Source: Escherichia phage vB_EcoM_SA21RB. Taken from it: a DNA stretch of 64,000 bases. Positions within the stretch are counted from its first letter, which is position 1. Each line of letters begins with the position of its first letter. The stretch is from sequence record OL960580; one strand, 5' to 3'. The position numbers and the translations under genes were made by a program. The notes under the pieces are model-generated. The model ran no database searches, was not told the origin of the DNA, and worked only from the letters and a program-made list of their open reading frames with translations. This document shows, piece by piece, positions 1 to 64,000 of this stretch.

Positions 1-58
1 CATGTTTTTCCTCCATAGAGATTATACTCTAATAAATTAAAGCATAATCTCTTATAAA

Positions 59-1741
59 TTAAACCATTACAGTAAATCGACCAACTTTCTTCATTTGAAG
101 ATGCTGACCATATGCTTGTGGGTCATGGTCTCTATGCGAAATAACAAAAACGTTAGTATTTTTTAAACTATCTAAAATAGTTGAAATAGCTTTTACACCT
201 TCAACATCGGTCGCTGAATCAAAAACTTCATCAAGAATTAATGTGTTTATTTTAACACCTGAAACTTTTTCAGCAATATCACGCCAAGTAAATAAAAGAG
301 CAATATCAATTCGTGCTTTTTCACCTTGACTAAATGAAGCATAACTAAAATCTTCACGACCACGGGATTTAATTGTCTCATTAAATTCTTCATCTAATGT
401 AAACACATAATCCGCTTCCATTATTTTAAGATAATGGTTAATCTGCTTATTAAATAATGGAATGTACTTTTTAATAATAGCACCTTTAATACCAGAATCT
501 TTGAGCATATCAGTCAAAATTCCTCTGTGGTATTTTTCCATTACTAAATTAGTTTTTGTCTTAACAATTTTATCAAGTTCTTCTTGAAGCAGTGCTATTT
601 CATCAGCATGGTCAATAAACTCAGATGATGCTTTTTCTATAGCCGCTTTAACTTTTTTAGCTTTATCTACCGTCGTGATTAAGGATTGCTTTTTATTGCG
701 AATATCATTTGCCAACGTCTGCTGGGTTTTAATATTATCTCGGTATTCGTCAACAAGAACTTTTAAATTATCACGATGTGTTGAAAGCTGTTCAAATGAA
801 TGCGTGCATTCAGAAACTTTATCTTTAATTTTAGAAACAACTTTATCACCGGAACTTAATTGTGACAAACAGGTTGGACATAATCCACCTTCGTGATACA
901 TATTAATGACTTTATTATACGAGTCAATTTTTGATTTAATTAAAAATGCTTCTTGACCGATTTTATTAAATGCATCAGTCGGGTCTTCATCCAAAACAAT
1001 ATTAACTAATCTTTCATTAGCTTCTTCTATTTCCGATTTTAGCGTTCTAGCTTCTTTTGCCAAATCATCATACATATTCTGTAGACGAGTAAGGTTATCA
1101 CCTGTTAATTTTTTCTGACGTTCAACGTTATCATTATATATTTTAATTTGTTGGATAATACTATCTTTTTTAACATCAAGCACTTGGTTTTGTGAATTTA
1201 ATTCACGTATTAGTGCTTTATTAAGCTTATCCATTTCAGCTAATGTTCCTACCTCAAGCAGGTCTTCCACAAGCTTTCTTCGCGCAGGGGTCGACAAACC
1301 CATGAAAGGGGTATACCCTGCTGTACCAAGGACAACAATCTGCTTGAAACTGGCATATGACATTCCGATAAGCTGTTCAAATTCTGCTTGGAAATCTTTA
1401 CTGCTGGCAGATTCATTAAGACGTGTACCGTTAACGGTGATTTCGAAAACGTTTGGTTTTTGTCCTCTTTTGATATAGTACTTTTTCTCATCATATTCCA
1501 TCCACAGTTCAACTAAAAGTTCTTTCTTATTTGTGCTGTTTATTAATTGGCCTTTCTTTACATCACGAAATGGCTTGCCAAAAAGCCCAAATGTGATGGC
1601 TTCTAACATAGTAGACTTACCACCGCCATTTCGTCCAGTAATAAGAGTTTTTTGAACCTTATCTAGTTGAATGTCAATAGGATTTCCACCTACTGACATT
1701 ATATTTTGATACCTAACTCGATTTAGTTTAAAATTCTTCAC
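59..1741 (-). CDS. 46: recombination endonuclease subunit gp46 (SbcC/Rad50-like ATPase)
   Basis: 560-aa ORF; N-terminal Walker A GRNGGGKST, long coiled-coil centre, C-terminal LILDEVFD Walker B; same length and position as T4 gene 46. Confidence 0.92.
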   Translation of the reverse strand: MKNFKLNRVRYQNIMSVGGNPIDIQLDKVQKTLITGRNGGGKSTMLEAITFGLFGKPFRDVKKGQLINSTNKKELLVELWMEYDEKKYYIKRGQKPNVFEITVNGTRLNESASSKDFQAEFEQLIGMSYASFKQIVVLGTAGYTPFMGLSTPARRKLVEDLLEVGTLAEMDKLNKALIRELNSQNQVLDVKKDSIIQQIKIYNDNVERQKKLTGDNLTRLQNMYDDLAKEARTLKSEIEEANERLVNIVLDEDPTDAFNKIGQEAFLIKSKIDSYNKVINMYHEGGLCPTCLSQLSSGDKVVSKIKDKVSECTHSFEQLSTHRDNLKVLVDEYRDNIKTQQTLANDIRNKKQSLITTVDKAKKVKAAIEKASSEFIDHADEIALLQEELDKIVKTKTNLVMEKYHRGILTDMLKDSGIKGAIIKKYIPLFNKQINHYLKIMEADYVFTLDEEFNETIKSRGREDFSYASFSQGEKARIDIALLFTWRDIAEKVSGVKINTLILDEVFDSATDVEGVKAISTILDSLKNTNVFVISHRDHDPQAYGQHLQMKKVGRFTVMV

Positions 1742-2001
1742 AAAAGATTCCTTTTAATGTATCTTTTAGACCATTCTATCATATCATCATAATCTAAAAA
1801 GTATTCATCAAATTCAGCCATGCAAACAACACCTTGTGCTGCTTTTGATGTGATATAAATTATTCCAACATATCTAGAATCTTCTTCGGTGTAATCAATA
1901 TTTGCTATGAATTCATCGTTAATGTCAAATGTCGAAAACTTCACAGTATGCATCCTTAATACAAGATACAGCCATATCTTGTAATGATTTAGGTGTGTCA
2001 T
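1738..2001 (-). CDS. hypothetical small protein between genes 47 and 46
   Basis: 87-aa ORF, 4-nt overlap with gp46 start (translational coupling); no motif recognised. Confidence 0.45.
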   Translation of the reverse strand: MTHLNHYKIWLYLVLRMHTVKFSTFDINDEFIANIDYTEEDSRYVGIIYITSKAAQGVVCMAEFDEYFLDYDDMIEWSKRYIKRNLL

Positions 2002-2188
2002 TATCTAAAATGTTGAAGTTAAAAGATACAGCCCAGTCAGTGCAGACCGTAACCTTTTTAATACAATTATCTTCAACCTCTAACGGTTCAAACCAATATT
2101 CAATAATTTCTTTATGACCAATATCATCTTTTACTTCGCATTCAAAATGCTGGCTCATCATAACATTTTTAAATTCATCAAAAGTCAT
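1925..2188 (-). CDS. hypothetical small protein between genes 47 and 46
   Basis: 87-aa ORF overlapping gp47 stop by 4 nt; overlaps next ORF so true start may be internal. Confidence 0.4.
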   Translation of the reverse strand: MTFDEFKNVMMSQHFECEVKDDIGHKEIIEYWFEPLEVEDNCIKKVTVCTDWAVSFNFNILDNDTPKSLQDMAVSCIKDAYCEVFDI

Positions 2189-3204
2189 TGTGTTGCCTCT
2201 ACATATAACTGATTTGCATATTGAATAAGTGCTTCGCGGTCAGAATCAGTGATGTCTGGAATTGCATTAATGTATTCTTCCATCAACGTCTGAAGAGATT
2301 GAACTTCAACTTCTTCACTATCATCTGACTCGACAGAGTTATCAATCTTTGACACAACTCGTAATGAATGCACAACTTTTTCTAGTTCAGATTCGAACTT
2401 CGTCAGATTTTTGTCTACCTCAGTTACTATAACACGTACTGATAGATTTGTAAAATCTTTATAGTCAATTTTTCCCTTAAATGGATATTGAATTCGACGA
2501 TGCCAGGTAGTGTTGTTTGGAATAAATTCCATTCGTTCTGTTTCTGTATCAAACACCCAGAACCCACGAGGGTCATTCTCGTCACCTGCAGTTAGTGTCC
2601 ATGGTGTCCCAATATATCTGACGTTAGCAGCCTCAGAGATAGTATGGAAGTGACCAGACCACACCTCTTTATAAGTCTTAAGGAAATCAGGTTCAAGACC
2701 GTGAGATTTCATTCCTTTATAAAAATAAAATCCATTCAGTTCCCAGTGACCAACACAAAAAGAAGCAGATGAAGTTTTGATGTGTTCAAGAATTTCACCA
2801 GTATTTTCTTCGCACATCCAAGGAATTAAATCAATCAAACATCCGTCAAAATCTACTGTAGTAGGCTTATCATATACTTTAACATTAGGATATTTAGCCA
2901 AAAGCTCAGTAGAAGCATTTGGAGTTAAAGTATTTTTAAAGTGCATATCATGGTTTCCTACAACAGTATGCAGGGTAATACCAGCATCATCAAGCATTTG
3001 AACTATTTCACGGGCGAACTCCATAGTTTTATGCGTGATTGCTTTTCGCACATCAAAAATATCGCCGTATTGAATCCATGTAGTAATTCCATTTTTCTTA
3101 GAATATTCTATTGCTTGTTTAATTCCATCCAACTGAATGGATTGAATCCACTCATCATCGGCTTTAACACCTAAATGCCAATCACCTAAATTTAAAATTT
3201 TCAT
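2185..3204 (-). CDS. 47: recombination endonuclease subunit gp47 (SbcD/Mre11-like phosphoesterase)
   Basis: 339 aa; N-terminal MKILNLGDWHLG and GDIFD/GNHD calcineurin-like phosphoesterase motifs; immediately upstream of gp46. Confidence 0.92.
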   Translation of the reverse strand: MKILNLGDWHLGVKADDEWIQSIQLDGIKQAIEYSKKNGITTWIQYGDIFDVRKAITHKTMEFAREIVQMLDDAGITLHTVVGNHDMHFKNTLTPNASTELLAKYPNVKVYDKPTTVDFDGCLIDLIPWMCEENTGEILEHIKTSSASFCVGHWELNGFYFYKGMKSHGLEPDFLKTYKEVWSGHFHTISEAANVRYIGTPWTLTAGDENDPRGFWVFDTETERMEFIPNNTTWHRRIQYPFKGKIDYKDFTNLSVRVIVTEVDKNLTKFESELEKVVHSLRVVSKIDNSVESDDSEEVEVQSLQTLMEEYINAIPDITDSDREALIQYANQLYVEATQ

Positions 3205-3364
3205 ATATCAAGAACCGTCATTGAAATGCAAAATAAAATTATTGAAATAAACCCATCTGGTGTGCTAAAGAACCCAATCCAACATGCTCTAGTGAATAGA
3301 TAAAACGCAAGAAAAAGTATCACATATCCAAGAAATATCATTATATCAAACTCCGTATAAAGCT

Positions 3365-3382
3365 AAAGGGCCGAAGCCCTTT
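3365..3382 (-). terminator. hairpin terminator after a-gt
   Basis: GGGC-CGAA-GCCC stem-loop overlapping the a-gt stop; weak U-tract. Confidence 0.45.
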
Positions 3383-4583
3383 ATTTTGTAATAATGTCAA
3401 ACTGCTCTTTAAAGCAGAAGCTTGAATCTTGATGCTGATACAAAAATTCATATGCTTTTTCTCGCTCACGATCATAAAGAGCTCGGTCAGATGACAGTTC
3501 TTTAATACGTTCAAATGTTGATTCCATATCATTTTCATCAAACCAAATGATACCGCTATCATGCGAGGTCAAAGGAGTATTATCAACACGGAATTTTAAA
3601 TTTTCGCCAGTAGATTTCCAAAATACCGGAATTGTTCCACATGCACCAAGCTCGAGATGAGTATATTCTAAAGAACGTTGTAGATATTTTTTATCTAATT
3701 TACTCAGCTGATAACCAAATCCGGATTTACTCATGCGTTCAAGCATTTCGCTATTTACATAACGGTCGAGAATTTGCGTTGGCAAATTAGGAGCAATTTT
3801 AATTTGGTCTACTTGATGAAGACGATAATACTCGTATGGAATTCCTTTTTCTTTAATAGGAATGAATGCTGGAGAACGTTCCAGACCTTCCATAATAGTA
3901 CTTAGTCCTGCAGGTTTAAGATGTTTTTCGTGAAAATCAAACATCTGATAAAAGCCTTTCCATGTAGTAGTACGACCAATCCAACGGTTGATATTCATGT
4001 TAATTTCAGAAACATCTTTCCAGTAAGTTGATCGAACCTTCGCAATATCCATAGGAGGCTGGAAGTTATATACGGTCGGTGCTTCTTCAATATCATCAAA
4101 CAGAGAAACAGTTTCCGGATACCATTCTTTCATCAGAACTTTATTAAAATCACCATTATCAGAATGACTAAAAATAACATCAGCTCGACGAACAGTTTCT
4201 TCTAATCCCAAATTTCGACGTAAAGAAAGAGAAGAATGGTCATGTTGATAAACTACAACACGAACCGAAGGTTTAATGTTATCAATAATTTTTTTATAGT
4301 TATTAATTGTGTCTTCTTCGACTGAAGTAGCAGGAACTGAATTGATAATTAGAATATCACAATCATTTACCAGCTTAAGTGTTTTATCGTATTCTTTTGC
4401 CAATAAAACCGGAATTGAAAATGACTTATAATCATGCGCGCAATTACGAGTAAATGATTTATCTTTAGCATAAACCAAAGTTACTTCATGACCATTTTTA
4501 ATAAACCAATCACGCTGCTCAAGAGAAAATTTAGTTACGCCACAACCTTCAAGACCTCGAGCCATAAAAATGCATACTTTCAT
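3381..4583 (-). CDS. a-gt: DNA alpha-glucosyltransferase
   Basis: 400 aa, T4 alpha-GT length; sequence recognisably T-even alpha-glucosyltransferase; position 47 / a-gt / 55. Confidence 0.85.
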   Translation of the reverse strand: MKVCIFMARGLEGCGVTKFSLEQRDWFIKNGHEVTLVYAKDKSFTRNCAHDYKSFSIPVLLAKEYDKTLKLVNDCDILIINSVPATSVEEDTINNYKKIIDNIKPSVRVVVYQHDHSSLSLRRNLGLEETVRRADVIFSHSDNGDFNKVLMKEWYPETVSLFDDIEEAPTVYNFQPPMDIAKVRSTYWKDVSEINMNINRWIGRTTTWKGFYQMFDFHEKHLKPAGLSTIMEGLERSPAFIPIKEKGIPYEYYRLHQVDQIKIAPNLPTQILDRYVNSEMLERMSKSGFGYQLSKLDKKYLQRSLEYTHLELGACGTIPVFWKSTGENLKFRVDNTPLTSHDSGIIWFDENDMESTFERIKELSSDRALYDREREKAYEFLYQHQDSSFCFKEQFDIITK

Positions 4584-4998
4584 TTAATATCCTCATTGTT
4601 TTGGTTTATTTTACCAAAAATTTATAAAGCAATATAGGAGCCGAAGCTCCTATCCGCATAATACACCATACAGAGGCTCATTAGAGCTTCTAAATTTTAT
4701 ACGCTTATATGTTATAGTTCCTTCTGCTTTAGCTTTATCATGAGATTCTTTAAAGCGTCTCATCATTTCTACTTTAGAGGAACGAATTTTATTATAATCT
4801 ATTTCACAAGTCTGGGCGTTCATCTTTCACAGCTGCCACCATTTTTTGACTTGATAGGAATCAACCCACACTTTCATATTAGGGTCTGCTCTTACAATAG
4901 GAGGATTAACTTCTTTAATTGAACTATCGTGGTATTCTTTTTCAGAAATTTTCACACAAAGATGACCATTCAAAGATTCAGTAAATCCTGCATTAATT

Positions 4999-5316
4999 TT
5001 AAGACGCTTGAATTTTACGTGTGTAAGCATCAATCATATCCTCAATCTGTGATCTAGTAGTCTTCCAAAGAATACTAATGAGTTCATCGTTATATGGCTG
5101 TTTTAGAATATCCCGACTTTTCTTGATAGCATATTCGTATTGAGCAAAATTATTGTTTTCAGCTGCAATCTGAGCGTGCTTATAAAGACGATTCAGTTCG
5201 CGTTTGTTTTTAGACAATAACTTATTTGCTTTTCTTTCTGCTTCAAGACGGTTCTTTTCTTCAATAGAAGAAATAAGCTTTTCCACTTCATCATTAATTT
5301 CGGGTTTATCAGTCAT
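4999..5316 (-). CDS. hypothetical protein
   Basis: 105-aa lysine-rich ORF between gene 55 and a-gt; no motif recognised. Confidence 0.45.
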   Translation of the reverse strand: MTDKPEINDEVEKLISSIEEKNRLEAERKANKLLSKNKRELNRLYKHAQIAAENNNFAQYEYAIKKSRDILKQPYNDELISILWKTTRSQIEDMIDAYTRKIQAS

Positions 5317-5317
5317 A

Positions 5318-5536
5318 TTATTTCTCTAATATAAAATAAAAATCATCATCTGTTAAATGATACCGATAGTTTAATTCTACACCATTAGATTTAAAAGCGG
5401 TATCATACGGATTTTCTGGATCAATATCAATGTCAAGAGCTAAAACTTCCCTGAGATACATTTTAAGTAAATAGGGAATAGCTTCAACTTCAGGTATTTC
5501 TTCCAAGAATCCGGAGAGGTTAATCGTTAGCCTCAT
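5318..5536 (-). CDS. hypothetical protein
   Basis: 72-aa ORF tightly packed downstream of gene 55. Confidence 0.45.
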
Positions 5537-6077
5537 ATAAAAAATCCAAACTAGGAGAATCGTCTACAACACTTTTCTTTTCAGCCCCCGGTGTTCTATA
5601 GGTTGATTCTTCGTAATGCGTCATTTTATCGTAGATGTCTTGAATAAAAGTTTCATCTACTAACGCAACCATATCGTCGTCACGACTGTCATAGACATTG
5701 TGAACGAAGTAACTATATTTCTTTGCAACTTCCTTACGTTCTTTTTTAATACGTTGGACGAATGCATTAAAACAAGCTTGAGTTATATATGCATGTGGGT
5801 TTTTATATTTCGTTTCATCAAAATTATGAAGCCCCTTAATAGAAGCTTCTATACCATCTGCAATCATTTCTTGTTTCCAAGATTGGGTGTATCCTGAAAA
5901 GTTGAAACGTTTAGATAAGCCTTCTGCAATAAGCATAATGGCTAATCCGATAGTATCATTCTGACGAACTACTTTATTTGGGTCTTTATTATTTGCTAAT
6001 TCTGTTTTCCAATCAATAATAGCTTGTAAAAGCTCTTTATTGTTTACGTAATTATATTTAGGCTTAGTTTCTGACAT
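5520..6077 (-). CDS. 55: late-transcription sigma factor gp55
   Basis: 185 aa from ATG at 6077 (track ORF starts 2 codons earlier at GTG); sequence [23 protein letters not shown] matches T4 gp55. Confidence 0.92.
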
Positions 6078-6155
6078 TTTCACCTCTTAGCTCAATTCAT
6101 AGATCTATTATATCATAATATTTGAAGATCTATCTTAAAGCATAGAGGATATCAG

Positions 6156-6425
6156 TTATCTAAGTAAGCAGTATGCTTGAAACACTTTCTCCATCATCTT
6201 TTTAAATTCGTGAATATCTATATAATGACTAGTTAAATCAGCATGATATAAAAAGTCTAAAAACTTTTCATGTGTGCTAGCATATTCACTTTCATTTAAT
6301 TCAGAAACATGGCTTTCCCAATACCCAACACCAGTCTTATTTGGGAAAAATGAAATTTTCATGCATTGATCAACATAGAAAATGCCATAATTTTCAATAG
6401 TAATAGAAATATTAATAAATTTCAT
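6156..6425 (-). CDS. hypothetical protein
   Basis: 89-aa ORF in the early block upstream of gene 55. Confidence 0.45.
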   Translation of the reverse strand: MKFINISITIENYGIFYVDQCMKISFFPNKTGVGYWESHVSELNESEYASTHEKFLDFLYHADLTSHYIDIHEFKKMMEKVFQAYCLLR

Positions 6426-6637
6426 GCATTCATCAACTTAGCCGCTCCAAGAGCTGCATCTAGTGAATCAAATTGGTCAACGTATTCAATCAATTCGCCG
6501 TAATTGGCATATAACCACCATTGGCTAAATTCATACTCAAGGATGAATCCATTTCCTTCAATTTGAGTTAAACCATTGCCGTTTGTATTTACTTCATACC
6601 CAGCGAGACGCAAATCGTTAATAAGAGCTTCGTTCAT
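6422..6637 (-). CDS. hypothetical protein
   Basis: 71-aa ORF, 4-nt overlap with downstream ORF. Confidence 0.45.
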   Translation of the reverse strand: MNEALINDLRLAGYEVNTNGNGLTQIEGNGFILEYEFSQWWLYANYGELIEYVDQFDSLDAALGAAKLMNA

Positions 6638-6639
6638 AA

Positions 6640-6966
6640 TTATACCTTAGTAATTTTCAGGTCTGCAAATTTTTTCTTGCGTTGATTTTTCATGCGACGA
6701 ATAGTTTTATCGGAAATTTCATGCTTTTGATAAGCTTTAGATTCTACACCAAAAGCTTTAACATCAAATTCTGACAAGATATATTGAACCAACAATTCAC
6801 GGATAGTATTACGTCCAATCTTCTGATCATTCTGTTTCATCGTCTGATGAAGCTCTTTTTCCCATTTATCCAAAATTTGAGGAGTTACAATATCGCCTTT
6901 TTCTAGCAAAGAAACTACTTTATCATATGCGTAAGAATTGATGGCGTTTTTAATTTGAATAGTCAT
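6640..6966 (-). CDS. hypothetical protein
   Basis: 108-aa ORF; basic C-terminus. Confidence 0.45.
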   Translation of the reverse strand: MTIQIKNAINSYAYDKVVSLLEKGDIVTPQILDKWEKELHQTMKQNDQKIGRNTIRELLVQYILSEFDVKAFGVESKAYQKHEISDKTIRRMKNQRKKKFADLKITKV

Positions 6967-7002
6967 ACATTATCCTCAATTACGTTAAAATTTTATTATC
7001 CA

Positions 7003-7019
7003 AAAAGGGCCGAAGCCCT
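7003..7019 (-). terminator. rho-independent terminator
   Basis: minus strand GGGCTTCGGCCC followed by TTTTT. Confidence 0.65.
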
Positions 7020-7219
7020 TAGCTAAACTTTTTGGCACCCTTCCAGCCTTCATACATCATTGCGGCTGATATTAATATTGCTCCTGAGCAACTTGAATAT
7101 TTGTGATTCCAAAACCAGTTTAGAAAAACTTCGTCATCAATACCTTGGGCTATCATATTTTCAAAGAACTGACGACGAGCTTCGGCAATTCGCTGCGATA
7201 ATTTAGATTCAGGATTCAT
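7019..7219 (-). CDS. hypothetical protein
   Basis: 66-aa ORF ending in a hairpin terminator. Confidence 0.4.
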   Translation of the reverse strand: MNPESKLSQRIAEARRQFFENMIAQGIDDEVFLNWFWNHKYSSCSGAILISAAMMYEGWKGAKKFS

Positions 7220-7358
7220 TTAAATTTTCCAGTTACCATTTTCATCAATAAATTTAATCCAGTCATTTACTGACCACTTAGTTGTATCACCTTTTGGAGT
7301 AACATTTAAAGTGTATAACCCCTGCTTAAAAAGCACTCGTTTGATATTCATATTTTCC

Positions 7359-7652
7359 TCAGCTGTAACGATAACACTCGTTTGATTTACGTTTAGCAAC
7401 TCGTTGAGAAGTATTATAATCAAAATCATCGTCAATGTAAACTGATTTTTTCAACTTTCTTACTTCACCGCGTAATTGACGATTTAGCTCATCTTTAACT
7501 TCTGAATCAATACCTTTCATTCTACGCCATTTATCTGAGCGAAAAATGTTTTCAACCATATCTTTATGACTTACACCATCAGGAGCTTTACGCTTTCCGA
7601 AATAGTCATAATCACGTACTTTTAAATCTTTACGACGATACGTTTTACCCAT
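7359..7652 (-). CDS. hypothetical basic protein
   Basis: 97 aa from ATG at 7652 (MGKTYRR...), whose start overlaps the upstream ORF stop (ATGGGTAA). Confidence 0.45.
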   Translation of the reverse strand: MGKTYRRKDLKVRDYDYFGKRKAPDGVSHKDMVENIFRSDKWRRMKGIDSEVKDELNRQLRGEVRKLKKSVYIDDDFDYNTSQRVAKRKSNECYRYS

Positions 7653-7821
7653 GGAGTTTAATTTCCTTAGCAACTGAACTAAATACAGCACGATCACAAA
7701 CCATGCGTTTGTTCCATTTAATCACAGTATAATGAACATCTAGATCATCGACTGCTGTAACAATAACGATATGTCCGTTAACACGATAGTACTGGTCAAT
7801 TTTAATCTCTTTATCAACCAT
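7645..7821 (-). CDS. hypothetical small protein
   Basis: 58-aa ORF translated by hand (MVDKEIKIDQYY...), below the track cut-off; downstream of an early promoter at about 7848-7885. Confidence 0.35.
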   Translation of the reverse strand: MVDKEIKIDQYYRVNGHIVIVTAVDDLDVHYTVIKWNKRMVCDRAVFSSVAKEIKLHG

Positions 7822-7847
7822 ATCAATTCCTCAAAGGTAATTCATAT

Positions 7848-7885
7848 GTTAATAATACCACGGTTTGAACCTGTTGTAAACAACT
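7848..7885 (-). promoter_or_regulatory. T4 early (sigma70-type) promoter
   Basis: minus strand GTTTAC(-35) ... TGGTATTAT(-10) with about 17-nt spacer. Confidence 0.6.
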
Positions 7886-7954
7886 TTGTGAAAAATATTT
7901 TAGGGAATGATAAGAAAGGAACGATAGCTTAGAATGGTAATATACAGAATGTAA

Positions 7955-7976
7955 GAAAGAAAGGCCCAGAGGGCCG
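7955..7976 (-). terminator. rho-independent terminator
   Basis: minus strand GGCCCTCTGGGCC followed by TTTCTTTC, just after the redoxin gene. Confidence 0.55.
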
Positions 7977-7978
7977 TC

Positions 7979-8302
7979 TTAATCTTCTATGATATCTCTA
8001 TCATATCCAAGTGAAATGAGAGTTTCTTTGAAGTGTTTAATGTTCTTTTGTCTAGAATCATTAATGAAAATGACTGGATAACGAATGTTAAGAGATGTGA
8101 ATCCAGCGCGTTTAGCAAGAGATACAATCAGTGGACGATCATACTCAATCTTACCATTATTAGTGAGGACTTTATAAAATGTATAAGGAGCATTGAGCTC
8201 CTTTAAAAGTTTTGTAACTGATTGACATCCAGGACAACGACCTACTTCATCTGGAATTCCATAGACTTCAATCTTATTCTTTAAGTTCGAGTTTTGTTCC
8301 AC
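7979..8302 (-). CDS. glutaredoxin/NrdH-like redoxin
   Basis: CPGC redox motif (EVGRCPGCQ) and a glutaredoxin-like length; no in-frame ATG before the motif, so start assigned to GTG at 8302 preceded by AAGGA; next to nrdG/nrdD. Confidence 0.5.
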   Translation of the reverse strand: MEQNSNLKNKIEVYGIPDEVGRCPGCQSVTKLLKELNAPYTFYKVLTNNGKIEYDRPLIVSLAKRAGFTSLNIRYPVIFINDSRQKNIKHFKETLISLGYDRDIIED

Positions 8303-8585
8303 GAGAAATAATTCCTTGGTAAGCCCAATAAGGAGGATTAACAGAATCCTCACCAGAGTTTTCTTCAGGAAAATAAACCTGGATAACAAATCCAGACGCA
8401 TCAAAGGTAAAATAAACCGTAGGTAGTTCACCTAACAATTCGGCACGAGTATTAATTTCTTCGAGATCTCGTTCACGTCCAGCCCAAAAACTAGGATTTA
8501 GACTACATTCGTAAAAATAATAGTCATTACCGAACATATCAAAACCCTTCCAACTCTCTACCACATACCGCTCAAAACTAATCAT
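8274..8585 (-). CDS. hypothetical protein
   Basis: 103-aa ORF between nrdG and the redoxin gene. Confidence 0.45.
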   Translation of the reverse strand: MISFERYVVESWKGFDMFGNDYYFYECSLNPSFWAGRERDLEEINTRAELLGELPTVYFTFDASGFVIQVYFPEENSGEDSVNPPYWAYQGIISRGTKLELKE

Positions 8586-8587
8586 AA

Positions 8588-8803
8588 TTAAGCCTTTTTA
8601 TCAAGAACAGAATTCAGCTTGTTAGTAATTTTATCCAGACGCTCATTAAACTCACTAGAAGATAAGCCCTTTTCTGGAGAAATTAAACTAATAACGAAAA
8701 ATATAGCAATAAAAGGAATAAGGAAAATAGCTCCAACTGCCATAAACAGAAAGAATGTTACAGTTGTAAGAAAATCAGCTAAACCTTTACGAAATTTATA
8801 CAT
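8588..8803 (-). CDS. small membrane protein
   Basis: 71 aa with one strongly hydrophobic segment (FFLFMAVGAIFLIPFIAIFFVISLI). Confidence 0.45.
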   Translation of the reverse strand: MYKFRKGLADFLTTVTFFLFMAVGAIFLIPFIAIFFVISLISPEKGLSSSEFNERLDKITNKLNSVLDKKA

Positions 8804-8918
8804 ATTTTACCCTTAATTAATTAACAAAGCATTGATAAGTACTAAACTATATTGGGAATAAAATTCTGGACCAAAATGAAAAATCATATCATTTATAGTG
8901 TCCATAATATAATTCAAT

Positions 8919-9389
8919 TTAATCATGTTTCCACACCCCATCGGTATTTGACCAAAGTCGCTGATTATCTGATCCTCTCCACAGCTTTTTGGTAGGAAGA
9001 TTTTTCTCATACTTCCCATCAATAATAACATCAACATATTTAAGCATTTCTAGTTGTTTAATATCTTCAAATTTATATCCTGTCCACAACCAAATGCTTT
9101 TATTTGGATAAAGATTTTTTACTGTTTGAACAATGCAATGAACAACATCTCTGTTATCAGGATAAAGAGGGTCACCCCCAGTTATAGTTAATCCTTCTAT
9201 ATAATCATTATTTAAACATTCAATTAATTGTTCTAGTGTTTCACCAGTGAATGGAACGCCATTTCTAGCATTCCATGTTGATTTATTATAACATCCTTCA
9301 CATTTATGCAAACATCCCGTAACGAAAAGAACGACCCTGCATCCAGGGCCATTCACAAAATCACAGGGATAAAATCTATCGTAATTCAT
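8919..9389 (-). CDS. nrdG: anaerobic ribonucleotide reductase activating protein (radical SAM)
   Basis: 156 aa; CxxxCxxC radical-SAM cluster motif (GCLHKCEGC); 4-nt overlap with nrdD. Confidence 0.9.
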   Translation of the reverse strand: MNYDRFYPCDFVNGPGCRVVLFVTGCLHKCEGCYNKSTWNARNGVPFTGETLEQLIECLNNDYIEGLTITGGDPLYPDNRDVVHCIVQTVKNLYPNKSIWLWTGYKFEDIKQLEMLKYVDVIIDGKYEKNLPTKKLWRGSDNQRLWSNTDGVWKHD

Positions 9390-11203
9390 TGGTGTTTAAC
9401 CCTATGCATGATTTCTTTATTTTTGCCAAGATTAAATCCGCGTTCGTTCGGATTTCCCAAATAACCACAAGTTCTTCTTATTGTGTTCATCTTTTTAGGA
9501 TCAGTTTCTCCACAAATAGAACAAACAAATCCGTTTTCAGTAGGAGTCATTTCATGGGTACTTCCACATGTAAAACATTTATCTACTGGCATGTTAACAC
9601 CAAAATAATCTAAATGTTGTGCAGCATAATCCCATACAGCCTCAAGACCTTTTAGGTTATTTTTCATATCAGGAAGTTCAACATAAGAAATGTGACCACC
9701 TGTCGCAATGAAATGATATGGGGCTTCTCGAGAAATCTTTTCAAACGGAGTGATATTTTCTTCTACTGAAACGTGGAAACTATTAGTGTACCATCCTTTA
9801 TCAGTAACATCCTTTACACTTCCATATTTTTCGGTATCGAGTTTACAGAAGCGATAACACAAGTTTTCAGCAGGTGTAGAATACAAGCTAAAAGCAAAAC
9901 CAGTTCTTTCAGTCCACTGCTTAAGACGAGCATTCATTTTAGTTAAAATTTCCTGTCCAATATCACGACCGACAAGAATATTCAATTCGTGAATACCGAT
10001 GTATCCTAGGGACACTGAACTTCTACCATTTTTAAATAACTCAATTATGTCATCATCAGGTTTAAGACGAACCCCGAATGCACCTTCTTGGTAAAGAATA
10101 GGAGCAACAGTCGCTTTAACTCCTTTTAAGGAACTAATTCTACACATCAAAGCTTCAAAACACAAATCCATTCGTTCATTGAACAATTCAACAAATTTCT
10201 GTTCATTGAACTGTGTTCCAATATAAGAATCTAATGCAATACGAGGAAGATTCAGTGTTACAACGCCAAGATTATTACGTCCATCAAGAATTTCATTACC
10301 AGTCGAATCTTTCCATACACTCAAGAAACTGCGGCAACCCATTGGAGAAACAGGAATAGATGAACCTGTGATAGCTTTATTGTTCTTAGCCGAAATGATG
10401 TCAGGATACATTCTTTTGCTTGCGCACTCTAAAGCAAGCTGCTTAATATCATAGTTCGGATCGTCTTTATAAAGATTAACACCTTCTTCAACGAACATAA
10501 CAAGTTTAGGGAAAATAGGAGTTATCCCATCACGACCGAGACCTTTAATACGATTTTTCAGAATTGCTTTCTGAATCATTCGTTCAGTCCAGTCAGTTCC
10601 CGTACCAAATGTAATTGTTACAAAAGGCGTTTGCCCGTTTGAACTAAAGAGAGTATTTACTTCATACTCATAAGCTTGAAATGCATCGTATACGTCTTTT
10701 TCTGTTTTAGATTGGGCGTAATTCAACGCATCAGCGATTTGCCATTTTTCTGCGTCCTCAATATGTTTTGCATAGGTGCGTTTAACATAAGGAGAAAGTA
10801 CTTTATCTACATTCGCAAAAGTCGTTCCGCCATATTGGTGGGAAGCAACCTGTGCAGTAATTTGCGCCATAATTGCAGTAGCAACGCCGATTGATTTAGG
10901 AGTTTCAATCTGTGCATTACCGAGCTTAAATCCGTTCTCAAGCATTCCTTTTAAATCTACTAAACAGCAATTAGTAAATGGAAGAGCAGGGGAATAATCA
11001 ATATCGTGGAAATGGATAATTCCGCTTTCATGCGCTTTCATAATAAAAGACGGGACCATATTTTTGGCAATGTGTTTAGACACAATACCAGCCATAAGGT
11101 CCCGTTGAGTTGGAAAAACACGAGAATCTTTATTAGCATTCTCGTTTAAAAGGTCTTTATTAGTTTTATGAATTAGTCCTTCAATTTCTTTTTCAATCGT
11201 CAT
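9386..11203 (-). CDS. nrdD: anaerobic ribonucleoside-triphosphate reductase
   Basis: 605 aa uninterrupted; C-terminal glycyl-radical motif RRTCGYLG and zinc-ribbon cysteines (CFTCGS...CSICG). Confidence 0.92.
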   Translation of the reverse strand: MTIEKEIEGLIHKTNKDLLNENANKDSRVFPTQRDLMAGIVSKHIAKNMVPSFIMKAHESGIIHFHDIDYSPALPFTNCCLVDLKGMLENGFKLGNAQIETPKSIGVATAIMAQITAQVASHQYGGTTFANVDKVLSPYVKRTYAKHIEDAEKWQIADALNYAQSKTEKDVYDAFQAYEYEVNTLFSSNGQTPFVTITFGTGTDWTERMIQKAILKNRIKGLGRDGITPIFPKLVMFVEEGVNLYKDDPNYDIKQLALECASKRMYPDIISAKNNKAITGSSIPVSPMGCRSFLSVWKDSTGNEILDGRNNLGVVTLNLPRIALDSYIGTQFNEQKFVELFNERMDLCFEALMCRISSLKGVKATVAPILYQEGAFGVRLKPDDDIIELFKNGRSSVSLGYIGIHELNILVGRDIGQEILTKMNARLKQWTERTGFAFSLYSTPAENLCYRFCKLDTEKYGSVKDVTDKGWYTNSFHVSVEENITPFEKISREAPYHFIATGGHISYVELPDMKNNLKGLEAVWDYAAQHLDYFGVNMPVDKCFTCGSTHEMTPTENGFVCSICGETDPKKMNTIRRTCGYLGNPNERGFNLGKNKEIMHRVKHQ

Positions 11204-11673
11204 TTTAAACTCTTTCTAAGCTGCTTCTTAAATGAAGCTATTAATTGTGTTTTAGTGTCAGATTCATTATATTCAAATCCTCTTTGAAGCATCTCAGCCA
11301 TCATTTCCTCTTTTCCTAAACGAGAAAATTCCTTTGATTTATCTCCAACAAAGTTAGGGTGAATATTATTTTGGGTGTAATCGGATTTTAAATAAGTAAG
11401 TAAATTTTCTAACCATTCAAGATAATCAACACCTTGTCCCTTTAAGCCAGAACGATTAAATTTATGCTTCATTTGACCTTCTGCAGCATTGCAGAGATTA
11501 CATAGCAACCCACGTACCTTTCCTGCTTTTGGTCCATTTAATTCATGGTCATGGTCAAGGTGATTAGCTTGAACATCAGGATTTAATTCTCGTTGGCAAA
11601 TTAAGCATTTACCATTTTGTGCATTATAAAATTTTTGTTTTTCTTCTTTGTATAATTTGCCAGTCAATAACAT
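11200..11673 (-). CDS. 49: endonuclease VII (Holliday junction resolvase)
   Basis: 157 aa; zinc-binding CLICQ...HLDHDH...CNLCN motif characteristic of T4 endo VII. Confidence 0.9.
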   Translation of the reverse strand: MLLTGKLYKEEKQKFYNAQNGKCLICQRELNPDVQANHLDHDHELNGPKAGKVRGLLCNLCNAAEGQMKHKFNRSGLKGQGVDYLEWLENLLTYLKSDYTQNNIHPNFVGDKSKEFSRLGKEEMMAEMLQRGFEYNESDTKTQLIASFKKQLRKSLK

Positions 11674-11721
11674 AATAAACCCTTACCTTAAATAGATAAG
11701 GGTATTTATTATTTTCAAGTA

Positions 11722-12186
11722 TTAAAACGCTCGGTCAGAAAAAGAAATTCGAGTTTCAAGCCATTCAATGTATTCTGCCGCAGCTTGCATCAAATTTCCT
11801 TCGTAATCATCAATATCTTTTTTCAACGCCGATTTAGATAATGCATATGAAATACGTTCACCCTGAAAAGCGGCTTTAGGTTTATGAATAGCTTGATCAA
11901 CTCGTTCTACAACTTCTTCAATTTCGCCATTTTCTACTGATTCAGTATTCCACAAGCACCAATACGTAATTGGCTTATCATAGATGTTAATAACCTTTCC
12001 GTCAGAAAGTTCAATTTCAATAATTCCAGTATCAGGTTCTATATCATCTTCACATTCTTTTGCAAGTTCACGAACTTTAAAGACAGTACCTGCACTAAGT
12101 TCTGGCCAATAATTACATAGCCCTTTATCAGCACGATTAATTCTAAACCACTTATCTACTGTAATCATGTCCCATCTCCATATCAA
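11722..12186 (-). CDS. hypothetical protein (positional equivalent of T4 pin)
   Basis: 154-aa ORF directly upstream of gene 49; identity to Pin not verified. Confidence 0.45.
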   Translation of the reverse strand: MIWRWDMITVDKWFRINRADKGLCNYWPELSAGTVFKVRELAKECEDDIEPDTGIIEIELSDGKVINIYDKPITYWCLWNTESVENGEIEEVVERVDQAIHKPKAAFQGERISYALSKSALKKDIDDYEGNLMQAAAEYIEWLETRISFSDRAF

Positions 12187-12291
12187 TTATGTCATTTATT
12201 GTAGGTTCATTATATACTGTTTCTTCATCAGTGTAAACCGGTTCTTCCGGCTCTGGCTCTACTGTTTCCCATCTAGCCGCCCACCAAGGTT

Positions 12292-12612
12292 TTATAGCGT
12301 AATCCATTCTCGTATTGTCTGAGTTACTACACGTTCACGGGGCTCGACTAGTTCAACAGTCGGAACTGCATAATACCAGTCAGAATGGTAAGAACCTGAG
12401 CGAGATTCATTTACAGACACATGTACGTTATGTTTTGGACTAAAATAAACGCACTGCCGATATTGGCATTTGCCATCTTGTACCCAATCTTCTATTTCGA
12501 CAGGTTTAAGATAATCCGAAAAATCGAAATCATAATTTTCTGAAAATGCATCATGGTCTTCGATGATTTCACTCAGAACTGCATCAACATCTAATTTATT
12601 TTCAATATTCAT
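12292..12612 (-). CDS. hypothetical acidic protein
   Basis: 106-aa ORF. Confidence 0.45.
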   Translation of the reverse strand: MNIENKLDVDAVLSEIIEDHDAFSENYDFDFSDYLKPVEIEDWVQDGKCQYRQCVYFSPKHNVHVSVNESRSGSYHSDWYYAVPTVELVEPRERVVTQTIREWITL

Positions 12613-12622
12613 TTTTCACCAA

Positions 12623-12832
12623 TTAATTTCGCAATTTATTAAGTTCTTCATAATCAATCCAGGATTCTAATCCTGATGGCAAATCAGATTCAATTTCCCA
12701 AAGAAGCTCTTCAATTTTCTGAAGACGATCTAATTCTTCGGCTGGAATAGTAACCATTGACGGAGTTCTTGATACACTAATATCGTAAATCATATTTACC
12801 CCAGTTTGACCATGCAATCGCCATATTTCCAT
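12623..12832 (-). CDS. hypothetical protein
   Basis: 69-aa ORF. Confidence 0.4.
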   Translation of the reverse strand: MEIWRLHGQTGVNMIYDISVSRTPSMVTIPAEELDRLQKIEELLWEIESDLPSGLESWIDYEELNKLRN

Positions 12833-13011
12833 TTAGAAATAGACTTTTCACCGTTAGAATAATAAACTTCGAGTTTAGCACGATTATTTTTAATTTGAAT
12901 AACCTTTGCTGTCATCAAAGTTCCATACCCGTAATAAACTGCGACTTCATCACCTACATATACCGCGCTTCCGCGGTAGTCATGGATATAATCAGTTCCT
13001 TCGAGCATCAT
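12796..13011 (-). CDS. hypothetical protein
   Basis: 71-aa ORF, 4-nt overlap with nrdC stop. Confidence 0.4.
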   Translation of the reverse strand: MMLEGTDYIHDYRGSAVYVGDEVAVYYGYGTLMTAKVIQIKNNRAKLEVYYSNGEKSISKWKYGDCMVKLG

Positions 13012-13271
13012 TTAAAGTATTCCCGCAATTGGTCAAATCCACCAATATGACTTCCATCAGGAGCAAATACTTGCGGCATCGTCAATCCGATTTGAGTATC
13101 ACGACCCAGTTTAGTCAGAAGCTCAGCAATTTTCTCATCATCAAAAACACCTTTTTCCGGCATAATGTTGATAAATTCAAACGGCTGTTTCTTCACAGTC
13201 AAGAGACGTTTTGCATTATCGCAATACACGCATTTATGGATGCTGCTATCATAACCATATACCTTAAACAT
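13008..13271 (-). CDS. nrdC: thioredoxin/glutaredoxin
   Basis: 87 aa; MFKVYGYD...KCVYCDNAK active-site CVYC; matches T4 NrdC. Confidence 0.92.
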   Translation of the reverse strand: MFKVYGYDSSIHKCVYCDNAKRLLTVKKQPFEFINIMPEKGVFDDEKIAELLTKLGRDTQIGLTMPQVFAPDGSHIGGFDQLREYFK

Positions 13272-13272
13272 A

Positions 13273-13515
13273 TTATTCCTTAATTCCTAGTACTTGTTTA
13301 AAAGTCTCGTCGTAATCAAGACTTTGACCCGTTTGTTCTTTATGTTTGTATATAATATCACTTACTTCTGATAGCATATTTTTATATGAACGAGTTAAAG
13401 CAGATTTAAGCACGCTGTATCTATCAGGAAATTTACCGTGTTCATTATAATAAGCTATTGCTAATTCACGGACTGCTTTTTCAGCAGTCTCCATATATTC
13501 TTTACGCTTTGTCAT
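13273..13515 (-). CDS. hypothetical protein
   Basis: track ORF 13273-13674 overlaps the upstream gene by 173 nt; trimmed to internal Met ([13 protein letters not shown]...), 80 aa. Confidence 0.4.
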
Positions 13516-13819
13516 TTTCTTCTCGGTTAAATCGGTGTTTGCAATGACGGCATTTATAACGAAGATTACTAGTCTGCCAATGGACCAATTGAACCTGTTC
13601 AGTACCGCATTCAGGACAATTAGGAACGTTTTTAGAAGCCCTTTCACGCCGTTCAACCATAGCCATAATGGCATCCCAAGCTGGAGGTTTAAAATCTAAA
13701 TCGTCACAACCATGAATCTTTCCACGCATTTCTAAATCGTCTTCTTCACCAGCCATAATAATTTTAATTAGGCTAGAATTACTTGAAGCTGCAATGTCTT
13801 CTAATAGACGCTTTTTCAT
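13502..13819 (-). CDS. zinc-ribbon protein
   Basis: 105 aa; CPECG...(17)...CRHCKH four-cysteine zinc-ribbon signature. Confidence 0.5.
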
Positions 13820-14745
13820 TTTAATACCTCAATAGCATTACGTAAACCATTTGCTTTGGCAGTTAAATCTTTAAGAACTTTAGTATGCTCTTCAATCTGT
13901 TTTTCAACTTCAATTAAGCGAGCATTAAGATATTCGCGTTCTTCGCTCAGGCTATCAACCTTTTCTACTTTAGGTTCTTTTACAATTGGCTTGTATGTAT
14001 TAGGGTTCTTCAGTTTAATTAGAATGCGTGAGCTGTATAACATTGAACCATTATCTTCGGTTTCGTCATACATTTCTACTACGTCCATGATTTTTAGCAT
14101 CATGCGGAGTTTATAAGACAACGAACGAATAGTTTTGTTGTGCTTATTAATTTCTCTAGCTGTCATGGTGCCGAGATTACGTGAGTAATAATAAGGAACC
14201 TGGATATTAATTAATACTGATGAACCACCTGGCATGTGTGTTACTTCATCAGCAATAACCCAGTCCTTAACATGAACTGTATTTGTACGGTCATCACCCG
14301 CGGTAAATAGTTTGCGAGCATGCTTAAAAAGCATATTCACTTGGTCATTGAATTGACAAGCAAATTTATCAGCAAATTTAGTTTCAGGAATGGTAGATAA
14401 CCAATCAGCCAAATGGGTCTTTTTAACATCGTTAACAATAGTAAATTCAACCAAATCAGTTATAGATGTCTCAGATTTAATAAAGCTCGGCTTCATAAAG
14501 TTTTTAATGTTATCGCGAGCTACAGTAGAAGATAACATACGAGAACGTTTAAACCATTGAAGCAAATTGCCCAACGAATGAGAATAAGCGTTTTGAGTAT
14601 CTTTACAGATATGATTTTCCTGGCCAACATATTGAAGGAAATCACGAAGAATATTATTGATTACTGCTCTGTGTCCGATCTGATAATTACGGTGTTTAGT
14701 AATAAGACTGTCAAAATAATCAATATAATGTTTACGAGTTTTCAT
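13816..14745 (-). CDS. hypothetical protein with C-terminal coiled coil (paralog array member 1)
   Basis: 309 aa; N-terminal MKTRKHY like member 3; heptad-like K/E-rich C-terminal 50 aa. Confidence 0.55.
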   Translation of the reverse strand: MKTRKHYIDYFDSLITKHRNYQIGHRAVINNILRDFLQYVGQENHICKDTQNAYSHSLGNLLQWFKRSRMLSSTVARDNIKNFMKPSFIKSETSITDLVEFTIVNDVKKTHLADWLSTIPETKFADKFACQFNDQVNMLFKHARKLFTAGDDRTNTVHVKDWVIADEVTHMPGGSSVLINIQVPYYYSRNLGTMTAREINKHNKTIRSLSYKLRMMLKIMDVVEMYDETEDNGSMLYSSRILIKLKNPNTYKPIVKEPKVEKVDSLSEEREYLNARLIEVEKQIEEHTKVLKDLTAKANGLRNAIEVLK

Positions 14746-14797
14746 ATTCTTCTCACTTGGTTAATGATTTATACTCCGAGCCATCCCTGGCTTTAAA

Positions 14798-15799
14798 TTA
14801 CTTAATTAACTGTAAAGCTTGTTCAAGACGATCAAGACGATTAACGGATTCTTCCCAAATCTTTTTAGCCTGCTCATATTCTTTCTGCGCTTTATTAGAA
14901 ATTTCTAGAACTTCTTTATAAGCTTTTTCTAGTGCAATAACTTCTGGACGAATTTCTACCGGTTCAGGCGAATCGTCAAGATTATCCATTAGTTCCTCAA
15001 GGGTAGTTTCTTCTTTAGGAGTATTCACAATTTCTTCACATTTTTGTTGGTAAATTTCTTTATCAGTCGGTAAATAAGCACATTTCACTTCACGAAGACT
15101 AACTACAATTTTATATCCTTCCCAACCGCATATATTCTTAAAAGGATACGTATGAATATTTTCTACTGTTTCCATACAAAGTAATGCGGTTTCTAATTGA
15201 CGAGTTATAGTGCTAGCAATTGAGAAAAATTTATTAATGTTCTTTTGGTTAGTTTCTGGTGTAAAAAATCCATAATTCACAAAAATAGATACTTTATTTT
15301 TATCAAGTTCATATTCTTTTACGATAATCATATCAGAAGCCAAAGGATGAATTTGACGATAATCGCCATAACATAATTTAGAAGCTGATTTTAGAATTTG
15401 CTTTTTGAAAAGTCTGAAATTACTAATCCAACGACGAGTAAAAATATTCTCAGGGTCTTCTTTATTATTAAGATGATAAGAATTAACATCACCGAACCAA
15501 TTATATCCTACTACATCTTTGGTTCGTTTAATTTCTTTCCCAAAATTACCAAGAATATCCCGATTAACCAAATATGAAAGAAGACGAGACTCTTTAAAGG
15601 TTTTCTTGATAACATCTTTATCTACACGACTAGAAATTTTACGAATTTCATGAATAAATTTAGTAGAAGAAACAATACCTGCATCAACACTATTGAGCCA
15701 TTGATTGATAATAGAAAGAACGCTATTTTGGCCAAACATCGGTATAGCTTTATCATCAATAACGCTATTGAATGATTTGATATATTCGTTACGAGTCAT
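14798..15799 (-). CDS. hypothetical protein with C-terminal coiled coil (paralog array member 2)
   Basis: start moved to ATG at 15799 (AGGAG 6 nt upstream; an early promoter sits inside the longer track ORF); RRWISNFRLFKKQILKSASKL resembles member 3 WRFIALFRRQLKQILSTASRL. Confidence 0.55.
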   Translation of the reverse strand: MTRNEYIKSFNSVIDDKAIPMFGQNSVLSIINQWLNSVDAGIVSSTKFIHEIRKISSRVDKDVIKKTFKESRLLSYLVNRDILGNFGKEIKRTKDVVGYNWFGDVNSYHLNNKEDPENIFTRRWISNFRLFKKQILKSASKLCYGDYRQIHPLASDMIIVKEYELDKNKVSIFVNYGFFTPETNQKNINKFFSIASTITRQLETALLCMETVENIHTYPFKNICGWEGYKIVVSLREVKCAYLPTDKEIYQQKCEEIVNTPKEETTLEELMDNLDDSPEPVEIRPEVIALEKAYKEVLEISNKAQKEYEQAKKIWEESVNRLDRLEQALQLIK

Positions 15800-15824
15800 A
15801 TTAATCTCCTCAGTAGAAAGTAAG

Positions 15825-15858
15825 AACATTATACCACATCCTTGTGGCAAAGTAAACT
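15825..15858 (-). promoter_or_regulatory. T4 early promoter
   Basis: minus strand GTTTAC ... TGGTATAATG. Confidence 0.6.
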
Positions 15859-16885
15859 AGTTCAGTGCATTTAGTGCATTGTTCAGTTTAGAACGTTGCT
15901 TCGTGAGATTTTTGACTTTTTCTTGAGCTTTTTCTAGCATCTTTTCAGCTTCTAGCACTTCATTAGTTGCTTTAACGAGTTCATCATCTACTGCCTTGAT
16001 AGACTTCTCAATCGCATCTGCATGCCATTTTTCAACAGGTTTAAGACTCGGATTTTCAACAGGAAGAAAATTCACTTTATTGAATTTCCATGCATCCTTA
16101 TTACCTGAACTATACATCCAAAATTTAGGATCGTTTGATGAGTAATTGGATAAATTTAAATTTAAGTTATCTTGCACTTCTTGCTTTTTCTCTTGCGTGA
16201 CTTCGTCCTTTCTCAAAAAATCGTATTTAAATGAAACGATCATATCAAGTTCATACGTTGTTGTATGTTCCCAATTTCGCTCAAAACGAGGTAAAATCTT
16301 AGAATGAACTGCAGCAACAACATCCATATACTTAAATGCTTCTGTCAACTGCGATTTAAGGCATTCGCAAATTGAAAGAGAATTTTTTGTATTAGGTTTA
16401 AAGCTAATTCGTGCAGTTCTGTTATTTTCTTTTAATGGTCTTACTTCCATCTGAAGAGTATAACCATCAAATTTCAGGTTCTTTAAGTTAATATCAGAAC
16501 CTTTTAATCGACTCGCAGTTGATAAAATTTGCTTTAATTGTCTACGGAACAGAGCAATAAATCTCCATTCAATACGATAATGATTTGGATTGAAAAATCC
16601 AGATGATAAATCGACCTTACTTTGACCAACGCCTTGAACAAATAGAGGATTTTTATAATCAATAGTTTTACAGAAATCTGTGAGCTGCTCACGAGCCGTC
16701 ATTTGTGTAATATACCCTGCTTTACTAAAATTACGTATCCATTCACTGCTATTTGTATACTTAAAGTGATGAATAACATGATTAACTTTATCAGGGTCTA
16801 AATTATTTTCACACAAAAATGTCATAACATCACGAGTATAGCTGGCATTACGAACCATATCTTCAATTTGAGAACGAGTTTTCAT
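15857..16885 (-). CDS. hypothetical protein with C-terminal coiled coil (paralog array member 3)
   Basis: 342 aa; shares internal motifs with members 2 and 4; C-terminal coiled coil. Confidence 0.55.
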   Translation of the reverse strand: MKTRSQIEDMVRNASYTRDVMTFLCENNLDPDKVNHVIHHFKYTNSSEWIRNFSKAGYITQMTAREQLTDFCKTIDYKNPLFVQGVGQSKVDLSSGFFNPNHYRIEWRFIALFRRQLKQILSTASRLKGSDINLKNLKFDGYTLQMEVRPLKENNRTARISFKPNTKNSLSICECLKSQLTEAFKYMDVVAAVHSKILPRFERNWEHTTTYELDMIVSFKYDFLRKDEVTQEKKQEVQDNLNLNLSNYSSNDPKFWMYSSGNKDAWKFNKVNFLPVENPSLKPVEKWHADAIEKSIKAVDDELVKATNEVLEAEKMLEKAQEKVKNLTKQRSKLNNALNALN

Positions 16886-16893
16886 GGTATTCC

Positions 16894-17784
16894 TTAAGAT
16901 TTAAGTAAATCGACAATTTTAATTAACTTTTCACGCTCAGATTTAGCTTTACTACTCAATCCAGATAGTCTGAAAATTTCATCGTCATATTGTTGAATAG
17001 AAATATTCAGCTCTTCAATCTGCTTATTAAAATAATCAATTTGTTCAGAATGTTTTTCGTTACTACGAACTGGTACAGGTTTTGTAGGCAATGTAGTTGA
17101 ACTGGATTCATTCGGGCGATAAATTAAAATACAACTTGAACCAATAGGGCATTTTGCACCAGATGAATATTCTAATGTTCCAGCTTCTTTTAAAACTTCA
17201 AAAGCTAAACAGAGATGATGCCCCATATTAACATAATCTGTAGAGTGAGCTCTGATGTAATAATCATCTCCACGAATACTAAATTTAAAGCATTTAAGGT
17301 CTTCTGTATTATTGGTCTTAAAAATCATTTGTTTATCTAGACCTTTAGCTAATCGAGCGCCTAATGCTAATAATCGTCGTTGATTTTCCCACAAATCTGC
17401 AATCATTTGGTCGAATGATAATTTCGGCATTAGTCGACCATAAAGGTCATATCCTTTATTATAATTACGAAGGATTTCACTCGCGTTAATACGAGACAAC
17501 GCTCCAATTTTATTAAGGGCTTTCATAATGCGATTAGATAAACTCATTCCAGATCCATTTGTTCGCTGTAAATGTTTTTCTAATCCAAATCCAATATCAA
17601 CTTTAAACTTATCTAAAATTTCAGCATGAACATCTCTGTCGATAACATTCAAATCCAAAGTTGGGTTAAATCTGTGAAAAAATTTATCTGGCTCTCCACG
17701 ACGAAGTACAGTCCATTCATTCATCATTTTTTTATTAACTAATGATTTAATTACTGCATTGACATTATTAATTACTACTGACAT
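16894..17784 (-). CDS. hypothetical protein with C-terminal coiled coil (paralog array member 4)
   Basis: start placed at ATG 17784 (GAGGA upstream); LAKGLDKQMIFKTNNTEDLKCFKF resembles member 3 RLKGSDINLKNLKF. Confidence 0.5.
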   Translation of the reverse strand: MSVVINNVNAVIKSLVNKKMMNEWTVLRRGEPDKFFHRFNPTLDLNVIDRDVHAEILDKFKVDIGFGLEKHLQRTNGSGMSLSNRIMKALNKIGALSRINASEILRNYNKGYDLYGRLMPKLSFDQMIADLWENQRRLLALGARLAKGLDKQMIFKTNNTEDLKCFKFSIRGDDYYIRAHSTDYVNMGHHLCLAFEVLKEAGTLEYSSGAKCPIGSSCILIYRPNESSSTTLPTKPVPVRSNEKHSEQIDYFNKQIEELNISIQQYDDEIFRLSGLSSKAKSEREKLIKIVDLLKS

Positions 17785-17791
17785 ATTTTCC

Positions 17792-18199
17792 TCACTCAAT
17801 TTCAATTTTACTAAATACACAGAATATGATTGAACAGACTACATAAGCGCCACACACGGATTGAACTAATACCATCCCAAAGAACCAAACAATATTATCA
17901 AACAGTGTCTGTTTTACGTCGAAAGGACGTAAACTTACAGTAATATTATCACCTTTTTCTATTGAAGAATACATCTCTGGGGAAATATATTCACTAAATC
18001 TATAACCGTCTTTGAGTTCATATACGGCAATAAACGATAAACTAGACCCCTTTCCTTGTGTTCCTGTAATAGTATTAACTACAGTAACATCATAATCTTT
18101 ATAGTGCATATAATCATTAATTGCGTAATAACCATATGCAACTACTACACATAAACAACATATCAATAAATTCAATCTTTTAATTATCAACTGTTTCAT
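17792..18199 (-). CDS. membrane protein (two hydrophobic segments)
   Basis: 135 aa; N-terminal LLICCLCVVVAYGYYAI and C-terminal FFGMVLVQSVCGAYVVCSIIFCVF hydrophobic helices. Confidence 0.5.
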   Translation of the reverse strand: MKQLIIKRLNLLICCLCVVVAYGYYAINDYMHYKDYDVTVVNTITGTQGKGSSLSFIAVYELKDGYRFSEYISPEMYSSIEKGDNITVSLRPFDVKQTLFDNIVWFFGMVLVQSVCGAYVVCSIIFCVFSKIEIE

Positions 18200-18254
18200 A
18201 ATAATCTCAATTAAAAGGGCTTAGAACCATTATACCATCCTTGGTATAAAGCGG

Positions 18255-18782
18255 TTATGCGAGTACCGTCTTTAACCGTTCTTCAAACTTCCGAAGAGTA
18301 TTTTGGCGTTCAGCTCTTTGCTTTTTGTAAGTTTCAATACGCTCTGAAATGAGAGAGTATCGTTCATTTACTGATTCTTTCATAAAATCAGGAATTTCAC
18401 GAGAAGCTTTAATTTCGTCAAATTTATCAATAACAGCTTGCTCTTCAGCAATTAAATTATCATACATTAAAATATCTTTCTTGATGAACTCAATATCTTC
18501 TTGAGTTACACGAGACATTTTAGATGCTTTATCCTTTTTGTACTGTTCGTTAGTATCACGAGACCAGTGTAATGTACGATTTTTATTCGTATTCTTGTAA
18601 ATTTCTACAATACCAATCTCATCAATAATAACGATCCAATTCCAACGGGATTTGTAAATTTGTCCTCCATCAACTGTGATTTCACCTCCGATTGAGATGT
18701 CGTTAAAGAACTTGCTTTGTGCTTCTGATTTAAATTTACCATCATTGTAATTTACCAGGTTGAAAATATCTTTAGCGTTCAT
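18255..18782 (-). CDS. hypothetical protein
   Basis: 175-aa ORF downstream of an early promoter. Confidence 0.5.
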   Translation of the reverse strand: MNAKDIFNLVNYNDGKFKSEAQSKFFNDISIGGEITVDGGQIYKSRWNWIVIIDEIGIVEIYKNTNKNRTLHWSRDTNEQYKKDKASKMSRVTQEDIEFIKKDILMYDNLIAEEQAVIDKFDEIKASREIPDFMKESVNERYSLISERIETYKKQRAERQNTLRKFEERLKTVLA

Positions 18783-18804
18783 TTTCTGTTCCTCCGTAGT
18801 TGAT

Positions 18805-18842
18805 AGTTGTATAGTACCATAGAGGAACAGTCTTGTAAACCA
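18805..18842 (-). promoter_or_regulatory. T4 early promoter
   Basis: minus strand GTTTACAAG ... TGGTACTATAC; same motif recurs at 20505, 24094 and 35908. Confidence 0.6.
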
Positions 18843-19157
18843 CTAAAAGAAACTTCTTTCACAATTTTTTCCACTGAACCATGCGCTCACTGCTTTCTTA
18901 GTCTCAGGAGCAGTGTTATCCATAAACCATTCAAAGGCAGCCTTTTTATGATTCTGGAGGGCTTCTCGGGCTTTAATCTGCTCACGGTCTATTAACACTA
19001 ACATATGAGCCTTTCTTGTCACCAAGGGCTTCTTATGATTCTTGGAGTATTCCCAGTCATTTGTCCAACGCATTGTCGTTGCGAACTGATGAACCGCGTC
19101 TTTAATTTTAGTTTCGTAAATTTCACGAGCCTTTGAGTATAACATCATTACCTCCAT
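18843..19157 (-). CDS. hypothetical protein
   Basis: 104-aa ORF. Confidence 0.45.
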   Translation of the reverse strand: MEVMMLYSKAREIYETKIKDAVHQFATTMRWTNDWEYSKNHKKPLVTRKAHMLVLIDREQIKAREALQNHKKAAFEWFMDNTAPETKKAVSAWFSGKNCERSFF

Positions 19158-19246
19158 TTACCAGTTTAATTCTAGTCATCTTTTTAATGGCAGTCCATAT
19201 AATCTATTTCTGAACTGCCTTTTTATCTTAGAAGGCCTCTTATGAA

Positions 19247-20215
19247 TTATTTCAGAAGAGTAACCTCAGCGATTTCTTCCCAACCGTTTTTGTCGGTCAT
19301 AATAAAGTCAGCAAGATAAAGAGCAGTACGCAGTGAAACATTGCGTAAACGATTAACATTGACTTTCATCCATGATAATGCTTTATAAGTTTCTTCATCA
19401 GAAAGACCGCGCTTTTGCATCATGTCAGTTGAAAGAATAACATCTTCAACCCTAACCATAATTTCTTCATTAGTGTGAACACCCAAATCCAAATAAACTG
19501 AGCGGGACACTAATGCTTGTAAATGTGGAGCAAGTTTAGTACCACGGTCTAATTCGCGGTCAATGTCAACGTTTGTGATAAAAACAATCGTTCCTTTAAA
19601 TTCAAACTCGCGCTCAATGCCTTTTTCTTCTAAGTAAGAAGATGCAGTGCTCCAGCAGACTTTACGGGTCTCTCCAGTGTCCAGAGCAGCTTTCAGAAGA
19701 TTAAGAATGTCCATATCAGAGAAAACATCCACATCATCAATCAAAAGGACAGAATTCTCTTCACGATTATTCCAAAGTTGTTCATAAAGACCGATACCGG
19801 AGATTTTACCGTTAATGCTTTTATATTCAATGTATCCATTATCATTTGCTTTATTTAAAGCTTTATCTAAAGAATACGTTTTACCAATACCCGCCGCACC
19901 AGAGATAATTAATGAACGAATGTTTCCGTTAATAATACCATTCGTCATCATTCCCATAACATTAAATCTTTTATTAATGCGGGTTTTCATATCTTCATAC
20001 GATTCTTTAACTTCTTCAACTTTTACACCATCATATGAAATGTCTGATTTGTAAACCCAAACACCACGACGTTTACCGTCAATTTCAACAAAAACTTTAC
20101 CATCTCCTTGTGCATCTACCGGAGCATTATCTGGGAACCATTCACCTAAGAGCTCAAAAGTTCCAGAGATTTCTTTACCGAAGTAGATACCCTTATTGAT
20201 AGTTACAGTTTTCAT
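19247..20215 (-). CDS. P-loop (AAA-like) ATPase
   Basis: 322 aa; Walker A GAAGIGKT, Walker B LLIDDVD, sensor-1-like VFITN. Confidence 0.65.
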   Translation of the reverse strand: MKTVTINKGIYFGKEISGTFELLGEWFPDNAPVDAQGDGKVFVEIDGKRRGVWVYKSDISYDGVKVEEVKESYEDMKTRINKRFNVMGMMTNGIINGNIRSLIISGAAGIGKTYSLDKALNKANDNGYIEYKSINGKISGIGLYEQLWNNREENSVLLIDDVDVFSDMDILNLLKAALDTGETRKVCWSTASSYLEEKGIEREFEFKGTIVFITNVDIDRELDRGTKLAPHLQALVSRSVYLDLGVHTNEEIMVRVEDVILSTDMMQKRGLSDEETYKALSWMKVNVNRLRNVSLRTALYLADFIMTDKNGWEEIAEVTLLK

Positions 20216-20272
20216 TTTATTCTCCTTTGATTTGATAGGACTACTATAACATAGTCCTATCAGTTTGTATAC

Positions 20273-20473
20273 TTATTTTGACATTTCTTCGATGTCACGA
20301 CGATACCCGTCACGAACTTCACGAAGAGCTTCAAGGCCACACATAGGCTCGATACCAGTAATGTGAACTTGATTAATCTGATACTCTACATCTTCTAACT
20401 GAGTGAAAACATAACGACGTTCAGCTGCGCACCCAGATTTAGCTTTACCGAAACGTTTATTCAAAGTAGTCAT
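20273..20473 (-). CDS. hypothetical small protein
   Basis: 66-aa ORF between the ATPase and the nucleotidyltransferase-like gene. Confidence 0.4.
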   Translation of the reverse strand: MTTLNKRFGKAKSGCAAERRYVFTQLEDVEYQINQVHITGIEPMCGLEALREVRDGYRRDIEEMSK

Positions 20474-20504
20474 TTTGTATCTCCAATTTACTCATTTGTT
20501 TTGA

Positions 20505-20543
20505 TAGTTGTATAGTACCATAAAGCTTTATGCTTGTAAACAG
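20505..20543 (-). promoter_or_regulatory. T4 early promoter
   Basis: minus strand GTTTACAAG ... TGGTACTATAC, immediately downstream of the NTase terminator. Confidence 0.6.
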
Positions 20544-20564
20544 TTTTGTGAAAAATTTTTGAAA

Positions 20565-20590
20565 TAAAAAAAGGGAGCCCGAAGGCTCCC
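20565..20590 (-). terminator. rho-independent terminator after the NTase-like gene
   Basis: minus strand GGGAGCCTTCGGGCTCCC followed by TTTTTTT. Confidence 0.7.
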
Positions 20591-20592
20591 TA

Positions 20593-21606
20593 TCATTTAT
20601 AATAACTTCGGTGGTTTTCAAGATAGACCTTCTCAAGGAAGTCATCCCAGAAACCCATGTCCACTTTTTGCTGCATACCGTTCTTAGAAGCTTCAGTAGA
20701 TGCTGCTTCTACTTGATCGACCACATCTTCCAAAAACTCTTGAACTGTTTTAAATGGATGTTTACCCAACTTCACGTCGAGAATAAATGGAGCATCTTGG
20801 AGTGGATAAACCAAGTCACCAGTTTTGTAAATTTCCAATAGTTGAAGTCCACCACGACAAGCATGGCTCAGAGCTTTCCAGTCAATGCCTTCATTGGCTT
20901 CGGCCTTACGAGCACGTTCACCGTATTCAGCATCTAATTTGTTCAGTGACTGTTTAAGCTCAATAAGAGAAAGAGTTGTCTGATATTTACGACCCAACAC
21001 AGTGTAGAACGTTTGTGGGCCTGTTTTCTCATGATTATGGAACACCCATTCACAGAATTCGTTTTCTGGAAGACGATGCTTAATATCTTCAACTTTAGTG
21101 CGACGTTGCTTAATGGAACCGTCTTCTTGGTAATCAACCCATTGCTCAGGGATTTGATTAACTACTTTCAATACATCACGTAATGCAGCCAAACGAGAAC
21201 CCTTGACACCGTATTTAGAAGCTTGCTTGCGAACATATCCTAAATAGGATTTCATGTTAGTCGTATAAAAACGAGAACGATTGTCTTGAATAAACTTCCA
21301 CACATCAGGCAAATCAGATTTAACCACTAGTTCAGGTGGAGTGTGAAGCATATCCAATGCTACAGTTTCACCATCTGCTGCTAATTTAAAGAAATATTTA
21401 AGACTGTATAGTTCATGGTCAATATCATCTTTAGTGTTTTTAGATGATGTGTTGTTAGTGTTTTTACTCATGTGTTCTTTGACATTTCCGATAAGAATAT
21501 CGCGAGCAGGAGGAACAAAGATTTCTTTAAAATCTACATCAGATTCTGGAGTAGAAGTTCCATAAAGATGACTACCAAAATAGCTTTTCATTACTGTTTT
21601 CATCAT
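20593..21606 (-). CDS. nucleotidyltransferase-fold protein (minimal-NTase-like N-terminus)
   Basis: 337 aa; N-terminal GSHLYGTSTPESDVDF fits the pol-beta-superfamily GS...[DE]h[DE]h signature; followed by a hairpin terminator. Confidence 0.55.
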   Translation of the reverse strand: MMKTVMKSYFGSHLYGTSTPESDVDFKEIFVPPARDILIGNVKEHMSKNTNNTSSKNTKDDIDHELYSLKYFFKLAADGETVALDMLHTPPELVVKSDLPDVWKFIQDNRSRFYTTNMKSYLGYVRKQASKYGVKGSRLAALRDVLKVVNQIPEQWVDYQEDGSIKQRRTKVEDIKHRLPENEFCEWVFHNHEKTGPQTFYTVLGRKYQTTLSLIELKQSLNKLDAEYGERARKAEANEGIDWKALSHACRGGLQLLEIYKTGDLVYPLQDAPFILDVKLGKHPFKTVQEFLEDVVDQVEAASTEASKNGMQQKVDMGFWDDFLEKVYLENHRSYYK

Positions 21607-22064
21607 TCAGCCTTATATTCAATAACAGGACATACTTTAGCTTTACGAGCTTTTAAAAATTCGACGATAATCGATTTCTTGGGTTGAATAGGAGGTAAAC
21701 CTTTATACGCTCTATCAATATTTTCTACGTGTAAAGCATAATCCTTTTTCCATTTATAATCTTTATATTTTTCACGCAAATGTGCAGGAATAACAAATGA
21801 ACCGATAATAAGTAAAACAACCAAAAGTGCAAGTATAAATGCCGATGGAAGAAGAGTCCATAAACTACCGAAAATAAGCCAACGTTGTAGGCTTTCTGCA
21901 CAAATAATTGTTAACCCTACGAGTATAGCACACCCAAAAATAGAAACGAAAAATGTAGGAATGGCAATAGACCAAAAATATGCGCATAATGTCTTAGGTC
22001 GTTGCCATTCATCGTTAAACAATTTGAATAATTTATAGTGCCAAGAGTTTTCATTAATAATCAT
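21603..22064 (-). CDS. membrane protein (multiple hydrophobic segments)
   Basis: 153 aa; at least three hydrophobic helices. Confidence 0.5.
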   Translation of the reverse strand: MIINENSWHYKLFKLFNDEWQRPKTLCAYFWSIAIPTFFVSIFGCAILVGLTIICAESLQRWLIFGSLWTLLPSAFILALLVVLLIIGSFVIPAHLREKYKDYKWKKDYALHVENIDRAYKGLPPIQPKKSIIVEFLKARKAKVCPVIEYKAE

Positions 22065-22066
22065 AA

Positions 22067-22588
22067 TTATCCTTTCATTGAAGGCGTAACGGTTGTTAAA
22101 TACTTAATCATAGCTTCAGCTTCTGATTTTGATAATGAAATTTCTCCATTGTTTTGACGAATAGAAATAAAATCCGGATGACGGTCACCACCAGCTTTTA
22201 AAACACACATATAAGTATCAACTTCACCTTCAATATTTGAAATGATTGAAGCAGTTCCACATGAATGTGGTTTTTGATAAATCAATGCAGCTTTTCTTCC
22301 ACCGTTTGACTGTTCATAGGCTTTTAATACATCAAGCAAATCAGTTCTTTTATCAATAGCTAAAATGTTATTTTCATCCTCAATGTTAAATCCTTCGGAT
22401 ACTTCATAAAGTGTTACCCATAAATCACCGATGTCAATAACAGCATTTACGCTTCCACGGCTTTCAAGAGTATGACAAATTTTCTTGATTTCATCATAAC
22501 TCATTTTAATAATATCATCTCCTTGACTAAGGAAGATGTCATTTTTAAATTCAACACGAATTAAACCACTTTCACTTGAAATAAACAT
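22067..22588 (-). CDS. hypothetical protein (paralog of 22595-23152)
   Basis: 173 aa; C-terminal SKSEAEAMIKYLTTVTPSM similar to neighbour NKDEAIALKTYLDSVIPTM. Confidence 0.5.
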   Translation of the reverse strand: MFISSESGLIRVEFKNDIFLSQGDDIIKMSYDEIKKICHTLESRGSVNAVIDIGDLWVTLYEVSEGFNIEDENNILAIDKRTDLLDVLKAYEQSNGGRKAALIYQKPHSCGTASIISNIEGEVDTYMCVLKAGGDRHPDFISIRQNNGEISLSKSEAEAMIKYLTTVTPSMKG

Positions 22589-22594
22589 ATTTCC

Positions 22595-23152
22595 TCACTT
22601 TGAAATCATAGTTGGAATAACAGAATCAAGATAAGTCTTTAGTGCAATAGCTTCGTCTTTGTTTAATGTAATGATATGTGATCGAAAATCGTCAATTTGA
22701 CGAATAGATACTACATCTCCCTCTTCATAGCATTTTGACACATTTAAAATAGTTTCATCATTCTGATTACAGGAGTTAGTAATAATAGCATTACATTTTT
22801 TAAACCATTTTAAATTATGTTTTCTTTTAGTAGAATCATAAAAATATTTAATGTTAGTTATAAAATTATCCCAATTATTAATTGATAAGCACATTGACTC
22901 GCTTTTAATATTAAATCCTGGGCATGAAGAATAAAAATGAATTTTATGCTCATCATTAATGCTTACAATTTTATCAGTGTAAGCATATTCAATTTGGGTT
23001 AAACGAACAATTTCACTAGGCGTAAAATATAACATATCATCTTCTTGCGTCAAACGATACATGTTATTTACTTTTTCGATCGCTAATTCACCAAAAAGCA
23101 CACTATCTTCTAATACTAATCGTTTCATATTGATTCTCTTCGACTCACTCAC
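22595..23152 (-). CDS. hypothetical protein (paralog of 22067-22588)
   Basis: 185 aa; shared C-terminal motif with neighbour. Confidence 0.5.
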   Translation of the reverse strand: MSESKRINMKRLVLEDSVLFGELAIEKVNNMYRLTQEDDMLYFTPSEIVRLTQIEYAYTDKIVSINDEHKIHFYSSCPGFNIKSESMCLSINNWDNFITNIKYFYDSTKRKHNLKWFKKCNAIITNSCNQNDETILNVSKCYEEGDVVSIRQIDDFRSHIITLNKDEAIALKTYLDSVIPTMISK

Positions 23153-23282
23153 AATTACATACTCCTTTGAATAATATCAATAATGTTGTTCACCAGATTA
23201 TAAGTAAACAATGGGTAATTATATTGAATCATCACATACACAACAAACAAAACTTTCATTCTCTTCTCCTTGGCAGTTGGCA

Positions 23283-23319
23283 AGATTACTATACCATAAC
23301 CTTGCCAACTTGTAAACCA
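23283..23319 (-). promoter_or_regulatory. T4 early promoter
   Basis: minus strand GTTTACAAG ... TGGTATAGTAAT. Confidence 0.55.
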
Positions 23320-23482
23320 TTAAATGACGTTTTCGATAAAATTCTGAAGCTTTGTATGAGCATCAACCATGATTTTCATTTCTTCTTTGGCGAAAGCTGT
23401 ACCTCTTTCCCGAGAAGAACATTCATAGTCAGAAACTGCATTAGCATATTCTTCAATTAGCTTCATTAAAAACATCTGCTTT

Positions 23483-23677
23483 TCAGTTTTCATTATTCCA
23501 CCTAATCATTTCAAGATATTGAACTAACTTAGCTTTGGATTTATCCAAATCCTTTTTAGCTGCTTCTATACCGTCGTATGAATATCCTTCACAATGCTCA
23601 ACTGCTAATTGATATGAATCTATTTCAATATCACGTGCTAATTTAATGATTTTTTCAAACTGTTCGCGTGTTAGCAT
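23483..23677 (-). CDS. hypothetical small protein
   Basis: 64-aa ORF. Confidence 0.4.
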   Translation of the reverse strand: MLTREQFEKIIKLARDIEIDSYQLAVEHCEGYSYDGIEAAKKDLDKSKAKLVQYLEMIRWNNEN

Positions 23678-23679
23678 AC

Positions 23680-23919
23680 TTAAACTCTCGTATTATGATC
23701 GATAATTTCATCAAGAAACATATCTAACGCTTCTAAAGCATTATCAACTTTAGCTTCAAGTTCATCAATACCTTTATTTGCAATGCCTGACGAAAACCAA
23801 GCAAAGTCACTAAGTTCCTCATCTGCTTTACGAATTAAAGCTACCAATTCTTTAATCTTATCAGCTTGTTCGATACTAATCATTATTCCACCACATATGA
23901 AAGAGAGAATATTGCACAC
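23680..23919 (-). CDS. hypothetical small acidic protein
   Basis: 79-aa ORF. Confidence 0.4.
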
Positions 23920-24071
23920 GCCATATGAGTTGCAACTTCATCACACATATTATAACGTTTCTTAAGAAGTTCTACAAGTTCTTCACTAGTAACTTCATCC
24001 ATGTCGACGAAAAAATCACCATTAATGATGACGTAGATATTTCCTTCTTGATTGAGTGCTTCAATTTTCAT
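23883..24071 (-). CDS. hypothetical small protein
   Basis: track ORF trimmed to ATG 24071 (MKIEALNQ...) because an early promoter -10 lies inside the longer ORF. Confidence 0.4.
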
Positions 24072-24093
24072 GATGTTCTCCTCTTTATCCGAT

Positions 24094-24130
24094 AGTTGTA
24101 TAGTACCACAGCTCAAACGGAAAGTAAACC
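24094..24130 (-). promoter_or_regulatory. T4 early promoter
   Basis: minus strand GTTTAC ... TGGTACTATAC. Confidence 0.6.
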
Positions 24131-24138
24131 GGTAAAAT

Positions 24139-24160
24139 GAAAAAAGTCTCCCGAAGGAGA
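24139..24160 (-). terminator. rho-independent terminator
   Basis: minus strand GTCTCCTTCGGGAGAC followed by TTTTTT. Confidence 0.65.
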
Positions 24161-24166
24161 CTAATG

Positions 24167-24553
24167 TTATTCGAGGGAAAGAAGATACTTACTCTGGTAA
24201 AACATCCCAGTAATATCATCTATCGTGCTTTGAATGGCTGGAGGCATTTCTTTATAAATGCTGTTAGATTGGTCTAGTATGCGATCAATCATTTTAATTG
24301 TGTCGGTAGGAAGTTTACTGGCATCTGGAATTGAAGGCGTGTATTTTCTACCAGAATACCCCAAATATTGCTCACCAAATTTATCAATCAAATCTGGCAA
24401 CTCGGAGAAAATAAAATCGTATGCTTTGTGTCTAGCATAACTTTTAGTTTCAAAATGTGCAGAATGAAAATAAGCTTGTGCAGCCATTAATAAACCTAAG
24501 TATTCATCTGCCTTTGAAGGTTTTCCACTTTGTGAAAAGTCGCTGAATTTCAT
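24167..24553 (-). CDS. hypothetical protein
   Basis: 128-aa ORF followed by a hairpin terminator; 4-nt overlap with rI stop. Confidence 0.45.
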
Positions 24554-24843
24554 TCAGTCTCCAATTTAATTTTCATAATTCTAGCGTATGATTGTGCCAT
24601 CTCCGCGCCTCGCTCTATACATTCAAAATCAGAAGAGCACGGGTCATTTTTATAGGTCGTTCTCATAAAACTATAGAATTGTTCAGACGATTCTACACTT
24701 TTATTTTCAAAAAGTGTATAAACGTGCCTAATACCAGATTCCATAAATTTATCAAAATGAGGATCGACATTCGCTTCAATCGATGGAGATAAAACAAATG
24801 ACAATCCTAGCATGGCAAAAAGTGCCGTTGCTTTTAAGGCCAT
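24550..24843 (-). CDS. rI: lysis inhibition regulator RI (periplasmic antiholin)
   Basis: 97 aa; MALKATALFAMLGLSFVLSPSIEA signal-anchor; near-identical to remembered T4 RI. Confidence 0.88.
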   Translation of the reverse strand: MALKATALFAMLGLSFVLSPSIEANVDPHFDKFMESGIRHVYTLFENKSVESSEQFYSFMRTTYKNDPCSSDFECIERGAEMAQSYARIMKIKLETE

Positions 24844-24855
24844 AAAGGCCTCCTA

Positions 24856-25068
24856 TCATTTTTGTCCTGTATTTACTTTATGCCGATGCACGGCCTTAAC
24901 TTTATCAAGGTATTTTTCAAAATTTCGCAATCTAGTATAGTCTGCCGGAGATTGGTTGAGTGATACTTCTCGACGCAAAGCTGAAATAACATTTCCAACT
25001 TCCCTACGAATTTCATCTAATTGAAGAACAGTAAGATTGCGAAGTTGCTTTTCAGTTAATTGTAGCAT
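24856..25068 (-). CDS. hypothetical protein between tk and rI
   Basis: 70-aa ORF. Confidence 0.45.
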
Positions 25069-25110
25069 ATATACCCCTTTAGTTAGATAAACCTATTTAT
25101 AACTTTTGCA

Positions 25111-25692
25111 CTAACCGAGCTTTTTAGTTAATTCATTCCAATGTTTTCTACACAAAGAAACATAAATTTCATCACCAATACAGATTTGATTACCTTCTTT
25201 AACTGGTGTTCCATCTTCCATTAATCGAGCTGTCATAATCGCTTTTTTACCACAATGACAAACTGCTTTTAGTTCAATAAGTTTATCTGCAATCGCCAAA
25301 AGTTCTTTAGAACCTTCAAATAATTTTCCAGCGAAATCAGTCCTTAGCCCATAAGCCATAACAGGAACATTATATGTATCAACAATTCGGCTTAATTGAT
25401 GCACTTGTTCAGTTTTTAAAAACTGAGCTTCATCTACAAATACGCAATGAATATCTTTTTGTGCTTCAGCCCATTTATAGAACTCAAAAATATCCATATC
25501 ATCCGTAATAATATTCGCTTCCTGTTTAATTCCAATGCGAGAAACGACTTCACAGACAGAATCGCGAGTATCAATAGCAGGCTTAAGAACTAATACACTC
25601 ATTCCACGTTCTTTATAATTATGTGCAGCAGTCAAAAGAGAAGCAGATTTTCCAGCATTCATTGCTGCATAAGTAAAAATTAAACTCGCCAT
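25111..25692 (-). CDS. tk: thymidine kinase
   Basis: 193 aa; P-loop AAMNAGKS, Walker B FVDEAQF and C-terminal zinc cysteines CHCG...CRKH. Confidence 0.92.
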   Translation of the reverse strand: MASLIFTYAAMNAGKSASLLTAAHNYKERGMSVLVLKPAIDTRDSVCEVVSRIGIKQEANIITDDMDIFEFYKWAEAQKDIHCVFVDEAQFLKTEQVHQLSRIVDTYNVPVMAYGLRTDFAGKLFEGSKELLAIADKLIELKAVCHCGKKAIMTARLMEDGTPVKEGNQICIGDEIYVSLCRKHWNELTKKLG

Positions 25693-25701
25693 ATCACCTT
25701 C

Positions 25702-25887
25702 TTAAAGCGTATTCACATAAGCTATTAATTCGTTTTCTTTCTTATCAAACCGATCAGCAAATTCTTCTTGCTGTTCGGGAGATAGCGGGCCGTATTCATC
25801 ATAAAAGGTGTTTGCTTCTGTATGCTCATCTAGAAGTTCATGGATAAGCTCAAACAATTTATCTTTTTGTTCTTTACTCAGACTCAT
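25702..25887 (-). CDS. hypothetical small acidic protein
   Basis: 61-aa ORF. Confidence 0.4.
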   Translation of the reverse strand: MSLSKEQKDKLFELIHELLDEHTEANTFYDEYGPLSPEQQEEFADRFDKKENELIAYVNTL

Positions 25888-26056
25888 ATATTAATTCCAG
25901 GAGTTTTAAAATAATTCGCTTTTGCTTAAATATTTCCATAGTTAAATGACCAGTATCTTTTTGACCGATTCCAATGGCAAAACCTTTATTAACAGCGAGT
26001 TCAATTAAATTATCAAGCTCACGTAACACTTCGTATTGTAACTCAAAACTATTCAT
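25874..26056 (-). CDS. hypothetical small protein
   Basis: 60-aa ORF. Confidence 0.4.
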   Translation of the reverse strand: MNSFELQYEVLRELDNLIELAVNKGFAIGIGQKDTGHLTMEIFKQKRIILKLLELIYESE

Positions 26057-26280
26057 TTTGGTTTACCTTCTTTAACGAAATCAGGATAAGGATAAAATCC
26101 TGAATAAAATCCTTCACCTTTATGATTGATGCATCCTTTATTAGAACAATAGCACCAATAATCGAAATCACAAGTCATTTCATCGTTGCATAAAGCAAAA
26201 ACAACCGGCCACTTACACTTTTCACAGTGGGCATTTTTAAGAATACTAGTTTGGCTCATAACCATGTAACCTTTAAGCAA
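26053..26280 (-). CDS. cysteine-rich small protein (possible zinc-binding)
   Basis: 75 aa; CEKCKW...CNDEMTCDFDYWCYCSNKGC. Confidence 0.45.
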   Translation of the reverse strand: MLKGYMVMSQTSILKNAHCEKCKWPVVFALCNDEMTCDFDYWCYCSNKGCINHKGEGFYSGFYPYPDFVKEGKPK

Positions 26281-26468
26281 TATTCTTCTACATGTTGTTT
26301 ACGACCTTTCTTATCAATAAAGGTATATTCAACGAATGTTCCAATGTAGTCTTTATCTACATCATGTGGACTATTAATTGGACATTTAGTGCGGCAAATG
26401 CGTTCCCATTGACGAATAATTACTGCTTTGTTTTTAGGATCAAACGGATGTGGGTAATGTACTTTCAT
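26256..26468 (-). CDS. hypothetical small protein
   Basis: 70-aa ORF. Confidence 0.4.
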   Translation of the reverse strand: MKVHYPHPFDPKNKAVIIRQWERICRTKCPINSPHDVDKDYIGTFVEYTFIDKKGRKQHVEEYCLKVTWL

Positions 26469-26919
26469 AATCCACCACTATTAAATCAATATCAGGAGTA
26501 AACATGTCGATTAATTTAGAAACCTTATCCCAATCACCGCCAGCAATACCACAACCTATGCGTGGAATGTAAATTACTGGTTTAAACAAAAGGGTTTCTG
26601 CCTGTAGATTTAATTCTATCATGCAGTTTACTAAAGCACCATAATCAAGATTAGGACCTGGTTCGTATTGCGTATACAGGTTATAGCATATACCAAATCC
26701 CGTAGGACTATGTTTAAAAACAATAGACATATCGCCTAATTTATCACGAGAACCGTACTCAGTAGTGGTTTTATCTATTTCTAAAATTTTGGGATAGGCT
26801 CTTGCTAATTGACCCGCTACGCCTGAACCCATAGTATGAAAACAATTGCACCCGTGCGCAATAATATTACCTTGAAGAAATAGGGCGACAATATCGCCCT
26901 TGATATATTTTACAATCAT
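26440..26919 (-). CDS. macro-domain protein (ADP-ribose binding/processing fold)
   Basis: 159 aa; KGDIV...IIAHGCNCFHTMGSGVAGQLA and IGCGIAGGDWDKV match the two glycine-rich macro-domain motifs. Confidence 0.6.
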   Translation of the reverse strand: MIVKYIKGDIVALFLQGNIIAHGCNCFHTMGSGVAGQLARAYPKILEIDKTTTEYGSRDKLGDMSIVFKHSPTGFGICYNLYTQYEPGPNLDYGALVNCMIELNLQAETLLFKPVIYIPRIGCGIAGGDWDKVSKLIDMFTPDIDLIVVDYESTLPTSV

Positions 26920-27257
26920 CTAGTACTCAATCCTCGATTATAAGAATCTACCAAACGGTCAACCATTGAATGACAAGCGGCTTTATCTTTTTCCTCCGCA
27001 ACTGAACATTCTAGGGTATTCCACTTTTTAGCATATCGTTTTAACAATGTATCATTTTTGTATCTGCTTGATTTATCTCTTTCTCCGTCTTTATATGCAT
27101 ATATTAATTTCTGTGCAAATTCAGCTTGGCATGCTTTATTTTTCCCGCAATAATCCGCTGCAGTACGGTTTACATACTCTCTAATTTCAGTATATGATGT
27201 ATCTGCTAACGCAGAAAATGAAATTAATCCTATACATAAAACCAAAATTTTAGTCAT
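26916..27257 (-). CDS. secreted small protein (signal peptide)
   Basis: 113 aa; N-terminal MTKILVLCIGLISFSALA signal peptide, four cysteines. Confidence 0.5.
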   Translation of the reverse strand: MTKILVLCIGLISFSALADTSYTEIREYVNRTAADYCGKNKACQAEFAQKLIYAYKDGERDKSSRYKNDTLLKRYAKKWNTLECSVAEEKDKAACHSMVDRLVDSYNRGLSTR

Positions 27258-27795
27258 TTACTATTTCCAAAAGTTTATTATTTTTAAGGTAATTAGCCTT
27301 TTCTAGGACTTCAGAAGCATATTTAGAACCTGCTTTAACATTCCATCCCGAATTATAAGAGGATATTGCTTTTCTTATATCGCCCTTATGTATATTTAAC
27401 CAATAAGAAAGTTCAATGTACGCCCAGGAAGCTGAATTGGATCGTTTATTCAACATTCTTTTTATTTCAGCATCGGTCATATTATAACCAAGTTCCTTAA
27501 CTCTTGCTCGCATAGTAGGCAAATAATTTTGGAACATTCCATAAGCGTGATGCTTTGGTTTAGATTTTAAATTAACTCCGCCAGAGCTTTCTTGCCATAA
27601 AATAGCAGCCATTATATGACCTAATCCGCTCTTGTGGATATTTTTGTGTGTTTTATATTTTCCATCCTTAGAAAATTGTTCCCCGAATTGATACGCGTAA
27701 CGCATGTTATCGAGTTGGACATTACTGAAAGTATGCTCGGAGCTATGTGCCATCATTGAAATGGCCAATAGACCAGCGAGTAGTGCTTTTCTCAT
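27250..27795 (-). CDS. secreted lytic transglycosylase-like protein (SLT domain)
   Basis: 181 aa; signal peptide MRKALLAGLLAISMMAHS; ILWQESSGG...YGMFQ resembles the SLT catalytic-Glu motif. Confidence 0.55.
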   Translation of the reverse strand: MRKALLAGLLAISMMAHSSEHTFSNVQLDNMRYAYQFGEQFSKDGKYKTHKNIHKSGLGHIMAAILWQESSGGVNLKSKPKHHAYGMFQNYLPTMRARVKELGYNMTDAEIKRMLNKRSNSASWAYIELSYWLNIHKGDIRKAISSYNSGWNVKAGSKYASEVLEKANYLKNNKLLEIVND

Positions 27796-27802
27796 GCTTA
27801 CC

Positions 27803-28264
27803 TCATTGAGTTTTAATTACTGCTTTAGAAGCCTTTCCTGGTAAACGACGACTGTTAATAATTGCCATCCTGCATTGAAGCGACGGGTCTTTGAACTTCG
27901 CATTAGGTTTACAAACTGTAAATCCAAGCCAAAGATTTCCATCTGTGATTTCTAAACGTCCAGGACGATATTCAACCCCATCAATAAAATCCTCGTCAAT
28001 GTCAGGACGAGGAGGCATACTCAGGAATTCATTAACTTCTAAAACATGGTCTTTTATTTTATGGAATAATTCAAAAACGTATGTCTCATCAATCTCCCGT
28101 TGAATTGCACGATCAAGAAGATGTTGAGAATATTTTAGATGAAACGATGAGACCCCTGCTGCTTTTGATGCCTCACGAATCTCATTGTTAATTTGACGAA
28201 ACTCCGACTCAAAGTGACGACGAAGCTTATTTCGACGGATAAAAACTTCTGTGTTGATAGTCAT
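27803..28264 (-). CDS. regB: endoribonuclease RegB
   Basis: 153 aa; sequence MTINTEVFIRRNKLRRHFESEF matches T4 RegB; early promoter directly upstream. Confidence 0.88.
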   Translation of the reverse strand: MTINTEVFIRRNKLRRHFESEFRQINNEIREASKAAGVSSFHLKYSQHLLDRAIQREIDETYVFELFHKIKDHVLEVNEFLSMPPRPDIDEDFIDGVEYRPGRLEITDGNLWLGFTVCKPNAKFKDPSLQCRMAIINSRRLPGKASKAVIKTQ

Positions 28265-28287
28265 GTTATTCTCCTCTTAACTGATAG

Positions 28288-28322
28288 AAAAATTATACCA
28301 CAGTCAAGAGGAAAAGTAAACA
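28288..28322 (-). promoter_or_regulatory. T4 early promoter for regB
   Basis: minus strand GTTTAC ... TGGTATAAT, 25-60 nt upstream of regB. Confidence 0.65.
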
Positions 28323-28323
28323 G

Positions 28324-28602
28324 TTATTCTTTAAATCTAATCAATTTATTCATAGACTTTGAAACTTCTGCACGAACCTCATGTAGATTTTTGAGCTGTT
28401 CAAGGCGCTGCGTATAGTAAGCAATTTCATCTTCTTCGAGACAGTCCTGTGAATCTTCTTTAAGATAACGTGCATAGTCCTGGAAAGCGTTACGGATTAC
28501 TTCCTGGAAATCATCAAGACTTTGAATTTTCTTAGGAGCAGCAGATACACGACGAGGGGCAGTATAATACTCATAACCAAACCCTGCACTTAATTGAGCC
28601 AT
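28324..28602 (-). CDS. hypothetical protein
   Basis: 92 aa from internal Met [10 protein letters not shown] (track ORF starts 14 codons earlier). Confidence 0.4.
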
Positions 28603-28868
28603 TAATATTTTTCCTCTGGTTGGAACATTGCACGACAAGCCCACATACTGGCTTCTTTGAGTTTCGTTTTAGCAATAGTTAACTGATCGAGGCTTTCAGC
28701 ATAATTCTTCGCGAGTTCATCATCTTCACAGCTATCGAATGCTTCCCAGAATTCATCATATAAAGCATCAAAGATAAGTCCTAAACGAACTTCAGCGTCT
28801 TTGATAGCATTCACTTTACCGATTTTCTCTTCAGTATGCGGCTTATAACCTTTAATGTCTTCAATCAT
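28602..28868 (-). CDS. hypothetical protein (at the remembered position of T4 vs.4/Acb2)
   Basis: 88 aa from MIEDIKGYK; second ORF upstream of regB, where I recall T4 vs.4; sequence identity not verified. Confidence 0.4.
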
Positions 28869-29082
28869 ATTTGACTTCCTCACCAGTACATAAATCATAT
28901 TCAACTAAACGAATAGGTTCATGAATGCCATATCCCTGAACAGAAATTTCTGTCGTAGGATAAATTCCATCAATATCACCCATATTCCACGCTTCGTTAA
29001 ATTGCTGTTCGCCTGAATTACTAAACCACTCGGCGAAAGCATTTAGCACATCTTTAGAACCTTCAATAATTATCTTTGCCAT
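28861..29082 (-). CDS. hypothetical small acidic protein
   Basis: 73-aa ORF. Confidence 0.4.
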   Translation of the reverse strand: MAKIIIEGSKDVLNAFAEWFSNSGEQQFNEAWNMGDIDGIYPTTEISVQGYGIHEPIRLVEYDLCTGEEVKYD

Positions 29083-29444
29083 TACAAACTCTCGGTAAAG
29101 GTACGAGCGATAACGTCGCGCTGCTGTTCCGGAGTCAGAGAGTTAAAGCGAACTGCATAACCGGATACACGGATGGTCAGCTGCGGATATTTTTCCGGAT
29201 GCTTAACTGCATCTTCCAGAGTTTCACGACGCAGAACGTTAACGTTCAGGTGTTGACCACCTTCAACTTTAACTGTAGGCTGTTGCTCAATTTCAATTTC
29301 ACGGGCATGCAAACCGTAGAAAATTTCTGGGTCTACAAAAGAGTCCTCTTTAAAGGTTTTAGAGACAATAATTCGTGCTTGAATACCATCTTCAAAATAA
29401 ATAGTACCTTTATGTGTGCCTTCAAGAATTTGATATGCTTTCAT
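29082..29444 (-). CDS. autonomous glycyl-radical cofactor (GrcA/YfiD-like)
   Basis: 120 aa; C-terminal [25 protein letters not shown] is the glycyl-radical loop found in GrcA and pyruvate formate-lyase. Confidence 0.75.
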
Positions 29445-29451
29445 ATAAACC

Positions 29452-29778
29452 TCAATTAGAAAATAAATTTATCCAAGATTGTTCTTTAATTAAAAATGGC
29501 TCAGAATCATATGCCATTAAACTCTGCGTGATTAGTCCTTTAAAAGGTCCATCAATAAATTCCATGGTAAAATATGGAATTTTATTCATTAGCCGTGCAT
29601 TAGGAGCAGTACATAAAACTTTGCATCCTTTGAATACACCCTTTTGTAATTTGTATTGCTTGGGATAAAATTCGCTCAAAATGTTATTATTTGCTAAAAT
29701 TTCAAAATGATTCACCAATTTATTTTTAATAGTTTTTGGCGAAAAATAAAGATATTCGAAAAGCTGAGTGTCTGTCAT
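29452..29778 (-). CDS. hypothetical protein
   Basis: start placed at ATG overlapping upstream stop (caaTGATGACA); 108 aa. Confidence 0.45.
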
Positions 29779-30365
29779 CATTGCATTCCGATTACGAAAA
29801 ACTGTGGACGAGTAATACCGCCAATACAACATTTAATATTACAGCAGCAGTGTACGGTGTCAATATGGACACTATAAATCTTATCCATATCAGGAGATTT
29901 GACAGGCTCGTCAATTATATACAAAATTCGCGAAAGCGATAAACCTCTGAACTTGCTTCCTTTATTACCTATAAAACTGCGCACAGAATCAGTAAATAAA
30001 CGAAAACGTATATCATCATTAGAATAACGCGAAAATTCCTTTTTAATGTTATTTGCAGAAATTTTAGCGTAAGCTGAAGTATTAGAAAGAACAATAACTG
30101 TTCCACCGTCATACAACCAATTAGCGGCAAAATTAGTTACTGCAGTTGATTTACCAGATTGACGTCCACCATCTAGTCGAAGTGTGCAATACTGCTTAAG
30201 TAAGTCTTCAAATGGCGGGATATATTCGTTTTTACAAATTTCTTCTACTCTAGCGTCAGAATGGTGTGTAAAAGCATTCATCAGGGATAGATAAGGACCA
30301 GTTAAAAATGTTCTCATTTTCTTCTCTCTAAATTTGGGCCATTCCATGGCGCATGAATTGTCCAT
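29778..30365 (-). CDS. P-loop NTP-binding protein
   Basis: 195 aa; Walker A GGRQSGKST, Walker B-like LYIIDEP; cysteine cluster at C-terminus. Confidence 0.5.
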   Translation of the reverse strand: MDNSCAMEWPKFREKKMRTFLTGPYLSLMNAFTHHSDARVEEICKNEYIPPFEDLLKQYCTLRLDGGRQSGKSTAVTNFAANWLYDGGTVIVLSNTSAYAKISANNIKKEFSRYSNDDIRFRLFTDSVRSFIGNKGSKFRGLSLSRILYIIDEPVKSPDMDKIYSVHIDTVHCCCNIKCCIGGITRPQFFVIGMQ

Positions 30366-30470
30366 TTCTGTATTTACCCATTACCGCACTTGGGCTCGAC
30401 CTTATTACAGGTTGGCGGGAATCCCTCATAGAATCATGAGGTCCAGCTTGTTCCCATATTTCTTATTTGC

Positions 30471-30944
30471 TTATTTGAATGATTTGACGTACTGAATAGA
30501 ACCTTTACTATTCACGAAAGCGATTTTACCATTTTTATTATACATGGTAGCAGTACGCTGATAGCCATAAGTTTGTTTACCAGATTGATAACCAACTAAT
30601 GCGAAATTATCTTCACCCATTTTATTCTGTTTAGCGCGAATACGTTCATGACCGTGTGCCATAAGAACCTTAGCATCACCAGTTGCAATGGATCGACGAG
30701 TTTTTTCATCTTCAACTGTATTAACAAAGTCGTCAAATGAATCAAATTTAGCATGAGATTTATTATACAGTTTTCCATCTACTGCATAATTATATCCTTG
30801 TACATCCATCTCAACTTCTGTACCATCATCCAATACAGCAGTGATTTTCTGACCTTTTTTAAATTTCAAAAGATCAGTAAAAGATTCAGCAATAATTTGA
30901 GAATTAATAGCTGCTTCAGTAATAAATTCTTGATATGTTTTCAT
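30471..30944 (-). CDS. internal-protein-like protein with capsid targeting sequence
   Basis: 157 aa; N-terminal MKTYQEFITEA (T4 internal-protein targeting peptide with L/I-x-E cleavage motif); adjacent to ipIII. Confidence 0.65.
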   Translation of the reverse strand: MKTYQEFITEAAINSQIIAESFTDLLKFKKGQKITAVLDDGTEVEMDVQGYNYAVDGKLYNKSHAKFDSFDDFVNTVEDEKTRRSIATGDAKVLMAHGHERIRAKQNKMGEDNFALVGYQSGKQTYGYQRTATMYNKNGKIAFVNSKGSIQYVKSFK

Positions 30945-30985
30945 ATGTTTCCTTTAAATGTAAATAGGTCTGAGTATTAGCTTTA

Positions 30986-31567
30986 TTAAGAATTACCACG
31001 GGCTGCATTAGCAACGGCGTAAGCGTACTGAACATTAGCGTCTTTAAACGTACCTTTAGAGGTATCTAGTTCTGCCTTAAAGCCGCCTTTAGTCATAACC
31101 TCGGCGAATTCTTTACGGAAAGCCATTGCATCAAGGCTTCTCCATGATGATTTGTGCTTGGCGAATTCAAGACCAGCGTAGTTGACAGCCTTAGCTAATT
31201 TATTATCAATAACCCATTTACCAGATTTAGGCACAAACACCGGGCCTTTCTGTTTAGAGAATAGTTTTAAATTCCAGCGACGAAGGTCACCGTCAGCTTT
31301 AACAAAAGCTGCGTCCAAGTTACTAGCAACAACATCTTGAATATGACCAAATTTAAGCCCATCAACTTCAATATTTAAATCGGTACGCCAGCGAAGTCCT
31401 TCCCAAGCGAAGGCTTTAAAGTCGGAAGCCTTTGTAGCTAAGTACCGTTCAATAGGAGCTGTTTTAGGGTCAAAGCCGTTTCCCGATCGGTAGGTCCACT
31501 CATCTTTATTAATGCCTTTGGCCTTTACTACAGAAGCTTCGGCAATAAATTCTTGATAGGTTTTCAT
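30986..31567 (-). CDS. ipIII: internal protein III
   Basis: 193 aa; MKTYQEFIAEASVVKAKG targeting peptide and body matching remembered T4 IPIII; early promoter upstream. Confidence 0.85.
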   Translation of the reverse strand: MKTYQEFIAEASVVKAKGINKDEWTYRSGNGFDPKTAPIERYLATKASDFKAFAWEGLRWRTDLNIEVDGLKFGHIQDVVASNLDAAFVKADGDLRRWNLKLFSKQKGPVFVPKSGKWVIDNKLAKAVNYAGLEFAKHKSSWRSLDAMAFRKEFAEVMTKGGFKAELDTSKGTFKDANVQYAYAVANAARGNS

Positions 31568-31626
31568 GTGTATCCTTTAAATGTAATTATTTTAATTAAT
31601 AATTTATCTCTTCAAGTAACTGTGAA

Positions 31627-31661
31627 TATACTATCACAATTCCAAGAGAAAGTAAACGGCT

Positions 31662-31662
<1 letters not shown>
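31627..31662 (-). promoter_or_regulatory. T4 early promoter for ipIII
   Basis: minus strand GTTTAC ... TGATAGTATAT. Confidence 0.6.
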
Positions 31663-32630
<968 letters not shown>

Positions 32631-32649
<19 letters not shown>

Positions 32650-33119
32650 TCAGTGATAAAGTTATTTAAATTTTGAGTATATTTCTTTTCATCAAAAATC
32701 TTTTGCTGCCTACGTAAACGCCATGGCATTTCAATGAACACGCACCATATTCCTGATAGTACTGCTGCTGTAAAAATATTAACAAGTATGATTAAAAGAA
32801 TCCAATCTCCCGTTCTGCCTACTGGACTTTCTCCAAAGAAGCAAAATACAAATGATGTCACAGGAAAACTAATGATATACCACAGAATAACCTTCTTATC
32901 TGTGAACCAATCAGCGTTCGTTAATTTAGCGCGACCATTATGAATACACACGAATTTATCATCTGTTGCAGTAGATGGCTTAACTGGTTGATATCCCATT
33001 CTAAACTCCCTAATCAGCAAATTTTTCATATCTTCGGAACAGCCGCTCCAGTCAACTCTATCGACTGAAATGCCATCGTCCCCATCATCTAAATCATACC
33101 AGCGAGTTTTTAAAATCAT
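32631..33119 (-). CDS. small membrane protein (paralog family)
   Basis: 162 aa; two hydrophobic segments; C-terminal NNFITECRKLK shared with neighbours. Confidence 0.5.
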
Positions 33120-33490
33120 TTGATTTTCCTACAATCACTCACAAACTCTTTCATTGATTCATTTTCAATATAAGACATGTAGTTATTATATTCTTTTAAT
33201 TGTATTTTGTAATCCTTTTTTCTTTGCCAATTTATTTTAAAATTATCATAATGAAAATATAAAATGATACTAAAGAATGAAAATAATGAAATTGCTATAG
33301 TATAATGAAGTTCACTCCAAACTTCTATTATATCTACTATACCGCTGACGTTACTGCGGATGTTTAAAATAATACAGTCAATCATTAATCCAATAAGACT
33401 ACCAGCAAGAGCTGCAGCCAACGCCACAGCAAAAATTAAAAATGACTCAGAAAAAGAATATTTGACTTTATTTAGTTTTGGCTTTTGCAT
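33116..33490 (-). CDS. small membrane protein (paralog family)
   Basis: 124 aa; two hydrophobic segments; C-terminal KEFVSDCRKIK. Confidence 0.5.
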   Translation of the reverse strand: MQKPKLNKVKYSFSESFLIFAVALAAALAGSLIGLMIDCIILNIRSNVSGIVDIIEVWSELHYTIAISLFSFFSIILYFHYDNFKINWQRKKDYKIQLKEYNNYMSYIENESMKEFVSDCRKIK

Positions 33491-33885
33491 CGTGATTCCT
33501 TAACAAATTTCATAATTTCATTAAATTCATACATATTTAGTTTAAGCTGGTGTTCCTTTTTAATCTTTTTACACTGTGCTTTCCAATCACGTACGCGTTT
33601 ACGATAATGTCTTCCTTGATACCAGTATCCTACCCAATTTACAGGTACTAATAAAAGTGGAACTATTAATGGAAGAATTAGCATTAATACAAGTATTTCG
33701 CCAGAATCAATATCAGTCATAACATCTAAAACACCTCCAATAATCAATAGAATTACAAATGATATGAGTATAACAGGACCTATTAATACATCAGTAGAAA
33801 TTATCTGACGCTTTAATTCATACTTCAACGGTTTACTTGGAAGGTATAGTGATGGTTTTGACATATTCTCTGCATTCCTTAACAA
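33472..33885 (-). CDS. small membrane protein (paralog family)
   Basis: 137 aa; two hydrophobic segments; C-terminal MKFVKESRCK; true start probably internal (MSKPSL). Confidence 0.5.
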   Translation of the reverse strand: MLRNAENMSKPSLYLPSKPLKYELKRQIISTDVLIGPVILISFVILLIIGGVLDVMTDIDSGEILVLMLILPLIVPLLLVPVNWVGYWYQGRHYRKRVRDWKAQCKKIKKEHQLKLNMYEFNEIMKFVKESRCKSQN

Positions 33886-34441
33886 ATTTTTCTAATAATA
33901 AATCGCTTTCAAAATTGGGATTTTCTACGAATTTATCAAAAAGATCATCAACAATAGTTAAGATATTCTTTTTACTAAGAATACGTTTATTTTCATGCTT
34001 CGTTTCAGAATCAACTATAAGAGTAAAGAAATATTTCTTGCCCTGAAATTTTACAGTAGTATCAATATAAAATAAATTTGACTTTTGTAAATTACGTTTA
34101 AACCATGCGTCACTTAAACTATAAACACCGAGATAATCATAATCGTCGTTTAAATAACAGACCGTCCATTCAGGGGAAACGAAATCAGTAAATTCAACGT
34201 CAAAATCGCATGTTAATAAATGAATTGATTCAATACTGTTAATAAGTATTCCAGGACGTATTAAAGACTTTTTACCTCTGGAAAATCTTCCATAAAGACT
34301 TTCATCAGTTTCATATGAAGAACCCCAATAATAATTACGTCCTTCTGCCATACGTTTAAGAGCATTTAGTAATTGGTCTGGAACATCAACTTGTCTTTGG
34401 AATTCTTCAAACATTGAATTGAAATCACTTTGCATTTTCAT
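33833..34441 (-). CDS. hypothetical protein
   Basis: 202 aa; C-terminus EKFVKECREYVK shares the FVKEC motif with downstream membrane genes. Confidence 0.5.
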   Translation of the reverse strand: MKMQSDFNSMFEEFQRQVDVPDQLLNALKRMAEGRNYYWGSSYETDESLYGRFSRGKKSLIRPGILINSIESIHLLTCDFDVEFTDFVSPEWTVCYLNDDYDYLGVYSLSDAWFKRNLQKSNLFYIDTTVKFQGKKYFFTLIVDSETKHENKRILSKKNILTIVDDLFDKFVENPNFESDLLLEKFVKECREYVKTITIPSK

Positions 34442-34482
34442 TCCTATTTACTCCAAGTAATAGGGGCCGAAGCCCCTTATCA

Positions 34483-35076
34483 TTATTTCAGAGAATTAAT
34501 ATATTCCTGAACATCGGCAGAGGTAGTTTCAACCCCAGAAATATTGCCATTAAAGGTTTCAACTCGGGCAAGAGTATCTTCAATATCAACCTTAGTCAGC
34601 GCTGCAATTTCAACTACATCATCAGCAGTACTAATTCCGAGGGCATTCGCAGCACGAGTTTCACGGATATATTCCAATTTAACTGCAAGTTCTTGGCGAG
34701 CATCATCTAACTCAACTACTTTCTTGGCGATTTCAATTCGCATTTCAGCATAACCATCAGCTTTAGTAGTCAACTGCTCAGCTGTTCGACGATATAGTAA
34801 ACCAAGTTTAGCATGCATTGTTACATCTTGACCTTCAGAAAGAAGTTTACGAATTTCACGCTCTTTTGATTCGGCTTGTCGATTCTTTTCGATAACAAGT
34901 TCACGAATACGTTTTTCTTCATTAATAGATTTAACAGAAGCAGTTTTTAGATCTTTAATTTTATCAAGCAGTTTTGCTGCTGCAGCAGTATACTGTTCTT
35001 CAACAGATAGATTTTTAGCCATAGCAGAACCAAGTTTAGTGCGAATAAACTCAACAATTTTCTTCAGTGTGTTCAT
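34483..35076 (-). CDS. hypothetical coiled-coil protein
   Basis: 197 aa; long alpha-helical/coiled-coil-like K/E-rich sequence. Confidence 0.5.
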
Positions 35077-35151
35077 AGTATTTCCTTAGGTTAATTGAGA
35101 TTTAAAATCCGTTGGAGTATTATATCTTGTTCTCCGAGGGGTGTAAACACG

Positions 35152-35550
35152 CTATTTCATTTTTGCGAGACAGATTTCATTGGCTTCCCATTGAGCTTGC
35201 TTAATAATAGCTTTGGATACAGGAACCTTTTGACCATAAGTTTTTGATGTTGAGAGAACAATATATTTGTTTGCCTCATTATGCCAACCCCATGATTTTT
35301 CGCCATGAGTACCTTTAACTACAGCTGACACCTCAACAGAACAACCATCAGCTCCAATCTTGGTATCCACAATCCATTCATTTCTCTCGGCAGCTTCATT
35401 TTCCGACCTCATTTTTTCTTCATACACGGCGGCCCAATCAGTTTTTGTCAAGCTTAAACTAAGAGCTTTCTCTAATTCTTTGGCAGCTTTTTGTTGTTCG
35501 GGTGTTAATGAATTATATAACTCTCGCATTTCTTTATCTTCAATATTCAT
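35152..35550 (-). CDS. hypothetical protein
   Basis: 132-aa ORF. Confidence 0.45.
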   Translation of the reverse strand: MNIEDKEMRELYNSLTPEQQKAAKELEKALSLSLTKTDWAAVYEEKMRSENEAAERNEWIVDTKIGADGCSVEVSAVVKGTHGEKSWGWHNEANKYIVLSTSKTYGQKVPVSKAIIKQAQWEANEICLAKMK

Positions 35551-35605
35551 TATGTTCTCCTCAAGTTACAGGCTCATAATATCTCAATCATGAGCCTGTG
35601 TAAAC

Positions 35606-35881
35606 TTATTTCATATTATTGAAATATTCTTCTGCGATTTCGTCGTTATCATGGTAAACTTTAGAAGACAGTTTAACATAACCTTCAGCAGTGAACATGT
35701 TAATCACAACTTTTACAGTATACCACTGACCGTCTTCATTACCCATTACTGCGTAAGTTTCAAACATCGGATGGTCAGGACCGATAACTTTAATATCATT
35801 CACTGTACGACCGAAATCTTCTGAAACGCATTTCATAAAGAAGTTGAACAGTTCGCCGTAATTATCCATTTCATTCTCCAA
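35606..35881 (-). CDS. hypothetical protein
   Basis: 91-aa ORF; early promoter upstream. Confidence 0.45.
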   Translation of the reverse strand: MENEMDNYGELFNFFMKCVSEDFGRTVNDIKVIGPDHPMFETYAVMGNEDGQWYTVKVVINMFTAEGYVKLSSKVYHDNDEIAEEYFNNMK

Positions 35882-35907
35882 GTTGTTTTCTGTATCAGTA
35901 GTTGATA

Positions 35908-35944
35908 GTTGTATAGTACCATGGAAGAACAGGGATGTAAACCG
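35908..35944 (-). promoter_or_regulatory. T4 early promoter
   Basis: minus strand GTTTAC ... TGGTACTATAC. Confidence 0.6.
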
Positions 35945-36075
35945 TTTTGTGAAAAATTTTTTAAAAAGTTTTAGAGAATTCTAGGGAGGGAAGGGGCAAT
36001 TAAAGGATAGGATAATATATTATAAAGGGTAGAAACTAAATGATGCCTAGAGAGGTCCAGAAAGGTCTAGATGCC

Positions 36076-36100
36076 AAAAAGCCCTATCATTTAGATAGGG
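36076..36100 (-). terminator. rho-independent terminator
   Basis: minus strand CCCTATCTAAATGATAGGG followed by CTTTTTGG, after ORF 36109-36672. Confidence 0.6.
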
Positions 36101-36108
36101 ATTTAAAA

Positions 36109-36672
36109 TTATTTATCTAGTTTAGTTATTATAGCTTCTGCGGCAGCTTTTAGCTTAGATGCGGTGTTAATACGATTTTTAATTTCAGTATACGCATCGC
36201 CAAGAACATCAAGGCTATCAGAATAAACACTTACACTATTGCGTTCGCTATTTGAAATAGAACCTTTAGTTTTACGATCAAAATCGGTGTACACGTCTTG
36301 AAGATCACGGGCTGCCTTCTTTGCATCATCCAATGCGTCAAGAGCTTTATTCAAAGCATTAACGTATTTTTTAGTGTCAAACATATTCTTAGAAATTTTA
36401 ACAGGTGCGCGTTCAGGAGTAGCTAATGTAGATTTAGGAACCTGAGCGCCAGATGCCAATTTCTTAGAAATTTTGAAAAACGCTTTATTGAATTTATTTT
36501 CTTGACTCATCGTAAAAGAACTATTATCGATGTTGTACATTTCAATAGCTTTAGCTTTCCACTTAAGAAAATCGCCGCGGTCTTTTGGGTCCAAGTGGAA
36601 GAATACTTTAGTAAGATCTGCTTCAGATGGTAATTTTGCTGCTTCGGTTAAAAATTCGGCATAGGTTTTCAT
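36109..36672 (-). CDS. internal-protein-like protein with capsid targeting sequence
   Basis: 187 aa; N-terminal MKTYAEFLTEAAK resembles the T4 internal-protein targeting peptide; terminator hairpin downstream. Confidence 0.55.
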   Translation of the reverse strand: MKTYAEFLTEAAKLPSEADLTKVFFHLDPKDRGDFLKWKAKAIEMYNIDNSSFTMSQENKFNKAFFKISKKLASGAQVPKSTLATPERAPVKISKNMFDTKKYVNALNKALDALDDAKKAARDLQDVYTDFDRKTKGSISNSERNSVSVYSDSLDVLGDAYTEIKNRINTASKLKAAAEAIITKLDK

Positions 36673-36762
36673 TTAAAATCCTTGAAATAATTTATCAGTT
36701 GGTTATTAATTATTTATTACTTTGTTATTATCCGTAACAGCATTCTCTATGTGATTCAAACT

Positions 36763-36789
36763 AAAAAGCCCAACCTTTCGGTTGGGGCT
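36763..36789 (-). terminator. rho-independent terminator (repeat copy A)
   Basis: minus strand AGCCCCAACCGAAAGGTTGGGCT + TTTTT; near-identical copy at 37321. Confidence 0.7.
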
Positions 36790-36796
36790 AAGAATG

Positions 36797-37270
36797 TTAT
36801 TTGATTTGTTTAGCAGACCAAATGCGGTCTTTGATGATTTTTTGAATGTCTTCAACATACTCTAGGTCATGAGCATGTGGGTTATCTTTGAAACTATAGG
36901 CACGGGCTAACTTTTGGCCTTCGGTTTTGATTACTAAAAGCTCTTTAAGGATAGCTTCATACTTAGCGATAATTCCTTTAACAATATTTTTTTCTTGTGT
37001 AGCTTTAGGATCTGCTTTAGGAGCAGGTTTACCCGAAGCCTTTGCAAAAGCAGCACCAGTAGCAACTAAACTTTTCCAGGCCATACTAACCGCATTTCCC
37101 GTAAATCCTTCTGCTTTCATGTCGCGAGCAAATTGGAATCGTGATTCGTCAGAAGCATCTTTATAGGAATATTTACCTGCTGCAATGGCTGCTTTTGCGA
37201 CAGCTTGAATTTCGGTGCTAGATGCTTCATTTAACACCGCTTCATTTAAAAATTGAGCATATGATTTCAT
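36797..37270 (-). CDS. internal-protein-like protein with capsid targeting sequence
   Basis: 157 aa; N-terminal MKSYAQFLNEAV; flanked on both sides by near-identical terminator hairpins. Confidence 0.55.
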   Translation of the reverse strand: MKSYAQFLNEAVLNEASSTEIQAVAKAAIAAGKYSYKDASDESRFQFARDMKAEGFTGNAVSMAWKSLVATGAAFAKASGKPAPKADPKATQEKNIVKGIIAKYEAILKELLVIKTEGQKLARAYSFKDNPHAHDLEYVEDIQKIIKDRIWSAKQIK

Positions 37271-37320
37271 CTTATTTCCTGTTTTAATTCGTAGATTTAA
37301 TATACTACTATATTTATACT

Positions 37321-37348
37321 AAAAAGCCCCAACCTTTCGGTTGGGGCT
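37321..37348 (-). terminator. rho-independent terminator (repeat copy B)
   Basis: minus strand AGCCCCAACCGAAAGGTTGGGGCT + TTTTT. Confidence 0.7.
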
Positions 37349-37396
37349 AAGCCTTGCGGCAACCTTGTCGGGGTTCCACCTGCTAAGGCAAGTGTT

Positions 37397-37490
37397 TGTA
37401 CGAAACGCCGGGATTCGAACCCGGTTATTAAGCAGTTGACGCTACTTAATATTTTTAAAAGGCCATATCTCGACCATATCCGAACGTTCC
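37397..37490 (-). ncRNA. tRNA-like element / small stable RNA candidate
   Basis: canonical T-arm (CCGGG-TTCGAAT-CCCGG) followed by a 7-nt 3-prime acceptor strand that pairs with CGGAACG about 85 nt upstream, but no regular D or anticodon arm; lies downstream of tRNA-Arg. Confidence 0.3.
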
Positions 37491-37664
37491 GTCAAAAACG
37501 CTACTCGGCTTACGGCAAAGATATTTCCTCGAATCGATAATTCGGTGCGCCGTTTCTGCTGTGGTGTAAGGGGATATTAATAAATCGTAAAGATTTATTA
37601 AGACCAGTCCTTACGCAGGGAACATCAGTCCGACGACTTACCGGTAGCGACCCGGTTTCTTGTT

Positions 37665-37740
37665 TGGTCGAGGCAGTAGGGATCGAACCTACGACCTAGG
37701 ACTTAGAAGGTCCTTGCTCTTCCTTCTGAGCTATGCCCCG
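37665..37740 (-). tRNA. tRNA-Arg (anticodon UCU)
   Basis: hand-folded cloverleaf; anticodon loop CTTCTAA; T-loop TTCGATC; encoded CCA. Confidence 0.85.
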
Positions 37741-37744
37741 TAAT

Positions 37745-37820
37745 TGGGGTGACCGATGGGAGTCGAACCCATGACTACGAGAATCACAATCTCGAGTTCT
37801 ACCAACTGAACTACGGCCAC
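37745..37820 (-). tRNA. tRNA-His (anticodon GUG)
   Basis: hand-folded; D-stem GTTC/GAAC, anticodon loop TTGTGAT, T-arm ATGGG-TTCGACT-CCCAT, discriminator C, encoded CCA. Confidence 0.8.
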
Positions 37821-37934
37821 ATTAATACCTACTCCAACAATCAAGATGTCTTCACACGAAATTAAGAGAAGAGTGATCAGTTCAACCCCGATAATCGCGT
37901 CAAGTAGATATTAATGTGACAGTTGTCACAAATT

Positions 37935-38009
37935 TGGCGGACGTGATAGGATTCGAACCTATAACCAATCGCTTAACAGGCGATCGCTCTGCCATTGAGC
38001 TACACATCC
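37935..38009 (-). tRNA. tRNA-Asn (anticodon GUU)
   Basis: hand-folded; acceptor GGATGTG/CACGTCC, anticodon loop CTGTTAA, T-loop TTCGAAT, encoded CCA. Confidence 0.85.
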
Positions 38010-38013
38010 AAAT

Positions 38014-38100
38014 TGGTGGGGAGTGATGGAGTCGAACCACCCGAGTCGCAATGACAATGGATTTACAGTCCACACCGCTACCTCTACGGGATAACTCCCC
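38014..38100 (-). tRNA. tRNA-Tyr (anticodon GUA)
   Basis: hand-folded; perfect acceptor GGGGAGT/ACTCCCC, anticodon loop CTGTAAA, long variable arm as in bacterial tRNA-Tyr, encoded CCA. Confidence 0.75.
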
Positions 38101-38113
38101 TTAATTCTTAATT

Positions 38114-38188
38114 TGGTGGCCCTGGGTGGAATTGAACCACCATCTGGCGATTATGAGTCGCTTGCTTGAACCTTCCAGCTACAGGGCC
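38114..38188 (-). tRNA. tRNA with CAU anticodon (Ile-lysidine type or Met)
   Basis: hand-folded; acceptor GGCCCTG/CAGGGCC, anticodon loop CTCATAA; lies after tRNA-Thr, where T4 has tRNA-Ile. Confidence 0.8.
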
Positions 38189-38189
38189 T

Positions 38190-38264
38190 TGGTGCTGATT
38201 GACGGAATCGAACCGCCGACCTTCTCATTACAAGTGAGTTGCTCTACCTACTGAGCTAAATCAG
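38190..38264 (-). tRNA. tRNA-Thr (anticodon UGU)
   Basis: hand-folded; perfect acceptor GCTGATT/AATCAGC, anticodon loop CTTGTAA, encoded CCA. Confidence 0.88.
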
Positions 38265-38270
38265 CAAAAC

Positions 38271-38360
38271 TGGCGGAGGCGATAGGATTTGAACCTATGA
38301 GTCGCCGGAGCGACTGCCGGTTTTCAAGACCGGTGCATTAAACCACTCTGCCACGCCTCC
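38271..38360 (-). tRNA. tRNA-Ser (anticodon UGA)
   Basis: hand-folded type II tRNA; acceptor GGAGGCG/CGCCTCC, anticodon loop CTTGAAA, long variable arm, encoded CCA. Confidence 0.85.
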
Positions 38361-38362
38361 AG

Positions 38363-38436
38363 TCTCCATACAAGGATTTGAACCTTGGACCTCCTGATCC
38401 CAAATCAGGCGCTCTACCAAACTGAGCTACACGGAG
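38363..38436 (-). tRNA. tRNA-Pro (anticodon UGG)
   Basis: hand-folded; anticodon loop TTTGGGA, T-arm CAAGG-TTCAAAT-CCTTG; CCA not encoded. Confidence 0.75.
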
Positions 38437-38446
38437 TAAATTAAAT

Positions 38447-38520
<74 letters not shown>

Positions 38521-38525
38521 AAATT

Positions 38526-38612
38526 TGGTGCGAGAAGTGGGACTCGAACCCACAAGGAAATCATTCCGCAGCATTTTAAGTGCTGTGCCTTTACCAATTT
38601 GACCATTCTCGC
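38526..38612 (-). tRNA. tRNA-Leu (anticodon UAA)
   Basis: hand-folded type II tRNA; acceptor GCGAGAA/TTCTCGC, anticodon loop CTTAAAA, long variable arm, encoded CCA. Confidence 0.85.
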
Positions 38613-38613
38613 G

Positions 38614-38686
38614 CTGGGAATAAAGGACTCGAACCTTTGCATCCTGGAATCAAAATCCAGTGCCTTACCAACTTGGCTAATTCCCA
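38614..38686 (-). tRNA. tRNA-Gln (anticodon UUG)
   Basis: hand-folded; perfect acceptor TGGGAAT/ATTCCCA, anticodon loop TTTTGAT; abuts tRNA-Leu (dimeric precursor as in T4); CCA not encoded. Confidence 0.85.
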
Positions 38687-38772
38687 ATTATTAACAAAGG
38701 CTCTCTAACAAGAACCCTTGATGATATAGGGTATTAATCAGTGCGGTATGAGTTAATAATAACAAATAATTC

Positions 38773-39288
38773 TTAAAGCAAATTAAACATCTTAACGGTC
38801 GGCAAAACAATTTCTTCTTCTATATAAGAGTATTTAACACTCTCAACTACACGCAAAAAATCATAATCATAATATTCAGAAGCACTGCCTAAAATATTAA
38901 TAAGTCCTTCAAGCACTTTATTACCATTCACAAAGAATAAGTCAAATACACGTTCTTCGTCTTCTTCGGATTTATTACCAAGGTCAACTTCTATATCAAA
39001 GACCTTTTTAATGAATTCTGGATAAAGCTGGTCTGAGAACAGTCCTTCAACCAAGTATTCATAGATAAAAAGCGATTGCTCGCTGAACAAACCATTACCG
39101 CAATAACGTTCAACTTTTGTGCTAGAATGTCTGCTTTTAAACTTCTTTAAAAGATATTGGAATTGTAAGATTTCATGCTCTTCTACGCCAAACAGTGTTT
39201 TAGTTTTATAGTTGTCACCATCATTTTCCCAGGTAGTGACATCAATTACGTAACCCTGCGGAATTGTAGTACCTAAACAAATATTCAT
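38773..39288 (-). CDS. hypothetical acidic protein
   Basis: 171-aa ORF upstream of the tRNA cluster. Confidence 0.5.
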   Translation of the reverse strand: MNICLGTTIPQGYVIDVTTWENDGDNYKTKTLFGVEEHEILQFQYLLKKFKSRHSSTKVERYCGNGLFSEQSLFIYEYLVEGLFSDQLYPEFIKKVFDIEVDLGNKSEEDEERVFDLFFVNGNKVLEGLINILGSASEYYDYDFLRVVESVKYSYIEEEIVLPTVKMFNLL

Positions 39289-39578
39289 TTGCTCACCATA
39301 TTAATGTAAGTATATTCAATACATTCAAGACCCAAAGGATTCTTGAAAATATCATATTCAAGAGGACCTTTTTCTGTTTCAATAAAGAAATCAAAATTTA
39401 CTGTGTTAAATTTACGGTCTTCCTTCACCAATTTAACTTGAGAAGATGAACGGTCAATGTAAACCTTTTCAACTTCAAAACATGTTAAAATGCCATAATC
39501 ATCAATCAAGGCTTTAGCCGCGTCTTGATCATATTTATATCCATTTTCAATTGACGATACTTTAGCATAAAGAATCAT
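39285..39578 (-). CDS. hypothetical protein
   Basis: 97-aa ORF, 4-nt overlap with neighbour. Confidence 0.45.
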   Translation of the reverse strand: MILYAKVSSIENGYKYDQDAAKALIDDYGILTCFEVEKVYIDRSSSQVKLVKEDRKFNTVNFDFFIETEKGPLEYDIFKNPLGLECIEYTYINMVSK

Positions 39579-39580
39579 TA

Positions 39581-40000
39581 TCAGCCTTCATCAACAATAG
39601 TATGAGTGTGGGCATTTACAATTTGCCACCAATCAAAGCGATTAGAACCATACATCGGTTTGTTTTCATTTTCTTTGATAATATCACGGAGTTCATCTTC
39701 GGTAGCGGCTTTCGCGATTAAATCAGCATATCCACCACGAGGATAATAATTATCACCTGCAAAAAGTAAAAAGTTCGGTTTAATATTATTGAACTCTTCA
39801 AGAGTAATAACTTTTCCTGTCGGTTGAACAATCTCTACATATTTATATCCTAATTTTTGAGCAGCATCTACTGCTTCAAGCAAAGTATCATGAGCCCATC
39901 CAATTTGACAACCTGGCTTTTCAGATGGATTAGCCTGATAATCCGCGTACACTTTATACATTCTATTCACCTTTAGAAATTTTATCCATAACGATAGCAA
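39581..40000 (-). CDS. hypothetical protein
   Basis: 139-aa ORF. Confidence 0.45.
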   Translation of the reverse strand: MLSLWIKFLKVNRMYKVYADYQANPSEKPGCQIGWAHDTLLEAVDAAQKLGYKYVEIVQPTGKVITLEEFNNIKPNFLLFAGDNYYPRGGYADLIAKAATEDELRDIIKENENKPMYGSNRFDWWQIVNAHTHTIVDEG

Positions 40001-40148
40001 TTAAACCAATTAAAAATGCTACTACAAGTGAAAAAACATTTTCTGCTGTAGTTAATAATCCGCATATAAATCCAACAAACATTGAAAAACTAAAAGCAGA
40101 AGCAGAAATTGCAATAGCAACATTTCGAATTAATTCACAACGTTTCAT
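39963..40148 (-). CDS. small membrane protein
   Basis: 61 aa with two hydrophobic segments; early promoter upstream. Confidence 0.45.
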   Translation of the reverse strand: MKRCELIRNVAIAISASAFSFSMFVGFICGLLTTAENVFSLVVAFLIGLIAIVMDKISKGE

Positions 40149-40172
40149 TTTATTCTCCTCAGTAGTTGATAG

Positions 40173-40208
40173 GGTAATAGTATCACAACTAAAACCCTAT
40201 GTAAACAA
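40173..40208 (-). promoter_or_regulatory. T4 early promoter
   Basis: minus strand GTTTAC ... GATACTATTAC. Confidence 0.55.
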
Positions 40209-40224
40209 CTTTGTGAAATATTTA

Positions 40225-40512
40225 TTACAAAAGATTTTTAGCAATAATCTTGAGATGTGCCGCAGAAATGTGTTTAGCTTTAAACAACGCAGTTTCTTCA
40301 GCAGGAGAGATAACGATTGTAGCACCATCCTTTTTAGCAGACCACCCATCGCCTAGGTAAACAGTACCTTTGATTTCTTCGCCATCAACCAGACTAATCA
40401 TTGGTTTACCTTCTCGTCCTTTATTTGCTTTAATAACTTCAGAAGTAAGAGTAGCTTCGGTAATAGTAGAAACCGGGGTAGTTGTAGAAGTAAATTCTTT
40501 GAAAGTTTTCAT
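40225..40512 (-). CDS. ipI: internal protein I (capsid-packaged, injected; inhibitor of a type IV restriction enzyme in T4)
   Basis: 95 aa; 19-aa targeting peptide MKTFKEFTSTTTPVSTITE followed by a 76-aa body, matching the remembered IPI precursor/mature sizes; directly upstream of 57B; early promoter upstream. Confidence 0.6.
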   Translation of the reverse strand: MKTFKEFTSTTTPVSTITEATLTSEVIKANKGREGKPMISLVDGEEIKGTVYLGDGWSAKKDGATIVISPAEETALFKAKHISAAHLKIIAKNLL

Positions 40513-40538
40513 TTTATTTTCCTAATTAATTTTGATGA

Positions 40539-40574
40539 GATAATAGTATCACTACCTCATCAACGTGTAAACAA
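40539..40574 (-). promoter_or_regulatory. T4 early promoter for ipI
   Basis: minus strand GTTTAC ... GATACTATTAT, 30-60 nt upstream of ipI. Confidence 0.6.
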
Positions 40575-40584
40575 CTTTGTGAAA

Positions 40585-41281
<697 letters not shown>

Positions 41282-41282
<1 letters not shown>

Positions 41283-41995
41283 TATAGTACCTTTAGTGTA
41301 TTTTTAATTTTAGAAAAAAGTTCTTCAAGAGAACCATCGTTTGTAATTACTAAATCGCCATCACGAATTGGCAATCCAGCTTCTGTAATATGAGTATCAT
41401 TGGATTTTTGACCAGGACGAACTACATGAATTACTGTAGCACCCATCGCCCTAGCCGCATCCATTTCATGATCTTGACGAGTATCAGGAACGATATAATA
41501 ATCATAACCTGAGTTAAATTTATCAAGATAATCTAAAGCAAATAATTTTACCCAATACATGCGGTCGAAGTTATTAACAATCAAATCCGTACCTAGGGCT
41601 TGCATCAGACGACGGACTGACCATTGATCTTCAATATTATTTATAACGTCAGCAATCTTGTTAAATGCTACGAAATTAACTGCGTCATCAAAAACAAACA
41701 CACCTTTAATTGGGCTTTTACTATTAAGATAACAAAATGCTTGTTCCATAATCGTAATTACTTCTAATTTAGTCAGATTTAAATTAGTCTCACGATCATA
41801 GTCAATTCCTTCAAACTCTTTACGAGTTAAGCAAGGATAGTCAGTGTTTGCTGCAAATACGCCCCATGCATAAGCCAATGCATCTTTAATAGGACCAGCA
41901 AGTTGATATTTAACTGCAGAATAATTATTCATGATAAAATCTGCAGTAGTATCTTTTCCACTACGCTTTACACCACTTAAAAAGATTAGTTTCAT
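41282..41995 (-). CDS. 1: deoxynucleoside monophosphate kinase gp1
   Basis: 237 aa; P-loop GVKRSGKDT at N-terminus; position 57A / 1 / 3. Confidence 0.88.
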
Positions 41996-42044
41996 ATGTT
42001 TCTCCTCAAATTTAGTTAAGATTATAACACATGAAACTGAAGCA

Positions 42045-42575
42045 TTAAACTTCTGCTATAATTTTGCCATCTTTTTCTACTTGAAAATACGTATAAGGAA
42101 TCGTTGCTGTACATACTAAAGCTGGGTCTGAATCTTCCGTGTAGCTAAATTCTACTTCAGACAGGTCAGAAACCCAGGGCTTATAAAAATTTATTGACAT
42201 CACGATTTCAGTTTTACTATTATCTAAAATGTAAAGCGTAATGTATTCGGGACCAGTTTTTTGGGCAGTATTTTCGCCTGTAAGATAGTTGCTAGTTCCT
42301 AGCATCCATTCATACATTCCTATCCACGACTTAAGCTCTTCATCAACTATAAATCTCACGATGAGTGGGTCGTACTCAAATGTAACTCCTGGACGCTGTG
42401 CTCGGCCTAGTCCAAACGGCCCAGTCACGGTATCAGTAACAGGTATCCTAATTCCTGGAATAGGAACTGACTGAGCATTTAAAGTAAAAGCAGATGTAGT
42501 ATTACTATGCGGTATTGATACTACAAAGTTAGTTGTATTTGCTTGGTTAAAAATTTGTTGCAGAGCTTGCGACAT
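42045..42575 (-). CDS. 3: tail completion / sheath stabiliser protein gp3
   Basis: 176 aa from internal Met MSQALQQ (T4 gp3 length); the track ORF extends 27 codons further. Confidence 0.8.
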   Translation of the reverse strand: MSQALQQIFNQANTTNFVVSIPHSNTTSAFTLNAQSVPIPGIRIPVTDTVTGPFGLGRAQRPGVTFEYDPLIVRFIVDEELKSWIGMYEWMLGTSNYLTGENTAQKTGPEYITLYILDNSKTEIVMSINFYKPWVSDLSEVEFSYTEDSDPALVCTATIPYTYFQVEKDGKIIAEV

Positions 42576-42681
42576 ATATTCCTCATAATGCTTTATAACT
42601 GTTGGTGGTATAATGGGTCTAAGTCCCTTCCATTCAATTCCAATTAGAACAAACAATAGAAAAGAATGGAAGATAATAGAA

Positions 42682-43506
42682 TTAGATATTTGACCAGACT
42701 TTGTTTGCAGAGAAACGTTTTCCTTTTGAAACGAACTGCTGAAGTGGCATTAACACAACGTTCGCCCAGTCTTTCGGGGCGATTTCAACAAGGCTACCCA
42801 TAATATTACCGGGTATATATGCCTTAATCATTTGGTCTGCACCCCTAAATCCTTTCACTTGACTCCAATCAATTTTTAATTTCGTTTTATTAGTAATAGT
42901 AGGTGTATTCGAATATTGCTTTAAAAGCTCTTCTAGAAATTGCTGACGAGCTTTAGGTGGAATATAGTGCAAGTTTAATCCGTACATTAAATTATGCTTA
43001 CCTAAACCAAGGTAAATTATCAAAGGAAATTTATCCCAGTAAGGAAGAGTTTCCTTGTGTTTAGCATCATAAGCAAAAGCATATATTCGTCCCGGCTGCG
43101 GGCGAACAACTTTATGTCCTTTTACTTGCTTAATAGTTTCAGCAAACCACTTTCTGGTTTTATTATTAATTGCTGCACCTTCATTACGAATTTTATCACG
43201 CAATGTTTGCCTGAATGAATTTATCATAAGCAGTTGTCTTTCTTGCTTATTAAGTTTATTCATTGGTTTTGATTCAAGCTTTTGAATCTTTTCAGCTGTT
43301 TTAATTCCTGAAGCATATTTTGACATTGCTGAAGTAAACGTAGAGTATTTGATTCCTCTTTCTTCAGCAAATTGCTTTCCTGTCATTCCTTTTGCTTTGG
43401 CCTTTCTGTATTCAAGACCTATCTGAATCCATTTCTTTTCGTTTAATGATTGCTTAACCTTTGGAACTTGGGGAGTGCTTTCATTAATTATTTGAAAAAT
43501 AGCCAT
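42682..43506 (-). CDS. 2: DNA end-protector protein gp2
   Basis: 274 aa, T4 gp2 length; basic protein; position 3 / 2 / 4. Confidence 0.85.
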
Positions 43507-43958
43507 TATGCCCCCTTAAAGCCAAGAGCTCGTAATCCATCTTCTGTTAGAATTCTAAATTTTATTCCACGCTTTTCAGCTAAAGCTTGCGCTGCTTTCC
43601 ATTTGTCAGTATTAACGGAATATGTATAAATTTCATTCATAAATCTTTTCTTCGCTGCAGTTGTTAGATGTGCTGGTTTAACTGGTGGTTGTGTTTCTTT
43701 TTTAGGTTTTATTTCAATAAAAAATTCTTGTCCAGAAGAATCTTTCATCCAAATATCCATGAAGTATCTACGTTTTTTCCCTTCTGCATTACAAAAATAA
43801 GGAATTACTGCTGTTTCACTACCCCATGCAATAATTTCTGGATTTTTATCTAACCATTCAAAAAAGAATTTTTCCCAATTTGATCTATACGTAATTTTTT
43901 TAGGGTCACCTCTATATTTTGATATATTTTTAGGAACCCATTTTCCAGAATATGCCAT
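43506..43958 (-). CDS. 4: head completion protein gp4
   Basis: 150 aa; 1-nt overlap with gp2 start (ATGG); late promoter upstream. Confidence 0.85.
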
Positions 43959-43969
43959 TGGATTCTCCT

Positions 43970-43977
43970 TATAAATA
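43970..43977 (+). promoter_or_regulatory. T4-type late promoter (TATAAATA) for gene 53
   Basis: exact TATAAATA about 28 nt upstream of the gp53 ATG. Confidence 0.7.
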
Positions 43978-43984
43978 GATAATA

Positions 43985-43992
43985 TATTTATA
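43985..43992 (-). promoter_or_regulatory. T4-type late promoter (TATAAATA on minus strand) for gene 4
   Basis: plus-strand TATTTATA = minus-strand TATAAATA, about 27 nt upstream of the gp4 start; divergent from the gene 53 promoter. Confidence 0.65.
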
Positions 43993-44005
43993 AACAGGAG
44001 GGCCC

Positions 44006-44596
44006 ATGCTCTTTACATTTTTTGATCCGATTGAATATGCGGCCAAAACGGTGAATAAAAACGCGCCGACTATTCCTATGACAGATATTTTTAGAAACTA
44101 TAAAGACTATTTCAAACGTGCTCTTGCGGGATATCGCTTACGTACTTATTACATTAAAGGTTCACCACGCCCGGAAGAATTAGCAAATGCTATATATGGA
44201 AATCCGCAGTTGTATTGGGTTTTATTGATGTGTAATGATAATTATGATCCGTATTATGGATGGATTACTTCGCAAGAAGCTGCTTATCAAGCATCTATAC
44301 AAAAATACAAAAACGTAGGTGGAGACCAAATAGTATATCATGTGAATGAAAACGGTGAAAAATTTTATAATTTAATATCATACGATGATAATCCATATGT
44401 TTGGTATGACAAAGGCGATAAAGCTAGAAAATATCCTCAATATGAAGGAGCACTTGCTGCGGTCGATACGTATGAAGCTGCTGTTCTTGAAAATGAAAAA
44501 CTTCGTCAAATAAAAATAATAGCAAAATCAGACATCAATTCATTTATGAACGACCTTATACGTATAATGGAGAAATCTTATGGAAATGATAAGTAA
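44006..44596 (+). CDS. 53: baseplate wedge protein gp53
   Basis: 196 aa; TATAAATA late promoter and GGAGGG ribosome-binding site upstream. Confidence 0.88.
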   Translation: MLFTFFDPIEYAAKTVNKNAPTIPMTDIFRNYKDYFKRALAGYRLRTYYIKGSPRPEELANAIYGNPQLYWVLLMCNDNYDPYYGWITSQEAAYQASIQKYKNVGGDQIVYHVNENGEKFYNLISYDDNPYVWYDKGDKARKYPQYEGALAAVDTYEAAVLENEKLRQIKIIAKSDINSFMNDLIRIMEKSYGNDK

Positions 44597-46307
44597 TAAC
44601 CTTAATTGGTTTGTTGGTGTTGTTGAAGATAGAATGGACCCATTAAAATTAGGTCGTGTTCGTGTTCGTGTAGTTGGTCTGCATCCACCTCAAAGAGCAC
44701 AAGGCGACGTAATGGGTATTCCAACTGATAAATTACCATGGATGTCAGTTATTCAACCTATAACTTCTGCAGCAATGTCTGGAATTGGAGGCTCCGTTAC
44801 TGGTCCGGTAGAAGGAACTAGAGTTTATGGTCATTTTTTAGACAAATGGAAAACTAACGGAATTGTCCTTGGCACTTATGGTGGAATAGTTCGCGAAAAA
44901 CCGAATAGACTTGAAGGATTTTCTGACCCGACTGGACAGTATCCTAGACGTCTAGGAAATGATACTAACGTATTAAACCAAGGCGGAGAAGTAGGATATG
45001 ATTCGTCTTCTAATATTATCCAAGATAGCAATCTAGATACTGCGATAAATCCTGATGATAGACCGCTATCAGAGATTCCAACTGATGATAATCCAAATAT
45101 GTCAATGGCTGAAATGCTTCGCCGTGATGAAGGATTAAGACTAAAAGTTTATTGGGATACTGAAGGATATCCGACAATTGGCATTGGTCATCTTATCATG
45201 AAGCAGCCAGTTCGTGATATGACTCAAATTAATAAAGTTTTATCAAAACAAGTTGGTCGTGAAATTACCGGAAATCCAGGTTCTATTACAATGGAAGAAG
45301 CGGTAACTTTATTTGAACGTGATTTAGCTGATATGCAACGTGACATTAAATCACATTCTAAAGTTGGCCCAGTTTGGCAAGCAGTTAATCGTTCTCGTCA
45401 AATGGCATTAGAAAATATGGCATTTCAGATGGGTGTTGGCGGTGTAGCTAAATTTAACACAATGTTAACTGCTATGTTAGCCGGAGATTGGGAAAAAGCA
45501 TATAAAGCTGGTCGTGATTCACTGTGGTATCAACAAACAAAAGGCCGTGCATCCCGTGTTACCATGATTATTCTTACGGGAAATTTGGAATCATACGGTG
45601 TTGAAGTGAAAACCCCAGCTAGGTCTCTATCAGCAATGGCTGCTACTGTAGCAAAGTCTTCTGATCCAGCTGACCCTCCTATTCCGAATGATTCGAGAAT
45701 TTTATTTAAAGAACCTGTTTCTTCATATAAAGGTGAATATCCGTATGTTCACACAATGGAAACTGAAAGCGGTCATATTCAGGAATTTGATGATACCCCG
45801 GGACAAGAACGATACAGATTAGTTCATCCGACTGGAACATATGAGGAAGTATCACCGTCAGGAAGAAGAACAAGAAAAACTGTTGATAATTTGTATGATA
45901 TAACAAATGCTGATGGTAATTTTTTGGTAGCTGGCGATAAAAAGACTAACGTCGGTGGATCAGAAATTTATTACAACATGGATAATCGTCTTCACCAAAT
46001 AGATGGAAGCAATACAATATTTGTACGTGGCGATGAAACTAAGACGGTTGAAGGTAATGGAACTATCCTAGTCAAAGGTAATGTTACTATTGTAGTTGAA
46101 GGTAATGCTGACATTACAGTTAAAGGAGATGCTACCACTTTAGTTGAAGGAAATCAGACTAATACAGTAAATGGAAATCTTTCTTGGAAAGTTGCTGGGA
46201 CAGTTGATTGGGACGTTGGTGGTGATTGGACAGAAAAAATGGCATCTATGAGTTCTATTTCATCTGGTCAATACACAATTGATGGATCGAGGATTGACAT
46301 TGGCTAA
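44580..46307 (+). CDS. 5: baseplate hub/cell-puncturing protein gp5 with lysozyme domain
   Basis: 575 aa; OB-fold N-terminus, central lysozyme domain (MAEMLRRDEGLRLKVYWDTEGYPTIGIGHL), C-terminal beta-helix repeats (VEGN/VKGN). Confidence 0.95.
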   Translation: MEMISNNLNWFVGVVEDRMDPLKLGRVRVRVVGLHPPQRAQGDVMGIPTDKLPWMSVIQPITSAAMSGIGGSVTGPVEGTRVYGHFLDKWKTNGIVLGTYGGIVREKPNRLEGFSDPTGQYPRRLGNDTNVLNQGGEVGYDSSSNIIQDSNLDTAINPDDRPLSEIPTDDNPNMSMAEMLRRDEGLRLKVYWDTEGYPTIGIGHLIMKQPVRDMTQINKVLSKQVGREITGNPGSITMEEAVTLFERDLADMQRDIKSHSKVGPVWQAVNRSRQMALENMAFQMGVGGVAKFNTMLTAMLAGDWEKAYKAGRDSLWYQQTKGRASRVTMIILTGNLESYGVEVKTPARSLSAMAATVAKSSDPADPPIPNDSRILFKEPVSSYKGEYPYVHTMETESGHIQEFDDTPGQERYRLVHPTGTYEEVSPSGRRTRKTVDNLYDITNADGNFLVAGDKKTNVGGSEIYYNMDNRLHQIDGSNTIFVRGDETKTVEGNGTILVKGNVTIVVEGNADITVKGDATTLVEGNQTNTVNGNLSWKVAGTVDWDVGGDWTEKMASMSSISSGQYTIDGSRIDIG

Positions 46308-46836
46308 TATACTTCCAATGAGCGCTGATTTAGGAGAATCCATGGAAGGTTCTTCTATCGACGTCACCTTTACAGCTCAATTAGAAACAGGTGAAACGTT
46401 AGTATCTATAAATATAACTAGTTACGAAGAAACTCCTGGGGTTTTAGTAGAAGAAAATCGTTTATATGGAACGTATGAATCTGTATTTGGATTTGGAAAT
46501 GATGCGCTGAAATATCGTTTAGATAATGAATTTAAAACTGCTGCTTCATGGGAAGACCTTCCAACTGATTCTAATACTCAGTTATATTTATGGAAAGCTC
46601 CTCAAAACCTCCAGAAGACATTCACTTACGAAGTAACATTAATATATGACTACCAAGAACAAGGTGAATCTGGAGGTTCTGGCAGTAATTCTAGGTCATC
46701 TTCTGATACTACTGAACCGACGAATCCCCCAGCTCCAATAAGAAAAACTCTTGTTAAAAATTATACAAAAACTATAGTTGGAAATTGGAGTCGTTGGGCT
46801 AATAAATTGAGAAGCTACGTGTATGAGAGGCCATAA
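46279..46836 (+). CDS. baseplate-associated protein (5.1 position)
   Basis: 185-aa ORF overlapping gp5 end; glycine/serine-rich C-terminal region; true start may be internal. Confidence 0.6.
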
Positions 46837-47130
46837 ATGTCAGGATTAAGTTATGATAAGTGTGTTACTGCCGGCCATGAAGCATGGCCTCCAACAGTTG
46901 TGAATGCTACACAAAGTAAAGTATTCACTGGAGGAATTGCTGTTCTCGTAGCAGGTGATCCAATTACAGAACATACAGAAATTAAAAAGCCATATGAAAC
47001 ACATGGCGGAGTGACACAACCTAGAACTTCTAAGGTATATGTCACTGGAAAGAAAGCTGTTCAAATGGCTGATCCAATATCATGCGGTGATACTGTGGCT
47101 CAGGCATCATCTAAAGTATTCATTAAATAG
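46837..47130 (+). CDS. 5.4: PAAR-repeat spike tip protein gp5.4
   Basis: 97 aa; [19 protein letters not shown]... small beta-rich protein at the T4 gp5.4 position. Confidence 0.85.
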
Positions 47131-47138
47131 GATTTAAA

Positions 47139-49121
47139 ATGGCAAATACCCCTGTAAATTATCAATTAACAAGAACAGCAAATGCTATTCCCGAGATATT
47201 CGTCGGGGGTACATTTGCTGAAATAAAACAAAACCTCATTGAATGGCTTAATGGTCAAAATGAATTTTTGGATTATGATTTTGAAGGCTCAAGATTAAAC
47301 GTTCTGTGCGACCTTTTGGCTTATAATACATTGTACATTCAGCAGTTTGGTAATGCTGCCTTGTATGAAAGCTTTATGCGTACTGCTAATTTGCGTAGTT
47401 CAGTAGTTCAAGCTGCACAAGATAATGGATATTTACCTACTTCAAAATCAGCTGCTCAAACTGAAATTATGCTAACTTGTACAGATGCATTGAATAGAAA
47501 TTACATTACTATTCCTCGCGGTACTCGCTTTTTAGCATATGCAAAAGATACTTCCGTTAATCCTTACAACTTTGTATCTACCGAAGATGTTATTGCTATT
47601 CGCGATAAAAATAACCAATATTTTCCGCGTTTAAAATTAGCCCAGGGGCGTATAGTAAGAACTGAAATCATTTACGATAAATTAACACCTATTATCATTT
47701 ATGACAAAAATATAGATAGAAACCAAGTTAAATTATACGTTGATGGAGCAGAATGGATTAACTGGACAAGAAAGTCAATGGTTCATGCTGGTTCTACATC
47801 AACAATTTACTACATGCGTGAAACTATTGATGGAAATACTGAGTTTTATTTTGGTGAAGGTGAGATTTCTGTTAATGCGGCAGAAGGAGCATTGACTGCT
47901 AATTATATTGGAGGTCTTAAACCTACCCAGAACTCTACGATTGTTATTGAGTACATCAGTACTAACGGTGCAGATGCGAATGGCGCAGTCGGATTTTCAT
48001 ATGCAGATACATTAACAAATATAACTGTCATCAATATTAATGAAAATCCAAACGATGACCCAGATTTTGTTGGGGCAGATGGCGGCGGTGATCCAGAAGA
48101 TATTGAGCGTATTCGCGAATTGGGTACTATTAAACGCGAAACCCAGCAGCGATGCGTAACTGCAACTGACTATGATACATTCGTTTCAGAGAGATTTGGT
48201 TCTATTATTCAAGCAGTTCAGACGTTCACTGATTCTACTAAACCTGGTTATGCATTTATTGCTGCTAAACCTAAATCAGGTCTGTATTTAACTACCGTAC
48301 AGCGCGAAGATATTAAAAATTATCTCAAAGACTATAATTTAGCTCCTATTACACCATCAATTATTTCTCCTAATTATCTTTTTATTAAGACTAATTTAAA
48401 AGTCACATATGCTTTAAATAAGCTGCAAGAATCCGAACAGTGGCTCGAAGGTCAAATAATTGATAAAATTGATCGTTATTATACAGAAGATGTAGAAATT
48501 TTTAACTCATCTTTCGCTAAATCTAAGATGTTGACATATGTAGATGATGCAGATCATTCTATCATTGGTTCATCAGCGACAATTCAAATTGTTCGTGAAG
48601 TACAAAACTTCTATAAAACGCCTGAAGCGGGTATTAAATACAATAATCAAATAAAAGATCGTTCTATGGAATCTAATACGTTTTCATTTAATTCTGGACG
48701 AAAGGTTGTAAATCCTGATACTGGTTTAGAAGAAGATGTATTATATGACGTCCGCATAGTATCAACAGACCGAGATTCTAAAGGAATTGGTAAAGTTATT
48801 ATTGGTCCATTTGCTTCTGGCGATGTTACAGAAAATGAAAACATTCAGCCATATACAGGCAACGATTTTAACAAATTAGCAAATTCTGATGGACGCGACA
48901 AATACTATGTTATCGGTGAAATAAATTATCCAGCTGATGTGATTTATTGGAATATCGCTAAAATTAATTTAACATCTGAAAAATTTGAAGTTCAGACTAT
49001 CGAATTATATTCTGACCCAACCGATGATGTTATCTTTACTCGCGATGGTTCACTGATTGTATTTGAAAATGACTTACGTCCACAATACTTAACTATCGAT
49101 TTGGAGCCTATATCACAATGA
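47139..49121 (+). CDS. 6: baseplate wedge protein gp6
   Basis: 660 aa, T4 gp6 length; position between 5.4 and 7. Confidence 0.9.
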   Translation: MANTPVNYQLTRTANAIPEIFVGGTFAEIKQNLIEWLNGQNEFLDYDFEGSRLNVLCDLLAYNTLYIQQFGNAALYESFMRTANLRSSVVQAAQDNGYLPTSKSAAQTEIMLTCTDALNRNYITIPRGTRFLAYAKDTSVNPYNFVSTEDVIAIRDKNNQYFPRLKLAQGRIVRTEIIYDKLTPIIIYDKNIDRNQVKLYVDGAEWINWTRKSMVHAGSTSTIYYMRETIDGNTEFYFGEGEISVNAAEGALTANYIGGLKPTQNSTIVIEYISTNGADANGAVGFSYADTLTNITVININENPNDDPDFVGADGGGDPEDIERIRELGTIKRETQQRCVTATDYDTFVSERFGSIIQAVQTFTDSTKPGYAFIAAKPKSGLYLTTVQREDIKNYLKDYNLAPITPSIISPNYLFIKTNLKVTYALNKLQESEQWLEGQIIDKIDRYYTEDVEIFNSSFAKSKMLTYVDDADHSIIGSSATIQIVREVQNFYKTPEAGIKYNNQIKDRSMESNTFSFNSGRKVVNPDTGLEEDVLYDVRIVSTDRDSKGIGKVIIGPFASGDVTENENIQPYTGNDFNKLANSDGRDKYYVIGEINYPADVIYWNIAKINLTSEKFEVQTIELYSDPTDDVIFTRDGSLIVFENDLRPQYLTIDLEPISQ

Positions 49122-52100
49122 CAGTAAAAGCACCTTCAGTCACTAGTCTCAGAATTTCCAAGTTATCCGCAAATCAGGTGCAAGTACGCTGGGATGACGT
49201 TGGTGCTAATTTCTACTATTTTGTAGAAATCGCTGAGACAAAAACAAACTCGGGGGAAAATCTCCCGAGTAATCAATACAGATGGATTAACTTAGGATAT
49301 ACTGCAAATAACAGCTTCTTTTTTGATGATGCTGACCCGTTGACATCATACGTTATTAGAGTAGCTACAGCTGCACAAGATTTTGAACAGTCTGATTGGA
49401 TTTATACCGAAGAGTTTGAAACTTTTGCTACAAATGCTTATACATTTCAAAACATGATTGAAATGCAATTAGCCAATAAATTCATTCAGGAAAAATTTAC
49501 TCTTAATAATTCTGATTATGTCAATTTTAATAATGACACTATAATGGCTGCATTGATGAATGAATCATTTCAATTCAGCCCATCATATGTTGATGTTTCA
49601 TCAATAAGTAATTTTATTATTGGTGAAAATGAGTATCATGAAATACAAGGTTCTATTCAGCAAGTATGTAAGGATATTAACCGAGTTTATTTGATGGAAT
49701 CAGAAGGGATTTTATACCTTTTTGAGCGCTATCAGCCTGTAGTTAAAGTATCCAATGATAAAGGACAAACTTGGAAAGCTGTAAAGCTCTTCAATGACCG
49801 TGTAGGATATCCTTTATCTAAGACAGTATATTACCAATCTGCGAACACAACATACGTTCTAGGATATGATAAGATTTTCTATGGCCGCAAATCGACTGAT
49901 GTTAGATGGTCAGCTGATGATGTCAGATTTAGTTCTCAGGATATAACATTTGCTAAACTTGGCGACCAATTACATTTAGGATTTGATGTAGAAATTTTTG
50001 CCACCTACGCAACTTTGCCAGCGAATGTATATCGCATTGCAGAAGCTATTACTTGCACCGATGATTACATTTACGTTGTCGCCAGAGACAAAGTTAGATA
50101 CATAAAAACTAGTAATGCACCTATAGATTCTGATCCATTATCTCCAACATATTCGGAAAGGCTTTTTGAACCTGATACAATGACTATAACCGGAAATCCT
50201 AAAGCAGTATGCTATAAAATGGATTCTATCGGTGATAAAGTTTTTGCTCTTATTATTGGTGAAGTTGAAACATTAAATGCTAATCCTAGAACATCAAAAA
50301 TAATTGATTCTGCTGATAAAGGAATATATGTTTTAAATCATGACACAAAAACATGGAAAAGAGTTTTTGGCAACACCGAAGAAGAAAGAAGACGTATTCA
50401 ACCAGGGTATGCGAATATGTCAACTGATGGTAAATTAGTTTCTCTATCATCGAGTAATTTTAAATTTTTAAGTGATAATGTTGTTAATGACCCTGAAACT
50501 GTAGCAAAATATCAGTTAATCGGTGCTGTTAAATATGAATTTCCTCGTGAATGGTTAGCTGATAAGCATTATCATATGATGGCATTTATAGCAGATGAAA
50601 AGTCTGATTGGGAAACTTTTACTCCTCAGCCGATGAAATACTATGCAGAACCATTCTTTAACTGGTCTAAAAAATCTAACACGCGTTGTTGGATAAACAA
50701 CTCTGATAGGGTTGTAGTAGTTTATGCTGATTTAAAATACACTAAAGTTATAGAAAATATTCCGGAAACATCACCAGATAGATTAGTTCATGAATATTGG
50801 GATGATGGCGATTGTACTATAGTAATGCCAAATGTTAAATTCACTGGATTTAAAAAATATGCATCTGGGATGCTTTTCTATAAAGCCTCTGGTGAAATAA
50901 TTTCTTACTATGATTTTAACTATCGTGTTAGAGACACTGTCGAAATTATTTGGAAGCCAACTGGAGTATTTTTAAAAGCATTTTTACAAAACCAAGAGCA
51001 TGAAACCCCTTGGTCGCCTGAAGAAGAGCGTGGATTAGCTGACCCTGATTTAAGACCATTGATTGGCACAATGATGCCTGATTCTTATTTGTTACAGGAT
51101 TCGAATTTTGAGGCATTTTGCGAAGCATATATTCAGTATCTTTCTGATGGATATGGAACCCAGTATAATAATTTACGAAATTTAATTCGTAACAAATATC
51201 CACGAGAAGAGCATGCATGGGAATATTTGTGGTCAGAGATATATAAAAGAAACATTTATTTAAATGCTGACAAACGCGATGCTGTTGCAAGATTTTTCGA
51301 ATCACGTAGCTATGATTTTTATTCTACTAAAGGAATTGAAGCATCATACAAATTTCTTTTTAAAGTTCTTTATAATGAAGAGGTTGAAATTGAAATTGAA
51401 TCTGGGGCTGGTACTGAATATGATATAATCGTTCAATCTGATTCTTTGACTGAAGACTTAGTAGGACAAACGATTTATACAGCCACAGGAAGATGTAATG
51501 TTACTTATATAGAAAGAAGCTATTCTAATGGTAAATTGCAATGGACCGTAACTATTCATAATCTTTTGGGAAGATTGATTGCCGGTCAAGAAGTTAAAGC
51601 AGAAAGACTTCCTAGTTTTGAAGGCGAAATTATTCGTGGCGTTAAAGGAAAGGATTTGCTTCAAAACAATATAGACTATATTAATAGAAGTAGATCATAC
51701 TATGTAATGAAAATTAAATCCAATTTACCTTCTTCCCGCTGGAAATCTGACGTTATTCGTTTTGTTCATCCAGTAGGATTTGGATTTATAGCAATTACCC
51801 TTTTAACAATGTTTATTAATGTTGGTTTAACTCTTAAACATACAGAGACTATAATTAATAAATACAAAAACTATAAATGGGATTCTGGATTGCCTACTGA
51901 ATACGCTGATAGAGTAGCTAAATTAACTCCAACCGGTGAAATTGAGCATGATTCAGTAACAGGCGAAGCAATTTATGAGCCTGGCCCAATGGCTGGCGTA
52001 AAATATCCTCTTCCTGATGACTATAATGCTGAAAATAATAATTCAATATTTCAAGGTCAATTGCCGTCTGAACGACGTAAATTAATGAGTCCTTTATTTG

Positions 52101-52216
52101 ATGCATCTGGAACAACATTTGCACAATTTAGGGATTTAGTTAATAAACGTCTAAAAGATAATATAGGAAATCCAAGAGACCCTGAAAATCCAACACAGGT
52201 TAAAATAGATGAATGA
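49118..52216 (+). CDS. 7: baseplate wedge protein gp7
   Basis: 1032 aa, T4 gp7 length; 4-nt overlap with gp6. Confidence 0.9.
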   Translation: MTVKAPSVTSLRISKLSANQVQVRWDDVGANFYYFVEIAETKTNSGENLPSNQYRWINLGYTANNSFFFDDADPLTSYVIRVATAAQDFEQSDWIYTEEFETFATNAYTFQNMIEMQLANKFIQEKFTLNNSDYVNFNNDTIMAALMNESFQFSPSYVDVSSISNFIIGENEYHEIQGSIQQVCKDINRVYLMESEGILYLFERYQPVVKVSNDKGQTWKAVKLFNDRVGYPLSKTVYYQSANTTYVLGYDKIFYGRKSTDVRWSADDVRFSSQDITFAKLGDQLHLGFDVEIFATYATLPANVYRIAEAITCTDDYIYVVARDKVRYIKTSNAPIDSDPLSPTYSERLFEPDTMTITGNPKAVCYKMDSIGDKVFALIIGEVETLNANPRTSKIIDSADKGIYVLNHDTKTWKRVFGNTEEERRRIQPGYANMSTDGKLVSLSSSNFKFLSDNVVNDPETVAKYQLIGAVKYEFPREWLADKHYHMMAFIADEKSDWETFTPQPMKYYAEPFFNWSKKSNTRCWINNSDRVVVVYADLKYTKVIENIPETSPDRLVHEYWDDGDCTIVMPNVKFTGFKKYASGMLFYKASGEIISYYDFNYRVRDTVEIIWKPTGVFLKAFLQNQEHETPWSPEEERGLADPDLRPLIGTMMPDSYLLQDSNFEAFCEAYIQYLSDGYGTQYNNLRNLIRNKYPREEHAWEYLWSEIYKRNIYLNADKRDAVARFFESRSYDFYSTKGIEASYKFLFKVLYNEEVEIEIESGAGTEYDIIVQSDSLTEDLVGQTIYTATGRCNVTYIERSYSNGKLQWTVTIHNLLGRLIAGQEVKAERLPSFEGEIIRGVKGKDLLQNNIDYINRSRSYYVMKIKSNLPSSRWKSDVIRFVHPVGFGFIAITLLTMFINVGLTLKHTETIINKYKNYKWDSGLPTEYADRVAKLTPTGEIEHDSVTGEAIYEPGPMAGVKYPLPDDYNAENNNSIFQGQLPSERRKLMSPLFDASGTTFAQFRDLVNKRLKDNIGNPRDPENPTQVKIDE

Positions 52217-53213
52217 TTCAAGTGTTATCTATCGTGCGATAGTTACTTCAAAATTTAGAACAGAAAAAATGTTGAATTTTTATAATTCAATTGGAAGTGG
52301 TCCGGATAAAAACACTATCTTTATCACATTTGGAAGATCAGAACCATGGTCATCAAATGAAAATGAGGCGGGCTTTGCCCCGCCTTATCCCACTGATTCT
52401 GTATTAGGTGTAACTGATATGTGGACACATATGATGGGAACAGTAAAGGTTCTTCCATCAATGCTTGATGCTGTTATTCCTCGCAGAGATTGGGGAGATA
52501 CTAGATATCCGGATCCATACACATTTAGAATTAACGATATTGTAGTGTGTAACTCAGCTCCTTACAATGCTACTGAATCAGGCGCAGGCTGGCTAGTATA
52601 TCGTTGTTTAGATGTTCCTGATACTGGAATGTGTTCAATAACATCTTTAACTGATAAGGATGAATGCCTCAAATTAGGTGGAAAATGGACTCCTTCTGCT
52701 AGGTCAATGACTCCTCCTGAAGGTCGAGGAGACGCGGAAGGAACAATCGAACCCGGCGACGGATATGTTTGGGAATATCTTTTTGAGATTCCGCCTGATG
52801 TATCTATAAATAGATGCACGAATGAATATATCGTGGTTCCTTGGCCTGAGGAATTAAAAGAAGACCCGGCTAGATGGGGGTATGAAGATAATCTCACTTG
52901 GCAACAAGATGATTTTGGATTAATTTACCGTGTTAAGGCAAATACTATCCGTTTTAAAGCATATTTAGATTCAGTTTATTTTCCTGAAGCTGCATTGCCG
53001 GGAAATAAAGGATTTAGACAAATATCAATAATCACGAATCCTCTTGAAGCTAAAGCTAATCCAAATGACCCAAACGTTAAAGCTGAAAAGGATTATTATG
53101 ATCCGGAAGATTTAATGAGGCATTCGGGCGAAATGATTTATATGGAAAATAGGCCACCTATTATCATGGCAATGGATCAAACAGAAGAAATCAATATTCT
53201 GTTTACATTTTAA
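52209..53213 (+). CDS. 8: baseplate wedge protein gp8
   Basis: 334 aa; followed by a hairpin terminator and the gene 9 late promoter. Confidence 0.9.
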   Translation: MNDSSVIYRAIVTSKFRTEKMLNFYNSIGSGPDKNTIFITFGRSEPWSSNENEAGFAPPYPTDSVLGVTDMWTHMMGTVKVLPSMLDAVIPRRDWGDTRYPDPYTFRINDIVVCNSAPYNATESGAGWLVYRCLDVPDTGMCSITSLTDKDECLKLGGKWTPSARSMTPPEGRGDAEGTIEPGDGYVWEYLFEIPPDVSINRCTNEYIVVPWPEELKEDPARWGYEDNLTWQQDDFGLIYRVKANTIRFKAYLDSVYFPEAALPGNKGFRQISIITNPLEAKANPNDPNVKAEKDYYDPEDLMRHSGEMIYMENRPPIIMAMDQTEEINILFTF

Positions 53214-53218
53214 CTTAA

Positions 53219-53244
53219 GGGAGCCCATGGGCTCCCTTTTTCTT
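53219..53244 (+). terminator. rho-independent terminator after gene 8
   Basis: GGGAGCCCATGGGCTCCC followed by TTTTTCTTT. Confidence 0.7.
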
Positions 53245-53252
53245 TATAAATA
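53245..53252 (+). promoter_or_regulatory. T4-type late promoter for gene 9
   Basis: exact TATAAATA 25 nt upstream of the gp9 ATG, just after the gp8 terminator. Confidence 0.7.
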
Positions 53253-53276
53253 CTATAAACTCATAAGGAAACCGCT

Positions 53277-54143
53277 ATGTTCATTCAAGAACCAAAGAAA
53301 TTGATTGATACCGGCGAAATTGGTAACGCTTCTACTGGTGATATCTTATTCGACGGTGGTAATAAAATTAATAGTGATTTTAACGCAATTTATAACGCGT
53401 TTGGCGATCAACGCAAAATGGCAGTAGCAAATGGCACTGGAGCAGATGGCCAAATTATCCATGCTACTGGATATTATCAAAAACACTCTATTACAGAGTA
53501 CGCAACTCCAGTAAAAGTTGGCACTAGGCATGATATTGATACCTCTACTGTAGGTGTTAAAGTTATCATTGAAAGAGGCGAACTCGGCGATTGTGTTGAA
53601 TTCATTAACTCAAATGGATCAATATCAGTTACTAATCCTTTAACAATTCAAGCTATTGATTCAATTAAAGGTGTTTCGGGTAATTTAGTAGTAACTAGTC
53701 CATATAGTAAAGTTACTTTACGCTGTATTTCATCTGATAATTCTACATCGGTTTGGAACTATTCTATTGAAAGTATGTTTGGGCAAAAGGAATCACCAGC
53801 TGAAGGTACATGGAATATTTCTACAACCGGATCAGTTGATATTCCACTATTTCATCGCACTGAATACAATATGGCTAAATTGTTAGTTACATGCCAATCA
53901 GTAGATGGAAGAAAAATTAAAACAGCAGAAATAAATATTCTTGTGGATACTGTTAATTCAGAGGTAATTTCTTCTGAATATGCTGTCATGCGAGTTGGTA
54001 ATGAAACCGAAGAAGACGAAATCGCTAATATTGCATTTAGTATTAAAGAAAATTATGTAACGGCGACTATAAGTTCTTCAACTGTCGGTATGAGAGCAGC
54101 AGTTAAAGTTATCGCTACGCAGAAAATCGGGGTGGCTCAATAA
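53277..54143 (+). CDS. 9: baseplate protein gp9 (long tail fibre socket)
   Basis: 288 aa; own TATAAATA late promoter. Confidence 0.9.
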   Translation: MFIQEPKKLIDTGEIGNASTGDILFDGGNKINSDFNAIYNAFGDQRKMAVANGTGADGQIIHATGYYQKHSITEYATPVKVGTRHDIDTSTVGVKVIIERGELGDCVEFINSNGSISVTNPLTIQAIDSIKGVSGNLVVTSPYSKVTLRCISSDNSTSVWNYSIESMFGQKESPAEGTWNISTTGSVDIPLFHRTEYNMAKLLVTCQSVDGRKIKTAEINILVDTVNSEVISSEYAVMRVGNETEEDEIANIAFSIKENYVTATISSSTVGMRAAVKVIATQKIGVAQ

Positions 54144-55951
54144 TGAAACAAAATATTAATATCGGTAATGTTGTAGATGATGGTACCGGTGACTACCTGC
54201 GTAAAGGTGGTATAAAAATAAATGAAAACTTTGATGAGCTTTATTATGAACTCGGTGATGGTGATGTTCCATATTCAGCCGGTGCCTGGAAAACTTATGA
54301 TGCTTCATCTGGCCAAACATTAAAAGCTGAGTGGGGGAAATCATACGCTATTAATACCTCTTCTGGAAGAGTAACTATAAATCTTCCAAAAGGAACTGTC
54401 AATGATTACAACAAGGTAATTAGAGCTAGAGACGTATTTGCTACATGGAACGTCAACCCAGTTACATTAGTAGCTGCTTCCGGCGATACGATTAAAGGGT
54501 CTGCAGTACCAGTTGAAATTAATGTTCAATTCAGCGATTTGGAATTAGTGTATTGCGCCCCAGGACGTTGGGAATATGTCAAAAATAAGCAAATTGACAA
54601 AATTACCAGTTCAGACATTAGTAATGTAGCTCGTAAAGAATTTTTAGTCGAAGTCCAAGGACAAACTGACTTTTTAGATGTTTTCCGTGGAACTAGTTAT
54701 AATGTAAATAACATCAGAGTAAAACATCGTGGTAACGAATTGTATTACGGTGATGTATTTAGTGAAAACAGCGATTTTGGCTCTCCGGGCGAAAACGAAG
54801 GTGAATTAGTTCCTCTTGATGGATTTAATATTCGATTAAGACAGCCTTGTAATATCGGTGATACTGTTCAAATTGAAACATTTATGGATGGCGTATCACA
54901 GTGGAGAAGTTCATATACAAGACGTCAAATTAGAGTGTTAGATTCAAAATTAACGTCAAAAACTTCTTTAGAAGGAAGCATTTACGTTACTGATTTATCA
55001 ACAATGAAATCAATTCCGTTTTCAGCTTTTGGATTAATTCCAGGTGAACCTATTAATCCTAATTCTCTTGAGGTCCGTTTTAATGGAATTTTACAAGAAT
55101 TGGCTGGAACAGTTGGAATGCCATTATTTCATTGCGTTGGTGCCGATTCAGACGATGAAGTAGAATGCTCTGTTTTAGGTGGAACTTGGGAACAGTCTCA
55201 TACCGACTATTCAGTTGAAACTGATGAAAACGGCATACCAGAAACATTGCACTTCGATAGAGTATTTGAGCATGGCGACATTATCAATATCACCTGGTTT
55301 AATAATGATTTAGGTACATTATTAACAAAAGATGAGATTATTGATGAAACTGATAATCTCTATGTATCGCAAGGACCAGGAGTAGATATTTCCGGTGATG
55401 TAAATTTAACAGACTTCGATAAAATTGGTTGGCCAAATGTAGAAGCAGTTCAATCCTATCAACGTGAATTTAATGCTGTTTCAAATATCTTTGATACGAT
55501 TTATCCTATTGGAACTATATATGAAAACGCTGTTAATCCAAATAACCCTGTTACATATATGGGATTCGGCTCATGGAAATTATTTGGGCAAGGAAAAGTT
55601 TTAGTTGGATGGAATGAAGATATTTCGGACCCTAACTTTGCTCTAAATAACAACGATTTAGATTCGGGTGGAAATCCTTCACATACTGCAGGCGGAACAG
55701 GTGGTTCTACTTCTGTTACATTGGAAAATGCTAATCTTCCTGCAACTGAGACAGATGAAGAAGTTCTAATAGTTGATGAAAATGGATCAGTCATTGTTGG
55801 TGGATGTCAATACGATCCAGATGAATCTGGTCCAGTTTACACGAAATACCGTGAAGCTAAAGCATCTACTAACTCTACCCACACTCCGCCAACATCAATA
55901 ACTAACATTCAACCATATATTACAGTTTATCGTTGGATAAGGATTGCATAA
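54143..55951 (+). CDS. 10: baseplate wedge protein gp10
   Basis: 602 aa; starts at the gp9 stop (ATAATG). Confidence 0.9.
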
Positions 55952-56610
55952 TGAGTTTACTTAATAATAAAGCGGGAGTTATTTCCCGCTTAGCCGATTT
56001 TCTTGGTTTTAGACCTAAAACTGGCGACATCGATGTAATGAATCGTCAATCAGTTGGGTCAGTGACAATTTCTCAATTAGCGAAAGGATTTTATGAACCT
56101 AACGTAGAATCAGCTATTAATGATGTTCATAATTTTTCTATAAAAGACGTTGGTACAATTATTACTAATAAAACTGGTGTTTCTCCTGAGGGTGTTTCTC
56201 AAACTGATTATTGGGCATTTTCAGGAACTGTGACAGATGATTCGCTTCCTCCTGGTTCTCCTGTTACTGTATTAGTATTTGGTCTTCCAGTTTCAGCAAC
56301 AACCGGAATGACAGCTATCGAGTTTGTTGCCAAAGTTCGTGTTGCGCTACAAGAAGCTATTGCGTCATTTACTGCTATCAACTCATATAAAGACCATCCA
56401 ACAGATGGTAGTAAATTAGAAGTTACTTATTTAGATAATCAGAAACATGTATTAAGCACATATTCCACATATGGAATAACTATTTCCCAAGAAATTATTT
56501 CAGAATCTAAGCCCGGATATGGCACATGGAATTTGCTTGGTGCACAAACTGTAACTTTAGATAATCAGCAAACTCCAATAGTACTTTATCATTTTGAGAG
56601 AACAGCATGA
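55951..56610 (+). CDS. 11: baseplate wedge protein gp11
   Basis: 219 aa from [20 protein letters not shown]; the track ORF begins 6 codons earlier. Confidence 0.88.
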
Positions 56611-58190
56611 GTAATAATACATATCAACACGTTTCTAATGAATCTCGTTATGTAAAATTTGATCCAACTGGTACAAATTTTCCGGCAGAGATTACTGATG
56701 TTCAGGCTGCTATAGCAGCCATTTCTCCTGCTGGTGTAAATGGGGTTCCTGATGCATCATCAACAACAAAGGGAATTTTATTTCTTGCCACTGAACAGGA
56801 AGTTATCGACGGAACTGATAATACCAAAGCAGTTACACCAGCAACGTTGGCAACAAGATTATCTTATCCAAACGCAACTGAAACTGTTTATGGATTAACA
56901 AGATATTCAACCAATGATGAAGCAATTGCCGGAGTTAATAATGAATCTTCTATAACTCCTGCTAAATTTACTGTTGCCCTTAATAATGCCTTTGAAACTC
57001 GTGTTTCAACTGAATCATCAAATGGAGTTATTAAAATTTCATCTCTACCGCAAGCATTAGCTGGCGCAGATGATACTACTGCAATGACTCCGTTAAAAAC
57101 ACAGCAGTTAGCTATTAAATTAATTGCGCAAATCGCTCCTTCTGAAACCACAGCTACCGAATCGGACCAAGGTGTTGTTCAATTGGCGACAGTAGCTCAA
57201 GTTCGTCAAGGAACCTTAAGAGAAGGCTATGCAATTTCTCCTTATACGCTAATGAATTCTACTGCTACTGAAGAATATAAAGGCGTAATTAAATTAGGAA
57301 CACAATCAGAAGTTAACTCGAATAATGCTTCTGTTGCGGTTACTGGCGCAACTCTTAATGGTCGTGGTTCTACAACGTCAATGAGAGGCGTAGTTAAATT
57401 AACTACAACCGCCGGCTCACAGAGTGGAGGCGATGCTTCATCAGCACTAGCTTGGAATGCTGACGTTATCCACCAAAGAGGTGGTCAAACGATTAATGGA
57501 ACACTTCGCATTAATAATACGCTCACAATAGCTTCAGGCGGAGCAAACATTACCGGAACAGTTAACATGACCGGTGGTTATATTCAAGGTAAGCGTGTTG
57601 TAACGCAGAATGAAATAGATAGAACTATTCCTGTCGGAGCTATTATGATGTGGGCGGCTGATAGCCTTCCTAGTGATGCTTGGCGCTTCTGTCATGGCGG
57701 AACTGTTTCAGCATCAGATTGTCCATTATATGCTTCTAGAATTGGAACAAGATACGGCGGAAGTTCATCAAATCCTGGATTACCTGATATGCGTGGCCTT
57801 TTTGTTCGCGGCTCTGGTCGTGGCTCTCACTTAACAAATCCAAATGTTAATGGTAATGACCAATTTGGTAAGCCTAGATTAGGTGTAGGTTGTACCGGTG
57901 GATATGTTGGCGAAGTACAAAAACAGCAGATGTCTTATCATAAACACGCTGGCGGATTTGGTGAGCATGATGATTCTGGAGCATTCGGTAATACCCGCAG
58001 ATCAAATTTTGTTGGTACACGTAAAGGACTTGACTGGGATAACCGTTCATATTTCACCAATGACGGATATGAAATTGACCCAGCATCACAACGAAATTCC
58101 AAATATACATTAAATCGTCCTGAATTAATTGGAAATGAAACACGTCCATGGAACATTTCTTTAAACTACATAATTAAGGTAAAAGAATGA
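56607..58190 (+). CDS. 12: short tail fibre protein gp12
   Basis: 527 aa; repetitive Thr/Gly-rich fibrous sequence. Confidence 0.9.
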
Positions 58191-59650
58191 CAGATATTGT
58201 ACTGAATGACTTACCATTCGTTGACGGCCCTCCTGCAGAGGGCCAGAGCCGCATTTCCTGGATTAAAAACGGCGAAGAAATATTAGGAGCTGACACACAG
58301 TATGGAAGTGAAGGTTCAATGAATAGACCTACAGTTTCTGTACTAAGAAATGTTGAAGTTCTTGATAAAAACATTGGAATACTTAAAACATCTTTAGAAT
58401 CCGCGAATAGTGATATTAAAACAATTCAGGGCATCTTAGATGTATCTGGTGATATTGAAGCTTTGGCCCAAATAAGTATCAATAAAAATGATATTTCTGA
58501 CCTTAAAACGCTAACCAGTGAACATACAGAAATATTAAATGGGACTAATAGTACTGTTGACAGCATTCTTGCTGATATTGGTCCATTTAACTCCGAGGCC
58601 AACTCTGTATACAGAACGATCAGAAATGATTTACTGTGGATAAAGCGTGAACTTGGACAATACACAGGTCAAGATATTAATGGTCTTCCTGTTGTAGGAA
58701 ATCCTAGCACGGGAATGAAGCATCGCATTATTAATAATACTGATGTCATCACTTCACAGGGAATACGTTTAAGCGAATTAGAAACAAAATTTATTGAATC
58801 TGATGTAGGTTCTTTAACTATTGAAGTTGGTAATCTTCGTGAAGAGCTTGGACCGAAACCACCGTCATTTTCACAAAACATCTACAGTCGTTTAAATGAA
58901 ATTGACACTAAACAGACAACAGTTGAGTCTGACATTAGTGCTATTAAGACCTCAATAGGATATCCAGGAAATAATTCGATTATTACGAGTGTTAATACAA
59001 ACACTGATAATATTGCATCTATTAATTTAGAGCTAAATCAAAGTGGAGGTATTAAACAGCGTTTAACCGTTATTGAAACTTCTATTGGTTCAGATGATAT
59101 TCCTTCGAGTATTAAAGGCCAAATCAAAGATAATACAACTTCAATTGAAGCTCTAAATGGAATCGTCGGTGAAAACACTTCATCCGGTTTAAGAGCGAAT
59201 GTTTCGTGGTTAAACCAAATTGTTGGAACTGATTCTAGCGGTGGACAACCTTCTCCTCCTGGGTCTCTTTTAAACCGAGTTTCTACAATTGAAACTTCTG
59301 TTTCAAGCTTGAATAACGATGTTCAAAACCTACAAGTAGAGATTGGTAATAACAGCACAGGAATTAAAGGGCAAGTTGTAGCGTTAAATACTTTAGTAAA
59401 TGGAACTAATCCAAACGGTTCAACAGTCGAAGAACGTGGATTAACAAATTCAATAAAAGCTAACGAAACCAACATTGCATCAGTTACACAAGAAGTGAAT
59501 ACAGCCAAAGGTAGTATATCTTCTCTGCAAGGCGATGTTCAAGCTCTACAAGAAGCAGGTTATATTCCTGAAGCTCCAAAAGATGGTCAAGCTTACGTTC
59601 GTAAAGACGGCGAGTGGGTATTACTTTCTACCTTTTTATCACCAGCATAA
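58187..59650 (+). CDS. wac: fibritin (whisker antigen control)
   Basis: 487 aa; long heptad coiled coil and C-terminal foldon [27 protein letters not shown]. Confidence 0.95.
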
Positions 59651-59653
59651 CAT

Positions 59654-59669
59654 GGGGCCGCAAGGCCCC
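59654..59669 (+). terminator. hairpin after wac (possible terminator/RNA stabiliser)
   Basis: GGGGCC-GCAA-GGCCCC immediately after the wac stop; no clear U-tract. Confidence 0.4.
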
Positions 59670-59682
59670 AAAGGATTTTTAA

Positions 59683-61384
<1,702 letters not shown>

Positions 61385-61425
61385 TAAATATTATAAACTA
61401 ATTAAAGCCCAGATTAGGAGAAATC

Positions 61426-64000
<2,575 letters not shown>

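What the first reader, a model, noticed from the sequence alone, without database searches (positions are those of the whole stretch)
13816..17820. Tandem array of four paralogous 300-350-aa genes, each ending in a coiled coil
Four consecutive minus-strand genes (13816-14745, 14798-15799, 15857-16885, 16894-17784) share blocks such as RRWISNFRLFKKQILKSASKL versus WRFIALFRRQLKQILSTASRL and LAKGLDKQMIFKTNNTEDLKCFKF versus RLKGSDINLKNLKF, and all end in about 40-50 residues of K/E-rich heptad-like sequence. I recognise no enzymatic motif. Tandem diversified paralogs in a compact lytic genome suggest a family under diversifying pressure, for example variable effector heads on a common oligomerisation stalk. 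The relationship of the first member to the other three is the weakest.
Basis: seen in the sequence. Interest (0 to 1): 0.55.

Follow-up and report, generated by a model that had tools for sequence, protein, structure and literature searches.

The report
T4 nrdC.3–nrdC.6 head-and-stalk paralog array
Four neighbouring early genes of a T4-like phage (nrdC.3 to nrdC.6) prove to be diverged copies of one phage-only protein with a basic globular head, a floppy linker and a coiled-coil tail; because one of them (nrdC.5) is already known to switch off the bacterial Dsr1 immune enzyme, the other three are good candidates for further immune-evasion factors.

Summary
The window is a Tequatrovirus, and the four minus-strand genes are the orthologues of T4 nrdC.3, nrdC.4, nrdC.5 and nrdC.6 (309, 333, 342 and 296 aa).

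All four end in a significant heptad-repeat helix. All four belong to one narrow superfamily restricted to T4-like phages (Straboviridae), although Pfam and PHROGs file them as three unrelated families.

- nrdC.3–nrdC.4 homology is direct (hhalign 98.5%).
- nrdC.4–nrdC.5 is supported by profile comparison (about 90%, with tails removed).
- nrdC.6 joins only through bridging homologues from other T4-like phages. A bridge profile matches all four heads at 85–97%. The AlphaFold topology is also shared.

No enzyme fold or motif was found. The genes are not uncharacterised as a group: T4 nrdC.5, 94% identical to the window copy, was shown genetically to counteract the SIR2 defence protein Dsr1 (eLife 2022).

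Within each orthologue group the heads diverge faster than the tails. dN/dS is several-fold above that of neighbouring core genes but stays below 1. Copy number runs 1, 3 or 4 across genera.

Best reading: an expanded family of oligomeric, non-enzymatic counter-defence binders. Interest is moderate.

The parts
13816..14745 (-). nrdC.3 orthologue (309 aa), a superfamily member closest to nrdC.4. This is the non-T4 allele: 62% identical to T4 nrdC.3 and 75% to the Mosigvirus copy.
   Evidence: (phrog_1435)
14798..15799 (-). nrdC.4 orthologue (333 aa; ATG start with GAGGAG RBS), 97% identical to T4 nrdC.4
   Evidence: near-identical homologues carry PF26897
15857..16885 (-). nrdC.5 orthologue (342 aa), Pfam DUF7235, 94% identical to T4 NrdC.5, the published anti-Dsr1 factor
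   Evidence: (427 bits)
16894..17784 (-). nrdC.6 orthologue (296 aa; ATG start with GAGGA RBS), the most divergent member of the superfamily
   Evidence: phrog_2257; PF26899
13819..13947 (-). nrdC.3 C-terminal heptad-repeat helix (aa 267-309)
14801..14935 (-). nrdC.4 C-terminal heptad-repeat helix (aa 289-333)
15860..16039 (-). nrdC.5 C-terminal helix (aa 283-342; AlphaFold gives a single helix 284-341)
16897..17058 (-). nrdC.6 C-terminal helices (aa 243-296; AlphaFold H243-272 and H278-295)
16469..16573 (-). nrdC.5 signature helix pair 'F..F(R)....L...A.RL..G..(R)' (aa 105-139), the best-conserved block of the superfamily. Equivalent blocks: nrdC.3 at 14287-14376, nrdC.4 at 15356-15442, nrdC.6 at 17308-17415.
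15828..15856 (-). T4 early-promoter-like site (TTTACT, 17 nt, TATAAT with TG) between nrdC.5 and nrdC.4. It is annotated as an early promoter at the same place in phage SA20RB.

Best explanation
The four genes are an expanded family of early-expressed, non-enzymatic counter-defence proteins specific to T4-like phages.

Each protein has three parts: a basic alpha/beta head (pI about 9), a disordered linker, and a 45-60-residue heptad helix that most likely makes it a homo-oligomer.

The proposed mode of action is stoichiometric binding. The oligomeric heads would bind a host immune protein, or the phage component it senses, early in infection, before the trigger appears.

For the third gene this is anchored in experiment. 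T4 NrdC.5, 94% identical to the window copy, restores plating of a deletion mutant on cells carrying the SIR2 NADase Dsr1. Dsr1's sensor is now known to recognise phage major capsid protein. The inferred mechanism is therefore that NrdC.5 occupies or locks the Dsr1 sensor, in the way DSAD1 does for DSR2.

nrdC.3, nrdC.4 and nrdC.6 are inferred to do the same against other, unidentified targets.

What is shown: gene identity, paralogy, architecture, the evolutionary pattern, and the published T4 phenotype. What is inferred: oligomerisation, direct binding, and any anti-defence role for the other three genes.
For: - Identity with T4 nrdC.3-nrdC.6.
- The published genetic anti-Dsr1 activity of T4 nrdC.5 supplied in trans (PMC9391042).
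- Dsr1's sensor recognises phage major capsid protein (PMC13581612).
- One superfamily: hhalign and bridging profiles, the same secondary-structure order in the two AlphaFold models, and Foldseek hits shared by both models (Mineola A0A2Z4QAR2, Merlin A0A0K1LMI4, Serratia PS2 A0A023W506).
- Significant heptad tails.
- Heads diverge faster than tails.
- dN/dS is several-fold above that of core neighbours.
- nrdC.3 is dimorphic within the genus.
- Copy number is 1 in Kanagawavirus and Jiaodavirus, 3 in Mosigvirus, Dhakavirus and Gaprivervirus, and 4 in Tequatrovirus.
- The family is extremely narrow: 27 cluster representatives among 1.84 billion proteins.
- The genes lie in an early region that also holds the Lon inhibitor PinA and the reported anti-OLD factor gp49.2.
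Against: - Only nrdC.5 has any functional data, and that is a plating phenotype. No binding, structure or NAD measurement is available.
- The extent of the deletion in the T4 mutant used is not given in text, so I cannot say whether nrdC.5 acted without its paralogs.
- dN/dS below 1 does not show an arms race.
- nrdC.6 is under fairly strong constraint (0.04-0.16), which fits a conserved target as well as it fits a defence target.
- The basic heads could instead bind nucleic acid.
Confidence: 0.55

Rival explanations
1. The four proteins assemble through their related tails into one hetero-oligomeric complex that acts as a single machine. In that case nrdC.5's anti-Dsr1 effect would be a property of the complex, not of four independent inhibitors.
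For: - The genes are adjacent, on the same strand and apparently co-transcribed.
- The tails share heptad register and the terminal L..A...LK motif.
- Tails are the most conserved part of each protein.
Against: - Copy number and composition vary between genera: 1, 3 or 4 members, with either nrdC.3 or nrdC.4 present.
- The T4 reference carries a frameshift that removes the nrdC.6 tail. One contig has nrdC.4 frameshifted.
- A natural nrdC.5::nrdC.3 fusion lacking nrdC.4 exists in a full-length phage genome.
- Tail sequences are specific to each paralog.
- nrdC.5 alone supplied in trans was sufficient to rescue plating, although the state of the other three genes in that mutant is unknown.
Confidence: 0.12
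2. They are host-takeover or nucleic-acid-binding factors, for example binding host RNA polymerase, the nucleoid or RNA. Any effect on Dsr1 would then be indirect, such as changing the timing or amount of the trigger or NAD metabolism.
For: - The heads are basic, pI 9.1-9.4.
- The genes have early-gene placement.
- dN/dS is below 1.
Against: - The genes are dispensable on laboratory hosts and are lost in evolved T4 without cost on MG1655.
- Their presence, absence and allele replacement look like accessory host-range genes rather than core takeover genes.
- The Dsr1 phenotype is specific: deleting dsr1 restores plating.
Confidence: 0.18
3. The similarity among the four is not homology. It is convergence or compositional bias from K/E-rich coiled coils attached to unrelated heads.
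For: - Pairwise BLAST is non-significant for five of the six pairs.
- Pfam and PHROGs keep three separate families.
- The direct nrdC.6-versus-others hhalign probability is below 15%.
Against: - With tails deleted, nrdC.3-nrdC.4 stays at 98.3% and nrdC.4-nrdC.5 at 90.8%.
- Bridging heads score 13.6-29.6 bits against both the nrdC.5-head and nrdC.6-head profiles, while shuffles reach at most 8-9.5 bits.
- The bridge head profile hits all four heads at 85.5-96.7% in the same register.
- The conserved blocks are collinear.
- The order of secondary-structure elements is identical.
- The two models share Foldseek neighbours.
- The genes occupy the same locus next to nrdC in all genera.
Confidence: 0.05

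Closest known systems
T4 NrdC.5 (Pfam DUF7235 / PF23882), anti-Dsr1 counter-defence gene (Srikant, Guegler & Laub, eLife 2022, PMC9391042)
   Same: The third gene is its orthologue: 94% identity, same position, and a full-length DUF7235 match at 427 bits. The other three genes are remote paralogs of it.
   Different: Activity was shown only for the T4 allele against ECOR17 Dsr1. The window allele differs at about 6% of residues and has not been tested. nrdC.3, nrdC.4 and nrdC.6 do not match the DUF7235 model itself and have no reported phenotype.
DSAD1, the SPbeta-type phage inhibitor of DSR2 that binds the sensor domain (PMC10973363, PMC11087589)
   Same: It is the functional analogue: a small non-enzymatic phage protein that neutralises a SIR2-domain NADase defence whose C-terminal sensor recognises a phage structural protein.
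Pfam PF26897 (nrdC.3/nrdC.4 type) and PF26899 (nrdC.6 type); PHROGs 1435, 2351 and 2257
   Same: Each window protein falls squarely into one of these families of unknown function.
   Different: The databases treat them as three unrelated families. The analysis here unites them, together with single-copy proteins of Kanagawavirus, Jiaodavirus and other T4-like phages, into one superfamily.
Other clustered anti-defence genes of T-even phages: the dmd-tifA-adfA 'anti-TA island', and gp49.2 (anti-OLD) just downstream of this array
   Same: All are early, dispensable accessory genes, clustered, variable between relatives, and each neutralises a specific host defence.
   Different: Those islands are collections of unrelated small proteins. 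Here the cluster arose by duplication of one 300-aa head-and-stalk gene.

Membership tests
T4 NrdC.5 / DUF7235 (anti-Dsr1) | Full-length match to Pfam PF23882 above the gathering score | tested here: met
   The third gene scores 427.3 bits against a cut-off of 30, E=4.8e-128. The other three genes do not match this model.
T4 NrdC.5 / DUF7235 (anti-Dsr1) | Orthology to T4 nrdC.5 (high identity, same position between nrdC.4 and nrdC.6) | tested here: met
   94.4% identity over 342 aa. Gene order is identical to NC_000866.
T4 NrdC.5 / DUF7235 (anti-Dsr1) | Restores phage growth on cells expressing Dsr1 | not testable with these tools
   Shown only for the T4 allele in PMC9391042. This needs a plaque assay with the window allele.
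nrdC.3-nrdC.6 head-and-stalk superfamily (defined here) | Homologous head domain with the collinear blocks '(S)R.LS...A...L..F', 'F..F......L...A.RL..G..R' and 'QL..AL..M..V' | tested here: met
   Tail-less hhalign gives nrdC.3-nrdC.4 98.3% and nrdC.4-nrdC.5 90.8%. The bridge head profile against the four heads gives 85.5, 96.7, 96.0 and 95.6%. See also alignment A5. The direct nrdC.6-to-others comparison alone is not significant.
nrdC.3-nrdC.6 head-and-stalk superfamily (defined here) | Shared fold topology: helix pair, beta-hairpin, helix, beta-hairpin, disordered linker, long C-terminal helix | tested here: inconclusive
   The order of elements is the same in the AlphaFold models of nrdC.5 and nrdC.6, and the two models share Foldseek neighbours.
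Coiled-coil oligomerisation domain | Heptad a/d hydrophobic periodicity over at least 5 heptads in a continuous helix | tested here: met
   0-10 of 2000 shuffles reach the observed a/d excess in the last 42 residues of each protein. Long helices are predicted with pLDDT of about 80-90.
Coiled-coil oligomerisation domain | Actual self-association and its stoichiometry | not testable with these tools
   No multimer prediction or experiment was available. A monomeric single alpha-helix is not excluded (one search lists such helices among the matches).
DSAD1-like anti-DSR inhibitors | Sequence or fold similarity to DSAD1 | tested here: not met
Enzymatic effector (any known catalytic family) | Match to a catalytic domain or fold | tested here: not met

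The most novel reading that the evidence does not exclude
Probability: 0.12. Interest if true: 0.8.

Novelty: new member of a known kind. Interest (0 to 1): 0.45.

Why it matters
T4 is the best-studied lytic phage, yet nrdC.3, nrdC.4 and nrdC.6 are still annotated as hypothetical, and the mechanism of NrdC.5 against Dsr1 is unknown.

Showing that the four genes are one head-and-stalk family does three things:
- It turns one orphan anti-Dsr1 gene into a family with three ready candidates for new counter-defence activities.
- It supplies a domain map for experiments: conserved helix-pair block, variable head, linker and tail.
- It documents expansion from 1 to 3 to 4 copies, head-biased divergence and allele replacement, the kind of pattern expected for host-range determinants.

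It also indicates that three database families (PF23882, PF26897, PF26899) should be placed in one clan.

Tried and rejected
- Pairwise BLASTP linked only nrdC.3 and nrdC.4. Direct hhalign of nrdC.6 against the other families stayed below 15% even with about 100-sequence alignments.
- Pfam, NCBIfam and PADLOC gave no functional domain. A PHL-domain hit, an integrase-SAM hit and a BrxC hit are all below threshold and were rejected.
- PDB sequence-profile searches found nothing useful.
- The BFVD search with the nrdC.5 model did not return nrdC.3/nrdC.4-type entries, so fold-level confirmation for those two rests on sequence profiles only.
- I looked for further family members elsewhere in the 64-kb window and found none. 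nrdC.8 and ORF 36109-36672 give only weak tail-like scores.
- I tried to learn which genes the T4 evo 3 deletion removed, but that information is only in a figure.
- I tried to place the P0279 head-swap chimera. It is a single 803-bp metagenome contig, its head has no phage-database match, and it cannot be told apart from an assembly chimera.
- Literature searches for nrdC.3, nrdC.4, nrdC.6, DUF7235 or 'anti-Dsr1' found no functional work beyond the eLife paper.
Full report
**What the region is.** The window is a Tequatrovirus. The 4.8-kb stretch around the finding is 96.9% identical to phage vB_EcoM_SA20RB and about 94% identical to T4, and 740 phage records carry it. The four minus-strand ORFs lie at 13816-14745, 14798-15799, 15857-16885 and 16894-17784. 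They encode 309, 333, 342 and 296 aa, and the starts of the second and fourth are backed by ribosome-binding sites. They correspond one-to-one, in order, to T4 nrdC.3, nrdC.4, nrdC.5 and nrdC.6, all annotated as hypothetical in NC_000866. Identity to the T4 proteins is 62%, 97%, 94% and 98%. A T4 early-promoter-like site lies between nrdC.5 and nrdC.4 and is annotated as an early promoter at the same place in SA20RB.

**Coiled-coil ends.** In each protein the last 42 residues carry an a/d hydrophobic heptad pattern that only 0-10 of 2000 shuffles of the same residues reach. The register counted from the C-terminus is almost the same in all four. The tails are enriched in charged residues, 36-40% against 27-29% for the whole proteins. 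AlphaFold2 with family alignments predicts a single helix 284-341 for nrdC.5, preceded by a disordered stretch at 229-282. For nrdC.6 it predicts helices 243-272 and 278-295, preceded by a disordered stretch at 227-242.

**Direct tests of paralogy.** Pairwise BLASTP supports only nrdC.3-nrdC.4 (26% over 231 residues, E=1e-7); the other five pairs are not significant. PHROGs puts nrdC.3 and nrdC.4 in one family (phrog_1435) and the other two in separate ones (phrog_2351, phrog_2257). Pfam has three families: DUF7235/PF23882 for nrdC.5, and PF26897 and PF26899 for the others. I collected diverged orthologues from Mosigvirus, Dhakavirus and Gaprivervirus and from the large protein collection. With those, profile-profile comparison gives nrdC.3-nrdC.4 at 98.5%, nrdC.4-nrdC.5 at 87.6% (E=3.5e-6 over 246 columns) and nrdC.3-nrdC.5 at 76.5%. 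nrdC.6 scores below 15% against every other family. Removing the coiled-coil tails does not weaken the signal: nrdC.3-nrdC.4 is 98.3% and nrdC.4-nrdC.5 is 90.8% with E=1.2e-6. Among all 173 ORFs of the window, the nrdC.3, nrdC.4 and nrdC.5 profiles pick each other as the best non-self hits, and no further member exists in the window.

**How nrdC.6 joins the family.** An exhaustive HMMER search with a merged nrdC.3/nrdC.4/nrdC.5 profile found only 27 cluster representatives among 1.84 billion proteins. Several of them are 310-350-aa proteins that carry nrdC.6-type motifs. With tails deleted, three bridge heads score against both the nrdC.6-head and nrdC.5-head profiles, while the best of 1400 shuffled controls reaches 9.5 and 8.0 bits:

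| Bridge head | vs nrdC.6-head profile (bits) | vs nrdC.5-head profile (bits) |
|---|---|---|
| P0275 | 26.6 | 13.6 |
| P0286 | 24.2 | 19.1 |
| P0274 | 15.3 | 29.6 |

A profile built from nine bridging proteins matches all four window families with the same register:

| Family | Full length | Heads only |
|---|---|---|
| nrdC.3 | 95.8% | 85.5% |
| nrdC.4 | 97.8% | 96.7% |
| nrdC.5 | 99.0% | 96.0% |
| nrdC.6 | 98.1% | 95.6% |

**Structural agreement.** The two AlphaFold models have the same order of elements after the variable N-terminus: helix pair, beta-hairpin, helix, beta-hairpin, disordered linker, long helix. In the viral structure library they share neighbours, all uncharacterised 300-370-aa proteins of other T4-like phages:
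- Mineola A0A2Z4QAR2: E=3.7e-6 for the nrdC.5 model and 9.5e-4 for the nrdC.6 model.
- Merlin A0A0K1LMI4: E=1.3e-3 for the nrdC.5 model and 6.3e-4 for the nrdC.6 model.
- Serratia PS2 A0A023W506: E=1.9e-3 for the nrdC.5 model and 1.8e-2 for the nrdC.6 model.

The four genes are therefore paralogs. The divergent one is the fourth (nrdC.6), not the first.

**Evolutionary pattern.**
- *Copy number.* More distant T4-like genera have one member next to nrdC. In Kanagawavirus, IME523 gp085 matches both the nrdC.5 profile (29.7 bits) and the nrdC.6 profile (28.0 bits); Jiaodavirus JD18 gp070 is the equivalent gene. Mosigvirus, Dhakavirus and Gaprivervirus have three members: nrdC.6-like, nrdC.5-like, and either nrdC.3 or nrdC.4. 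Tequatrovirus has four.
- *Head versus tail.* Within each orthologue group the tail is more conserved than the head. Head and tail identities are 60% and 93% for nrdC.3 (window vs T4), 43% and 67% for nrdC.4 (vs Bp7), 37% and 62% for nrdC.5 (vs P0057), and 32% and 61% for nrdC.6 (vs Mosigvirus).
- *Alleles.* nrdC.3 is dimorphic inside Tequatrovirus, with classes at about 95% and about 61% identity to the window copy.
- *Selection.* Gene-wide dN/dS against close relatives is 0.13-0.33 for nrdC.3, 0.17-0.24 for nrdC.4, 0.15-0.25 for nrdC.5 and 0.04-0.16 for nrdC.6. The values are about 0.02 for gp49 and nrdC, and 0.01-0.09 for nrdC.10 and nrdC.11. That is relaxed or episodic constraint, not gene-wide positive selection.
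- *Rearrangements.* Natural variants include an in-frame nrdC.5::nrdC.3 fusion that lacks nrdC.4, a frameshifted nrdC.4, and a frameshift that removes the nrdC.6 tail in the T4 reference.

The literature gives one firm anchor. In T4, a compensatory deletion that removed nrdC.5 abolished growth on ECOR17. Deleting the host dsr1 gene restored growth, cloned dsr1 protected MG1655 against the mutant, and nrdC.5 expressed in trans restored plating (PMC9391042). Dsr1 is a SIR2-domain protein whose sensor domain, shared with Avs7, recognises phage major capsid protein (PMC13581612). A 2026 paper still calls DSR1 poorly characterised. I found no description of how NrdC.5 works, and no functional data on nrdC.3, nrdC.4 or nrdC.6. 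The surrounding early region also encodes the Lon inhibitor PinA and gp49.2, recently reported as an OLD inhibitor.

**Most likely mechanism (confidence about 0.55).** These are early, non-enzymatic, probably homo-oligomeric binders. Their heads block a host immune sensor, or mask its trigger, before late proteins appear. NrdC.5 would act on Dsr1 by analogy with DSAD1 acting on DSR2. The three paralogs are candidate inhibitors of other systems. The rivals are a single hetero-oligomeric complex (0.12), host-takeover or nucleic-acid-binding factors with an indirect effect on Dsr1 (0.18), and non-homology (0.05, effectively excluded by the tail-less tests).

**Comparison with what is known, and verdict.** The objects are known genes, and one has a known phenotype. 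What is new here is the unification of three database families into one head-and-stalk superfamily restricted to T4-like phages (Straboviridae), its expansion history, and the domain-wise divergence pattern. I rate this as new members of a known kind (phage-encoded protein inhibitors of defence). Interest is moderate at 0.45: it is not surprising to a specialist, but it yields directly testable candidates in the model phage.

Noticed in passing
window 16894-17020, compared with L001 (T4 NC_000866) 11997-12200: The T4 reference nrdC.6 has a single-base deletion relative to the window (gagctgAatattt vs gagctg-atattt). It frameshifts the last ~37 codons and removes the coiled-coil tail, giving 275 aa instead of 296 aa. 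The downstream DNA, including the original stop codon, is conserved, and another 'T4' record (KJ477685) encodes the intact form. This is either a laboratory-strain mutation or a sequencing error.
   Followed up: partly
window 13816-14745 (nrdC.3): nrdC.3 is dimorphic within Tequatrovirus, with classes at about 93-98% and about 60-62% amino-acid identity to the window copy. The window allele is closer to Mosigvirus copies (74-78%) than to T4's. The divergence is concentrated in the head (60%), while the tail is 93% identical. This suggests allele replacement by recombination.
   Followed up: partly
P0056 (299 aa, from a 167-kb phage contig): A natural in-frame fusion of nrdC.5 residues ~147-275 to nrdC.3 residues ~136-309, with nrdC.4 deleted. 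The junction is at ...WKFNKVN|MLFKHARKLF..., at a short 'VN' microhomology.
   Followed up: no
P0279 / L014 (803-bp metagenome contig): An unknown 120-aa N-terminal segment (GC 41-44%, no match in the phage collection) is joined to an exact nrdC.5 tail, followed by the start of nrdC.4. This is either a real head replacement on the nrdC.5 stalk or an assembly chimera.
   Followed up: partly
P0283 (225 aa): A copy of T4 nrdC.3 in which essentially all differences are of the C-to-T type (P>L, T>I, S>F/L, A>V, H>Y). It looks like an assembly of bisulfite-converted or deaminated reads from a T4 spike-in, not a natural variant.
   Followed up: no
window 9386-11203: nrdD is a continuous 605-aa ORF. 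This phage lacks the group I intron with I-TevII that interrupts nrdD in T4.
   Followed up: no
window 11722-12186 and 12292-12612: Just downstream of the array lie the orthologues of PinA (the Lon protease inhibitor) and gp49.2. gp49.2 was reported in 2026 as an inhibitor of the OLD defence nuclease (PMC13096335). The four genes therefore sit in a region rich in accessory and anti-defence genes.
   Followed up: partly
L006 7084-8083: In one IMG/VR Tequatrovirus contig, nrdC.4 is split by a frameshift near codon 179. It is either a pseudogene or a sequencing error.
   Followed up: no
N-termini of nrdC.3, nrdC.4 and nrdC.5 (window 14734-14745, 15791-15799, 16874-16885): The N-terminal sequence M-(x)-T-R is invariant in nrdC.3, nrdC.4 and nrdC.5 homologues and in several bridging proteins, but is absent from nrdC.6. 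This is unexplained; it could be a protein-level or an mRNA-level signal.
   Followed up: no
window 19247-20215 and 20593-21606: The upstream neighbours nrdC.10 (a P-loop / STAND-like AAA ATPase with weak matches) and nrdC.11 (an RlaP-type nucleotidyltransferase, PF10127) are under much stronger constraint than the array (dN/dS 0.01-0.09). They are conserved next to it in all genera examined.
   Followed up: no

Follow-up and report, generated by a model that had tools for sequence, protein, structure and literature searches.

The genes described here lie on the minus strand of a 64,000-nucleotide stretch of Escherichia phage vB_EcoM_SA21RB (sequence record OL960580), referred to below as the window, whose numbering is used throughout. 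Hundreds of records, among them those of Shigella phage Shfl2, T2 and AR1, are 97–98% identical to the window between positions 21000 and 24600. On this similarity we assign the source phage to the T4-like genus Tequatrovirus, in agreement with an earlier note on this DNA that had placed the genes in the nrdC–rI region of a T-even phage. Read along the minus strand, the gene order is tk (25111–25692), rI.1, rI, rI.-1, the small genes mobD.5 to mobD.2a, mobD.2, B, A, M, nrdC.11 and nrdC.10, where A and B are the two open reading frames that the earlier note had picked out as a tandem pair of paralogues of similar length, and M is the gene that follows them. ORF B (22595–23152, minus strand) encodes a protein of 185 residues (pI 5.8) from a GTG start codon preceded by AAGGAG; if translation began instead at the in-frame ATG of codon 9, the product would have 177 residues. 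ORF A (22067–22588, minus strand) starts with ATG and encodes 173 residues (pI 4.8).

Upstream of B is a mobD.2-like ORF (23155–23259, minus strand), encoding a hydrophobic protein of 34 residues, with AAGGAG before its ATG; its position and length equal those of T4 mobD.2, and it is the first gene of the operon. M (21603–22064, minus strand) starts 2 nt past the stop codon of A and encodes a 153-residue membrane protein of PHROG 944. The last gene of the operon, nrdC.11 (20593–21606, minus strand), encodes a nucleotidyltransferase of the RlaP family, within the Pol-β superfamily (Pfam RlaP, E = 2.5e-11; PHROG 388). The junctions are tight, with 6 nt between B and A, 2 nt between A and M, and an overlap of M and nrdC.11 in ATGA. 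Just upstream of mobD.2 we identified a promoter-like site of the sigma-70 or T4-early type (23288–23316, minus strand; TTTACA, a 17 nt spacer, TATAGT and an extended −10 TG), which with 10 of 12 matches has the best promoter-like score within 19000–25200 and occupies the position of the T4 early promoter Pe57.9. In T4, the early promoters Pe57954 and Pe57.9 lie just upstream of mobD.2 and mobD.1, and both are repressed by DksA (PMC6024815). Directly after nrdC.11 is a strong intrinsic-terminator-like hairpin (20572–20591, minus strand) with an 8 bp stem, six GC pairs and a T-run, and a second terminator lies upstream, after rI.-1 (24162–24145). Taken together, the promoter and terminator sites, the tight junctions and the match with the T4 early promoters define an early operon that runs from the promoter through mobD.2, B, A, M and nrdC.11 to the terminator.

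A and B, both members of the MobD.1/y05I family, arose by an ancient tandem duplication. BLASTP aligned residues 8–171 of A with residues 21–182 of B at 26% identity and 48% positives (E = 7e-11). To this we added Smith–Waterman scores judged against 2000 shuffles, where the full-length comparison gave z = 15.1 and none of the 2000 shuffles reached the observed score. The earlier note had based the pairing on the likeness of the two protein ends, and the C-terminal peptides that it quoted are present in both ORFs (z = 8.3 for the last 25 residues). Pairwise alignment extends the similarity beyond the C-terminal 20 residues: without the last 25 residues the comparison still gave z = 8.9 and a BLASTP E value of 6e-07, and the N-terminal domains by themselves gave z = 7.8. 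Once the final 25 residues are taken away, the C-domain by itself falls short of significance (z = 1.6). The proposed paralogy therefore holds as full-length homology. At the DNA level, only two in-register remnants of 14–22 nt connect the genes (22153–22174 with 22696–22717, and 22512–22525 with 23034–23047), and both sit over conserved motifs. With just these remnants left, a recent DNA-level duplication is ruled out, and the duplication must be old.

Both proteins carry the two Pfam domains of the family. PF24449 (T4_y05I_N) matches residues 2–95 of A (113.7 bits, E = 7e-33) and residues 12–108 of B (141.8 bits, E = 1.2e-41), while PF24448 (T4_y05I_C) matches residues 102–171 of A (80.2 bits) and residues 113–182 of B (74.8 bits). 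The Pfam gathering scores are 24.9 bits for PF24449 and 27 bits for PF24448, which A and B exceed three- to five-fold. PHROG 1502, a family of unknown function, was matched over the full length by A (E = 1.9e-66) and B (E = 9.1e-78), and a search of NCBIfam gave no match for either. The annotations ‘DUF3846’ and ‘DUF2283’, found in one GenBank record, were absent from the Pfam results at E ≤ 1. Pfam describes PF24449 and PF24448 as ‘y05I-like putative transcription factor’, and the T4 member, MobD.1 (UniProt Y05I_BPT4), is entered as an ‘uncharacterized 21.1 kDa protein in mobD-rI intergenic region’. Pfam and PHROGs thus already cover the family with both of its domains and take in A as well as B, and B is T4 mobD.1. 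Placing two hypothetical genes in a catalogued family is in itself a modest result. The earlier note listed the pair as having no known function, and the searchable literature documents none: we found no functional study of mobD.1, y05I, mobD, nrdC.11, RlaP or the Pfam accessions, and no publication on the tandem pair, on the displacement of A and M by mobD or on the junction between y05I_C and M genes.

The family has a narrow range. When 1.84 billion cluster representatives were searched exhaustively with HMMER, 22 clusters matched at E ≤ 1e-3. Two of these, both long (P0023 and P0025), were discarded as spurious, low-complexity repeat proteins, and at this threshold none of the others was a relative from outside the T4-like phages. 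Judged from this search, y05I proteins occur only in T4-like phages of enterobacteria. About 430 phage records carry A at 80% identity or more, and B-type genes, counting those with a divergent PhiZZ6-type allele, are present in about 490 Tequatrovirus-type records. Mosigvirus, Gaprivervirus and Dhakavirus have more distant homologues. Free proteins of 74–87 residues that comprise the C-domain alone exist beside the full-length members. These stand-alone y05I_C mini-proteins (PHROG 7763 and 10804) occur in Gelderlandvirus and in T4-like phages of Klebsiella, Serratia and Yersinia, with up to three copies per genome; Gelderlandvirus SEA1 has three in the rI–nrdC.11 interval. In common with A and B they have the C-terminal module, with the motif TKxEAxALxxYLNSVIPTM, but the N-terminal domain is missing; like A, they lie directly upstream of an M-family gene.

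Across the family, six residues are invariant (L114, A122, T134, E167, Y174 and L175, in B numbering) and a further six are nearly so (D146, Q152, K165, V178, P180 and M182), with the protein ending in a helix of the motif (T/S)KxEAxxLxxYLxxV(I/T)P(T/S)M. The AlphaFold2 model of B, built from an alignment of 29 sequences, is confident (pLDDT 83.5) and comprises three modules, each a four- or five-stranded β-meander followed by a helix; the model of A, from six sequences, is unusable (pLDDT 44). Comparison by hhalign of the first module of B (sub-repeat 1) with the C-domain gave a probability of 79% (E = 1.7e-5), which suggests that the two modules are related. A further candidate relative is DUF7189 (PF23819), a family of small proteins encoded upstream of the MobD.1 homologue in Gaprivervirus and Dhakavirus, which has weak reciprocal profile matches with sub-repeat 1 of y05I_N and with y05I_C, all below the gathering scores. 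These matches suggest that DUF7189, y05I_N sub-repeat 1 and y05I_C may be forms of one common β-hairpin-plus-helix unit.

The structure prediction that the earlier note had proposed leads to no known fold. Foldseek found nothing in the PDB for the B model at E < 1e-3, with TM-scores of at most 0.35, and we regard the top matches (Ctf4, the Pob3/Rtt106 tandem PH domains, a sliding clamp and a dioxygenase) as topological noise. Against BFVD, members of the family alone were returned. Searches of PDB sequences with A, B, the family profile and the M profile gave nothing below an E value of about 1, and A and B show no sign of a catalytic fold. From these features and their composition we infer that A and B are soluble, acidic, non-catalytic binding proteins.

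Comparison with T4 accounts for the two genes separately. T4 MobD.1 is 97.7% identical to B over 176 residues and both genes lie downstream of mobD.2, so by identity and synteny we assign B as the orthologue of MobD.1. MobD.1 and A are 25.7% identical; A is thus a paralogue and not an orthologue, although the two have the two-domain architecture and the invariant residues in common. The A subfamily is separate from MobD.1 and more uniform (90–99% identity within Tequatrovirus), and it is missing in T4. There, a gene for an HNH homing endonuclease, mobD, lies between mobD.1 and nrdC.11 (PMC2988022). This free-standing endonuclease gene fills the exact interval that A and M occupy in the window, and it is unrelated in sequence: it is the agent of the loss of A and not a relative. 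In a nucleotide alignment, T4 matches the window through the Shine–Dalgarno sequence and first six codons of A (GAGGAAATATGTTTATTTCAAGTG), then diverges into mobD, and the match resumes at the start of nrdC.11. The vestigial start of A followed by mobD indicates that the order B–A–M is ancestral and that T4 lost A and M through the insertion of mobD, leaving an intact MobD.1 and no M gene at the locus. This is a clean case of a homing endonuclease displacing resident genes, in which the start of a lost gene is still visible. It also makes T4 atypical, since in most Tequatrovirus genomes B is accompanied by A and M, and in T4 by mobD; with A and M missing, T4 genetics is uninformative on their roles.

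We next consider how the genes are maintained. Nei–Gojobori comparisons across six to seven Tequatrovirus genomes gave dN/dS values of 0.09–0.25 for A, 0.16–0.55 for B, 0.06–0.47 for M and 0.01–0.10 for nrdC.11. Purifying selection thus acts on A and B, and both are intact, except in T2, where each contains two frameshifts (B: −2 at 23027 and −1 at 22801; A: −1 at 22438 and −2 at 22209) within surrounding DNA that is 98% identical. The T4 segment from nrdC.11 to mobD.3 is lost in a viable genome-reduced T4 (PMC9825161). In contigs from at least three samples the A/B pair is replaced by a single hybrid gene directly before M, made up of 129 B-type residues (83% identity) and 50 A-type residues (98%), with the junction inside the C-domain; this natural fusion points to a modular build. 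The alleles of B form three or more classes (about 98%, 85% and 47–49% identity) and those of M at least two (93–98% and 36% identity), in genomes whose flanks are 98–100% identical, with A at 92–97%. The locus is dispensable and fluid.

M had been described in the earlier note as a polytopic membrane protein, and two long hydrophobic blocks, at about residues 27–56 and 62–95, are seen in the translation. These suggest two, possibly three, transmembrane helices. M is basic (pI 9.4). The hydrophobic blocks are conserved, as are a motif at the N-terminus (MIINxNSWH...RPxxLCxYFW) and the basic tail, which ends in ...VEF(L/I)KARKxKVCPxI. With the topology drawn from hydropathy, both ends of M are probably cytoplasmic by the positive-inside rule. 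T4 NrdC.7 was considered as a paralogue of M and rejected.

The new finding is that y05I_C genes almost always lie directly before an M-family gene, so that M holds a conserved place beside the family and is no chance neighbour. HMMs of the two y05I domains and of M were run over 59 related loci. Among M genes in the rI–nrdC.11 context, 30 of 31 have a y05I_C gene whose end falls within −11 to +28 nt of the start of M (median spacing 9 nt), and this holds across several genera; at the single exception, a degenerate-looking ORF occupies the y05I_C position. At the same loci the gap from M to nrdC.11 varies from −34 to 2587 nt, with extra genes inserted in 17 of the 31; on the other side, anything from 565 to 1688 nt separates rI.-1 from the first y05I-like gene. 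With a near-constant spacing between y05I_C and M and variable gaps on either side, the junction is preserved while both flanks change. In SEA1 the y05I_C–M cassette is present twice with congruent paralogy (40% identity between c2 and c3, 47% between M1 and M2), the two C-domain genes that abut M being each other’s closest relatives, as are the two copies of M.

Several observations bound what this adjacency can mean. All of these phages are related and largely collinear, so the adjacency could in part be inherited gene order. The co-occurrence also fails in both directions: the M family is found in 29 more distant T4-like loci with no detectable y05I gene upstream, and T4 has B and no M. The upstream neighbours of M in the distant phages were tried as cryptic y05I_C genes and rejected (hhalign probability of at most 1.6%). 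Co-variation of B and M alleles was likewise ruled out as a sign of interaction, as the alleles assort independently: of the PhiZZ6-type alleles, that of B is found in 74 records and that of M in 8, and in phage BP32 the PhiZZ6-type M allele stands beside the common B class. A is 95% identical beside either M allele, including the M allele that is only 36% identical. Since A is constant beside divergent M alleles and B and M vary independently, any interaction would have to use the conserved, not the variable, parts of M.

The reading we favour, with a probability of roughly 0.4, is that A and B are early, acidic, non-catalytic binding proteins whose C-terminal module docks on or regulates M, in an accessory role at the membrane. 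On this model both proteins would be made early and act by binding other proteins. The C-terminal module, which ends in the near-invariant helix and also exists as a free protein, would be the functional core, and its most likely partner would be M at the inner membrane, with docking on, or regulation of, those cytoplasmic segments of M that are conserved; the gene for y05I_C appears to be translationally coupled to M, and we also count in favour of docking the contrast in charge between acidic A and B (pI 4.8 and 5.8) and basic M (pI 9.4). Target specificity would be contributed by the N-terminal domain, which is more variable, so that two paralogues would give two specificities. The module would be a dispensable accessory function rather than a core one, probably in host takeover or in exclusion or counter-defence at the membrane.

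A more specific version, which we put forward only tentatively and consider doubtful as a whole, is that y05I_C and M form an unrecognised two-component early module of enterobacterial T4-like phages, in which a soluble adaptor docks on a small inner-membrane protein. Duplicated or swapped adaptors (B, A, the free C-domains and the hybrids) would then retarget M, with a role in host takeover, superinfection exclusion or evasion of a membrane-acting defence. If this is correct, T4 lost half of the module to a homing endonuclease, which would explain the lack of study. The near-invariant y05I_C–M junction is a concrete and testable lead on a family that has so far lacked one.

The alternative that survives best, a possible though not a probable one, is that A and B act independently of M, in counter-defence, in binding a host factor or as proteins sensed by a host defence, so that their diversity reflects an arms race and their adjacency to M is inherited. 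The deep divergence of B alleles within otherwise 97–100% identical genomes fits this, as do the inactivation of both A and B in T2, the replacement of A by mobD in T4, the persistence of T4 B without M, and a family that is lineage-restricted, early and dispensable. However, PADLOC matched neither A nor B (M had one non-significant match, E = 0.022), the proteins have no similarity to known anti-defence proteins, and dN/dS is below 1 in all comparisons. Independence from M also leaves the intact y05I_C–M junction and the duplication of the cassette as a unit unexplained.

We consider it unlikely that A and B bind DNA and, as transcription factors, adjust the transcription of early phage genes or of the host, with modules that contact DNA in the manner of AP2 or integrase domains. 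This reading takes up the Pfam names of PF24449 and PF24448, and it is consistent with the early position of the genes and with the B model, in which several β-strands are followed by a helix in each module. Foldseek returned a weak match to a tandem AP2 domain (6sy0, E = 0.068, probability 0.38), but the TM-score is 0.16 and this was the best AP2 match, so that an AP2/integrase-type fold was not found for B. Nor does the wider evidence favour DNA binding: no PDB entry matched at E < 1e-3, with TM-scores of at most 0.35, no DNA-binding Pfam model matched A or B at E ≤ 1, and A (pI 4.8) and B (pI 5.8) are acidic, with C-domains that are no more than neutral (pI 6.9). The T4 segment that contains mobD.1 is deletable, and in the literature we found no support for the label.

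Quite unlikely, in our view, is a reading that overlaps the favoured one, in which M is a small toxic or holin-like protein that the cognate y05I proteins inhibit or time, in the manner of an antitoxin or of RIII and holin T. RIII is a soluble protein that acts on the cytoplasmic part of holin T, and the two are encoded by lysis-timing genes of T-even phages. The resemblance, as with other T-even pairs of a soluble regulator and a membrane protein, is one of functional analogy, a soluble protein encoded with a small membrane protein; RIII and holin T are not known to have sequence or structural similarity to A, B and M, and they belong to lysis timing whereas A, B and M belong to an early operon. 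The order of a soluble gene followed by a membrane gene, with overlapping or abutting junctions, favours this reading, as does the position of the locus next to the lysis-inhibition genes rI and rI.-1. However, the match of an M homologue to a holin family is very weak and not significant (E = 0.21), expression is early and not late, and the partners are found apart, with M lacking y05I in distant phages and B lacking M in T4.

Finally, it is very improbable that one of A and B is a redundant, decaying duplicate without a function of its own: frameshifts in both copies in T2, the absence of A from T4 and the hybrid single-gene forms could be read as decay, but in about 430 records A is intact and at least 90% conserved, dN/dS is low in both (0.09–0.25 for A, 0.16–0.55 for B), and although A and B have diverged down to 26% identity, both have kept the invariant residues of the family.

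A natural hybrid of the two paralogs, B (window 22595-23152, minus strand; the ortholog of T4 MobD.1) and its diverged tandem neighbour A (window 22067-22588, minus strand), is carried by Logan metagenome contigs L080-L082. The hybrid gene (L080 2501-3040) encodes 179 aa, comprising an N-terminal part of B type (129 aa, 83% identity) and a C-terminal part of A type (50 aa, 98% identity). The junction, at which GATGAAACT of B type is followed by GATACTTAT of A type, lies within the C-domain, the y05I_C module at the C-terminus of both proteins. In front of M, the membrane-protein gene that follows A, the hybrid stands in place of the tandem pair. The hybrid gene is evidence of unequal recombination between A and B.

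The start of B is ambiguous (window 23128-23152), with both candidates used in database annotations of its homologs. A GTG at 23152, 9 nt after AAGGAG, gives a protein of 185 aa, and an ATG at 23128 gives one of 177 aa. In the model of B, pLDDT is under 50 for residues 1-6, and residue 11 is where the first strand starts.

Close relatives are extremely mosaic across the region, as a comparison of Citrobacter phage PhiZZ6 (L004 2504-4029) with window 21603-23152 demonstrates. Amino-acid identity is 100% for rI.-1, 49% for B, 95% for A, 36% for M and 100% for nrdC.11, and the divergent PhiZZ6 allele of B is similar to the Mosigvirus type (69% identity). Across gene B (window 22500-23250), G+C falls to 0.27, compared with 0.32-0.39 in the neighbouring genes, and the gene in this low-G+C stretch is the one whose allele classes diverge most.

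In T4, the homing endonuclease gene mobD occupies the interval of A and M, but directly 3' of mobD.1 (L003 5210-5283, minus strand) T4 still has A's Shine-Dalgarno sequence and its first six codons. The short vestigial ORF that begins there reads into the start of mobD, and this vestige marks the left boundary of the inserted mobD segment.

The T2 copies (NC_054931, L001 2566-3533) carry two frameshifting deletions in each gene: -2 and -1 in B (window equivalents 23027 and 22801), and -1 and -2 in A (window equivalents 22438 and 22209). Each pair totals -3, and stop codons occur in the middle stretches that are read out of frame. Around them the DNA shows 98% identity and no further indels, and the alignment length is the same across several independent T2 records. 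The frameshifts may reflect real pseudogenes or a shared stock or sequencing history.

In the M family (window 21603-22064, minus strand; alignment A4), W8, H9, R22, L26, C27 and Y29 are invariant and C145 is nearly so. These residues lie in the two ends of the protein, which are presumed to be cytoplasmic, and the histidine and two cysteines might contribute to a metal site, or to a redox or lipidation site. The first of two M copies in Salmonella phage SEA1 (L005 3957-4460) has lost the usual ...KxCPxI ending; its own ending (…FYQLKYLLTLE) resembles the C-terminus of rI.-1, and is apparently a recombination product.

A further paralog family of the same region is Pfam DUF7438, matched by mobD.2a, mobD.3, mobD.4 and tk.1 (E 1e-15 to 3e-19; products of 57-79 aa). 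The genes lie on the minus strand at window 23320-23493, 23483-23677, 23680-23919 and 25702-25887, three in tandem and the fourth beyond tk, and related contigs have an extra, fourth tandem copy. NrdC.10 (window 19247-20215) weakly matches STAND/AAA NTPase models (nSTAND3, E 1.2e-4; AAA_16, E 1.9e-4). Between nrdC.10 and nrdC.11 (window 20273-20645) there are two small ORFs, and in T2 and some metagenomic relatives this interval holds a gene for a Mod-like ADP-ribosyltransferase instead.

Follow-up and report, generated by a model that had tools for sequence, protein, structure and literature searches.

A diverged allele of the T4 macrodomain gene tk.4/adfM in Escherichia phage vB_EcoM_SA21RB

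The window analysed here, a 64,000-nt stretch of Escherichia phage vB_EcoM_SA21RB (OL960580), carries on its minus strand an ORF for a 159-aa macro-domain protein (26440..26919), which is orthologous by position to T4 tk.4, also named adfM, and represents a diverged allele of that gene. Taking fold, residues and gene order together, we think that the product is probably an AdfM-type DNA ADP-ribosyl glycohydrolase countering DarT2. As both the gene family and its role have been described before, the finding opens no new question; what is new is the divergence of the allele, the glutamine-type (Gln-type) centre and the distinction from the PhiKZ/DarG type.

DarTG systems block phages through ADP-ribosylation of the phage DNA, and T-even phages combine several countermeasures, AdfA, AdfN and AdfM. 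T4 without AdfA and AdfN is still DarTG2-resistant, and a further factor was predicted (PMC11825919). When a T4 transposon library was passed over a DarTG2 host (HIDEN-SEQ), tk.4 was the single significant hit, and a clean T4 tk.4 knockout became DarTG2-sensitive; the gene was renamed adfM, for anti-DarT factor macrodomain (bioRxiv 10.1101/2025.11.20.689424). The same preprint, dated November 2025, says only that enzymatic removal of ADP-ribose from DNA by T4 AdfM 'seems likely' (bioRxiv 10.1101/2025.11.20.689424). About 41% of myoviruses have macro domains (PMC9503650), and the T4 role is known genetically, so a macro domain in a T-even phage is unsurprising.

Locus, fold and class

The source genome of the window is a Tequatrovirus, a T4-like phage: positions 25000-28500 share 98.5% identity with Escherichia phage MLF4 and numerous other phages, and about 80 of the 92 T4 proteins tested are represented in the window, most of them with 95-100% identity. 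The start ATG of the macro ORF and the stop codon of the gene upstream overlap as ATGA (26916-26919), and the 3′ end of the ORF overlaps the start of the downstream gene by 29 nt. The upstream gene is vs (valyl-tRNA synthetase modifier, 26916..27257, minus strand; 97% identical to T4 Vs, PHROG 1256), and the downstream gene is tk.3 (DUF7202, 26256..26468, minus strand; 96% identical to T4 Tk.3, Pfam PF23832). With regB (27803-28264, minus) and vs.1 (27250-27795, minus), they form a co-directional run of overlapping genes in the order regB–vs.1–vs–macro ORF–tk.3, the same as in T4. The T4 gene between vs and tk.3 is tk.4, labelled 'phosphatase; contains A1pp phosphatase motif' in the T4 RefSeq record, and the macro ORF in this slot is therefore the tk.4 equivalent. 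It fits T4 Tk.4/AdfM both by homology (58% identity, E 1e-70) and by its vs/tk.3 slot in a Tevenvirinae genome. The preliminary description of this DNA had missed both the identity with a known gene and the strong divergence of this copy.

Several other parts of the window also depart from T4. Between tk.3 and tk (25111-25692, minus), the small genes (25702-26280, minus) are unlike those of T4: tk.1 is absent, the tk.2-like ORF is just 54% identical, and there are an extra 60-aa ORF and a 75-aa Phage_zn_bind (PF23895) ORF. Further strongly diverged alleles are trna.3 (56%), nrdC.3 (62%), 55.6 (69%) and 55.3 (73%), and comparison of the whole window with T4 gave no match for denV, for the homing endonucleases mobB, mobC, mobD, segB and segC, or for tk.1, 49.3, e.7 and 5.3. 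In place of T4 ipII there is a different ORF of 157 aa (30471-30944, minus; within 30365-30990), whose N-terminus is near-identical to that of the adjacent IPIII (MKTYQEFI.EA...). A cluster of eleven tRNA genes, against eight in T4, lies at 37665-38686 (minus): Arg, His, Asn, Tyr, Met-anticodon CAT, Thr, Ser, Pro, Gly, Leu and Gln. The His, Asn and Tyr tRNAs are additional to the T4 set. A scan of 24800-29200 for promoters and terminators defined no transcription unit. Promoter-like sites were not in excess (16 versus 16.5 in shuffled sequence), and terminator-like sites numbered 8 versus 2.9, one of them being a hairpin inside the macro ORF.

The macro ORF is far beyond a chance ORF, with identical or near-identical proteins in hundreds of deposited phage genomes and homologues in 2,788 records. 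Its translation contains MIVKYIKGDIV..., IIAHGCNCFHTMGSGVAGQLA and IGCGIAGGDWDKV, and the KGDIV start and the two glycine-rich motifs are thus present as the preliminary description had quoted them. Pfam Macro (PF01661) matched at 32 bits (E 1.3e-7; gathering cut-off 22 bits) over 116 of its 118 model positions (2-117), and PHROG 335, labelled 'phosphatase', matched at E 1e-71. An AF2 model, computed from a 90-sequence alignment of database homologues reaching down to ~38% identity, has a pLDDT of 94.1 and a pTM of 0.89 and displays the three-layer α/β/α macro fold. The Pfam match, the genome identity, the model and its structural matches together bear out the proposal of a phage-encoded macro-domain protein in a T-even-type phage; a non-macro fold had been named as the outcome that would count against it, and profile and structure searches returned the macro fold instead.

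The class of the macrodomain was read from two rankings. Foldseek against the PDB gave TARG1, Poa1p, BT1257 and DarG as top matches (TM 0.72-0.75), and the 90-homologue profile searched against PDB sequences gave BT1257 (1e-18), TARG1 (1.6e-16), SCO6735 (1.6e-15), Poa1p (1.8e-14) and DarG (1e-11 to 2e-10). The nearest neighbours in structure and sequence are therefore TARG1, DarG, SCO6735/BT1257 and Poa1p, not MacroD, PARG or viral macros. Since the rankings agree, the product is a macrodomain of the ALC1/TARG1-like class. Its predicted pI is acidic, at 5.0.

Active site and divergence of the allele

Over the 90-sequence family alignment, 14 residues are invariant: H22, G23, N25, C26, G33, A35, D49, N80, Y82, Q84, P119, G122, G124 and W130. 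All 14 are common to the window and T4 alleles. Most of them fall in three segments, all on the minus strand: catalytic loop 1 HGCNCFHTMGSG (H22-G33, 26821..26856; H22, G23, N25, C26 and G33 invariant), the NLYTQ motif (N80-Q84, 26668..26682; N80, Y82 and Q84 invariant) and the phosphate-binding loop RIGCGIAGGDW (R120-W130, 26530..26562; G122, G124 and W130 invariant). In the last of these, A126, G127 and G128 are at least 90% conserved among the 90 homologues.

Residues were mapped onto known enzymes by alignments via BT1257 and SCO6735 and by a joint L-INS-i alignment. Q84 aligns with SCO6735 Gln85, TARG1 Lys84 and DarG Lys80, in a mapping made from sequence alignments only and with a register that shifts by 1-2 residues in two other alignments (TARG1, PhiKZ). 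H22 corresponds to SCO6735 His24, N25 to Asn27, G122 to Gly126 and G124 to Gly128, while A126 stands where TARG1 has Asp125, and no lysine is found in N80-Q84 or in the loop after it. SCO6735 has neither the Lys nor the Asp, yet it cleaves DarT-made thymidine-ADPr in vitro and in cells; its Q85A mutant is inactive, N27S nearly abolishes activity, and a water-mediated mechanism was proposed (PMC9411070). The ALC1-like class in general reverses T-ADPr. The window protein has the Gln at the catalytic position, the Asn, the His and the two loop glycines of SCO6735 and BT1257, within the 1-2 residue uncertainty of register. As Q84, N25, H22, G122 and G124 map to the SCO6735 centre, the alignments indicate that the window protein, like T4 AdfM, has a Gln-type centre, not the Lys-type of DarG and TARG1.

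Outside these residues the two alleles differ strongly. The macro protein is 58% identical to T4 AdfM, against 97% and 96% for the flanking Vs and Tk.3, and the difference is unevenly spread: the first 46 residues are 87% identical and the remainder only ~46%. In the nucleotide comparison with T4, vs is 97.7% identical, codons 1-46 of the macro ORF 86.2%, codons 47-151 (26467-26781) 54.9% and tk.3 93.3%. The last eight codons (26440-26466) are unaligned, as the T4 ORF ends earlier. The diverged part from codon 47 to the stop (26440..26781, minus) has the form of an allelic cassette replaced relative to T4. Among T4 genes shared with the window, just tk.2, trna.3 and an ipII-like gene diverge more. 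The phosphate loop itself differs: GCGIAGGDW in the window protein is the family consensus, with GCGIAGG as in SCO6735 and BT1257, whereas T4 has an atypical GAGIGKGNW.

The window-type allele (≥90% identity) occurs in 318 phage records and the T4 type in 224, while a type 84% identical to T4 (Mosigvirus) occurs in 159; a further 101 records hold types that share 60-80% identity with the window allele (VR5, a Dhakavirus; EcWhh-1). The window-type allele is carried by RB7 and, at 92%, by a Salmonella Dhakavirus. Among members of the window-type group, a dN/dS of 0.04-0.13 indicates purifying selection; when the window allele is compared with that of T4, dS has reached saturation (~2.4 after codon 46), with a dN of 0.55 and a dN/dS of ~0.3. 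Saturated dS between the alleles combined with low dN/dS within the group shows that the alleles are old functional lineages moved by recombination, not decaying or rapidly evolving copies.

Just 5′ of the breakpoint lies an 8-bp hairpin, AGGGCGAT-ATT-GTCGCCCT (26882..26900, minus), which spans codons 7-13 of the macro ORF and is unique in the window. Its energy is about -13 kcal/mol, and a U-rich stretch follows. In seven alleles from Tequatrovirus, Mosigvirus and Dhakavirus, the stem bases are invariant, synonymous third positions included, with dS among these alleles of 0.5-2.4, and more distant phages keep the hairpin via paired changes (AAG/CTN to AAA/TTA; GGC/GCC to GGA/TCC). A covariation test over 56 distinct family 5′ ends found the hairpin in about a third of them, with 63.4% paired cells versus 60.6% in shuffles and a covariation score of 0.165 versus 0.144, a score reached by 24 of 500 shuffles. 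Over these 56 ends, the covariation is too weak to support a family-wide hairpin structure. Under the specificity-cassette reading considered below, the hairpin might take part in regulation or exchange of the cassette.

Proposed mechanism and competing readings

In the reading that we favour, the product would be a stand-alone, ALC1/TARG1-like ADP-ribosyl glycohydrolase, this phage's allele of tk.4. A DarT2-type toxin of the host would ADP-ribosylate thymidines (TNTC motifs) in single-stranded phage DNA; the ADP-ribose would be bound in the cleft that loop 1 (HGCNC...MGSG) builds together with the phosphate-binding loop (GCGIAGG), and the protein would hydrolyse the N-glycosidic link, restoring replicable DNA. 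The chemistry is expected to be of the SCO6735 type: Q84, held by N25, would orient the distal ribose so that an activated water can attack it. This reading is supported by the fold and class of the protein, its conserved active-site residues, the synteny with T4 tk.4 and the purifying selection. Counted against it are the 42% of residues that differ from T4, including those in the phosphate-binding loop; the change of the SCO6735 DNA-contact residues K34 and K89 to S32 and G88, with the extended mobile loop absent; and the acidic pI of 5.0 compared to 9.5 for SCO6735. PhiKZ gp104, however, which cleaves ADPr from DNA, is likewise acidic, with a pI of 5.05. We infer that the window allele, 58% identical to T4 AdfM, would share its activity and target. 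One further gene may be mentioned here: nudE (32197-32649, minus), ~5.3 kb from the macro gene, is 96% identical to the T4 Nudix hydrolase, which the T4 record gives as active on ADP-ribose. It is speculative that NudE could dispose of ADP-ribose freed by the macrodomain.

The preliminary description had offered three roles for the protein. Reversal of DarT-type ADP-ribosylation is backed by the T4 tk.4 genetics on DarTG2, but regulation of Alt/Mod and degradation of Thoeris-type signals found no support. The main rival keeps the enzyme class and shifts its physiological target: the alleles would be specificity variants, and the window protein would act on the product of another DarT2 lineage, of a uracil/RNA-modifying ART, or on Glu/Asp-linked protein ADP-ribosylation, not on that of the T4-tested E. 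coli DarTG2. We regard this as unlikely, although the sharply bounded cassette (55% nucleotide identity between flanks of 94-98%), the several old allele lineages common to Tequatrovirus, Dhakavirus and Mosigvirus, and the different phosphate-binding loops would all suit it, as would the activity of TARG1, DarG and SCO6735 on uracil-ADPr in RNA and that of SCO6735 and TARG1 on protein ADPr. Both alleles nevertheless share the 14 family-invariant residues, the divergence is old (saturated dS, dN/dS ~0.3) with no signature of recent positive selection, and for a hydrolase acting on the product, it should matter little which toxin made that product, as was argued for AdfN (PMC11825919). A wider form of this idea, in which the tk.4/adfM slot is an exchangeable specificity cassette whose C-terminal two-thirds are swapped between old lineages of Tequatrovirus, Dhakavirus and Mosigvirus, with alleles neutralising different ADP-ribosylating toxins or substrates, likewise seems doubtful to us. 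If it were true, the window and T4 alleles would differ in their targets, e.g. other DarT2 lineages or uracil-ADPr on RNA, and the allele carried would help set phage host range.

The remaining readings are less likely than a shift of target. The deposited 'phosphatase' label would make the protein a small-molecule hydrolase of ADP-ribose derivatives, either a Poa1p-like ADP-ribose-1''-phosphate phosphatase or an O-acetyl-ADP-ribose deacetylase, which clears metabolites and not DNA adducts. Poa1p is among the top structural matches, loop 1 (HGCNC...T29) resembles IHSCNC...S30 of Poa1p, and both the T4 RefSeq entry for tk.4 ('phosphatase; A1pp motif') and PHROG 335 ('phosphatase') carry the label; this label, however, is a motif-based transfer, the catalytic Gln/Asn pair is that of SCO6735, a DNA-ADPr hydrolase, and the sole known phenotype of the T4 gene is specific to DarTG2. 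T4-type RNA repair (Pnk/Rnl) is not known to produce Appr1p, and a metabolite-clearing role seems improbable to us. More improbable again is a non-catalytic protein that binds and inhibits DarT2 directly or sequesters ADP-ribosylated sites. Dead mutants of SCO6735 (Q85A), DarG (K80A) and TARG1 (K84A) do still inhibit DarT by interaction, but the hydrolytic residues are strictly conserved over many phage genera and hosts, arguing for catalysis and not for a toxin-specific interface, and the DarT-binding C-terminal domain of DarG is lacking, the match covering positions 3-144 of 329 in the DarG model. We give equally little credence to a regulator of the phage's own ADP-ribosyltransferases Alt, ModA and ModB that erases their marks on host proteins or RNA. 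T-even phages do encode ADP-ribosyltransferases, and the macro gene is embedded among T4-type small accessory genes. Alt and Mod, however, act on arginine, and macro domains do not typically accept arginine-ADPr as a substrate; furthermore, tk.4 is conditionally essential only with DarTG2, and its homologues are spread over many phages (2,788 records).

If the window allele is active as an AdfM-type hydrolase, the protection of T4-like phages against DarT2 would reside in two or more deeply diverged macrodomain alleles and would use Gln-type chemistry instead of the Lys-type of DarG. This has a bearing on host-range prediction for therapeutic T4-like phages and on correction of the widespread 'phosphatase' annotation.

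Comparison with known macrodomain proteins

T4 Tk.4/AdfM (NP_049723) occupies the same vs–tk.4–tk.3 slot and has the same fold class, at 155 aa compared to 159 aa here; the window protein is extended by four residues at its C-terminus, into tk.3. It is for the T4 allele that the anti-DarTG2 phenotype was demonstrated.

Among characterised enzymes, SCO6735 of Streptomyces coelicolor (PDB 5E3B) and BT1257 of Bacteroides (2FG1) have, as here, a catalytic Gln and not a Lys. His24, Asn27, Gly126 and Gly128 have conserved counterparts in the window protein, and all three proteins stand alone, outside any toxin–antitoxin (TA) pair. Identity, however, is only 26-29%, and the lysine and mobile-loop features of this type are not found in the window protein: S32 and G88 replace the DNA-contacting K34 and K89, and the mobile loop YEPGPNLDY is 5-6 residues shorter than in SCO6735 and BT1257, with the length seen in TARG1 and DarG. 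Moreover, SCO6735 and BT1257 are basic and chromosomal, whereas the window protein is acidic and phage-encoded.

Human TARG1/OARD1 and yeast Poa1p have in common with the window protein the xYxKGD start of the domain and the loop-1 His. TARG1 also shares the PRIGCG motif, but its Lys84 and Asp125 are Gln84 and Ala126 here. Poa1p, unlike the window protein, has large insertions, and it acts on ADP-ribose-1''-phosphate. Of the Poa1p-type residues, both of which are mutated in solved Poa1p structures, the His23 equivalent is present as H22, and T29 takes the place of Ser30.

A search for a DarT-like partner in two contexts, one cellular and one phage (P0094, P0096), gave no support to an origin as an orphan antitoxin. 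The Pelagimonas homologue (P0094) stands alone among housekeeping genes, with no such partner beside it. P0096, a distant homologue, lies in a 100-200 kb metagenomic phage contig, with an Acb5-family (anti-CBASS) gene and a PolyA_pol-type nucleotidyltransferase a few genes away, about 4.1 kb upstream of the macro homologue. These surroundings hint at an anti-defence neighbourhood.

DarG (T. aquaticus and M. tuberculosis; 5M31, 5M3I) and PhiKZ gp104 are macrodomains for which DarT2 thymidine-ADPr is shown as target, and gp104, which is also named AdfM, removes DarT2 marks biochemically (PMC13309987). Both share the conserved Asn with the window protein. The DarG motif FPTK(K/D)xWR with the catalytic Lys80 has no counterpart in the window protein, whose segment NLYTQYEPG aligns there and is free of lysine, and the C-terminal DarT-binding domain is missing as well. 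The DarG models gave the window protein 27.7 bits (NCBIfam NF048014, cut-off 250; positions 2-142 of 338) and 27.5 bits (PADLOC PDLC02990; positions 3-144 of 329). T4 AdfM scored 30-36 bits with these models, on the macro part only. PhiKZ gp104, in contrast, reached 133-138 bits; its match to M. tuberculosis DarG is at 1e-24, and its sequence includes FPTKDNWR. With ~27 bits against 133-138 and with the catalytic Lys motif absent, filing the window protein as a DarG-type macrodomain was rejected. The same scores and the difference in motif show that the two AdfM proteins are of separate lineages. Thus, the name AdfM now covers two unrelated macrodomain lineages, and T4 Tk.4 and PhiKZ gp104 are different macro-domain proteins that converge on one defence system.

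Follow-up and report, generated by a model that had tools for sequence, protein, structure and literature searches.

The family-1 GH23 lytic transglycosylases, such as Slt70, MltD and Neisseria LtgA, have a lysozyme-like helical fold and carry Glu-Ser, G-x-(M/F)-Q and Y-N-x-G motifs. Smaller enzymes of the SLT type, VirB1, P19 of plasmid R1, IpgF, IagB and EtgA, consist of a Sec signal peptide and one SLT domain, about 150-170 residues. The VirB1-type small transglycosylases are believed to make local openings in the wall and not to lyse the cell. Small periplasmic proteins that inhibit wall-cleaving enzymes have also been described. Ivy, MliC/PliC and PliG are bacterial periplasmic lysozyme inhibitors, and the bacteriophage T4 protein Spackle, which is small, helical and exported, inhibits the gp5 lysozyme.

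Two long-catalogued early genes of T4, vs.1 and vs, have been known since 1986. Classical biochemistry and genetics by Marchin, Neidhardt and colleagues assign a cytoplasmic function to the vs locus: a factor of about 10 kDa reportedly bound to valyl-tRNA synthetase, and vs mutants are reported to plate on valS(ts) relA hosts. Mueller and Marchin are likewise said to have obtained a purified factor of about 10 kDa. The similarity of vs.1 to SLT enzymes is already known and is not new here; it appeared in papers of 2003 and 2006 (PMC1524935), and it is also present in GenBank annotations. The literature that we searched held no paper characterising the Vs.1 enzyme family, no activity or phenotype of Vs.1, and nothing on the export of Vs.

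The window studied here is a stretch of 64,000 nucleotides from Escherichia phage vB_EcoM_SA21RB (OL960580). Its source is a T4-type phage (Tequatrovirus), and the DNA is 99% identical to Tequatrovirus genomes. A sequence-only reading of the window had proposed that two adjacent open reading frames encode secreted proteins, one of them a lytic transglycosylase. Both frames were found at exactly the coordinates given, on the minus strand, and they are the vs.1-vs pair. The features of the locus are as follows.

27250..27795, minus strand: gene vs.1, encoding 181 aa; putative GH23/SLT-type peptidoglycan glycosidase, predicted to be exported
26916..27257, minus strand: gene vs, encoding 113 aa; database name 'valyl-tRNA synthetase modifier'; predicted from its sequence to be an exported four-helix protein, with four Cys that are invariant
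27250..27257, minus strand: 8 nt shared by the stop of vs.1 and the start of vs, ATGACTAA
27801..27804, minus strand: Shine-Dalgarno-like GAGG, 5 nt ahead of the vs.1 ATG; the stop codon of regB overlaps it
28292..28320, minus strand: promoter-like site of the sigma-70 type in front of regB, TTTACT-17-TATAAT, with TG upstream

We consider it probable that Vs.1 is an exported GH23/SLT enzyme and that Vs is an exported four-helix protein, likely periplasmic. The vs.1 product is 100% identical to T4 Vs.1 (AF158101; 'ORF 61.4' of X04567; UniProt P13311, Y06E_BPT4) and matches phrog_600 over residues 1-178 (E 2e-68). The two are one gene in sister phages, and the function of the T4 protein is likewise a predicted one. 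The vs product is 99% identical to T4 Vs (UniProt P13310, VS_BPT4) over aligned columns, or 97.4% by tblastn when an indel of 2 aa is counted. It matches phrog_1256 (E 5e-40), and its homologues carry Pfam PF26829, 'ValRS_modifier'. The gene agrees with that of T4 in position and length class, and the family name implies a cytoplasmic role, unlike the features of the sequence. The gene order is tk - tk.x - tk.4 - vs - vs.1 - regB - vs.3 and onward, with regB directly upstream of vs.1, and vs.1 is placed between regB and vs as it is in T4. The lysis-inhibition gene rI had been described as nearby, and it does lie at 24550-24843, with its start at 24843(-), about 2 kb from the pair.

That the pair is early, as had been supposed, agrees with its position in the early unit behind regB and with published T4 transcriptomics, in which both vs.1 and vs are classed as early RNA. 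Published T4 mass-spectrometry proteomics detected both Vs.1 and Vs; their intensities are similar and increase over time. The promoter-like site ahead of regB matches the consensus at 10/12 positions, the best in the region as a pattern match only, and it is likely to be the early promoter for regB-vs.1-vs-tk.4. The pair is taken to be transcribed early along with regB. In X04567, a potential rRNA binding site is annotated at the position that corresponds to the GAGG sequence. Because the vs.1 stop and the vs start overlap by 8 nt, the arrangement suggests that the two genes are translationally coupled. The gene vs directly follows vs.1 in 9/9 loci examined, from at least six genera and two unclassified metagenomic contigs, with junctions that range from -8 to +7 nt.

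Three short motifs define the putative active site of Vs.1.

27577..27603, minus strand: motif I, ILWQESSGG, residues 65-73; holds the predicted catalytic Glu69
27529..27543, minus strand: motif II, YGMFQ, residues 85-89; G-x-F-Q equivalent of the family-1 lytic transglycosylase GLMQ
27346..27360, minus strand: motif III, SYNSG; AYNxG equivalent

The first two of these had been recognised from the letters of the DNA and were located at those residues of the 181-aa protein. The SLT-type assignment made at the same time is supported by a Pfam SLT match, conserved motifs and GH23 fold matches. The match to Pfam SLT (PF01464) passes marginally, scoring 25.1 bits where at least 21.3 are required (E 1.4e-5, residues 61-154), and NCBIfam contained no family for either Vs.1 or Vs. 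The Glu69 codon occupies 27589-27591 and reads TTC on the plus strand and GAA on the coding strand. Residues E69-S70 are invariant in a 35-sequence alignment. Loss of the catalytic glutamate among homologues, named beforehand as a point against the enzyme, did not occur: E-[ST] is present in 77/77 cluster representatives, and E-S is kept in homologues from Krischvirus, Biquartavirus, Slopekvirus, Kuttervirus and Felixounavirus. In an hhalign comparison that is weak (E 0.09), E69 pairs with the Glu of the RQES motif in E. coli Slt70, which we take to be the catalytic Glu478 in mature numbering. Motif II has G86, F88 and Q89 invariant in the 35 sequences and is aligned to the GLMQ of Slt70; motif III has Y147, N148 and G150 invariant. 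Each is found in 76/77 representatives. Y159 is also invariant in the 35 sequences, and no second acidic residue between E69 and G86 is.

The AF2 model of Vs.1 has a pLDDT of 88.8. When it was compared with the PDB by Foldseek, the top 25 matches were all GH23 enzymes (probability 0.6-1.0, and about 1.0 for the best), among them MltD, a GH23 chitinase, LtgA, Slt, Slt70, phi6 P5 and T7 gp16, although the similarity is modest (TM about 0.45-0.52, E about 1e-2). Vs.1 has the lysozyme-like helical fold and the three motifs in common with the family-1 GH23 enzymes, and an extracytoplasmic location is predicted for it, but the identity is only about 15%. It forms one small domain and lacks the superhelical, LysM and lipid-anchor modules found in cellular GH23 enzymes. 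Together, alignment and model support the assignment of Vs.1 as an SLT/GH23-type domain with a conserved catalytic Glu.

Both proteins begin with a segment that resembles a Sec signal peptide, by eye and by rule.

27742..27795, minus strand: Vs.1 predicted Sec signal peptide, residues 1-18, MRKALLAGLLAISMMAHS, cleavage AHS↓S
27204..27257, minus strand: Vs predicted Sec signal peptide, residues 1-18, MTKILVLCIGLISFSALA, cleavage ALA↓D
Predicted mature N-terminal peptides: SEHTFSNVQLDNMR for Vs.1, from Ser19, and DTSYTEIR for Vs, from Asp19

The N terminus of Vs.1 reads MRK-ALLAGLLAISMMA-HS↓SE and that of Vs reads MTK-ILVLCIGLISFSALA↓DT. The rule was a crude, home-made one that asks for a basic n-region, then 8-16 hydrophobic residues, then small residues at -3 and -1. 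It was passed by 4/88 of the open reading frames of at least 80 aa in the window, namely Vs.1, Vs, rI and one membrane-like frame; rI is presumably exported, as described in the T4 literature. The signal-peptide-like N termini noted by the sequence-only reading are conserved under this rule, in 35/35 aligned Vs.1 homologues plus 4 more distant ones and in 36/37 homologues of Vs. By this rule, the other point named beforehand against the proposal, absence of a predicted signal peptide, did not arise either. The single Vs homologue that fails has no basic residue ahead of its hydrophobic stretch; its start has probably been called too far downstream. Two distant relatives of Vs (P0118 and MIZ3) retain the signal peptide together with the four cysteines, and in a third (P0119) a lipoprotein box, LSGC, replaces the signal peptide and the four cysteines are kept.

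The signal segment of Vs.1 is less conserved by column than the mature part (0.52 versus 0.70), and the N terminus of Vs is also less conserved than its mature part. In the AF2 models, the pLDDT of Vs.1 is about 54 at residues 1-20 and above 90 in the domain, and residues 1-19 of Vs have values of 47-52 and form no packed helix. The 2-aa indel relative to T4 Vs lies within the Vs signal segment, so that Vs is 2 residues shorter here. From these sequence features, export of both proteins from the cytoplasm by the Sec pathway is inferred. Two other readings of the Vs N terminus were rejected. The Vs of the window is not a lipoprotein, since LVLC has Leu at -1 and hence is no lipobox, and a shorter cytoplasmic isoform from an internal ATG does not fit, as there is no Met before M98.

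In the mechanism that we propose, the Vs.1 precursor of 20.7 kDa would be exported by Sec and cut after Ser18 to give a basic periplasmic GH23/SLT enzyme of 18.8 kDa. Glu69, as the only catalytic acid, would split the MurNAc-GlcNAc bond in peptidoglycan. A lytic transglycosylase reaction, which leaves 1,6-anhydroMurNAc ends, is the most likely one, because a conserved second acidic residue is not evident; GH23 also includes hydrolytic goose-type lysozymes and a chitinase, and transglycosylase chemistry is therefore not established for Vs.1. Its role may be a limited or local remodelling of the cell wall once infection begins. The roles put forward by the sequence-only reading, remodelling of the wall where the phage infects or an influence on lysis inhibition, are speculative. 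Vs.1 is not the main lysis enzyme, because the endolysin is encoded by a separate gene, e, as the earlier reading had it, with its start at 32156(-). T4 e-minus mutants do not lyse, and therefore Vs.1 alone cannot dissolve the wall. Vs.1 shares the architecture of VirB1, P19, IpgF, IagB and EtgA, but no envelope-spanning machine is encoded beside vs.1, and a local wall-opening role by analogy with them is a conjecture.

Vs.1 might instead be a hydrolytic muramidase resembling goose-type lysozyme, or a late auxiliary lysis enzyme beside endolysin e. A PDB search with the Vs.1 family profile gave goose-type lysozyme as its sole match (E 0.33), aligned at the motif III region, the fold matches include the GH23 chitinase and muramidases, and some GenBank records name Vs.1 homologues 'lysin' or 'C-type lysozyme family'. 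The T4 Vs.1 protein also builds up across the middle and late time points. The RNA, however, is early, and the gene lies in the regB early unit, away from holin and endolysin. The motifs E-S, G-x-(M/F)-Q and Y-N-x-G agree with the family-1 lytic transglycosylases, the invariant second acid is lacking between E69 and G86, and e-minus phage fail to lyse even though they carry vs.1. We regard this alternative as unlikely. Less probable again, and doubtful at best, is an enzyme of the signal-anchor-release (SAR) type, whose N terminus would stay uncleaved and hold it to the membrane, inactive, until the membrane depolarises. The hydrophobic stretch of Vs.1 (ALLAGLLAISMMA) has many Ala, Gly, Ser and Met residues and recalls SAR anchors, but its uncharged part is only about 13 residues long and runs into a small-x-small cleavage motif, which in T4 reads AHS↓S and has counterparts in all homologues. 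Longer anchors have been described for P1 Lyz and phage 21 R, and the stretch in Vs.1 falls short of the uncleaved, weakly hydrophobic transmembrane segment of about 20 residues that marks SAR endolysins. AF2 also leaves the N-terminal segment unpacked against the domain. An early, exported wall-remodelling transglycosylase is the reading of Vs.1 that we prefer.

The second protein of the pair had been described as secreted, with four cysteines. The first point stands as to a signal-peptide-like N terminus, but the annotation as valyl-tRNA synthetase modifier implies a cytoplasmic role; the second is correct for the mature part (C37, C43, C84 and C95), whereas the total is five, with C8 in the signal peptide. 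The four mature cysteines are invariant in 37 sequences. The AF2 model of Vs (pLDDT 86.2) has helices at residues 20-37, 41-61, 68-84 and 89-110. No known structural relative was found for this four-helix fold, no similarity to the fold of a known periplasmic lysozyme inhibitor or of T4 Spackle was found, and a PDB search with the Vs family profile gave nothing meaningful. By prediction, Vs is like Spackle in being a small, exported, Cys-containing helical phage protein, and its gene adjoins that of a wall-cleaving enzyme. Vs would be exported as a four-helix protein of 11.0 kDa (precursor 12.9 kDa), in which two Cys pairs flank the turns between helices 1-2 and 3-4. In the periplasm these pairs might be joined as two stapling disulfides, or the four cysteines could instead bind metal. 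His-tagged Vs made in the cytoplasm was insoluble (PMC8076793), in keeping with export.

The Vs family gave 8 matches among 1.84 billion representative proteins, every placeable one on a T4-like contig, and word-indexed as well as exhaustive profile searches did not detect it beyond T4-like phages. As vs occurs only beside vs.1, the most likely place of action of Vs is the periplasm, where it may act on Vs.1 or jointly with it. Such a location, predicted from sequence, conflicts with the binding of a cytoplasmic synthetase, and the one surprise of the locus is that Vs looks exported, unlike its label. We tentatively suggest that Vs is not, or not only, a valyl-tRNA synthetase modifier, and that it may be an exported, disulfide-stapled periplasmic partner (inhibitor, activator or targeting factor) of the co-translated Vs.1. 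The classical vs phenotype would then arise from another small ORF nearby or indirectly.

It is also possible, if somewhat doubtful, that the label is correct. Vs would then be cytoplasmic and would bind or modify host valyl-tRNA synthetase, its N terminus would be no working export signal or a partly used one, and its adjacency to vs.1 would reflect the tight packing of early genes. T4 early genes do generally overlap or abut whatever their function, as vs and tk.4 do, by 4 nt. The ORF is a valyl-tRNA synthetase modifier in all databases that give it a name (GenBank T4 AF158101, PHROG 1256, Pfam PF26829), and the precursor and mature masses of Vs are both near that of the purified factor of about 10 kDa. 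Other ORFs of about 10 kDa lie close by, however, such as vs.3 (92 aa) and vs.4 (88 aa). The original sequence record (X04567) leaves vs unnamed, as 'ORF 60.9', and the valyl-tRNA synthetase assignment therefore came later. A cytoplasmic Vs also fits poorly with a signal-like N terminus that persists in nearly all close homologues and in distant ones, despite sequence drift and indels, with the invariance of the four cysteines, and with the lipoprotein box of the one distant homologue, which has meaning only outside the cytoplasm. The label, which may be wrong, has been copied to hundreds of phage genomes and often corrupted to 'valyl-tRNA synthetase'. Depending on the answer, either a gene assignment of 50 years' standing would need correction or Vs would prove to follow an unusual route.

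The conserved ORF was found in 2045 phage records for Vs.1 and in 795 for Vs; this conservation and the detection of both T4 proteins by mass spectrometry mark the two frames as real genes and not chance ORFs. Most records with vs.1 are thus without vs, and therefore Vs.1 does not need Vs. The Vs.1 family is confined to phages. A tblastn search of a plasmid collection gave no match for Vs.1 or Vs, and there is therefore no detectable tie to the transglycosylases of conjugation systems. The role of Vs.1 could touch the infection of non-growing cells, superinfection, the timing of lysis or the release of muropeptide signals. Across the 2045 records, T4-like, Vi1-like and FelixO1-like phages all keep this early, apparently exported, predicted wall-cleaving enzyme.

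The two ORFs that the sequence-only reading had taken as a pair of early secreted proteins, one of them a lytic transglycosylase, are present with exactly the boundaries it gave, though both are encoded on the minus strand. The features of the locus and the window genes discussed with it are as follows.

27250–27795, minus strand, vs.1 (181-aa ORF)
26916–27257, minus strand, vs (113-aa ORF)
26440–26919, minus strand, tk.4 (Macro domain, Pfam E 1.3e-7), overlapping the end of vs by 4 nt
27803–28264, regB, flanking gene (Pfam REGB_T4, E 1e-68)
start at 24843, rI
start at 32156, endolysin e

Over 1.9 kb, the region shares 99% identity with Tequatrovirus genomes, and an annotated relative has the gene order rI - rI.1 - tk - tk.x - tk.4 - vs - vs.1 - regB - vs.3 - vs.4. 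The 181-aa protein matches T4 Vs.1, the product of "ORF 61.4" in the 1986 sequence X04567, at 100% identity, and the 113-aa protein is T4 Vs, labelled "valyl-tRNA synthetase modifier". Both genes and the SLT similarity of Vs.1 are already known. The similarity is in print (PMC1524935), in a passage that cites the 2003 T4 genome review, and some GenBank records read "transglycosylase SLT domain-containing protein". Experimental work on Vs.1 was not found in the literature searched. Annotation has also drifted: several Kuttervirus, Aeromonas-phage and UniRef entries call Vs.1 homologues "endoribonuclease", "RegB" or "site-specific RNA endonuclease", and many phage genomes call Vs "valyl-tRNA synthetase", i.e. 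the enzyme itself.

The motifs quoted for the 181-aa protein were located at residues 65–73 (ILWQESSGG) and 85–89 (YGMFQ), with the codon for Glu69 at 27589–27591. Vs.1 narrowly passes the Pfam SLT threshold (25.1 bits against 21.3). Across 35 aligned cluster representatives, reaching down to 40% identity, residues E69, G86, F88, Q89, Y147, N148, G150 and Y159 are invariant, and the E-[ST] motif occurs in 77/77 representatives, so that the predicted catalytic glutamate is kept in these homologues. All three motifs are found in 75 of the 77, and they persist in remoter homologues from Krischvirus, Biquartavirus, Slopekvirus, Kuttervirus and Felixounavirus. Relatives of Vs.1 occur in 2045 phage records; none were found in plasmids. 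Alignment with hhalign pairs "ILWQESSGG...YGMFQ" with "IARQESAWN...SGLMQ" of Escherichia coli Slt70, at a weak score (E 0.09), which places E69 on the glutamate of the Slt70 RQES motif, the catalytic Glu478 (mature numbering). The AlphaFold2 model of Vs.1 is confident (pLDDT 88.8), and the PDB structures that match it best all belong to GH23 enzymes, namely MltD, a GH23 chitinase, LtgA, Slt, Slt70, phi6 P5 and T7 gp16, with a probability of 0.6–1.0 and a TM score of about 0.5.

Export was assessed with a crude rule: the n-region must be basic, there must be a hydrophobic stretch of 8–22 uncharged residues, and positions -3 and -1 must carry small residues. Vs.1 and Vs, for which signal peptides had been proposed, pass this rule, as do 35/35 Vs.1 homologues, 36/37 Vs homologues and all remote homologues checked. 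In the one Vs homologue that fails, no basic residue precedes the hydrophobic stretch, probably as a result of a truncated start call. Among the 88 ORFs of 80 aa or more in the window, the rule selects only 4, namely Vs, Vs.1, rI and a membrane-like ORF, which is probably a small membrane protein.

17792–18199, minus strand, 135-aa ORF that passes the export rule, with hydrophobic N- and C-terminal segments

Conservation in both proteins is 0.50–0.52 over the N-terminal 18 residues versus 0.70 in the mature parts. T4 Vs has 115 aa (2039–2386 in the compared T4 locus, L007), and its main difference from the 113-aa Vs is a two-residue indel in the N-terminal hydrophobic segment (SFSASASA|D in T4, SFSALA|D in the window). 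The indel falls in the c-region of the predicted signal peptide (27204–27257, minus strand), as would be expected of a segment under merely loose constraint. One remote Vs homologue carries a lipoprotein box, LSGC. The predicted mature proteins are 18.8 kDa with a pI of 9.65 for Vs.1, and 11.0 kDa with a pI of 8.87 for Vs. Cytoplasmically made Vs with an N-terminal His tag was insoluble (PMC8076793), as an export substrate might be, though this is no proof of export. Overall, we consider export of Vs fairly probable. In two distant T4-like contigs (L008, 778–1185; L011, 2356–2796), the genes that directly follow vs or vs.1 also encode proteins with signal-peptide-like or lipoprotein-like N termini, which hints at a small group of early genes with exported products.

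The most likely reading of Vs.1 is a single-domain GH23 enzyme, exported by the Sec pathway, that cuts the glycan strands of peptidoglycan with Glu69 as the catalytic acid, probably by lytic-transglycosylase chemistry. Vs.1 is produced from early mRNA and is a different protein from endolysin e and the tail lysozyme. T4 without e is not known to lyse. By analogy with small specialized transglycosylases, we favor a limited, local remodeling of the wall rather than a role in lysis. The roles put forward in the sequence-only reading, at the infection site or in lysis inhibition, are speculative. Overall, the observation behind the sequence-only reading is confirmed, and its interpretation holds in part only. 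What remains of interest is an enzyme that is widespread yet uncharacterized, and a Vs label at odds with the Vs sequence.

The Vs family (Pfam PF26829, PHROG 1256) is very narrow, with 39 clusters in a word-indexed search and 8 matches among 1.84 billion representatives in an exhaustive profile search; all members that could be placed belong to T4-like phages. In 9/9 loci inspected, which represent at least six genera and two unclassified metagenomic contigs, vs directly follows vs.1, the junction ranging from -8 to +7 nt. Because vs.1 is far commoner than vs, it is independent of vs. Vs had been described as having four cysteines; there are five, one in the hydrophobic N terminus and four beyond it. 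All 37 sequences compared keep these four (C37, C43, C84 and C95), which are also retained, with slightly different spacing, in the remotest members. AlphaFold2 predicts four helices (residues 20–37, 41–61, 68–84 and 89–110) with pLDDT >90, and residues 1–19 are unstructured (pLDDT about 50). In the model the cysteine pairs flank the turns between helices 1 and 2 and helices 3 and 4, which would fit two stapling disulfides; a metal site is a possible alternative.

A periplasmic Vs could not bind the cytoplasmic synthetase in vivo. The classical studies (Neidhardt, Marchin, McClain, Mueller, Comer) reportedly described a phage factor of roughly 10 kDa in complex with valyl-tRNA synthetase, as well as mutants in vs that show an in vivo phenotype. 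The ORF is unnamed in X04567, the grounds for the later assignment of vs to it were not found in the literature searched, and further ORFs of roughly 10 kDa lie within 1.5 kb. The assignment may be imperfect, export may be partial, or the export prediction may be mistaken. That Vs is a periplasmic partner of Vs.1 and the synthetase label misplaced is a tentative reading, which we consider rather doubtful.

The vs.1 and vs genes overlap by 8 nt, and a GAGG lies 5 nt ahead of the vs.1 start. The best promoter-like site of the region, by consensus match alone, is at 28320–28292, ahead of regB. In T4, vs and vs.1 have early RNA and "middle" protein in the published classification, and mass spectrometry detected both proteins, with intensities that are similar, rather low and increasing with time (PMC9697503). 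Just 3' of the vs stop, within the first tk.4 codons, lies a G+C-rich hairpin, AGGGCGATATTGTCGCCCT (26882–26900), which is terminator-like by score on both strands and may serve in RNA stability or attenuation. RefSeq records name tk.4 "phosphatase". Farther along, a vs.4 homologue (2800–3081 in a relative's locus, L009; about 28602–28904, minus strand, in the window) bears the Pfam domain Acb2_Tad1_hairpin, the family of the published anti-CBASS cyclic-nucleotide sponge Acb2, so the early region mixes anti-defense and host-takeover genes.

Follow-up and report, generated by a model that had tools for sequence, protein, structure and literature searches.

Organization of the vs.4 locus

The window analysed here, the whole stretch of 64,000 nucleotides from Escherichia phage vB_EcoM_SA21RB (OL960580), belongs to a Tequatrovirus and is collinear from 1 to 64000 with the T4 segment between 33.2 and 97.9 kb. 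The 1.5 kb around the small reading frame under study are 98% identical to many T4-like phages, and over the surrounding 25 kb the identity to Phaginator, ECML-134 and other such phages is about 96%. The genes are arranged as tk.4-vs-vs.1-regB-vs.3-vs.4-vs.5-vs.6(GrcA)-vs.7-vs.8, an order shared with T4 and RB14. Within it, the 88-aa frame delimited in the preliminary description holds to the exact nucleotide, on the minus strand, and it is the second frame upstream of regB, in line with the counting from that gene on which its position had been based (Table 1).

Table 1. Features of the vs.4 locus and of other parts of the window
Feature	Position	Strand	Remarks
ORF at the mobD position, 153 aa	21603..22064		
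ORF at the mobD position, 173 aa	22067..22588		
tk.4, macro-domain gene	26440..26919	-	Pfam Macro 32 bits; 58% to T4 Tk.4
regB, endoribonuclease	27803..28264	-	Pfam REGB_T4 230 bits; 99.3% identical to T4 RegB
vs.3, 92 aa	28324..28602	-	ATG overlaps the vs.4 stop (TAATG); 97.8% identical to T4 Vs.3
vs.4/acb2 CDS	28602..28868	-	267 nt, 88 codons plus TAA stop
Codon 81 of vs.4, ATG (Met)	28626..28628	-	GTG (Val) in RB14, Shinka, L003 and T4
vs.5, 73 aa	28861..29082	-	PHROG 1986; 8-nt overlap of its 3' end with the vs.4 start
Putative Shine-Dalgarno, GAGG	28878..28881	-	9 nt 5' of the ATG at 28868
vs.6, GrcA-like autonomous glycyl-radical cofactor	29082..29444	-	Pfam Gly_radical 67 bits; 97.5% to T4
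Candidate sigma-70-like promoter, TTGACA-16-TAATAT	29836..29863	-	upstream of vs.7; consensus match
ORF with internal-protein type N-terminus	30471..30944	-	
ORF with internal-protein type N-terminus	30986..31567	-	
ORF with internal-protein type N-terminus	36109..36672	-	
ORF with internal-protein type N-terminus	36797..37270	-	
tRNA cluster, 11 genes	37665..38686	-	Arg, His, Asn, Tyr, Met(CAT), Thr, Ser, Pro, Gly, Leu, Gln
57B/acb1, anti-CBASS cyclic-oligonucleotide phosphodiesterase	40588..41043	-	Pfam PF23474 Acb1 202.7 bits; 99.3% to T4 gp57B

Read from the minus strand, the frame opens with an ATG at 28868 and closes with a TAA at 28604-28602. Direct reading of the leader into this start (...GGTGAGGAAGTCAAAT-ATG) also provided the GAGG that would act as its Shine-Dalgarno element. 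We take this ATG as the true start because of the GAGG upstream of it, because the N-terminus M(S)IEDIKGY is common to all the homologues aligned, and because vs.4 is annotated as 267 nt in both RB14 and T4. The same 3 lines of evidence led us to reject the TTG start at 28904, which gives a product of 100 aa in a mechanical list of open reading frames.

The overlap of the vs.4 stop with the vs.3 start suggests that translation of these 2 genes may be coupled. On the other side, T4 has a vs.5 annotated with 58 aa that lies 36 nt apart from vs.4, whereas the longer vs.5 of the window runs into the vs.4 start, an arrangement shared with RB14, where vs.5 likewise has 73 aa and overlaps vs.4 and the genes follow one another in the same order. 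The glycyl-radical cofactor gene vs.6, a known T4 feature, lies 2 genes upstream of acb2. The sigma-70-like sequence upstream of vs.7 could tentatively be read as the promoter of a vs.7-vs.3 transcription unit that includes vs.4; the consensus scan that covers it returned 19 sites, with 14 expected by chance after shuffling. Matches to the MotA box (TGCTT) occur only at 29041 and 30276, on the minus strand, and GGAG sites for RegB are absent between 28560 and 28920. An Rfam gathering scan of the window returned 11 tRNAs only, and nothing near vs.4. In an expression atlas, expression of T4 vs.4 and 57B is predominantly middle/late.

Elsewhere in the window, several segments depart from T4. The tk.4 macro-domain gene is flanked by genes with 95-100% identity to T4, and it looks as if the allele of this possible ADP-ribose-processing protein had been swapped or had diverged. 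The tRNA cluster comprises His, Asn and Tyr genes in addition to the 8 genes of T4, and it is without the homing endonuclease gene segB that interrupts the T4 cluster. Jumps of the T4 coordinate along the alignment fall at mobB, mobC, the nrdD group I intron with I-TevII, mobD, segB and segC, all of which appear to be absent from the window. The mobD position holds 2 unrelated open reading frames, and the product of the shorter one looks hydrophobic and is possibly membrane-spanning. Four open reading frames begin with the internal-protein type N-terminus MK[TS]Y.[EQ]F..EA, which we take to be a capsid-targeting sequence; they encode an Ip4-like DUF7412 protein, ipIII (93% to T4) and 2 proteins without T4 counterpart or Pfam family. 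The genes denV and ipII, which in T4 lie between vs.8 and ipIII, gave no tblastn match in the window.

Homology, fold and ligand residues of the vs.4 product

The preliminary description had guessed Acb2 for this frame from its position alone, and had proposed an alignment to T4 Vs.4/Acb2 and a structure prediction as checks. The alignment came out positive: among all PDB chains, phmmer gave as best match entry 7UQ2, 'Vs.4', over residues 1-88 of 88, with 83 of the 88 identical (E=4.4e-53), and the PaMx33 Acb2 entries 8H2J and 8IXZ followed as marginal second matches (E about 0.09). With T4 vs.4 as query, tblastn found 94.3% identity in the window. Pfam placed the Acb2/Tad1 hairpin domain (PF24729, Acb2_Tad1_hairpin) on the product with 67 bits (gathering cutoff 27 bits), covering profile positions 1-58 of 58. 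The protein also matched PHROG 717 (phrog_717) with E=6.4e-31, the group that defined 198 Vs.4 homologues in Jenson et al. 2023 (PMC10097602). T4 Vs.4/Acb2 (NP_049728; 7UQ2) has the same length of 88 aa and occupies the same slot upstream of regB, flanked by vs.3 and vs.5.

The fold pointed in the same direction. AlphaFold2, given the single sequence as a monomer, predicted a two-helix hairpin with helices at 11-45 and 50-80 (pLDDT 86.1). When this model was compared with the PDB by Foldseek, chains of 7UQ2 occupied ranks 1-3 (E about 1e-9, TM 0.73) and PaMx33 Acb2 (8H2X/8H2J) occupied ranks 4-6 (TM about 0.70, probability 0.99-1.0), so that the proposed structural check, carried out on the hairpin monomer, also favoured Acb2.

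Subsequently, we compared the residues to which functions have been assigned in T4. T4 Vs.4 is a hexamer that binds 3 molecules of 3',3'-cGAMP (Kd about 30 nM) in pockets each built from 2 protomers, where the bases are stacked on by Y8 and F82, and hydrogen bonds or salt bridges come from H11, K23 and R79 (Jenson et al., PMC10097602); a second study gave a cGAMP Kd of about 84 nM (PMC10312549). All the cGAMP-contact residues (Y8, H11, K23, S74, R79 and F82 in T4 numbering) are identical to T4 in the window protein, and so are those of the hexamer interface (L29, F33, A66, A73 and A77), where mutation disrupts or weakens the T4 hexamer (PMC10097602). T12 is likewise identical; S74N, T12I and A77I are loss-of-function alleles recovered in a screen of T4 Vs.4 (PMC10097602). 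In an alignment of 35 sequences, made up of the window protein, T4/7UQ2 and 33 IMG/VR homologues, these functional residues are invariant or nearly so, and those of the cGAMP pocket do not vary among the intact homologues.

The comparison with PaMx33 Acb2 (p26; 8H2J, 8H2X, 8IXZ), a published hexameric sponge for cyclic dinucleotides (CDNs) (Huiting et al. 2023; Cao et al., PMC10312549), indicates to which type the window protein would belong. Both share the helical-hairpin fold and aligned Tyr and Lys ligand residues, but their sequence identity is only about 21-23%. PaMx33 Acb2 has in addition a second pocket, built around R67 and T74, which binds cA3 and cAAG (PMC10312549). This cyclic-trinucleotide pocket of the PaMx33/JBD67 type, a three-fold site for cA3 that also depends on a kinked helix, is not predicted for the window protein, which carries D61 and T68, as T4 does, where PaMx33 has R67 and T74. 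T4 Acb2 binds dinucleotides and neither cA3 nor cAAG, since it lacks an equivalent of R67 (D61 instead) and the helix kink, and even its D61R mutant does not bind cA3 (Cao et al., PMC10312549). From D61 and T68 we therefore predict CDN-only binding of the T4 type: we expect the window protein to bind cyclic dinucleotides and not cA3. Tad1 (Thoeris anti-defence 1) has in common with it the PF24729 hairpin domain and the sponge strategy, but is a separate family with another overall architecture and other primary ligands (gcADPR), and the window protein gave no direct sequence match to Tad1.

The gene is widespread: tblastn found a homologue in 1,231 phage records, where its usual label is 'hypothetical protein'. 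When its codons were compared with those of the Shinka allele, 9 differences were synonymous and 1 was non-synonymous, and purifying selection on vs.4 is evident. The Acb2 identity that had been guessed from position is thus upheld by the near-identity to 7UQ2, the Pfam and PHROG 717 assignments, the fold and the conserved residues. We are highly confident that the frame represents vs.4/acb2 in a T4-like phage (Tequatrovirus), and that its product would be a hexameric, CDN-trapping anti-CBASS sponge. The homology, the fold, the conserved residues and the synteny are direct observations, and by analogy with the 94%-identical T4 protein the window protein would assemble into a hexamer, bind the ligand and inhibit CBASS.

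Residue 81 and the alternative readings

Five substitutions separate the window protein from T4: L44F, N46S, C50D, F52L and V81M. The first 4 lie between the helices, in a segment of hypervariable sequence and length across the family, and together they constitute the RB14/Shinka allele (ACP30765.1, QXV73195.1). With this allele the window protein shares F44, S46, D50 and L52 and is identical at 87 of 88 positions, V81M being the sole difference at the protein level; the RB14 gene differs from that of the window at 3 of its 267 nt. V81M arose at the codon level as a single G-to-A transition, from GTG to ATG. Residue 81 lies in a near-invariant C-terminal motif, adjoining F82, which stacks on cGAMP, and near R79, and its column holds Val in 32/32 of the other intact sequences, which cover 48-99% identity. 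A 20-residue tblastn probe carrying M81, run against 50,697 phage records, found no 20/20 match in 1,234 GenBank phage records, and a scan of the IMG/VR homologues (n=33), which included the pattern MWACRAMF, did not find M81 either. The exact protein is also absent from an index of 153 billion genes, which shows only that the allele is unrecorded, and V81 is not mentioned in 2 Panoptes papers (PMC12657218, PMC12657230).

It could be argued that V81M has turned this Acb2 ortholog into a hypomorph or specificity variant, weaker for some CDNs, for example the 2',3'-c-di-AMP that Panoptes uses as decoy; guard systems based on decoy nucleotides could select for such a change. The invariance of the position, altered here by one transition, the absence of the allele from the GenBank records and the exact-protein index, and the location of residue 81 beside the base-stacking F82 and the salt-bridging R79 would all agree with this proposal, as would the acb2 lesions of natural Panoptes-resistant T4-like phages, among them the affinity-lowering T68M of Bas35 (PMC12657230), and the laboratory Panoptes escaper F82C (PMC12657218). 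Val to Met is nevertheless a conservative hydrophobic change; the PaMx33 residue that phmmer aligns with position 81 is Ile, implying that larger aliphatic side chains are acceptable at this position in the family; and any contact of the residue 81 side chain with the ligand would be hypothetical. A lone rare polymorphism, or an error of sequencing or assembly, is a simpler reading, and we regard the hypomorph or specificity variant as very unlikely. Its adaptive form, in which V81M is a selected tuning that lowers affinity for the decoy, allows escape from Panoptes and keeps enough cGAMP binding to block CBASS, is very unlikely in our judgement; if true, it would be a case of natural evolution of sponge specificity under 2 opposing defence pressures. 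Because the change is conservative and PaMx33 carries Ile at the aligned position, we expect function to be retained despite V81M, which is probably neutral but could alter affinity.

A different ligand has also to be weighed, as Vs.4 might target another immune signal, the 3'cADPR of Thoeris, instead of the dinucleotides of CBASS. Such a specificity occurs in some distant Acb2 homologues, 10 of which inhibit type I Thoeris in a 2025 survey, so membership of the family alone leaves the ligand unfixed (PMC12393519). The 94% identity to T4 Acb2 and the identical cGAMP contacts speak against such a ligand, and those of T4 Acb2 have been measured directly, with affinities of about 30-84 nM for cGAMP and about 62 nM for 2',3'-c-di-AMP (PMC10097602, PMC10312549, PMC12657218), which makes the Thoeris signal a highly improbable target here. 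That the frame is a chance or non-functional one that merely falls at the vs.4 position is scarcely credible: its small size, and nothing more, would suggest it, and against this stand the 94% identity over the full length of a crystallised protein, the conservation in over 1,200 genomes of phages with mostly synonymous substitutions, the intact Shine-Dalgarno and the preserved overlaps of its start and stop with the adjacent genes. On the homology to 7UQ2, the 1,231 phage records and the 9:1 excess of synonymous over non-synonymous differences from Shinka, we rejected it.

Predicted role in phage defence evasion

As an Acb2 of the T4 type, the window protein would act as follows. The 88-aa product would fold into a two-helix hairpin and assemble into an interlocked hexamer with 3 pockets, each formed between 2 protomers and each trapping one cyclic dinucleotide, 3',3'-cGAMP or a related CDN. 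In these pockets Y8 and F82 would stack on the bases, and H11, K23, S74 and R79 would provide hydrogen bonds or salt bridges to the ligand, while cyclic trinucleotides would not be bound, as for T4 Acb2. The CBASS second messenger would in this way be sequestered rather than degraded, effectors such as CapV would stay inactive, and the phage would replicate. The same capacity to bind nucleotides would allow Panoptes (OptSE) systems, which work with decoy nucleotides, to detect the phage: T4 Acb2 binds the Panoptes decoy 2',3'-c-di-AMP and so triggers Panoptes (PMC12657218), and by analogy with T4 this liability is expected for the window phage.

The window also contains acb1, whose product in T4 is the functional partner of Acb2 and covers other cyclic oligonucleotides, so that both genes of T4 are present here too. 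The identification of vs.4/acb2 is already known biology to which nothing new is added, and the only new item is V81M, a rare and unrecorded substitution. What the locus indicates for this phage is that it carries the standard anti-CBASS pair, an Acb2 sponge and an Acb1 nuclease, from which broad evasion of cyclic-dinucleotide CBASS would be predicted and, conversely, sensitivity to Panoptes decoy-nucleotide defence. The assignment would be of use for annotation, as most deposited genomes label the gene 'hypothetical protein', and for choosing therapy phages.

Follow-up and report, generated by a model that had tools for sequence, protein, structure and literature searches.

The vs.6 gene in the 64,000-nt stretch of Escherichia phage DNA analysed here (OL960580; the window) is a mosaic, in which a phage-type 5′ half is followed by a 3′ half whose sequence points to a recent copy of chromosomal grcA DNA of the host. 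The data are best explained, with high probability, by a T-even version of the GrcA/YfiD spare part for the host pyruvate formate-lyase (PFL) PflB, the conserved half of which has been overwritten from host grcA. What deserves attention is the DNA-level mosaic; the gene itself brings nothing new, T4 Y06I/vs.6 having been characterised as a GrcA analogue in 2001 and being annotated as a matter of routine. The original prediction had already pointed to a described T4 homologue of YfiD and had called the gene not new for that reason, which the 2001 work on Y06I bears out. It had likened the product to GrcA at the protein level only, and the identity of the 3′ half at the DNA level is an added observation. 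In the literature searched, no description of the DNA identity between the vs.6 tract and grcA was found, although it may have been mentioned earlier.

Identity and locus of vs.6

The features referred to in the text are collected in Table 1.

Table 1 Features of the window, with positions counted from its first nucleotide
Feature	Position	Strand	Remarks
vs.6 / Y06I-type autonomous glycyl-radical cofactor (GrcA-like), CDS	29082..29444	-	Intact ATG-initiated ORF, 120 aa
Phage-type 5′ half, codons 1–59	29268..29444	-	AT-rich, GC 0.34, GC3 0.22
Host-identical tract, 173 nt, gene nt 178–350 (codons 60–116 + 2 nt)	29095..29267	-	100% identical to E. coli grcA nt 199–371
Last four sense codons and stop, variable 3′ edge of the tract	29082..29094	-	4 synonymous differences from host
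Gly95 codon GGT, predicted radical site	29160..29162	-	Read from sequence and alignments
GAGG ribosome-binding site (Shine–Dalgarno)	29450..29453	-	5 nt upstream of ATG; overlaps stop of upstream vs.7-like ORF
nrdG, radical-SAM activase of NrdD	8919..9389	-	Pfam Fer4_12 1.4e-48, Radical_SAM 6.4e-07
nrdD, anaerobic (class III) ribonucleotide reductase	9386..11203	-	Pfam NRDD 1.2e-171, Gly_radical 1.2e-25

The gene is annotated as 'Autonomous glycyl radical cofactor' in T4_ev240, a phage with 98.3% identity. Pfam PF01228 (Gly_radical, 2.2e-18, residues 60–101) was the sole domain of the window protein. Among the protein family models, the NCBIfam GrcA equivalog TIGR04365 was the top match by 48 bits (1.1e-45), covering profile positions 25–126 of 126; the N-terminus of the vs.6 protein is divergent and shorter, and because the first 24 profile positions are absent, the score of 154.9 bits stays below the curated cut-off of 170 bits. 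The NMR structure of E. coli GrcA (PDB 6owr) was matched at 6.9e-42 and PflB (1h16) at 7e-26, the latter across PflB residues 697–759, i.e. the C-terminal glycyl-radical domain with G734. These glycyl-radical matches are far above chance level.

Gly95 aligned with GrcA G102 and PflB G734, and the surrounding motif TIRVSGYAV ran column for column with both 6owr and 1h16. The glycyl-radical loop that had been proposed for the C-terminus, together with the quoted string, was thus found at the C-terminus of the 29082..29444 ORF, and alignment to E. coli GrcA confirmed the conserved glycine. Like E. coli GrcA (YfiD, 6OWR), which is a stand-alone 14-kDa glycyl-radical domain, the product is a small, stand-alone PFL-type domain of about 14 kDa, with no catalytic Cys–Cys pair. 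PflB possesses in addition a barrel of ~700 residues with the catalytic Cys418/Cys419, whereas the window protein has neither the barrel nor these residues and therefore cannot be an enzyme on its own; with no cysteine anywhere in its sequence, it is incapable of PFL chemistry alone. Residues 58–120 differ from E. coli GrcA at a single position, K59 in place of R (~98% identity over the C-terminal 63 residues). The N-terminal half, in contrast, is 7 residues shorter and shares only ~38% identity with E. coli GrcA (residues 22–59), and the bacterial gene lies in the context ung-grcA-eamB, whereas the window gene lies in a phage context.

The source phage is T4-like (Tequatrovirus), and the 3 kb around vs.6 show 98.3% DNA identity to T4_ev240 and 96–98% to hundreds of Tequatrovirus genomes. 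In annotated relatives the gene order is Vs.8, Vs.7, [vs.6], Vs.5, Vs.4, Vs.3, RegB, and RegB (Pfam, 1.4e-68) was located three genes downstream of vs.6 in the window, as expected for a member of the vs.6 orthologue group. T4 Y06I has the same locus (vs.8-vs.7-vs.6-vs.5-vs.4-vs.3-regB), the same length and the same glycine loop; compared with T4 strain 147, 118/120 amino acids are identical, the two differences being the conservative substitutions Q54 vs P and V60 vs I. By sequence and position, the window gene can be taken as the orthologue of T4 vs.6/Y06I, and the proposed GrcA/YfiD-like reading is upheld by this orthology along with the Gly_radical, 6OWR and PflB matches.

The stop codon of vs.6 overlaps the start of the next gene (TAATG, 29080–29084) and its ribosome-binding site overlaps the preceding stop (Table 1); vs.6 therefore belongs, as one unit, to a dense array of minus-strand genes. 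A scan of 28–31 kb for sigma-70 promoters and terminators gave no signal above shuffled expectation. Of 50,697 phage records, 1,588 contained a vs.6 homologue, among them records of T4-like, T5-like and jumbo phages, and the gene is one of 11 unassigned ORFs common to five T4-like genomes (Nolan et al. 2006, PMC1524935). The homologues of T5-like phages, RB49 (Krischvirus) and other Straboviridae share with the window protein the phage-type N-terminus (MKAYQ...) and the conserved C-terminal domain.

Host-identical DNA in the 3′ half

A 186-nt stretch at the 3′ end of vs.6, comprising the exact tract and its variable edge, has a counterpart of 97.8% identity in each of the 5,426 complete E. coli genomes searched. 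Its final four codons encode T-E-S-L in phage and host alike. With a GC of 0.49 and a GC3 of 0.44, the stretch stands apart from the window mean of 0.354 GC. Upstream of gene nt 178 the alignment with grcA collapses to ~50% (22/44 ungapped identity): the 5′ half is distantly GrcA-like at the protein level, where the profile alignment covers residues 20–59, and has no similarity at the DNA level. Past the stop codon similarity is absent as well, the downstream flank showing 14/60 identity to the host.

When the whole 64-kb window was compared with the 5,426 E. coli genomes by megablast, the vs.6 tract was the only part matched in all of them, and positions 1–22000 and 43000–64000 gave no matches. 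The other match was a tRNA-Tyr stretch at about 38011–38104, found in 264 E. coli records at 80–95% identity; one listed match of this stretch lies on a 101.8-kb record, apparently a plasmid. The phage DNA is otherwise without shared E. coli DNA, vs.6 and the tRNA-Tyr stretch being the sole megablast matches in 64 kb.

Identity beyond protein constraint

The C-terminal 61 residues of GrcA are invariant across many enterobacterial proteins, yet the underlying DNA differs from that of E. coli. This was assessed over the 186-nt stretch in a sample of ~80 bacterial grcA genes (80-species sample). Of the other genera, Citrobacter came closest to E. coli (172/186), with most at 161–171/186. The window phage reached 182–183/186 against E. 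coli and 180–181/186 against a sister Escherichia lineage, and at the sites that separate these two lineages the phage tract sides with E. coli. Homologues in other phages gave far lower counts against E. coli grcA or against the most similar host gene compared, namely T5 with 135/186, RB49 with 139/186, Pseudotevenvirus with 155/186 and Slopekvirus with 156–158/186, and their exact runs with host grcA did not exceed ~29 nt. Thus, the DNA of T5-like, RB49 and other Straboviridae copies is only 73–85% identical to any compared host grcA, with no long exact run, and these copies represent the unconverted or a decayed state. Were the divergence Pseudotevenvirus-like, 173 nt free of differences would be expected with P ~2e-14. 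By these comparisons the identity of the tract exceeds what protein constraint would give.

Extreme purifying or codon-usage selection, or host-read contamination of the assemblies, might produce such identity without recombination, and the invariance of the 61 residues in many enterobacterial GrcA proteins as well as the strongly biased codon set of grcA speak for selection. However, bacterial genera with the identical protein segment differ at 14–25 of 186 sites, and the phages Taquito and Cronuts have 31/186 sites unlike E. coli despite encoding the same amino acids. The tract occurs at >=95% identity in >500 independent phage genomes, including T4, T2 and RB phages, and its junctions keep the reading frame, with phage-type sequence on either side. 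The explanation is further opposed by a Klebsiella phage that has a different, Klebsiella-type allele (see below), so that this explanation retains hardly any probability.

A Klebsiella phage with a Klebsiella-type allele

The tract of the Jiaodavirus Klebsiella phage 17-11 matched E. coli grcA at only 158/186 positions. An exact 41-mer from it retrieved four metagenome contigs with full-length bacterial grcA, and to the grcA of one of these contigs the phage tract was identical over 164/164 nt, with the first and last few codons divergent as in the E. coli-phage case. This contig is 531 kb long, and its 8.4-kb neighbourhood (ung-grcA-srmB-nadB-rpoE-rseABC) is 94.5% identical to that of K. pneumoniae, against 86.7% for K. 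aerogenes and 79.7% for E. coli. Compared with grcA of K. pneumoniae strain 176, the phage 17-11 tract gave 170/186. Judged by these identities, the donor probably belongs to the K. pneumoniae species complex. Variants at the amino-acid level follow the host too: LEDAVKH is the form of E. coli and of its phages, and LLDAVEH that of Klebsiella and Jiaodavirus.

A search for a third host–phage pair against the ~80 bacterial grcA genes yielded no exact tract for PKO111 (K. oxytoca host), Slopekvirus, Pseudotevenvirus and Karamvirus, and likewise none for RB49, T5 and the Erwinia jumbo phage; this gene set is without K. oxytoca and Aeromonas, and its K. aerogenes copy is frameshifted.

Direction, number and probable mechanism of transfers

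Most simply, these sequences are read as gene conversion from host to phage that affected the constrained half at least twice. The direction runs from host to phage, as the 5′ and 3′ halves of E. coli grcA have diverged from other genera to about the same extent. Between Tequatrovirus and Mosigvirus the 5′ half of vs.6 differs by 7–13% and the tract by only 0.5–4%, and the tract therefore postdates the separation of the two genera. The end-points of the tract vary: it corresponds to grcA nt 199–371 in the window phage and 200–377 in T4, the window tract starting one codon and ending two codons earlier, and over the last four codons T4, fFiEco06 and RPN187 each combine host-like with phage-like bases in their own way. 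The E. coli and Klebsiella cases together show at least two independent host-to-phage transfers, and the differing end-points suggest further ones. Spread of one converted allele among co-infecting phages, by phage–phage recombination, could explain part of the pattern among the E. coli phages.

Within Mosigvirus, AlbertHofmann and NicPhage carry 3–4 private core changes each and a third phage none, which looks like decay after transfer, followed by refreshment. All tract substitutions of AlbertHofmann and NicPhage relative to E. coli grcA (7/7) are C>T or G>A, and this fits an A/T-biased mutational decay of host-derived DNA in a phage genome of 35% GC. The possibility that phage tract variants are rare E. 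coli alleles was rejected, as the phage variants are private and do not coincide with the minor E. coli grcA alleles, which were found in ABU 83972 at nt 222 and 246 and in WAT at nt 303. Scanning IMG/VR for the E. coli tract returned 3 contigs, all of them phage-type.

The route is most likely homologous recombination (gene conversion) with host chromosomal DNA. T4 homologous recombination is efficient, making conversion plausible. Both ends of the tract lie in frame, exactly where constraint on the protein keeps the DNA similar. A fresh, illegitimate capture of a host fragment was considered and rejected: the two ends fall within the reading frame in a region of protein-level homology, the host flanks are missing on either side (14/60 downstream, 22/44 upstream), and distant homology to GrcA persists in the 5′ half. 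The phage-type MKAYQ start of the window gene is common to T5-like phages. The gene would accordingly be an old phage gene with its conserved half overwritten.

Taken further, it is somewhat probable that vs.6 of virulent phages is repeatedly overwritten by the host allele through the T4 recombination machinery during lytic infection and decays from G/C to A/T between conversions, so that the spare part matches PflB and PflA of the current host, with the E. coli allele in Tequatrovirus and Mosigvirus and a Klebsiella allele in Jiaodavirus. The literature searched contained no description of natural, ongoing host-to-lytic-phage gene conversion at vs.6.

Predicted function as a spare part for PflB

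PMC8683613, with reference to Wagner et al. 2001 (pmid 11444864), states that the PFL-activating enzyme places a glycyl radical on YfiD/GrcA as well as on T4 Y06I, and that each of the two restores the activity of oxygen-cleaved PFL. The Y06I result was obtained in vitro with the T4 protein, and YfiD and Y06I are named as the only spare-part proteins validated biochemically so far. For the window protein, PflA-dependent radical formation and rescue of PflB are assumed by analogy with T4 Y06I, to which it is 98% identical. In 43 kb of an annotated relative that were inspected, no PflA-like activase was seen, NrdG being the only activase there, and the function would therefore rely on PflA and PflB of the host.

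In the proposed mechanism, the phage vs.6 protein would be produced during infection, and the host PFL-activating enzyme PflA would abstract a hydrogen from Gly95. The radical-bearing domain could then dock into a host PflB that had lost its C-terminal radical loop to oxygen cleavage and pass the radical to PflB Cys419, whereupon the repaired PflB would again turn pyruvate into acetyl-CoA plus formate. The fermentative energy (ATP) supply would thereby persist in micro-oxic or anaerobic, gut-like infected cells. The phage may supply the protein because the infected host can no longer express its own grcA. The docking and radical-domain half would be kept identical to grcA of the current host, while the phage-specific N-terminal half may diverge freely. 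Because the alleles track the host, it is suggested that the spare-part domain must fit host PflB and PflA closely. No in vivo phenotype of a vs.6 mutant and no role in infection were found in the literature searched.

The phage-specific N-terminal half, with its ~38% identity to GrcA over residues 22–59, could behave differently from the bacterial protein, and the score under the TIGR04365 equivalog cut-off might be read in the same way. The vs.6 protein would then act as a decoy or modulator that soaks up PflA or occupies PflB, diverting pyruvate flux from formate. We regard this as very improbable: as reported in PMC8683613, the T4 orthologue restores PFL activity in vitro and does not block it, and the radical glycine is retained with all neighbouring residues, even refreshed from the host gene, which is hard to reconcile with a lost or inverted function.

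The presence of nrdD and nrdG, and with it of two glycyl-radical components, had also been predicted and holds for the window, where nrdD has a Gly_radical domain of its own (Table 1). A nucleotide-metabolism role was suggested for the vs.6 protein by Nolan et al. 2006 from the Gly_radical domain shared with NrdD (PMC1524935); it would then be a spare radical part for oxygen-cleaved phage NrdD, activated by NrdG. The location of nrdD and nrdG within the same 64-kb window agrees with this, as does the Erwinia jumbo phage, in which an nrdG-like gene is found one gene downstream of the homologue. However, BLASTP of the vs.6 protein against the window NrdD found no significant similarity (E=2.6), with the glycine loops left unaligned, and on this ground the NrdD reading was rejected. 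Against it stand also the C-terminal 63 residues, ~98% identical to GrcA and aligned with PflB at 7e-26, the DNA, which was apparently copied from host grcA and not from nrdD, and the T4 protein, which was shown to work with PFL-AE and PFL (PMC8683613). By its sequence, the vs.6 domain classifies as PFL-type, not NrdD-type, and a service to NrdD is highly unlikely. Repair of host PflB stays the preferred function.

In the window, nrdG directly adjoins nrdD (8919..11203, minus strand), and nrdD is a single uninterrupted ORF of 605 aa. T4_ev240, the closest relative, has a putative homing endonuclease gene between nrdG and nrdD (673–1512), i.e. a presence/absence polymorphism of a mobile element.

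Consequences for phage biology, assembly and detection

T-even phages degrade host DNA. The tract is evidence that these strictly lytic phages recombine with the host chromosome in nature, and that they do so host-specifically.

In phage ES19 (MN508616.2, 1201–1404), 158 nt of vs.6 are missing; the gap falls wholly within the host-identical tract and disrupts the reading frame. Either the deletion is genuine, or the assembly lost this stretch when reads mapping to E. coli were removed. Filtering of host reads can strip the vs.6 tract from phage assemblies. In a 2026 paper (PMC12845203), grcA was chosen as a conserved qPCR/PCR marker for Straboviridae; if the Straboviridae grcA primers of that work sit in the conserved half, E. 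coli DNA would be matched and amplified.

Neighbouring genes

Two genes downstream of vs.6, a 100-aa ORF (28602..28904, minus strand) in the Vs.4 position of relatives matched the Acb2/Tad1 hairpin domain of Pfam (2.6e-18), a phage protein family that sequesters immune signals of the cyclic-nucleotide type. The ORFs at 26440..26919 (159 aa) and 27250..27795 (181 aa), both on the minus strand, occupy the positions of tk.4 and vs.1 in T4 relatives, respectively; for tk.4 a match to the A1pp phosphatase (macro-type) domain has been reported, and for vs.1 one of the SLT transglycosylase-like kind (PMC1524935). Upstream of vs.6, two adjoining minus-strand ORFs of 157 and 193 aa (30471..30944 and 30986..31567) both start with MKTYQEFI.EA, and in relatives the genes around 30471..31567 are labelled as internal head proteins (ipIII, ipIV).
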